Shown one piece after another: positions 1-18,931 of a DNA stretch of 18,931 nucleotides. The translations under genes and the position numbers were made by a program. The DNA comes from a virus, in the IMG/VR virus record IMGVR_UViG_3300045988_031999, positions 1-18,931 of that record; one strand, written 5' to 3'. Under the pieces are notes generated by a model. The model was not told where the DNA came from. It ran no database searches and saw only the letters and a list, made by a program, of their open reading frames with translations. Each line of letters opens with the position of its first letter. Position 1 is the stretch's first letter.

Positions 1-30
1 TTTTACGCCTGTCTGTCAACTTTTTTTATT

Positions 31-68
31 TTGGGCGTGTTGTTTGTTTTTGGGCGTGTCGTTTGTTT
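31..68 (+). repeat. Tandem 19-bp direct repeat x2 inside ITR-L (ttgggcgtgtYgtttgttt)
   Basis: 31-49 ttgggcgtgttgtttgttt and 50-68 ttgggcgtgtcgtttgttt are directly abutting with 1 mismatch. Each contains (gttt)n. Confidence 0.9.
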
Positions 69-73
69 GTTTG

Positions 74-82
74 TGTTATAGT
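74..82 (+). promoter_or_regulatory. Extended -10-like element TGtTATAGT in ITR-L, reading inward
   Basis: TG at 74-75 and TATAGT at 77-82, about 34 nt upstream of the ATG at 116. An SD-like aagggaaaggaaa lies at 98-110. No good -35 is present. Confidence 0.5.
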
Positions 83-115
83 GTAGTTATCCGTTTCAAG
101 GGAAAGGAAAATAAA

Positions 116-346
116 ATGAACACTATTATTGCAATCGATTGGGCACGCGATTGGGTTGTGGTTTCTTTTACTGATATTGAGAATGTTTATACATTCAGTC
201 TTGGTGAAGTCACTACCTTGAGTGGTGCAAAAACCCGTATTCGTCATATACTGCTCAAGCAGTATGGTATTACGCTTTCTCGTATGAGGTTTGAGAAGTC
301 TACTAATGCTATTGACTATTACCGTTCTAGCCGTGTTGGTTGGTGA
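116..346 (+). CDS. Hypothetical early protein, 76 aa (left terminal gene)
   Basis: The ATG at 116 is preceded by an SD-like gggaaagg. It is the internal Met of track ORF 44..346. The upstream 24 codons lie in the ITR, start with TTG and have no SD. The stop is followed within 3 nt by the next gene's GGAGG. Confidence 0.65.
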   Translation: MNTIIAIDWARDWVVVSFTDIENVYTFSLGEVTTLSGAKTRIRHILLKQYGITLSRMRFEKSTNAIDYYRSSRVGW

Positions 347-361
347 TTGGAGGTAAATGAG

Positions 362-739
362 ATGAATATTGTTGGTGTTGATGTTCATACCGATAAAGAA
401 TTACCGGCTGAGTTGGTTGCTATTAGAGGTGATGAGGGTTGGACTTCGTTGATTTTTGCTGACAATATTACCGGTTTTGGTATGTGGCAGCAGACCGGTG
501 ATGATACTTGGTATTTTGATACTTTGGTAGGTGGTGATTACGATTTGTATCATGACCTTGACGCTGAGCGGGTTACGGGTATCTGCGGTGCTGTTTGTGG
601 CCTTGACTGGGAGGTTTCTGCTAATGATTATCTTGCTGAATATGGGGTTAAGCTTGGTCGATTTGACACGGCTAAGGGCGATAGATATAAGTTGGTCGAG
701 CTTGGAGAGCATGACATGCGGGAGGGTTTCCGCATATGA
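362..739 (+). CDS. Hypothetical strongly acidic early protein, 125 aa
   Basis: GGAGG at 349-353, then the ATG at 362 (internal Met of track ORF 347..739). Hand count gives about 25 D+E versus about 10 K+R. Confidence 0.75.
   Translation: MNIVGVDVHTDKELPAELVAIRGDEGWTSLIFADNITGFGMWQQTGDDTWYFDTLVGGDYDLYHDLDAERVTGICGAVCGLDWEVSANDYLAEYGVKLGRFDTAKGDRYKLVELGEHDMREGFRI
663..691 (+). promoter_or_regulatory. Near-consensus promoter TTGACA-N17-TATAAG
   Basis: ttgaca at 663-668, a 17-nt spacer, then tataag at 686-691. It lies in the 3' end of CDS 362..739, upstream of the gene at 810. Confidence 0.4.
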
Positions 740-809
740 ATGCCAGTATTGCAAAGTTGCGTCAGATAGTTCGTGTTATCAATATGAATGTTGATTAGGG
801 AGGTTTATC

Positions 810-1037
810 ATGTGGTATTTTATTATTACTGCCGATGGTTTTCAGGTTTTTAAGGTTTTTCCTGATTGTGTGAAGCCGAGTGGGAAGTTTTATGCTCCTA
901 CGCTTAAGTCTGCACTTGATGGTGTTTTGTCTCATATTCGTGGTGCCTATGTCGAGCATGTGAGCGTGGATATCGATAACGCCACGTTCGATATTGATGG
1001 CGTCATGGTTGGTATGGTTCGAGTGTCTTTGGCCTGA
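810..1037 (+). CDS. Hypothetical early protein, 75 aa
   Basis: Strong SD tagggagg, then 7 nt, then ATG. Tightly packed with its neighbours. Confidence 0.75.
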   Translation: MWYFIITADGFQVFKVFPDCVKPSGKFYAPTLKSALDGVLSHIRGAYVEHVSVDIDNATFDIDGVMVGMVRVSLA

Positions 1038-1050
1038 TTGGAGTGGTATT

Positions 1051-1281
1051 ATGGAATGGCATTATTTTACCGTCATTGATGAGTTTACGGGGTTGAGCTG
1101 TAGTTTTCGCTGGCGTGAAGCGATCTGCGATTACTGTGGGGTTGACTACCGATTCCAATTGTATTGCGGATTCTGCGGTAAGTATGACCCTATCATGGAT
1201 TTTGTTGATTTGGATAGTGGTTTTGAGTACTGTCGTAATTTTGATTTCAGGCATTTTTATAGGGATTTTCATGTATTCTGA
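1051..1281 (+). CDS. Hypothetical small Cys-rich protein, 76 aa, putative zinc ribbon (CxxC-x9-CxxC)
   Basis: The ATG at 1051 follows ttggag. It is the internal Met of track ORF 994..1281. Contains the motif CDYCGVDYRFQLYCGFCG. Confidence 0.6.
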   Translation: MEWHYFTVIDEFTGLSCSFRWREAICDYCGVDYRFQLYCGFCGKYDPIMDFVDLDSGFEYCRNFDFRHFYRDFHVF

Positions 1282-1287
1282 GGTGTT

Positions 1288-1458
1288 ATGATGATCTATA
1301 TGAGTATTGTTGTCGTTCTGTTTGCGATTCTCATGATTGCCGCGAGTGCTGAAGCGTTTCGTGAAGCGCCGCGTGATATGCGTGACGTAATGTGTTTTTT
1401 GGTCATGCTTGTTGTGAGTGTGGCTATTGTGTTGGTTTTTGTTGTGAAAGGTTTCTGA
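1288..1458 (+). CDS. Small two-pass membrane peptide, 56 aa (below the ORF-track cutoff)
   Basis: Hand translation: MMIYMSIVVVLFAILMIAASAEAFREAPRDMRDVMCFLVMLVVSVAIVLVFVVKGF. Two hydrophobic stretches flank a charged loop. SD-like gaggtg lies at 1280-1285. It exactly fills the gap between neighbouring genes. Confidence 0.6.
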   Translation: MMIYMSIVVVLFAILMIAASAEAFREAPRDMRDVMCFLVMLVVSVAIVLVFVVKGF

Positions 1459-1459
1459 A

Positions 1460-1708
1460 ATGTGTATGAATGATATGAACGTTGCCGTGTTTGCGTCTCC
1501 GTTTGTGGGCGGTGGTGTACGTTTGTGGTATTGTCCTCACGGCCATCGTTATGAATTGCGGTATGCTGTCCAGTTTCGCACGCCGAGTGGCGGGGTGTGT
1601 AATGCGTCGGCCTTGTGTGCGTATGATGCTGGGGACGGATCTCAAGTTGTTGACCTTATGCTTGATGCTATTGACATTGCCAACACCCCATTGCTGGATA
1701 GGGATTAG
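1460..1708 (+). CDS. Hypothetical early protein, 82 aa
   Basis: ORF-track frame with a globular-looking sequence. It ends 2 nt before the next start. The alternative frame 1482..1766 is Leu/Cys-rich and looks like an off-frame artefact. Confidence 0.6.
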   Translation: MCMNDMNVAVFASPFVGGGVRLWYCPHGHRYELRYAVQFRTPSGGVCNASALCAYDAGDGSQVVDLMLDAIDIANTPLLDRD

Positions 1709-1710
1709 TC

Positions 1711-1899
1711 ATGTATGTTCGTGGTTGGTTGCATTCTTGGACTTGCGGTGGTTGTGTTTATGCTGACTCGTATTGGCGTCTTCGTGCGTTTTGGGCGGGT
1801 GTAAAACATAAGTCGGGTATGCCGAAACGGTGTCCTGACCTGCAACTGTGGCATGACATGTGGAGTCTTGGAAACGAGTCCGAAGAATTGGAGTTTTAA
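1711..1899 (+). CDS. Hypothetical Trp/Cys-rich early protein, 62 aa
   Basis: SD-like taggga precedes the ATG at 1711. The stop at 1897-1899 overlaps the region around the next gene's SD. Confidence 0.5.
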   Translation: MYVRGWLHSWTCGGCVYADSYWRLRAFWAGVKHKSGMPKRCPDLQLWHDMWSLGNESEELEF

Positions 1900-1901
1900 T
1901 C

Positions 1902-2078
1902 ATGTATGAAACTTTTGTCGCACTGGCGTATCTGAGATATAGTGATAAACCACCTATTGAAGTAGGCTACGCCACCTCTTACGATAAAGCCGCCGAGTTG
2001 GTGCGCAAGTGGGCGGCAGTGCCTTCACATACGAAGAATGTCGCATATTTCAAAGTAGAAAGAAGGTACTATGTTTAA
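1902..2078 (+). CDS. Hypothetical early protein, 58 aa
   Basis: tggag at 1889-1893, then 8 nt, then the ATG at 1902 (internal Met of track ORF 1860..2078). Confidence 0.6.
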   Translation: MYETFVALAYLRYSDKPPIEVGYATSYDKAAELVRKWAAVPSHTKNVAYFKVERRYYV

Positions 2079-2589
2079 CCGTGGCAATGATCGCACGCCA
2101 ATCTATCGACTGCGCCGGTTTGATGATGCGATCATGGAGTCGCCACGTATTGTCAAGGCCACGCAGGGTCATACCCGTGAATTGAATCTCATTCGTTACG
2201 ACATGGGCTATGGTGATTTTGAAACGTGTTGTCGTGCGGTCAATATGCTGTGCGAACTGTGGCGTGAAGCGCCTAGCGCGTGGTTTACGCAAGCGGTGGT
2301 CACGGTGTCTCAGATTTGCGGAAGCATGTGCATTGGTGATGGACTCGCCGCCGCTTTGTCCCGCACGTATGACGTGGAATATTTGGATGGTTCAGTGAAT
2401 CCGCCTAACCTGATTGCATGGTGCGCAGTGTGCGCGGTCAAGGGTGCCACATCGTACGACTGTTGTACTATTTTCGATAGCCCGCAGGCGCAAAACCTTA
2501 TTATTGCCGTGTTTAAAAATTTTGACAGACTGGACACGACACGATATAATGATAGCGAGTTGGAAAAAATCTTACTGCAAGGGAGGTAA
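2071..2589 (+). CDS. Hypothetical Cys-rich protein, 172 aa
   Basis: SD-like agaagg precedes the ATG at 2071. It overlaps the previous gene by 8 nt. I recognise no family. Confidence 0.75.
   Translation: MFNRGNDRTPIYRLRRFDDAIMESPRIVKATQGHTRELNLIRYDMGYGDFETCCRAVNMLCELWREAPSAWFTQAVVTVSQICGSMCIGDGLAAALSRTYDVEYLDGSVNPPNLIAWCAVCAVKGATSYDCCTIFDSPQAQNLIIAVFKNFDRLDTTRYNDSELEKILLQGR
2522..2550 (+). promoter_or_regulatory. Perfect consensus sigma-A/sigma-70 promoter TTGACA-N17-TATAAT
   Basis: ttgaca at 2522-2527, a spacer at 2528-2544 (17 nt), then tataat at 2545-2550. It lies inside the 3' end of CDS 2071..2589, about 43 nt upstream of the start at 2593. Confidence 0.7.
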
Positions 2590-2592
2590 AAA

Positions 2593-2910
2593 TTGGCTAG
2601 AACCAAAACCGATATTTTCCGCACGCGCGTGTATGCCGTGCTTAAGGGCATGGAGCTTGTTGACGGTGATTTTATGGAAGCCGAGCATGTTATCGACGGA
2701 CGGTTGAAGGACGCCCGCGCGTATTCGATTCGTGCAAAGAAACTGTTCCCTAATTTCATCCCACGCTCTATCAATATTTTTTCGCAAAAGGTTTCCATGA
2801 ATGAGGAAACTTTTTACAAGTATGCGACTTTTGAGCAACCGCAGGAATGGAACCCCGAAGAACATACAAACAAACGACACGCCGACATTGAAAATAATGA
2901 CGGCATGTGA
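2593..2910 (+). CDS. Putative phi29 p6-like histone-like dsDNA-binding protein, 105 aa
   Basis: A TTG start follows GGGAGG plus 7 nt. Size (105 versus 104 aa), position immediately upstream of the SSB, an acidic C-terminal tail, and a loose by-eye pattern match to phi29 p6 (T.V...K...VDG ... F...AT) support the call. Confidence 0.5.
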   Translation: MARTKTDIFRTRVYAVLKGMELVDGDFMEAEHVIDGRLKDARAYSIRAKKLFPNFIPRSINIFSQKVSMNEETFYKYATFEQPQEWNPEEHTNKRHADIENNDGM

Positions 2911-2916
2911 TATAAA
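2908..2916 (+). promoter_or_regulatory. Extended -10-like element TGaTATAAA
   Basis: TG at 2908-2909 and TATAAA at 2911-2916. It overlaps the stop of CDS 2593..2910, 58 nt upstream of the SSB start. Confidence 0.4.
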
Positions 2917-2973
2917 AGATTTTAGGCATAAGCCTGAAAATAAAAACAACAATAATAAGGGAAGGTAAATATC

Positions 2974-3411
2974 ATGGAAAACACCAACACCGCACTCGTG
3001 GCATTCAACACCGAATCCACCGAACTCGGCACAGTCCAGCACTTCATCGACACCTCCACCCGTGAGGGCAAAATCAAGCTCTACTCGGCATTGCAGAACG
3101 CCGAAAAGCTCGACGAACACCTTAACGAAACCTTGAATATGGTGAATGCCGTCGCGCAGGCTGTACAGGTGACGGACGATCAGACGGGAGAAGTATCCAA
3201 CACCGTGCGTGTCATTATTGTGACCGACGATAACAAGGCGTATGCGGCCACCTCCCCCACGTTGGCTGCAGGATTGAACACCATGTTTGGGATCTTCGGA
3301 ACCCCGAACACTTGGGAAGCACCATTGGCAATCAAGGTGGTGGAACGTCGTTCCCGTCGCGGTTTCAAGTTTTTCAGCATTGAGCCGGTGGACGAGAAGG
3401 AAACCAAGTGA
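2974..3411 (+). CDS. phi29 p5-like single-stranded DNA-binding protein, 145 aa
   Basis: SD aagggaagg. N-terminus is MENTN..., then GKIKLYSA, AVAQAVQVTD, and a C-terminal IKVVERRSRRGFKFFSIEP. These match the pattern I recall for phi29 p5 (MENTNIVKATF..GQIKIFNA..AIAQYKQVSD..KVKVVQGTSSKGNVFFSLQL). It lies upstream of TP and pol. Confidence 0.75.
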   Translation: MENTNTALVAFNTESTELGTVQHFIDTSTREGKIKLYSALQNAEKLDEHLNETLNMVNAVAQAVQVTDDQTGEVSNTVRVIIVTDDNKAYAATSPTLAAGLNTMFGIFGTPNTWEAPLAIKVVERRSRRGFKFFSIEPVDEKETK

Positions 3412-3414
3412 GCT

Positions 3415-3423
3415 TGCTATAAT
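3415..3423 (+). promoter_or_regulatory. Extended -10 promoter element TGcTATAAT
   Basis: TG at 3415-3416 and TATAAT at 3418-3423, 4 nt after the SSB stop and 70 nt upstream of the TP start. Confidence 0.55.
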
Positions 3424-3445
3424 AACTGAGTAACGTTCGTTCATA

Positions 3446-3470
3446 GAGAGCACCCACTTTGGGTGCTCTC
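3446..3470 (+). promoter_or_regulatory. Perfect 10-bp stem-loop in the TP leader (no U-tract)
   Basis: gagagcaccc at 3446-3455 pairs with gggtgctctc at 3461-3470, with loop acttt. It is followed by gccatctt, so it is not a classic intrinsic terminator. It lies between the TGcTATAAT and the SD (aagga at 3479-3483). Confidence 0.6.
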
Positions 3471-3492
3471 GCCATCTTAAGGACTGTGCCAT

Positions 3493-4452
3493 ATGTCTCG
3501 GAAGCAAAAGCATGTCAAGGCACGTCAGGCCGCGCAAGCTCGTGCCGCCCGCAATATCAAACAGCTCGGCAGTTACTCTCACTCGAATCTCGCTAAAACC
3601 GCAGATCAACAATTAGTCAATATCGCGAAAACCTTGGGTAAAGAGTGGGAGCGGCAGAAGAAACAGGCCATAGCGGAAGCGAAAGCAACCCCCTACCATG
3701 CCAGTGCCGCGGAAAAGCCGACGAAAAAAGACTACATGTTTGCCCAGCGCACGCCAATCACGAACGCGCAAATCGACGCGGAACCCGTAGCGAAACGTCG
3801 TAAACTGCTCAGGCAACAGCAACGGAAAATCAATGCGGCACGTCGGAAGATCAACGAATGGAACAAAGAGCAAGCCAAACCGCAACGCAGCGTATACGAT
3901 CAGCGCGTGGCCGAACTTGAAGGCACTACCGGCGAAGGCTTCGGGCGCACCCAGATCATCCCGTCGAAACTCACGGACTTCCTGCAAATGACGAACGTAC
4001 TGTCAGATGAAGCGTTCGTGCGCAGTCAATTGGAGAGTGGACACCGGAATGAACTACGGGAACAGATGCATGACGTGGCAGAAATATTGGGCTTGCGTAC
4101 CGAGCAGAAACTTAAAACCTCCAAAAAACGGAAGACGGATACTCGCCCCGACTTGTATGATGATCATAATTGGCCGTCTTACATGTCACGCGGGCGATAT
4201 GAAGTGTTCGAGAAGATCTTGGCTACCACGCTCGGATCGAAAAGATTGAAGCGGTTCCGTCAATTGTCAGCCGCGCAAAAGCGCGCGTTCATCGAACAGA
4301 CGGACGCGCCGCGCATCGTGTTCGATTGGACGGTGTATGACCCCGTTCGACACGGTTTCACTTCAGTGTTCCGAGATAACAGCGAGGGGTATCAGCGTTC
4401 GCGCAGGCAGTTTGACCGGTGGGTGTCGGAAGCGGGCGCACTGGAAAAGTAG
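3493..4452 (+). CDS. Putative terminal protein (protein primer), 319 aa
   Basis: Immediately upstream of the family-B polymerase, as in phi29 (gene 3 then gene 2). Very basic, K/R/Q-rich N-terminal half. No recognisable sequence identity to phi29 TP by eye, so the call rests on position and composition. Confidence 0.55.
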   Translation: MSRKQKHVKARQAAQARAARNIKQLGSYSHSNLAKTADQQLVNIAKTLGKEWERQKKQAIAEAKATPYHASAAEKPTKKDYMFAQRTPITNAQIDAEPVAKRRKLLRQQQRKINAARRKINEWNKEQAKPQRSVYDQRVAELEGTTGEGFGRTQIIPSKLTDFLQMTNVLSDEAFVRSQLESGHRNELREQMHDVAEILGLRTEQKLKTSKKRKTDTRPDLYDDHNWPSYMSRGRYEVFEKILATTLGSKRLKRFRQLSAAQKRAFIEQTDAPRIVFDWTVYDPVRHGFTSVFRDNSEGYQRSRRQFDRWVSEAGALEK

Positions 4453-4479
4453 CTGTGGTCAATCAAGGGAAGGTATACT

Positions 4480-5931
4480 ATGACAGTGCAAGACAAAAGA
4501 GTGGGATTATGGTGTGTGGATAACGTTATACGCTTTACGGACGGCACTGTCTTGCGCGGCGTTGCCGCCCCTAATCGTCTGTTGGCGTCCATCATGTCGG
4601 GCGGAAAACTCACCGTCTACGTGACTGACCCCGAAATGCTTGACCCTTTTGTCGCGCACGTCGTACATGCATTGCCCCACAATGAGCATAATGCTGACTT
4701 GAGCTGGGATGCGATAGTGTCGAAAAAGGGCAAATTCTTCAGCTTCACCGTACGGATTGACCGTGAGAACTCGGCGCGCTTTTTCGATATATCGAATCTT
4801 TTACGCGAGAATTGCAGGCTCACCATGACTGACACGCAACTGCTCTCAATACTTAGAGAGTATGACCTGCGCGGCTTGTGTAAGATTACGGCAGGCGGTG
4901 CGAGCATGGAAGCGTTCGCGTCCGGCGAGTGGAAATGGTATTACGACAAATTCCCACAATTAGAATCCGGTGACAAAAAGTCATTGCATGACGCCTATAT
5001 CGGCGGATTCATGCTAGCCAACGAAGGCATGTACAGCAAGGCTATCGACGTTGACTGCAACTCAATGTATCCGTCCATACTACGAGATGAATGGCTCCCG
5101 TGGGGACTACCTGAACAGTATGAAGGCAAATACGAACAGGACAGCGACATGCCACTGCATTGCGACGAGCTCACGTTTCGCGCGGAACTCAAACCAAACG
5201 GCTACCCCTTTTTGCTTGACAATCGCAGTGTCTATGGGCTGAATCGACTCACCTCAACCCGTGGCTATATCACGCGCGTACTGACTGACATTGACCAAGA
5301 ACTGCTCTACGAAAACTATAACGTCACCATATACAAGCACGTTCGCGGCTGGAAGTTCCGCCGCTCCAAAGGATTCTTCAGGTCATTCATCGATGAATGG
5401 GGAGGACTGAAACAGAAGGCGACGGGTGAGAAACGGCAGATGGCGAAACTGATCATGAACGCGCTCGTAGGCAAAATGGCTAGCCTACCAAAAGGATCCG
5501 TCATGCTCCCCACCTCCAACGATGGCATAACCTTGGACTGGGACGTGGCGCACCGTGAGGAATCGAATTTGAAAACCGATTTTCTCCCCGTGCCCGTATG
5601 GGTGAATGCTTATGCACGTCGCAAGCTCATGACCGTCTGCCACGCGAACGCGGGTAGAGTGTTGTATGCCAATACGGACGGTTGCATCCTATCCGGTTGG
5701 GATCCCGTGCGATCATGCGAGATCCATCCGACTGAACTGGGTAAGTGGAAGATCGCCGCCAAATACGAAAAGCTTACGATATTAGGCATGAACCGGTATC
5801 AAGGATGGAGAGAGGACGGGGGGGTTGACGTATGCATGGCGGGCAACATGTTTGCGAAACCTATCCCCTACGAGCAGTTCCGGCATGGGATGCAGGTCAT
5901 GGATGACTACGGAACGATGGTCATGCTATAA
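4480..5931 (+). CDS. Protein-primed family-B DNA polymerase (phi29 gp2-like), 483 aa
   Basis: ITAGGASMEAF, YIGGF, DVDCNSMYPS (motif A), LPWGLPEQYEGKY..MPLHC, FRSFIDEWG, KLIMNALVGKMAS (motif B), YANTDG (motif C) and ELGKWK align by eye with phi29 MTAGSDSLKGF, YRGGF, DVNSLYP, LPYGEPIVFEGKY..YPLHI, FKDFIDKW, KLMLNSLYGKFAS, YCDTDS and KLGYW. TPR1- and TPR2-length insertions are present. Confidence 0.93.
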   Translation: MTVQDKRVGLWCVDNVIRFTDGTVLRGVAAPNRLLASIMSGGKLTVYVTDPEMLDPFVAHVVHALPHNEHNADLSWDAIVSKKGKFFSFTVRIDRENSARFFDISNLLRENCRLTMTDTQLLSILREYDLRGLCKITAGGASMEAFASGEWKWYYDKFPQLESGDKKSLHDAYIGGFMLANEGMYSKAIDVDCNSMYPSILRDEWLPWGLPEQYEGKYEQDSDMPLHCDELTFRAELKPNGYPFLLDNRSVYGLNRLTSTRGYITRVLTDIDQELLYENYNVTIYKHVRGWKFRRSKGFFRSFIDEWGGLKQKATGEKRQMAKLIMNALVGKMASLPKGSVMLPTSNDGITLDWDVAHREESNLKTDFLPVPVWVNAYARRKLMTVCHANAGRVLYANTDGCILSGWDPVRSCEIHPTELGKWKIAAKYEKLTILGMNRYQGWREDGGVDVCMAGNMFAKPIPYEQFRHGMQVMDDYGTMVML

Positions 5932-5932
5932 T
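5924..5932 (+). promoter_or_regulatory. Extended -10 promoter element TGcTATAAT overlapping the polymerase stop codon
   Basis: TG at 5924-5925 and TATAAT at 5927-5932. The predicted start is around 5938-5940. No CDS with an SD follows for 230 nt. Confidence 0.55.
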
Positions 5933-5937
5933 ACTTG

Positions 5938-6109
5938 TGTCTTCTGAGCGTCGATTTTCGACTGGGAACAACATGTGTCGGACTGCCACGGCTGAGAATG
6001 CCGCCGACCCGTGAATATCACTATCGTGGCGGTAGTGCCCTACGATTGTCAACTCGCGCTCACATAAGACAGTCTAGACCCCGCGTGATTGCGGGGTCAT
6101 TTATTTTTT
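5938..6109 (+). ncRNA. Candidate ~170-nt structured RNA, possibly a pRNA-like packaging RNA
   Basis: Bounded by the TGcTATAAT promoter and an intrinsic terminator. A long-range helix pairs 5938-5943 with 6066-6071 and 5945-5950 with 6057-6062 (12 Watson-Crick pairs, 1x3 internal loop). This helix closes a ~106-nt core with hairpins at 5950-5962, 5972-6013 and 6019-6046. There is no SD or plausible ORF. Confidence 0.45.
6077..6109 (+). terminator. Rho-independent terminator
   Basis: gaccccgc at 6077-6084 pairs with gcggggtc at 6091-6098, with loop gtgatt, followed by atttatttttt. Confidence 0.85.
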
Positions 6110-6118
6110 CCCGTCGCA

Positions 6119-6127
6119 TGATATAAT
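6119..6127 (+). promoter_or_regulatory. Extended -10 promoter element TGaTATAAT (candidate late promoter)
   Basis: TG at 6119-6120 and TATAAT at 6122-6127. It lies directly after the terminator T-tract and 38 nt upstream of the scaffold start. Confidence 0.6.
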
Positions 6128-6164
6128 TTTGATGGAAACATTACCAATATGAAGGGAGCTTTGC

Positions 6165-6452
6165 ATGGCAGACCCAAACAATGACGGTGAGGAAACCACT
6201 ACTCCGCCGCCGACCGAAGAGGAACAGCAGACCGAAACTGTGGACGATGAGGTCAAACCGAAAGAGGAGTCGGAACCGGAACCGAATCAGGAGCCGGACG
6301 TTTCCGCACGGCTCGACAGCATTGAAAAAGAATTGGCTACGTTGAAGGCCATGATGGACACGCTCGGCTACACCGAACCCGCACCGTCCGACAATGACGG
6401 TGATGGCGACAACGACGGTGATGGCGAGTCCATCGAAGACTTGTTCGACTAA
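6165..6452 (+). CDS. Putative scaffolding protein (phi29 gp7-like), 95 aa, very acidic
   Basis: SD aagggag. Immediately upstream of the capsid gene, of similar size to gp7 (98 aa). Has a helical central segment, and the C-terminal ESIEDLFD resembles the gp7 C-terminal ITIEDLEAK. Confidence 0.65.
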   Translation: MADPNNDGEETTTPPPTEEEQQTETVDDEVKPKEESEPEPNQEPDVSARLDSIEKELATLKAMMDTLGYTEPAPSDNDGDGDNDGDGESIEDLFD

Positions 6453-6469
6453 AAAGAAAGGTATAAGTA

Positions 6470-8185
6470 ATGTCCAATATTCGACCATTGGCCGGCAAGG
6501 GTGACGTTGAGATCTTCAACGCAGTCCGAAACGCCACCAGCCCCCAGTTCCAAACCCGAATTCCATCCGCCACGCAGGGCAACATTCGCAATGCCGTGGA
6601 CACCATGCGCAATTTCCCATACCTTCGTGACGAGTTTACGGGCGTACTGATCCAGCGTCTCATCGGGCTCTATATCCAGCACGCGGACTGGGATGATCCT
6701 TTGAAGCTCATCGGCTCCCCACGCACCTTGAAGCGCTACGGCTCCACCTATGAGCAGGCTGCGGTAGGTTTGGTCAAGGCACGCACCCGTAACTTCAACA
6801 AAGAGTACCTTGGGGATGACGTGTACGGGCGTTACTCGCTCCCAACCGCAAGCGTATTCCATCCGCTCACCTTCGATCATTACTATCCCGTCACCATCCC
6901 AGAAGACGCCTTGCTGACCGCATTCGATGGCGAAAGCGGCATGGCCGATTACATTGCGGAGATCATGAACGCGCCTATCCTGAGTGATAGGAACGACATG
7001 TATTTGATGAAGACGCAGTGTTTCGCAGAATACGCGCGTAAGGGCGGCTTCTATCGCATCCATACCCCCGACGTTGGCAAGGCCGACTCCACCGAAGCTG
7101 ACGCCAAGGGATTGTTGCGCCTTATCCAGCAGGTTGCCAACGAACTGAAGGCGTCCCCAATGTCGGCCATGCCACGCTATAACGCAATGAGCTGGGTTAC
7201 CCCGTGGCGCGATAGCGAAGCGATACTGTTCGCCACTCCGCAGGTGATCGCCGCGCTCAACGTGGAAGCATTGGCCGCCGCCTTCAACATCGATAAGGTC
7301 AATGTACCGTATCGTATCATTCCGATTCCTGAGGATATGTTCGGTATCGGTGGACAGGGTGGTAAGGTGCAGGCCGTCTTGACCACGGAAGACTTCTTCT
7401 TCTGCTGGGATGAAATGTTGGAGACCACCAATAGCCCCGTCAATCCTATCGACGGCACCCGCAACATCTTCTACAAGCACCGCGGAAGCATCACCCCTAA
7501 CCCGTTTGCGAACGCAGTGCTGTTCTGGACCGGCGAAGGCTCCACTGAGTCGGTGGTGCTGCCGGATACGCTCACCACTTCCACGCCGGTGTTCGAGCTG
7601 CGCGTCAAGAAGTACGGACAGAATGCCGTCACTCCTGAAAACGTGTCGCGTGGCGACTTGGTGCAAGTGGTGTCCACCATTACGAGCGCCAACAAGGATA
7701 AGGCAACCTTCCAGCCAAAGGGCATCAAATACGCAGTCGAAGGCGCAACCAGCCAGTTCACCACCATCGACAACGACGGTATCCTCCGTTGCGGTCTCGA
7801 CGAAACCGCCGAAACCCTCAAGGTCACCGCGCAGGCCACCTACATTAATCCGGCCACGCCAGAAATTGACCAGACGGTTTCCGACGCACTATCCGTGCCC
7901 GTGGTTGGTGAATGGCTTGGTGGTTGGAAGGCGGGAGCCATTGCGTCTCTTGAGATTCAGGGCGAAAAAACCGTCAAGGCCAACGAGCATATCACGCTCA
8001 AGGCGATCGCTACCAAGACGGACGGCAATAAGGCGGACGTAACCAATCTCGCCATGTGGTCTGTAGACCAGCACGCCACCATTGTCCCTAATGGCGTGTT
8101 GACCGGAACCGGCGCGGGATCCGCCAACGTCACCGTGAAGTTCGCGGGAGAAACGGGCATGACGCAGATCACCGTCAACGCCTGA
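6470..8185 (+). CDS. Major capsid protein (phi29 gp8-like) with C-terminal Ig-like (Big_2-type) domains, 571 aa
   Basis: The N-terminal IFNAVRNATSPQFQTRIPSATQGNIRNAV and DEFTGVLIQRLIGLYIQHADWDDPLK parallel phi29 gp8 [29 protein letters not shown] and [26 protein letters not shown]. The C-terminal ...HITLKAIATKTDGNKADVTNLAMWSVDQHATIVPNGVLTGTGAGSANVTVKF... is a typical Big_2 pattern. Confidence 0.92.
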   Translation: MSNIRPLAGKGDVEIFNAVRNATSPQFQTRIPSATQGNIRNAVDTMRNFPYLRDEFTGVLIQRLIGLYIQHADWDDPLKLIGSPRTLKRYGSTYEQAAVGLVKARTRNFNKEYLGDDVYGRYSLPTASVFHPLTFDHYYPVTIPEDALLTAFDGESGMADYIAEIMNAPILSDRNDMYLMKTQCFAEYARKGGFYRIHTPDVGKADSTEADAKGLLRLIQQVANELKASPMSAMPRYNAMSWVTPWRDSEAILFATPQVIAALNVEALAAAFNIDKVNVPYRIIPIPEDMFGIGGQGGKVQAVLTTEDFFFCWDEMLETTNSPVNPIDGTRNIFYKHRGSITPNPFANAVLFWTGEGSTESVVLPDTLTTSTPVFELRVKKYGQNAVTPENVSRGDLVQVVSTITSANKDKATFQPKGIKYAVEGATSQFTTIDNDGILRCGLDETAETLKVTAQATYINPATPEIDQTVSDALSVPVVGEWLGGWKAGAIASLEIQGEKTVKANEHITLKAIATKTDGNKADVTNLAMWSVDQHATIVPNGVLTGTGAGSANVTVKFAGETGMTQITVNA

Positions 8186-8205
8186 CATTAGATAATAGCC
8201 GGTAA

Positions 8206-8247
8206 AATAGGTGTGGATAGACTTGGTATCCACACCTATTATTTTTT
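8206..8247 (+). terminator. Strong rho-independent terminator after the capsid gene
   Basis: A perfect 14-bp stem: aataggtgtggata at 8206-8219 pairs with tatccacacctatt at 8227-8240. It has a 7-nt loop and is followed by attttttagg. Confidence 0.9.
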
Positions 8248-8259
8248 AGGAGGATTGTT

Positions 8260-10500
8260 ATGAGCGCTAATGACCTACCGATTAATTTTTCTTACGCAAA
8301 ATGGACGCCAAACACGAGATTCAAACTGTGTAACGTGCCGTGGGATATGGGCTATAGGGATATCGTCAAATGGGACAGACAGGCTCAACAAGAGTATTTC
8401 AGCCGGTTGGACGGTATCGAGTTCACGAACTGCACCATGTCAAAATATGGACTGCCCGTAAGATTGCCGGTGCCTTTCGCTCAGGCATGTCAGTATAATT
8501 ATCTGATCGCCACGAACGACTACGACTTTGATACCCCACGTAGTTGGTATTATTTCATTCAGACATGCGACTATATCAACGCCAACACCACGCAACTCAA
8601 CATTCAGTTGGACGTGTGGCAGAGCTTCCAGCATGACATTCAACTGGGCAACGCCTATGTGGAACGCGGCCATGTGGGCGTAGCCAACGAGAATGCGTGG
8701 AAAGACTGGGGCAAAACCTATTTGGATCTGCCAGAAGGACTCGACACCGGCAAATGCACCGTGCTTACGAATGAATCATGGAAGCCGCTCATGGATATTG
8801 GCGAACATGATGGGGTAAAATACACGTCCTATGGTCTGATCATCGTAAGCACCACCGATCTGGAAGCGGACACGGGCACGAAGGATAATCCGGTGGTCAA
8901 CACCGCCACCGGTAGCGCGTTCGAGAGTCAGCTTAACGGCACCAGCATGTATTATTTGGACACTCCAGCCGATATAGTCACATTCTTCTCCGAAGGCATG
9001 AACGCCCCGTGGGTCACGCAAGGCATTTGCGGCATTTATGCCGTGCCACATTTGCCGCAAGCCTTATTGGACGGTCAACCGAAAAAAACGGAACTCTTCG
9101 GACACTCGGTAGGTTTTATTGGCAATTGTTGGGAATTGCGCAAACGAAACGATAATAGCAACGCACGTTATACGGATATCATCAATCTCAAAAATTTCCG
9201 AGACACCTTTAGTCTACCGGAACGCTATAAGTATCTCAAGAAATTTTTGACCGCCCCTTATGCCTACATTGAATGCAGTTGCTTGAACGGCACTGTGATC
9301 ACGTATGAGCCTGAGCAGATCCCGAGCGCTGACTTGATTATCCGTGAATCATGGAATTACGCGCCGCCCTCCCCCCGACTCAACTTTTACGCACGCGGCT
9401 ACCATGCGGGAAACTTGGGCGAACGTCAACCATTGCCGGACGGCAAAGGACTCCCCATCGACACGGGTGAAATGCTCAACGCGTCCTTTGGCATCACGAA
9501 TTTCCCTACCTTCATGGCCGTCAACAACGGTTCGGCTCTCGCTCTCGCGAACAGTGCCTACACTCGCCAATACGCGCAACAATCCGCCGACTGGAGCTTT
9601 CAAAAAACCCAAATGGGCATCAATAATGCGTACGCTCAAGCGCAATTGGGCACCCAATACGCGAGTGCGCAGAACAGGCTCGGCACGTCGAACCGGAACG
9701 CCATGAACGCGATCAGCAACCAGAGCGCGCAAATGGGAACCGACCTCACGTTGAAGAATCTTGGATTCAATAACCAGATGGCACAGCTCAATACCATCGG
9801 TTCGGGTGTGGCGAACGCGGTAGGTTCAGCCGTCACCGGCAATATTGGCGGTGTGGCCGGTGCCATTGCTGGCACTGCGATAGGCGCATGGACGAACCAG
9901 CAAACCTACAATAACAACGTGTCAACCGCTAACCAGCAATTGGCGAACACGCAAACCACCAACAACGCTTCCACCTCACAGGCCAACGCTTTCTCCCTTG
10001 CACAAACCAATCTTTCCAATCAACAGACCATGCAGTTTGCCGATATGAACAAACAATTGGCGCAAGCCACCGCGCAGGGCGATTACGAAAACACGATCGC
10101 CGGTATCAACGCGCAGGTACAGCAGACCCAGACAGTGCCGCCCACCACGTCCGGCGCGCTGGGAGGTGACGCATTCAACCTAGCCAACGGACTGATTGGC
10201 GTCATGGTACGTTTCCGGCAGATACCGCCCGCCGCCATGCAAGCCATCGGAGAAGTGTGGCTGCGATACGGCTACTATGTCCAGCGCTTCATGAAATTGC
10301 CTGAAAATCTTATGGCCATGAGCAATTTCACCTACTGGAAACTGCATGAACTGTACGTGCGTTCGAGCACATGCCCCGAAGAATACCGATTGACGGTCAA
10401 AGGTATTTTCGAGTCTGGCGTGACCGTGTGGACTGACCCCGAGAAAATCGGAGTCACCGATTACGCTGACAATACGCCACTGGCCGGTATCGCATACTAG
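8260..10500 (+). CDS. Tail knob / distal tube protein (phi29 gp9-like), 746 aa
   Basis: SD aggagg. YLIATNDYDFDTPRSWYYFIQTCDYINANTTQLNIQLDVWQSF...YVERGHV parallels gp9 [43 protein letters not shown]...IVREHV. The C-terminal YGYYVQRF...GVTVWTD parallels YGYKINRV...GITLWHTD. It has a central Gly/Ala-rich hydrophobic segment. Confidence 0.88.
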   Translation: MSANDLPINFSYAKWTPNTRFKLCNVPWDMGYRDIVKWDRQAQQEYFSRLDGIEFTNCTMSKYGLPVRLPVPFAQACQYNYLIATNDYDFDTPRSWYYFIQTCDYINANTTQLNIQLDVWQSFQHDIQLGNAYVERGHVGVANENAWKDWGKTYLDLPEGLDTGKCTVLTNESWKPLMDIGEHDGVKYTSYGLIIVSTTDLEADTGTKDNPVVNTATGSAFESQLNGTSMYYLDTPADIVTFFSEGMNAPWVTQGICGIYAVPHLPQALLDGQPKKTELFGHSVGFIGNCWELRKRNDNSNARYTDIINLKNFRDTFSLPERYKYLKKFLTAPYAYIECSCLNGTVITYEPEQIPSADLIIRESWNYAPPSPRLNFYARGYHAGNLGERQPLPDGKGLPIDTGEMLNASFGITNFPTFMAVNNGSALALANSAYTRQYAQQSADWSFQKTQMGINNAYAQAQLGTQYASAQNRLGTSNRNAMNAISNQSAQMGTDLTLKNLGFNNQMAQLNTIGSGVANAVGSAVTGNIGGVAGAIAGTAIGAWTNQQTYNNNVSTANQQLANTQTTNNASTSQANAFSLAQTNLSNQQTMQFADMNKQLAQATAQGDYENTIAGINAQVQQTQTVPPTTSGALGGDAFNLANGLIGVMVRFRQIPPAAMQAIGEVWLRYGYYVQRFMKLPENLMAMSNFTYWKLHELYVRSSTCPEEYRLTVKGIFESGVTVWTDPEKIGVTDYADNTPLAGIAY

Positions 10501-10507
10501 ATATAAT

Positions 10508-10531
10508 GGAGAGAGTTGAAAAACTCTCTCC
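10508..10531 (+). terminator. 8-bp stem-loop after the tail knob gene (weak terminator or leader structure)
   Basis: ggagagag at 10508-10515 pairs with ctctctcc at 10524-10531, with loop ttgaaaaa. The downstream attactt is a poor U-tract. It is preceded by tataat at 10502-10507. Confidence 0.4.
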
Positions 10532-10554
10532 ATTACTTATATAGGACGGTGATT

Positions 10555-11493
10555 ATGGGTAAACGCAATAACGCGCGCAAAGCCGCGCACTGGGACAATC
10601 AGAGCGTGTTAGGCTCCATGTGGGGCAACCTGAATCTGCCTGAAATGCGGCAATCGCTCAGGATTAACCAATACATGAAATTGATTGAAATGCTGGCCGT
10701 AAGCCGGTTCAAATGGATCAACCTACCCCCATATATTGACGAACGCTATTTGGAACTCACCTTATTCGAGAATGGTCTAGCCCTCTTTTTCCCAGACAAA
10801 CGTAAGGGCGTCAACCGCTTCATGGTCACAGCGGGCAATATCGGTGGGGTGAACAACTACAATAATCCAACCTCGTTCCAGCCAGTCGCCACGAATTATT
10901 CGCACCCGCAGATCGGAAGCAAGGAATGCGTACCCATCTGGGACAATCAATTGCGTTGCACCATGATCGACGTCATGTGGAATTACGCCACACGACTCGC
11001 TATCGCAGACCGCGCGTTGGACGTCAACTTGGACAATATTTCAGTGCCGTTGATTATCGCCACGTCCGAAACCAACAAGCTCACCGCCCAAAACCTTATG
11101 AAGGCAAGGGAAGATGGCGACCCATACATTTACACGTACGACTCGGCGGACATTACCGGCATGTTCCAAACATTCCCGAACGTGACCCCGTTTTTGGCGG
11201 ATAAGATCATCACCACGAAAACGCAGATCTGGAACGAGCTTGTCAATTACCTTGGTATCGACAATTCAACCACCGAGAAGAAGGAAAGGTTGCTTGAAAG
11301 TGAGGTGACTGCGGGCAACAGTCGTACGAACGTGTTCCGATTGAGCTATTTGAAGGCGCGTCAACAGGCGTGCGATACGATTAACCGATTGTGGCCGCAA
11401 ATGGCCGACTCCGGATACCCCATCGGCATTGAATGGAACGACACCACAAGTGGTGGACTCTTGGACGTGGAAGGCAATAAGGAGGAAGAATAA
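10555..11493 (+). CDS. Portal / upper collar connector (phi29 gp10-like), 312 aa
   Basis: FKWINLPPYIDERYLELTLFENG, WNELVNYLGIDNSTTEKKERLLESEV and YLKARQQACDTINRLW parallel gp10 [49 protein letters not shown] and FLKSREEACEKINELY. The ATG at 10555 is preferred over the track's TTG at 10516, which lies inside the hairpin. Confidence 0.93.
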   Translation: MGKRNNARKAAHWDNQSVLGSMWGNLNLPEMRQSLRINQYMKLIEMLAVSRFKWINLPPYIDERYLELTLFENGLALFFPDKRKGVNRFMVTAGNIGGVNNYNNPTSFQPVATNYSHPQIGSKECVPIWDNQLRCTMIDVMWNYATRLAIADRALDVNLDNISVPLIIATSETNKLTAQNLMKAREDGDPYIYTYDSADITGMFQTFPNVTPFLADKIITTKTQIWNELVNYLGIDNSTTEKKERLLESEVTAGNSRTNVFRLSYLKARQQACDTINRLWPQMADSGYPIGIEWNDTTSGGLLDVEGNKEEE

Positions 11494-12305
11494 TGGTGCA
11501 GGACTTGAGCATGTATGCGGTCAAAGACAGTATGGCAGACTACACCTTGACTTTGGGTAATCTGATAGACCGTGGATATGATACGGACGAAAAACTACAT
11601 TTGAGCGCTCAATATTATCCGATTTTCGACGAAACGTATAGGGCGAAATTGAACGAAAAAATCGTAGCCCACTACGCACTACGTGAAATCGGTTCGGAAA
11701 CCCCGCAAATGTTCGTATTCTATCTGGGGCGCACCATGCGGGAGCAAATGGACTATTATAATCAGCTCTATTTGTCGGCACAGCGTAAGTTCGACCCCTT
11801 CATCACCTCAGATATTCGGCAGACTATGGATTCGACCAGTACGAATGAGTCTTCGGGAAAATCTTCGGGCACGCAGTCGAACGAGTCCACCGCACATAGC
11901 ACGTCCGACACTACCGCAGACAATTCCAGCATGACGTTTAACAGCGAGTTCCCGCAGACCCGTATTGACGATTTTAAAAAGTTCGCGACAAGCGCGTCAC
12001 AGACGGACTCACTAGGCAATACGCATACGGCAACCCAGCAGGATAGTACGGCCACCGCAACCAGCACCAGCAACACCGACTACGCGCACTCATCCGATAA
12101 AGGCAACAGCACGTCGCATACGCTCGGTACCAGCGGTTCGCAATCCCAGTTATTGCTTGATTGGCGTAATACCATGCTGAACATTGACATGATGGTTATT
12201 GGTTCGTTGGAAGATCTGTTTTTGGGGCTGTGGGGCAGTGGCGACAACATGACCAACGTACCGCAATTGTACAGTACGTCACTCGCTTATAATCTCGGTC
12301 ATTAG
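11493..12305 (+). CDS. Putative lower collar protein, 270 aa, with a long Ser/Thr-rich central segment
   Basis: TAATG overlap with the portal stop, with SD aaggagg. Position and size match phi29 gene 11 (293 aa). By-eye similarity to gp11 is not evident, so the call is mainly syntenic. Confidence 0.5.
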   Translation: MVQDLSMYAVKDSMADYTLTLGNLIDRGYDTDEKLHLSAQYYPIFDETYRAKLNEKIVAHYALREIGSETPQMFVFYLGRTMREQMDYYNQLYLSAQRKFDPFITSDIRQTMDSTSTNESSGKSSGTQSNESTAHSTSDTTADNSSMTFNSEFPQTRIDDFKKFATSASQTDSLGNTHTATQQDSTATATSTSNTDYAHSSDKGNSTSHTLGTSGSQSQLLLDWRNTMLNIDMMVIGSLEDLFLGLWGSGDNMTNVPQLYSTSLAYNLGH

Positions 12306-12337
12306 AGTATACTGGATTTGAGACAGATTGGAGGATT

Positions 12338-12937
12338 ATGGACGGATTTAACACATGCGCCGCGCCATTGGATATCGACCCACGGCAACGGTATTTCACC
12401 ACGGTTCAGCCGTTCTCGTACCGCGACACGCTCACCGTGTTGGGGTATGTGCAGGAAGTGGCTGGACACTTGGACGAGCTGCGCGAACAGTTGGACAATC
12501 TCGCCAAAGACGAAAACGCGGACGTTGAAGCCATCAAACAGTTGGTGGCCGGTTTCAATGAACAGTTCGACCGTATCAATAAAACCTTGGATGATCTTGA
12601 AAAGCAGGTTGGCCAGTATGAAGATTCGGACTTGACCTACAATCCGACTCGTGGTAAGTACGAAGATTCCAAGAACACGAACAGAGACATGTACCGCGAA
12701 CTTGCGGTGTTCGGTGCGCGTGTTAACCAGATGGCGCAACTCTCCGTGCCGATGGCTTCAGCGCATACGTGCCTTGAGATGGCCGTCTTGGGTAATAAAA
12801 CCATTTTCCATAACGACGAGCCGCGCATTACGCCGCGTGACGTGCATGTGGATGATGGGGAGCCGGTCACTGCGTTGACGGTGGAAAATCTCGCCAACGG
12901 TGTCGTGCAAAACAATTTCATGAAAACACATGAATAA
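12338..12937 (+). CDS. Hypothetical structural protein with coiled-coil segment, 199 aa (first gene of the fibre cluster)
   Basis: SD ggagg, then 5 nt, then ATG. Predicted coiled coil at LDELREQLDNLAKDENADVEAIKQLVAGFNEQFDRINKTLDDLEKQV. The function is not recognised. Confidence 0.8.
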   Translation: MDGFNTCAAPLDIDPRQRYFTTVQPFSYRDTLTVLGYVQEVAGHLDELREQLDNLAKDENADVEAIKQLVAGFNEQFDRINKTLDDLEKQVGQYEDSDLTYNPTRGKYEDSKNTNRDMYRELAVFGARVNQMAQLSVPMASAHTCLEMAVLGNKTIFHNDEPRITPRDVHVDDGEPVTALTVENLANGVVQNNFMKTHE

Positions 12938-12959
12938 CCAACAATAAATAGGAGGAAAA

Positions 12960-13313
12960 ATGACTCAGAAGACAACTAATTATAATCTTGAAAAGTATGA
13001 CGCGACGGACGCGCCGAACCTTCAAGGCCAATACAACCGTTCGATGGACATTCTGGATACGACGTTGAAAACCCAGTCGGACAGAATCGATAACATTCCA
13101 ACACCGGAAGCCCTACCGGAAGGATTGAAAGCGTTCACCACCGCTCTCGGATTGAGCGCATCGAACGCCGGCGCACTCGGTACCGCCTTGAATCATTTCT
13201 TGAACCGAGTTCCAGCCACCGGTGGCGGACAGTACACCGTCAAGAACCTCACCGACACGAAGGTTACGGCGGAGGGCCTGCCGTTCGTATCCACCACCCC
13301 TTCGGGGAAGTGA
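12960..13313 (+). CDS. Short fibre-like protein with the shared N-terminal module, 117 aa
   Basis: SD aggagg. The N-terminus TNYNLEKYDATDAPNLQGQYNRSMDILDTTL is shared with the next two genes. Confidence 0.8.
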   Translation: MTQKTTNYNLEKYDATDAPNLQGQYNRSMDILDTTLKTQSDRIDNIPTPEALPEGLKAFTTALGLSASNAGALGTALNHFLNRVPATGGGQYTVKNLTDTKVTAEGLPFVSTTPSGK

Positions 13314-13319
13314 TAGAAC

Positions 13320-13502
13320 ATGGCAGATAACCCGCAAGCAACCCCCGTTGACGTGGCCGCATATGACGTGACCCGTCATTGGGGGTTGCCCCTCTACAAT
13401 GACGCGACCCCAATGGACATGCGAGACGGATACAATCATGCCATGCGCATGATAGACCAGATCCTCACCCAACTGCAGACTCAGATTCGAGAAAAGGACT
13501 GA
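13320..13502 (+). CDS. 60-aa protein consisting only of the shared fibre N-terminal module
   Basis: RHWGLPLYNDATPMDMRDGYNHAMRMIDQIL compares with DNYGLNLYGDNDPADLRDGYNNSMRTIDTTM in the 500-aa fibre. It is tightly packed, with a 6-nt gap before it and a 4-nt gap after it. Confidence 0.65.
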   Translation: MADNPQATPVDVAAYDVTRHWGLPLYNDATPMDMRDGYNHAMRMIDQILTQLQTQIREKD

Positions 13503-13506
13503 AACA

Positions 13507-15009
13507 ATGGCAACCGTATATACGAAAACCGACAATTACGGGTTGAACTTGTATGGCGACAATGACCCCGCCGACTTGAGGGACGGCTATAACAACTCCA
13601 TGCGCACCATCGATACGACGATGGAACAGCATCTCAATCGTATCGAAGGGGTGGAAGCTCGTGAAACCCAAACGCAAGCGGTTATGAAGGCACTGCTTGT
13701 GGATAACACGGTGGACAATGCCACCGAAAGTAAATCCAAGTGGGATAAAGCGGCTGCGGACGTGGCCACCGCCACAAGCAAGGCCGACAATAATAGCGCA
13801 ATCCTCAACGCGCTCGGCGCGGACACCACAGCGCACGCCACCGCCAGTAAGACAAAGTGGGATAAAGCATCTTCGGACGCCATTGAAGCACTGGCAGACG
13901 CCGCCGCCGCCACTCAAAAAGCCAACGCCGCCACTCAAAAAGCCAATTCCAATACTGCGATTCTCGCCGCGCTAGGCGCGGACACCACCGCTCACGCCAC
14001 CGCCAATAAGACTAAGTGGGATAAGGCGTCTTCGGACGCTATCGGCGCTAACGACGCTATCGCTAGGATCCTTAAAACCTTCTCACGAACGAACGGCCAC
14101 TTGGTCACGTTCGGGGACTCGTACGGGACTAACGCGGATAAGACGCGTGAATGGCCGACCGTGCTCAACGTCCGGCTGGGTGAGAATAGCATACTGCACA
14201 ATTATTGTATAGCAGGCGCGGGTTACACCGCACCAAACACCACGTTCCAGAGCGAACTTAATAAGGCGAAAGCTGACACTAGCTACAATCATGATGAGGT
14301 TGGCTTAGTGGTGATCGCAGGAAGCCGTAACACGAACGATGGGTATTCGGGTGCATTGCGTACCGCTGCCGTAAGCCTATACGAGGGGGTGAAACGTGAG
14401 TTTCCGAACGCGCGGATCATTGTTGTACCTATGATGTGGGATTGGACTCCAGTATCAAATTATTGGCGGTATAATTCCGCAAGCTGTATTTCCGCCGCCC
14501 GTGAAGTCGGCGTGGAAGCGGTACCGTGGGCATGGACGTGGAATCTAGGCAATAACACGTATTTCCCGACCGGCGACATTCACCCGAATGCGGACGGTAC
14601 CAATGTGATCGTATCTTATATGCTTGATTATATCAACCACAATTACACGGGGCGTACGGAATCGTATTCGTGGCGCGACTCCACCAACACGCTCGCACTG
14701 TTCACCGTCAACGCTTCGGGCGGACTCATCACGTTCGGTTGGCATCTCGCCAGTAACGTCACCGCCGCTAATTTTGTGGATATCAAAAACGCATTGCCGA
14801 AATGGGCGGAACGCAATAAGGATACTACGAACGAGCCTGACGCATGGTCTCTCATGGCATCCAATGGCGCGAACGACGCCACCTTGTTCAAGGTGTTGGG
14901 GTCTGACGATCATGTGAGTGGCACGTTTGGTATCCAACCGTACGTCACGACTGGCGCTCATGGTTCGCCTAACGGTTTGATGGGTGGTGGTTTTACCGTC
15001 GCATGGTAA
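13507..15009 (+). CDS. Tail fibre / appendage with internal repeats and an SGNH (GDSL) esterase domain, 500 aa
   Basis: The N-terminal shared module is followed by repeated SK(S/T)KWDKA..D and AIL.ALGADTTAHATA units. SGNH blocks follow: VTFGDSYG (block I, Ser205), VVIAGSRNTNDG (block III-like) and GDIHPNADG (block V, DxxH). Confidence 0.8.
   Translation: MATVYTKTDNYGLNLYGDNDPADLRDGYNNSMRTIDTTMEQHLNRIEGVEARETQTQAVMKALLVDNTVDNATESKSKWDKAAADVATATSKADNNSAILNALGADTTAHATASKTKWDKASSDAIEALADAAAATQKANAATQKANSNTAILAALGADTTAHATANKTKWDKASSDAIGANDAIARILKTFSRTNGHLVTFGDSYGTNADKTREWPTVLNVRLGENSILHNYCIAGAGYTAPNTTFQSELNKAKADTSYNHDEVGLVVIAGSRNTNDGYSGALRTAAVSLYEGVKREFPNARIIVVPMMWDWTPVSNYWRYNSASCISAAREVGVEAVPWAWTWNLGNNTYFPTGDIHPNADGTNVIVSYMLDYINHNYTGRTESYSWRDSTNTLALFTVNASGGLITFGWHLASNVTAANFVDIKNALPKWAERNKDTTNEPDAWSLMASNGANDATLFKVLGSDDHVSGTFGIQPYVTTGAHGSPNGLMGGGFTVAW
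13729..14055 (+). repeat. Imperfect in-frame tandem repeats in the fibre shaft
   Basis: 13801-13885 and 13961-14045 align at nucleotide level (atcctcaacgcgctcggcgcggacaccacagcgcacgccaccgcc... versus attctcgccgcgctaggcgcggacaccaccgctcacgccaccgcc...). The KWDKA motif occurs three times. Confidence 0.85.
13906..13947 (+). repeat. Direct 21-bp tandem duplication (AATQKAN x2)
   Basis: gccgccactcaaaaagccaac at 13906-13926 and gccgccactcaaaaagccaat at 13927-13947 are 20/21 identical. Confidence 0.95.
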
Positions 15010-15028
15010 TGTGATGATGATTTAGGAT

Positions 15029-15068
15029 AATAGCCATAACGTATAATTACGTTATGGCTATTACTTTT
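15029..15068 (+). terminator. Perfect 15-bp hairpin plus short T-run; its right arm contains the next gene's start codon
   Basis: aatagccataacgta at 15029-15043 pairs with tacgttatggctatt at 15048-15062, with loop taat, followed by acttttac. The ATG at 15054-15056 lies inside the right arm. Confidence 0.6.
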
Positions 15069-16265
15069 ACCCAGTGGATTGATCAGACGAAAAACCGTTT
15101 TTGGGATATGGACGGAGCGTACGGGGCGCAATGCTGGGACTTGTGGGCAAAATACAGTATGGACATGTACGGCATGAGTATTCAAGACTGCATCACCCCA
15201 ACCGGCTACGCGGGAGGACTGTATACCGCATACCCCGTGTCCACACGGTGCGAACAAGTATACGAACGGACCCCAGCAGACGGATACTCGCCAGTAGCGG
15301 GTGACGTAGCAATATGGGGATACGGCACCTACACCCCTTATACTCATGTGGCGATAGTCGCGGCAGATGGCGTGCAAAACGGAAACATTTACGTGATCAC
15401 CCAAAACCCCGACGCAAGCGCACTCAAATGGTTCCCCACCGCTGGACTCTTAGGTTATCTGCATCCACGCTCCATGCCGAAACCGGACGTCAACAATCCA
15501 ACCGGCGACAACAATCAAGGAAACCCCGACACGTCACGCGGGGGCGCGTGGATACACTGGCAGGGTGACAATCTCTATCTACACGAAACCGATAACAGTG
15601 GCGCTCGAACACGGATCTTCTACAGGACAACGGCCAATAATTTTTCGGAAAAAGCCCCCCTTGGTCAACCGTCCGACTCGCAAGGACAAGGGCACCCTTC
15701 CAGCTCGGTCAGCGCGGAAAACTCGTATGCGCTCTATGTGGTAGGAACGGTTGAAGCCGGTTTGCGCTGGGATGCAGTGGAAGCGGCCAACTTGCAGGGT
15801 ATCGGCATAGCGCAATGGAGTTTTTCACGCCGGCTACAAGTGCTAAACGCCATGAAAACGGCTGACCCAACCGGCTATACTGCGTTCAAAACGGCTGCAC
15901 CACAGATCGCGGCACTCATGGAATCAGGTGGCGAGTTTACGCGCAATCTCACGCAAGCGGAAGCCACGGCATTCCAAACATGGGCGCGACGTAGCGAGTC
16001 CCATGAGGGTCAGCGCAAACAGTTTGCCGAAGATTACGCCGGATATCCACAGGAATATGATGATGATAAAATGCAGATACTGTGGGTGACGGCATACCAC
16101 CAGTCGCCAGCGAACGCCCTCAAGATTCCGAAGGCGTCCAATCTCGCACAGCTTAAAAACAATATCCTGAGCACGTACCCATTCCAGCCGTACGGCAACC
16201 GCTACAATCAGGCGTACTCATTGTTGAGCGTGTGGGATGGGAAATCGAATCCGCCCGCATTCTAA
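15054..16265 (+). CDS. Tail-associated peptidoglycan hydrolase (phi29 gp13 positional analogue): N-terminal CHAP domain plus unassigned C-terminal domain, 403 aa
   Basis: CHAP signature DMDGAYGAQCWDLW ... THVAIV ... GYLHPRS, paralogous to the endolysin N-terminus. It lies downstream of the fibre genes. The C-terminal ~190 aa (..GTVEAG..GIGIAQWS..) is not confidently assigned. Confidence 0.8.
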   Translation: MAITFTQWIDQTKNRFWDMDGAYGAQCWDLWAKYSMDMYGMSIQDCITPTGYAGGLYTAYPVSTRCEQVYERTPADGYSPVAGDVAIWGYGTYTPYTHVAIVAADGVQNGNIYVITQNPDASALKWFPTAGLLGYLHPRSMPKPDVNNPTGDNNQGNPDTSRGGAWIHWQGDNLYLHETDNSGARTRIFYRTTANNFSEKAPLGQPSDSQGQGHPSSSVSAENSYALYVVGTVEAGLRWDAVEAANLQGIGIAQWSFSRRLQVLNAMKTADPTGYTAFKTAAPQIAALMESGGEFTRNLTQAEATAFQTWARRSESHEGQRKQFAEDYAGYPQEYDDDKMQILWVTAYHQSPANALKIPKASNLAQLKNNILSTYPFQPYGNRYNQAYSLLSVWDGKSNPPAF

Positions 16266-16269
16266 TGTG

Positions 16270-16278
16270 TGATATAAT
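16270..16278 (+). promoter_or_regulatory. Extended -10 promoter element TGaTATAAT
   Basis: TG at 16270-16271 and TATAAT at 16273-16278, 5 nt after the tail-lysin stop codon. Confidence 0.5.
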
Positions 16279-16326
16279 GATGGTTGTCGGCATGTGATGA
16301 CTTTCCCTTGAGCCGACCGTAACTAG

Positions 16327-16369
16327 TGGGAGCGTAACGGTGGTCATGACGTTACGCTCCCATTGTTTT
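16327..16369 (+). terminator. Rho-independent terminator/attenuator immediately upstream of the ATPase SD
   Basis: A 13-bp perfect stem: tgggagcgtaacg at 16327-16339 pairs with cgttacgctccca at 16350-16362. It has a 10-nt loop followed by ttgtttt at 16363-16369. GGGAGG begins at 16370. Confidence 0.7.
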
Positions 16370-16382
16370 GGGAGGTGAGCAT

Positions 16383-17450
16383 ATGGCATTGCAAACATTG
16401 GCTGAAGATGATTACTACGACTTGCATAACCTGCTCACCCGAAACGCTCCGTGGAATTTCGTGATCGGCGCACGCGGCCTAGGCAAAACGTTCGCCGCGA
16501 AACGATATGGTATCAAGGAATATCTCAAACACGGCCACGAGTTCATCTATCTTCGTCGCACGGACGTGGAACAACACCGTAAGGAAACGTTCTTCAAGGA
16601 CATTCAGGAATTTTTCCCATCCTACGAATTTCGCGTGAATGGCGAAAAAGGGCAGATCCATAAAACGTCGTGGGATGAAAAGGACTGGCGTACATGCTGC
16701 TACTTCGTAGCACTCTCACAGGCAGGCGGCTTGAAGTCAGTCGCCTACCCTAAAGTTCACTTGATTATTTTCGATGAGATTTTCCCCGATAACCTACGGT
16801 TCTTAAGCAATGAGGTAAACAGTTTTTCCGAATTCTACAACACCGTGGACAGGTGGCAGGACAGGACCAAAGTATTGTTTTTATCCAACGCGGTGCAGAA
16901 GGCTAACCCGTATTTCGCCAAATACCGGCTGGACATTGGTTCCCAGCAGGCCAACCAGCAGCAATACAAGCTCTATTGCGGAGGGTTTATCTGTCTCGAA
17001 CTGGCCGACTATGGCGGTTTCTCAGCCAAAGTCGCACAATCCAAGTTCGGCAGATTCTTGGAGCAGTACGACGGTGATTACGCCGACTATGCGATCAGGA
17101 ACAAGTTCCGTGACGAATCGGACACATTGCTAGCATCCATACCCAGCGATGGCGAACTCTCATATATTCTGGACACCACCGACTATGCGCGATTCGGTAT
17201 TTGGATATCCGTGTCAGAACGCGACGGGCATGTTTCACAATATGTTTCACGTCGTATACCAAAGGACAATACCAGACCCGTCTACACACTCGAACCCAAT
17301 CATGTCAATGAAAAAACATGGTACGTCAAAAAATCAGACGATATCATCCGCCGGCTCACCACCGGCTATCGACTTGGTAAAATACGTTTCGACGATTCAC
17401 AAGTCAAGGCAGATTTTGGTTTGATCATCGGAGAACTGTTAGGAAAATAG
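16383..17450 (+). CDS. DNA packaging (encapsidation) ATPase, phi29 gp16-like, 355 aa
   Basis: WNFVIGARGLGKTFAAKRYGIKEYLKHGHEFIYLRR (Walker A), LIIFDEIF (Walker B), FLSNAVQKANPYF, VYTLEPNHVNEK and GKIRFDD parallel gp16 LNFVIGARGIGKSYAMKVYPINRFIKYGEQFIYVRR, TIVFDEF, CLSNAVSVVNPYF, VYTLTTDDLNEN and GYLRFDN. The ATG at 16383 (GGAGG plus 7 nt) is preferred over the track's TTG at 16368. Confidence 0.93.
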   Translation: MALQTLAEDDYYDLHNLLTRNAPWNFVIGARGLGKTFAAKRYGIKEYLKHGHEFIYLRRTDVEQHRKETFFKDIQEFFPSYEFRVNGEKGQIHKTSWDEKDWRTCCYFVALSQAGGLKSVAYPKVHLIIFDEIFPDNLRFLSNEVNSFSEFYNTVDRWQDRTKVLFLSNAVQKANPYFAKYRLDIGSQQANQQQYKLYCGGFICLELADYGGFSAKVAQSKFGRFLEQYDGDYADYAIRNKFRDESDTLLASIPSDGELSYILDTTDYARFGIWISVSERDGHVSQYVSRRIPKDNTRPVYTLEPNHVNEKTWYVKKSDDIIRRLTTGYRLGKIRFDDSQVKADFGLIIGELLGK

Positions 17451-17462
17451 AAAGGATAATAT

Positions 17463-17834
17463 ATGACAATGACGGCAACTGACGTATGGTGTGTGTTCGC
17501 GGTAATCTTTTTCATCATCGTGGACTACGTGACCGGACTCGCTAAAGCCATACTTAATGACACGCTCAGCTCACAGAAAATGCGACAAGGATTATGGCAT
17601 AAGTTCGCCTACCTCATGCTAACCTTGGTAGCCTATTTTGTAGACATGATTAACTTGCACGTAGATCTTGGTTTGCCGGTCAGCGTATTTGTATGTACTG
17701 TCGGCGGTATCTCTCTTATTGAGCTTACTTCCATTTTGGAAAACATTACCGCCATCAACCCAGAACTAGCAGACGCCCCATTCATGAGCGTATTCGCACA
17801 AAACAGCACACCAAAACACAAGAAGGAAAACTAA
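17463..17834 (+). CDS. Holin, phi LC3 / Phage_holin_4_1-type, 123 aa, three predicted TM segments
   Basis: IIVDYVTGLAKAILNDTLSSQKMRQGLWHKF...ELTSILENI matches the family pattern (DyiTG...lsS....G..kK...E.lSilEN). It lies immediately upstream of the endolysin. Confidence 0.85.
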   Translation: MTMTATDVWCVFAVIFFIIVDYVTGLAKAILNDTLSSQKMRQGLWHKFAYLMLTLVAYFVDMINLHVDLGLPVSVFVCTVGGISLIELTSILENITAINPELADAPFMSVFAQNSTPKHKKEN

Positions 17835-17835
17835 C

Positions 17836-18513
17836 ATGAATATTCAAGAATGGATGAACTCAGTAAACGGACAAGTTGTGGACATGGACGGTGCGTACGG
17901 TGGGCAATGCTGGGACCTATGGAGCAGCTACGCCCGAAACGTGTACGGGATCCCAGCCGCCGACACCAACACCGTAGACGGATACGCCGCAAGCGTCTAC
18001 ACCGCACGATTCTACAATTCTCGCGCACTGCAAGACGTTTTCACCAAAGAACGTGCCGACTATACGCCAGTTTACGGTGACGTAGCCTTTTGGAACGGTA
18101 ACGGAATGAACCACGTCGCCATCGTCGTACGAGACAACGGCAACGGCACCTTGGAAACCATGTCACAAAACCCCAACAAAGCCGGATACGTCACCATCTC
18201 CAAGAACGGCATCATCGGATACTTCCACCCACGCTCAGCAAACACGCCCGCCCCATCGACAGCAAACAATAACGTAACCATCATCCCACGCACCTACAAA
18301 GTCAACGTGGACGTACTCAACGTACGCTCGGCACCATCGGTCAATGCGGAAGTGGTAGCACAGTATCACTACGGACAAACCGTAAACCTAGCCGAAGGCG
18401 GCACAATCGCAGACGGGTACATTTGGGCACACTACACAGGCGGATCCGGCGCAACCAGATACGTCGCACTAGCACCATCCGACAAGTCAGCATGGTATCT
18501 TATTTTCGCCTAA
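17836..18513 (+). CDS. Endolysin: N-terminal CHAP amidase/endopeptidase plus C-terminal SH3b cell-wall-binding domain, 225 aa
   Basis: DMDGAYGGQCWDLW ... NHVAIV ... GYFHPRS (CHAP Cys/His). The C-terminal YKVNVDVLNVRSAPSVNAEVVAQYHYGQTVNL...GYIWAHY is an SH3b pattern. The start lies 1 nt after the holin stop. Confidence 0.9.
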   Translation: MNIQEWMNSVNGQVVDMDGAYGGQCWDLWSSYARNVYGIPAADTNTVDGYAASVYTARFYNSRALQDVFTKERADYTPVYGDVAFWNGNGMNHVAIVVRDNGNGTLETMSQNPNKAGYVTISKNGIIGYFHPRSANTPAPSTANNNVTIIPRTYKVNVDVLNVRSAPSVNAEVVAQYHYGQTVNLAEGGTIADGYIWAHYTGGSGATRYVALAPSDKSAWYLIFA

Positions 18514-18528
18514 GCTGACGGCATAAGG

Positions 18529-18560
18529 AAAGCCCCTAGGTTTAATAACCTAGGGGCTTT
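18529..18560. terminator. Bidirectional terminator hairpin between convergent genes
   Basis: A perfect 14-bp stem: aaagcccctaggtt at 18529-18542 pairs with aacctaggggcttt at 18547-18560, with loop taat. It lies between the endolysin stop (18513) and the minus-strand gene's stop (18565). Confidence 0.8.
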
Positions 18561-18564
18561 ACTT

Positions 18565-18816
18565 TCAGTCGTTCAACGTGACTTTAAACACCTTGCGGCG
18601 GCGGCCCTTGCTATCCTTATCCATCTTACGTTCCACATATTCGTAATCATCAGTAAGAAACAGTTCAATGATTGTAGCCAATGCCGACTCAAACGAAACC
18701 GTAGAATCATCAAACTCACCATTGTTGGCAACAGTACGATAGTCCATGCCGCCAAGATAAACGTGATATTCACTGTCTTCCGAAAGTTCAATTACAACGG
18801 CTTCAAAATTCATCAT
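18565..18816 (-). CDS. Hypothetical right-end early protein, 83 aa, acidic with a basic C-terminal cluster
   Basis: The only minus-strand gene. Its ATG at 18816 is the mirrored copy of the ATG at 116 inside the ITR, with the same SD. Sequence: MMNFEAVVIELSEDSEYHV...KGRRRKVFKVTLND. The track's longer version (to 18888) only adds ITR-derived codons. Confidence 0.65.
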   Translation of the reverse strand: MMNFEAVVIELSEDSEYHVYLGGMDYRTVANNGEFDDSTVSFESALATIIELFLTDDYEYVERKMDKDSKGRRRKVFKVTLND

Positions 18817-18849
18817 TTTATTTTCCTTTCCCTTGAAACGGATAACTAC

Positions 18850-18858
18850 ACTATAACA
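18850..18858 (-). promoter_or_regulatory. Mirror extended -10-like element in ITR-R, reading inward
   Basis: Reverse complement of 74-82, upstream of the minus-strand ATG at 18816. Confidence 0.5.
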
Positions 18859-18863
18859 CAAAC

Positions 18864-18901
18864 AAACAAACGACACGCCCAAAAACAAACAACACGCCCA
18901 A
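18864..18901 (-). repeat. Mirror copy of the tandem 19-bp repeat inside ITR-R
   Basis: Follows from the perfect ITR. It is the reverse complement of 31-68. Confidence 0.9.
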
Positions 18902-18931
18902 AATAAAAAAAGTTGACAGACAGGCGTAAAA

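Follow-up and report, generated by a model that had tools for sequence, protein, structure and literature searches.

A Putative Packaging RNA Gene in a phi29-like Bifidobacterium Phage

The gap between the DNA polymerase and scaffold genes of a small phi29-like Bifidobacterium phage appears to be a separate gene encoding a structured RNA of approximately 170 nt, which would be the counterpart of the prohead (packaging) RNA, or pRNA, of phage phi29. This reading, which is drawn from the sequences of the phage and its relatives, is given a probability of roughly 0.7. The RNA has a fold that is conserved among the relatives, contains a covarying loop-loop complementarity, and matches the architecture of the pRNA, while the ends of the transcript, the action of the loop pairing from one molecule to another, the binding to the prohead, and the role in packaging are features that we infer.

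The locus and its transcription signals

The window, that is, the whole stretch of DNA analysed (18,931 nucleotides), is a complete genome, linear and bounded by inverted terminal repeats of 119 bp, which protein-primed phi29-like phages would be expected to have. The RNA region occupies the gap at 5932-6164, from the polymerase gene to an open reading frame (ORF) of 95 aa. The features of the locus, and the two genes whose products are presumed to be the protein partners of the RNA, are as follows:

4480-5931: type-B DNA polymerase gene, the upstream neighbour of the gap
5903-5932, + strand: promoter P1 (-35-like ATGACT at 5903-5908, 18-nt spacer, extended -10 TGcTATAAT at 5924-5932)
5939-6106, + strand: predicted primary transcript of about 168 nt, its ends inferred rather than mapped (domain I, 5938-6071; linker GUCUA, 6072-6076; then the terminator hairpin)
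6077-6109, + strand: intrinsic terminator (hairpin at 6077-6098, 9 bp, of which 7 are G-C, and a U tract)
6119-6127, + strand: second extended -10, TGaTATAAT, an adjoining element outside the RNA
6155-6159: ribosome-binding site GGGAG, downstream of the second -10, with an ATG at 6165
6165-6452: 95-aa ORF (scaffold), which precedes the phi29-type capsid gene
10555-11493, + strand: connector, phi29 gp10 family (Pfam PF05352, 1.8e-39)
16368-17450, + strand: DNA-encapsidation ATPase, phi29 gp16 family (Pfam PF05894, 3.1e-45, profile positions 6-319 of 331)

The promoter P1 overlaps the end of the polymerase gene, covering its final codons and its stop. It scores 10 of 12 matches and ranks second among the promoter-like sites of the genome, being the only one in this genome-wide ranking to have the TG. 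In all 51 relatives of alignment A2, on which the promoter conservation is based, the extended -10, which an earlier note on this DNA had placed over the polymerase stop, is retained, its upstream TG being accompanied by either TATAAT or TATGAT. The first helix of the RNA begins 5-7 nt past the -10 in all relatives, and the position of P1 implies that transcription would begin at the base of the closing helix.

The intrinsic terminator proposed in the earlier note is also present, with the hairpin at 6077-6098 being followed by AUUUAUUUUUU, and is the top-ranked terminator-like site of the window. Compensatory changes are found in its stem, where one pair is C-G in 32 sequences and U-A in 13, and another is G-C in 32 and C-G in 15. 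The second -10 (6119-6127), which is nearly invariant in the 51 relatives, presumably drives the scaffold-capsid (late) operon.

The homologues of gp16 and gp10, described beforehand as clear, are both full-length, and a match to PF25622 (1.1e-57) and the type-B polymerase are further evidence of a genome of the phi29 type. The connector's N-terminus, MGKRNNARKAAH, is basic if M14 of the listed ORF is the start, and it may bind RNA, by analogy with the gp10 of phi29. The replication operon has the RNA gene at its distal end, which bears out the earlier claim of a phi29-like position downstream of the replication genes.

Fold, conservation, and covariation

The minimum-energy fold has a free energy of -65 kcal/mol (z = -3.0) and contains the closing helices A1 and A2, and the fold supported by the relatives is composed of the following elements:

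5938-5943 / 6066-6071, + strand: helix A1, in the minimum-energy fold; two-sided changes in 5 of 6 pairs
5944 / 6063-6065: A1/A2 internal loop, C opposite CAU
5945-5951 / 6056-6062, + strand: helix A2, in the minimum-energy fold; two-sided changes in 4 of 7 pairs
5953-5966, + strand: 5' strand of the inner A helix (5953-5960 with 6043-6050; GGG 5964-5966 with CCC 6038-6040)
5967-5971 and 6014-6018: linkers of the three-way junction, AACAA (A to C) and AAUAU, with 0 nt from D to A
5972-6013, + strand: C-E arm (C helix, CE bulge, E helix, E loop)
5972-5975 / 6010-6013 and 5977-5981 / 6004-6008, + strand: C helix; two-sided changes in 7 of 9 pairs
5982-5988, + strand: CE bulge ACUGCCA, 7 nt, on the 5' side only
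5985-5988, + strand: 3'-terminal four nucleotides of the CE bulge (GCCA), proposed to form a loop-loop ("kissing") pair with UGGC 6027-6030
5989-5992 / 6000-6003, + strand: E helix, 4 bp, 99.7% paired
5993-5999, + strand: E loop, mostly UGAGAAU (57 sequences) or UGAAAAC (22)
6019-6037, + strand: D hairpin (helix 6019-6025 / 6031-6037, 7 bp; loop GUGGC 6026-6030)
6038-6071, + strand: 3' strand of helix A (CCC 6038-6040, UA, 6043-6050, AACUC, 6056-6062, CAU, 6066-6071)

The pair counts were obtained from 88 distinct relatives, in which 91.7% of the cells of the fold are standard pairs, in comparison with 31-53% when the partners are slid, and two-sided (compensatory) changes are found in 32 of the 48 pairs. 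Model R1 recovers exactly one copy per locus, at an identical position, in 98 of 98 loci. Nucleotide conservation reaches 0.826 in the RNA region, as against 0.59-0.69 at the third codon positions of the flanking genes, and the region is thus selected at the nucleotide level. In the search for relatives of intermediate divergence, IMG/VR was scanned both with an alignment of capsid proteins and with divergent capsid sequences, and only the same gut clade was recovered (capsid identity of at least 82%); the 120 matches listed in a protein search all have at least 78% identity. The capsid queries from BadAztec and Ayka recovered two loci and one locus, respectively.

The closing helix (5938-5950 / 6057-6071), which the earlier note had proposed, is found in the minimum-energy fold and has compensatory changes in the relatives. 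In A2, the pair G5950-C6057 is G-C in 74 of the 88 sequences and A-U in 12, while the outermost pair, U5945-A6062, is unpaired in 49. The inner A helix has U·U mismatches at its centre, forming a U-rich internal loop, and a second internal loop in which ACU (5961-5963) stands opposite UA (6041-6042). Its substitutions include A5954-U6049 to G-C and C5959-G6044 to U-A (three sequences each), together with U5958-A6045 to C-G and G5965-C6039 to A-U in relative L251; the central mismatches turn into pairs in L384 and L251. In the 3' strand, GUGCCCUACGA is almost invariant, and 6046-6055, which includes the variable 5-nt bulge AACUC (6051-6055), varies in both sequence and length.

The three hairpins proposed for the core fared differently. 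The segment 5950-5962 is the 5' strand of the A helix instead of a hairpin, with 5953-5960 pairing with 6043-6050 in the divergent relatives. A local hairpin at 5952-5960 was at one time included in model R1, owing to a single compensatory change in L256, and was dropped because L251, L323, L384, and L356 show the long-range pairing. The hairpin at 5972-6013, with its 7-nt bulge, is borne out by the alignment. The third, at 6019-6046, stands as far as 6037, with seven of its seven pairs showing two-sided changes and 100% of the cells paired; beyond this point, CCC (6038-6040) pairs with GGG (5964-5966).

The complementarity between the bulge GCCA and the D-loop UGGC, raised beforehand as a possible kissing pair, is both covarying and specific to its register. 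The pair 5985-6030 is G-C in 71 of the 88 relatives, G-U in 10, and A-U in seven, with no A·C. With GCCA and UGGC in register, 97.6% of the cells are paired, in comparison with a maximum of 75% in the shifted registers.

It is very improbable that the gap contains no RNA gene at all, being instead either a coding region for a 63-aa protein or a replication or packaging signal that acts at the level of the DNA. The TTG-initiated ORF at 5935-6126 does appear in the mechanical list of ORFs, and the reverse strand folds about equally well in single-sequence prediction (z = -3.08). However, the start codon of the ORF is kept in only some 15 of 84 relatives, around half of them have early stops, and length changes of -1 or -2 are frequent. 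The relatives also discriminate between the strands, with 94.5% of the cells being paired on the + strand and 85.9% on the reverse strand, a difference derived from 341 G-U cells, and the promoter and terminator are both oriented along the + strand.

Comparison with the phi29 family and other phages

The pRNAs of the Bacillus phages phi29, PZA, M2/Nf, B103, SF5, and GA-1 form the Rfam family RF00044, the consensus of which, obtained from phage PZA, served as the reference. The earlier suggestion of a pRNA-like RNA is upheld by the corrected fold, which matches this consensus element for element. In both cases, a protein-primed podophage of about 19 kb, with gp10 and gp16 homologues, encodes an RNA, predicted in the present genome, of some 170 nt, in which the 5' end pairs with the 3' end in a long A helix, with a 3' hairpin domain beyond a short linker; here, the terminator occupies the place that corresponds to domain II of the phi29 pRNA. 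The C helix has 4+5 bp with one bulged nucleotide here and 5+4 bp in phi29/PZA, and the bulge, found only on the 5' side just before helix E, has 7 nt and 9 nt, respectively. The E helix has 4 bp in both, and its loop contains UGA in both (UGAGAAU here, UUGAGU in phi29/PZA). The D helix has 7 bp here and 6 bp in phi29/PZA, with a 5-nt loop in both RNAs, and it abuts the 3' strand of A with 0 nt between them in both. The A helix has around 24 paired positions here and 22 in phi29/PZA, with a 3-nt asymmetry in the 5' strand of both. In phi29, as in the present RNA, the bulge and the D loop each end, on the 3' side, in four nucleotides that are complementary to each other (AACC/GGUU and GCCA/UGGC, respectively).

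Among the features by which membership of the pRNA class is judged, those of the genome and the fold, namely, a phage with gp16 and gp10, an A helix, a three-way junction, a C-bulge-E arm, and a conserved CE/D complementarity, are present, and domain I, with 134 nt, lies within the corresponding size range of about 117-135 nt. The class is further defined by pairing of the loops between molecules to build a ring on the prohead, and by an RNA that packaging requires and mature virions lack. The differences lie in the junction linkers (5, 5, and 0 nt here, versus 1, 3, and 0 in RF00044), in the A helix, which has the U-rich loop, the 5-nt bulge on the 3' side, and the ACU/UA loop in the absence of the CCA bulge of phi29, and in the G+C content (54% versus 41% in the phi29 family). 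The host here is an actinobacterium, whereas those of the phi29-family pRNAs are Bacillus. In both, the gene is found where the replication operon has its distal end; since that operon here runs in the same direction as the late genes, the present gene, unlike that of the phi29 family, lies in the middle of the genome, next to the scaffold gene.

No similarity to the phi29-family pRNA is detectable by sequence or covariance model. The scan with the Rfam phage pRNA model that the earlier note had proposed found no match, either in the whole genome at the gathering score (100 bits) or over 5850-6200 at E <= 10, while the PZA pRNA, the positive control, scored 144.7 bits. The RNA is thus outside RF00044 as the model now stands, and the proposed homology is structural rather than sequence-based. 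None of the Rfam families matched the genome at the gathering score, the sole sub-threshold match being sucC, located outside the RNA, and ARAGORN detected no tRNA or tmRNA. In the opposite direction, model R1, with the filters off, found no significant match in BadAztec1, Mendel, Ayka, or PZA; the PZA pRNA locus scored only 5.2 bits (E = 8.8), so common descent is not established by sequence.

A structural descriptor (a C helix, a 5' bulge, an E hairpin with a UGA loop, a D hairpin, and at least four Watson-Crick bulge/D-loop pairs), composed after these RNAs had been inspected, has a single match in the window, at 5977-6037, with a chance expectation of 0.05. Its single match in PZA is the real pRNA. 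There is one extra match each in Mendel and Ayka, whereas the candidate loci in BadAztec1, Voltaire, and RHph_N3_8 are not matched.

Unannotated intergenic RNAs also precede the scaffold gene in the Curtobacterium phages Ayka, Prophecy, Pize, and Reje, and in the Arthrobacter phages Mendel, Anjali, Swim, and Tillums. They share the layout of the A helix, the C helix, 5' bulge, and E helix, the D hairpin, and the terminator, and they, too, have bulge/D-loop complementarity. The Curtobacterium RNAs are 94.7% paired, versus 34-48% in the control, with 15 compensatory pairs and the kissing partners UUGCA (CE) and UGCAA (D). The Arthrobacter RNAs have 11 compensatory pairs, AGCU in both the CE bulge and the D loop, and the E loop UUGAAU; in Tillums, both kissing partners are changed, to C·A. 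The E loops of the two groups are UUGAAA, GUGAAG, CUGAUA, and UUGAAU. These sequences are not alignable with the RNA of the window, and R1 finds none of them; their C and D helices are shorter, and their kissing cores (UGCA, AGCU) are palindromic, whereas GCCA/UGGC is not. Rfam, including RF00044, returned no pRNA match at the Curtobacterium and Arthrobacter loci, either at the gathering score or at E <= 10. BadAztec1 has a similar promoter arrangement, with TGcTATAGT over the polymerase stop codon, and the RNA of BadAztec1 and BadAargau2, the core of which is identical in the two genomes, has closing helices with two compensatory pairs.

The host of the Streptococcus phage Cp-1 belongs to the Bacillota, and we know of no covariation evidence for the putative pRNA of this phage. 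This putative pRNA lies outside the Bacillus phages, and is not reliably identified by a covariance model derived from the Bacillus-phage pRNAs (PMC6266182).

The location of the RNA, at the exact boundary of the polymerase and scaffold-capsid operons, its ending in the strongest terminator of the genome, and the second conserved promoter that follows might also suit an RNA with a regulatory role, or a 3' end that is structured, where the early genes give way to the late ones. Such an element would terminate and stabilise the transcript of the replication operon, or act as a small RNA or attenuator in the timing of the late genes, rather than forming part of a motor. This is unlikely, given that a terminator or stabiliser needs no 134-nt three-way-junction domain with covarying loop-loop complementarity, that the RNA has its own conserved promoter, with a predicted start at the base of the closing helix, and that the pRNA layout, which matches the RF00044 consensus, recurs in three phage clades with unrelated sequences. 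A little less likely still is a compact RNA with a different function, for example in sequestering a host factor as a decoy, in countering host defence, or in binding to RNA polymerase or the ribosome, in which GCCA and UGGC, which could pair inside one molecule, form a pseudoknot, and the likeness to pRNA, for which no sequence-based homology is detectable, is convergent. That likeness nevertheless extends to every element and its size, and to the position of the four nucleotides that pair in the bulge and in the loop, and the UGA motif of the E loop is common to phi29. The RNA, moreover, occurs only beside the morphogenesis genes of phages with gp16 and gp10.

Proposed mechanism and wider meaning

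As a packaging RNA, the transcript would be initiated by the host RNA polymerase from the extended -10 (5924-5932) at around 5939, and would stop at the terminator (6077-6109). Domain I (5938-6071) would then form the long A helix leading to the three-way junction, which bears the C-E arm and the D hairpin. By analogy with phi29, the loop-loop pairing would act between molecules, with the bulge GCCA of one pairing with the D-loop UGGC of the next, and successive pairs of this kind closing a ring at the prohead's portal vertex. Contacts with the connector and the capsid may be made by the conserved E loop and the junction region, while the A helices, projecting outward, would dock the gp16 ATPase, which would, in turn, pump the terminal-protein-capped genome into the head.

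Reviews published in 2016 and 2024 describe the pRNA as unique to phi29 and related Bacillus phages, and debate whether it is a relic of the RNA world or a late substitute for a lost terminase domain (PMC5066667, PMC11476376). No earlier description of a pRNA was found in the literature for the phi29-like phages that infect Bifidobacterium or other Actinobacteria. We consider it an even bet that a packaging RNA is an ancestral and general part of the phi29-type motor, which has survived in the phages of the Actinobacteria and been missed by the current covariance models. It would be found in the phages of Bifidobacterium, Curtobacterium, and Arthrobacter, and probably also in those of Glutamicibacter and in the "Rhizobium" phage RHph_N3_8, with the fold, the handshake of the loops, and an E loop of the form N-U-G-A-N-N being retained. 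In this case, the RNA would be older than the divergence of these lineages of phages, and natural pRNA rings that are rich in G+C would await study.

In the gut Bifidobacterium phages BD811P1-3 and BP1, the annotation across this region consists of protein-coding genes only, and, if the RNA is a packaging RNA, would miss a gene that is probably essential. The RNA would also explain how the portal could serve as a docking site for the gp16-type ATPases of these phages, and would provide new G+C-rich three-way-junction scaffolds for RNA nanotechnology. A counterpart in another phylum, unrelated in sequence and supported by covariation, would reveal which features are truly constrained, namely, the handshake's geometry, the E loop, and the stacking of D and A, and would make the origin of the pRNA testable by comparison.

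The RNA gene at the early/late boundary

The window, of 18,931 bp, is bounded by perfect 119-bp inverted terminal repeats (1-119 and 18813-18931) and is therefore a complete, linear, protein-primed type of phage genome. The repeat of phi29 is much shorter, at 6 bp (PMC11476376). Pfam assigns the following genes, which include the gp10 and gp16 homologues named in the earlier note:

4480-5931, type-B DNA polymerase
6470-8185, phi29-type major capsid protein
8260-10500, tail knob
10516-11493, connector, gp10 family
16368-17450, encapsidation ATPase, gp16-type

PHROGs also gives a single-strand DNA-binding protein (SSB), a lower collar, and an endolysin. The connector ORF, as called mechanically, has a TTG start at 10516, with an ATG 13 codons downstream (10516-10554), and from this candidate start, M14, the N-terminus is basic (MGKRNNARKAAH). 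The only perfect sigma-70 consensus of the genome (TTGACA, 17 nt, TATAAT; 2522-2550), probably the early promoter, precedes the genes for the SSB, the putative terminal protein, and the polymerase. A terminator-like 14-bp hairpin stands right behind the capsid gene (8206-8240), overlapping a promoter-like site (8214-8242). The closest database relatives are the Bifidobacterium phages BP1 and BD811P1-3 and one human faecal contig (DNA identity of 71-81% over the query region), and no feature is annotated in the polymerase-scaffold gap (5932-6164) in the records of any of them.

The sequence features from which a pRNA-like RNA had been proposed in this gap were all found in place. The extended -10, TGcTATAAT (5924-5932), is preceded by ATGACT at a distance of 18 nt; it ranks second among the promoter-like sites genome-wide, and is the sole one with an extended -10, while the intrinsic terminator (6077-6098 plus the U tract) ranks first among the terminator-like sites. 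The RNAfold structure of 5936-6112 (-65 kcal/mol, z = -3.0) includes the proposed closing helix. The reverse strand, folded as a single sequence, does as well as the + strand, and the strand was therefore decided by the comparison of relatives. A second extended -10, TGaTATAAT (6119-6127), 10 nt past the U tract of the RNA terminator, is nearly unchanged among 51 relatives, and presumably drives the late (scaffold-capsid) operon.

Scans of IMG/VR by DNA pattern and by capsid, along with a phage collection, yielded around 100 loci, all of one human-gut clade. RNAalifold returned the same fold from 51 sequences, with 14 compensatory pairs, and R1, a covariance model built for this RNA, found exactly one full-length match per locus, at a constant position, in 98/98 loci. 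In the R1-derived alignment of 88 distinct sequences, standard pairs fill 91.7% of the cells, versus 31-53% when the partners are slid by 1-3 columns, and the compensatory substitutions sought in relatives are present, with changes on both sides in 32 of the 48 pairs. These values were reached in none of 500 shuffles, and alignments made by MAFFT only agree with this result. The conservation of the RNA (0.826) is similar to that of the flanking genes (0.80-0.83), whose third codon positions are far less conserved (0.59-0.69). Paired cells reach 94.5% on the + strand and 85.9% on the reverse strand, a difference owed to 341 G-U cells. An overlapping 63-aa ORF was rejected, as it is not conserved among the relatives, and searches for tRNAs, tmRNA, and Rfam families recovered no match. 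The region is close to certain to be a real, selected, strand-specific RNA gene.

Domain I and its loop-loop pairing

The inner part of the fold is settled by the most divergent members (L251, L323, L384, and L356), in which 5953-5960 pair with 6043-6050, ruling out the local hairpin, the first of three, drawn at 5950-5962 in the earlier note. In these divergent members, A5954-U6049 changes to G-C, C5959-G6044 to U-A, and U5958-A6045 to C-G, and the U·U mismatches at the centre of the inner A helix become pairs. The hairpin proposed at 5972-6013, with its 7-nt bulge, persists in the covariation-based fold as the C helix, the bulge ACUGCCA, and the E helix. Given the long-range pairing, domain I runs in the order A1, A2, inner A, C-E arm, and D (element names after PMC5066667):

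5938-5943/6066-6071, A1
C5944 facing CAU 6063-6065, internal loop between A1 and A2
5945-5951/6056-6062, A2
C5952, facing the variable bulge AACUC 6051-6055
5953-5960/6043-6050, inner A helix, containing a U-rich internal loop
ACU facing UA, internal loop inward of the inner A helix
GGG 5964-5966 with CCC 6038-6040, innermost A pairs
AACAA, junction linker from A to C
5972-5975/6010-6013 and 5977-5981/6004-6008, C helix
5982-5988, CE bulge ACUGCCA
5989-5992/6000-6003, E helix, loop UGAGAAU
AAUAU, junction linker from C to D
6019-6025/6031-6037, D helix, loop GUGGC, continuing straight into CCC
3' of domain I, linker GUCUA, then the terminator hairpin

The U-rich 3x3 internal loop (5955-5957/6046-6048) is mostly U·U in the clade and fully paired in the divergent members, and the segments next to it, UUCGACUGGGA and GUGCCCUACGA, are nearly invariant; this region of helix A is a candidate site for the binding of a protein, perhaps the ATPase. 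The E loop (5993-5999) has two main forms, UGAGAAU (n=57) and UGAAAAC (n=22), the intermediate UGAGAAC being found in only two sequences. G5996 and U5999 thus change together; possible causes are a tertiary contact, a protein contact, or recombination.

The possible kissing pair of GCCA (5985-5988) with the complementary UGGC (6027-6030) is upheld by covariation specific to its register. The pair 5985-6030 is never A·C (G-C 71, G-U 10, A-U 7, A·C 0), and A-U occurs there in otherwise widely differing sequences (BD811P2, L256, L307/L309, L251, L323, and L356). In register, 97.6% of the cells are paired, versus 75% at most in shifted registers; the terminal pair, A5988-U6027, is missing in eight sequences. 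In the alternative, in which G6026-C6030 closes the D helix (G-C 67, G-U 12, A-U 2, A·C 2), mismatches occur at C6030, whereas the loop-loop pairing has none there. The latter could also form within one molecule.

Comparison with phi29 pRNA and other phage clades

A control Rfam search of phage PZA recovered its pRNA at 144.7 bits, and the consensus structure was used for the comparison. The same phage pRNA model, RF00044, suggested as a check by the earlier note, gave no match to the window RNA, either at the gathering score or at E <= 10; in its present form the model does not reach this RNA.

Elements of the pRNA of phi29/PZA, followed by those of the window RNA
A helix: 22 bp, 3-nt bulge in the 5' strand; ~24 paired positions, ACU/UA loop
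Linker A to C: 1 nt; 5 nt
C helix: 5+4 bp; 4+5 bp
CE bulge (5' side only in both): 9 nt; 7 nt
E helix: 4 bp; 4 bp
E loop: UUGAGU; UGAGAAU
Linker C to D: 3 nt; 5 nt
D helix: 6 bp; 7 bp
D loop: 5 nt; 5 nt
D-to-A spacing: 0 nt; 0 nt

The nucleotides that pair occupy the same places in the two RNAs, namely the final four of the bulge, beside helix E, and the final four of the D loop; in phi29 pRNA, 45-AACC-48 pairs with 82-GGUU-85. A descriptor requiring a C helix, a bulge on the 5' side, an E hairpin whose loop contains UGA, a D hairpin, and four or more Watson-Crick pairs between the bulge and the D loop has a single match in PZA, the true pRNA, and a single match in the window genome (5977-6037), versus 0.05 in shuffled genomes, which represents corroboration rather than an independent test, given that the descriptor was written after the examples were seen. 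In the PZA record (NC_001423.1), in which the pRNA is at 4883-5000, the left early region is co-directional with the late genes, so that the pRNA immediately precedes the scaffold gene, an arrangement shared with the actinobacterial phages; PMC6266182 ascribes this orientation to an assembly artefact.

In phi29-like phages from other Actinobacteria, a gap of 155-195 nt lies immediately 5' of the scaffold gene. These and other candidate loci are:

L230 4209-4325, Curtobacterium phage Ayka, unannotated pRNA-like RNA (covariation), with a strong terminator behind it and the scaffold gene immediately downstream
L229 4934-5033, Arthrobacter phage Mendel, pRNA-like RNA in the same setting (unannotated, covariation, strong terminator behind it, scaffold gene immediately downstream)
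L403 4769-4918, Glutamicibacter phage Voltaire, gap before the scaffold gene, stable fold
L404 5589-5738, Rhizobium phage RHph_N3_8, gap before the scaffold gene, stable fold
L228 12731-12856, minus strand, Bifidobacterium phage BadAztec1, structured RNA, locus as in the window

In the consensus fold of the Curtobacterium phages, the A helix is long, the C helix leads through the 5' bulge AUUGCAG to an E helix (loop UUGAAA), and the D hairpin (UGCAA in the loop) abuts helix A; a strong terminator follows. In their five distinct sequences, 94.7% of the cells are paired (34-48% when slid), with 15 compensatory pairs, and in Reje one kissing pair is C-G in place of U-A. The four Arthrobacter sequences share this layout (bulge GCAGCU, E loop UUGAAU, D-loop AGCU; 11 compensatory pairs), with strict kissing-pair covariation weakened by a C·A in Tillums. 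The E loops of Ayka and Mendel resemble the UUGAGU of phi29.

Voltaire and RHph_N3_8, with one sequence each, have shapes similar by eye (gaps of 155-162 nt; z = -3.2 and -4.4; closing helix, two arms, and terminator; possible E loops UUGAUU and GUGAAA), and the strict descriptor has no match at either candidate. The BadAztec clade has a promoter-proximal structured RNA with a closing helix, GUGAGCG/CGCUCAC, identical to that of the window; in BadAztec1, TGcTATAGT lies over the polymerase stop codon, in the same arrangement, and the RNA core is 100% identical to that of BadAargau2. Neither RF00044 nor R1 connects the clades compared here.

A packaging RNA as the best explanation

The window RNA is best explained as the packaging RNA of this phage, with a probability of about 0.72, because the whole architecture and the handshake geometry are those of pRNA, the genome encodes the partner proteins, sequences unrelated to one another share the design at this locus, and the gene lies at the end of the replication operon, the phi29-like position that the earlier note had recognized. 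Scans with RF00044 and R1 detected no sequence-level homology to known pRNA, and a regulatory or terminator-associated RNA at the early/late gene boundary is a possible alternative.

Reviews call pRNA unique to phi29 and its relatives among the Bacillus phages (PMC5066667, PMC11476376), and the papers describing BP1 and Ayka mention no such RNA. On the packaging-RNA reading, pRNA may, more broadly, be ancestral to the phi29-like lineage as a whole.
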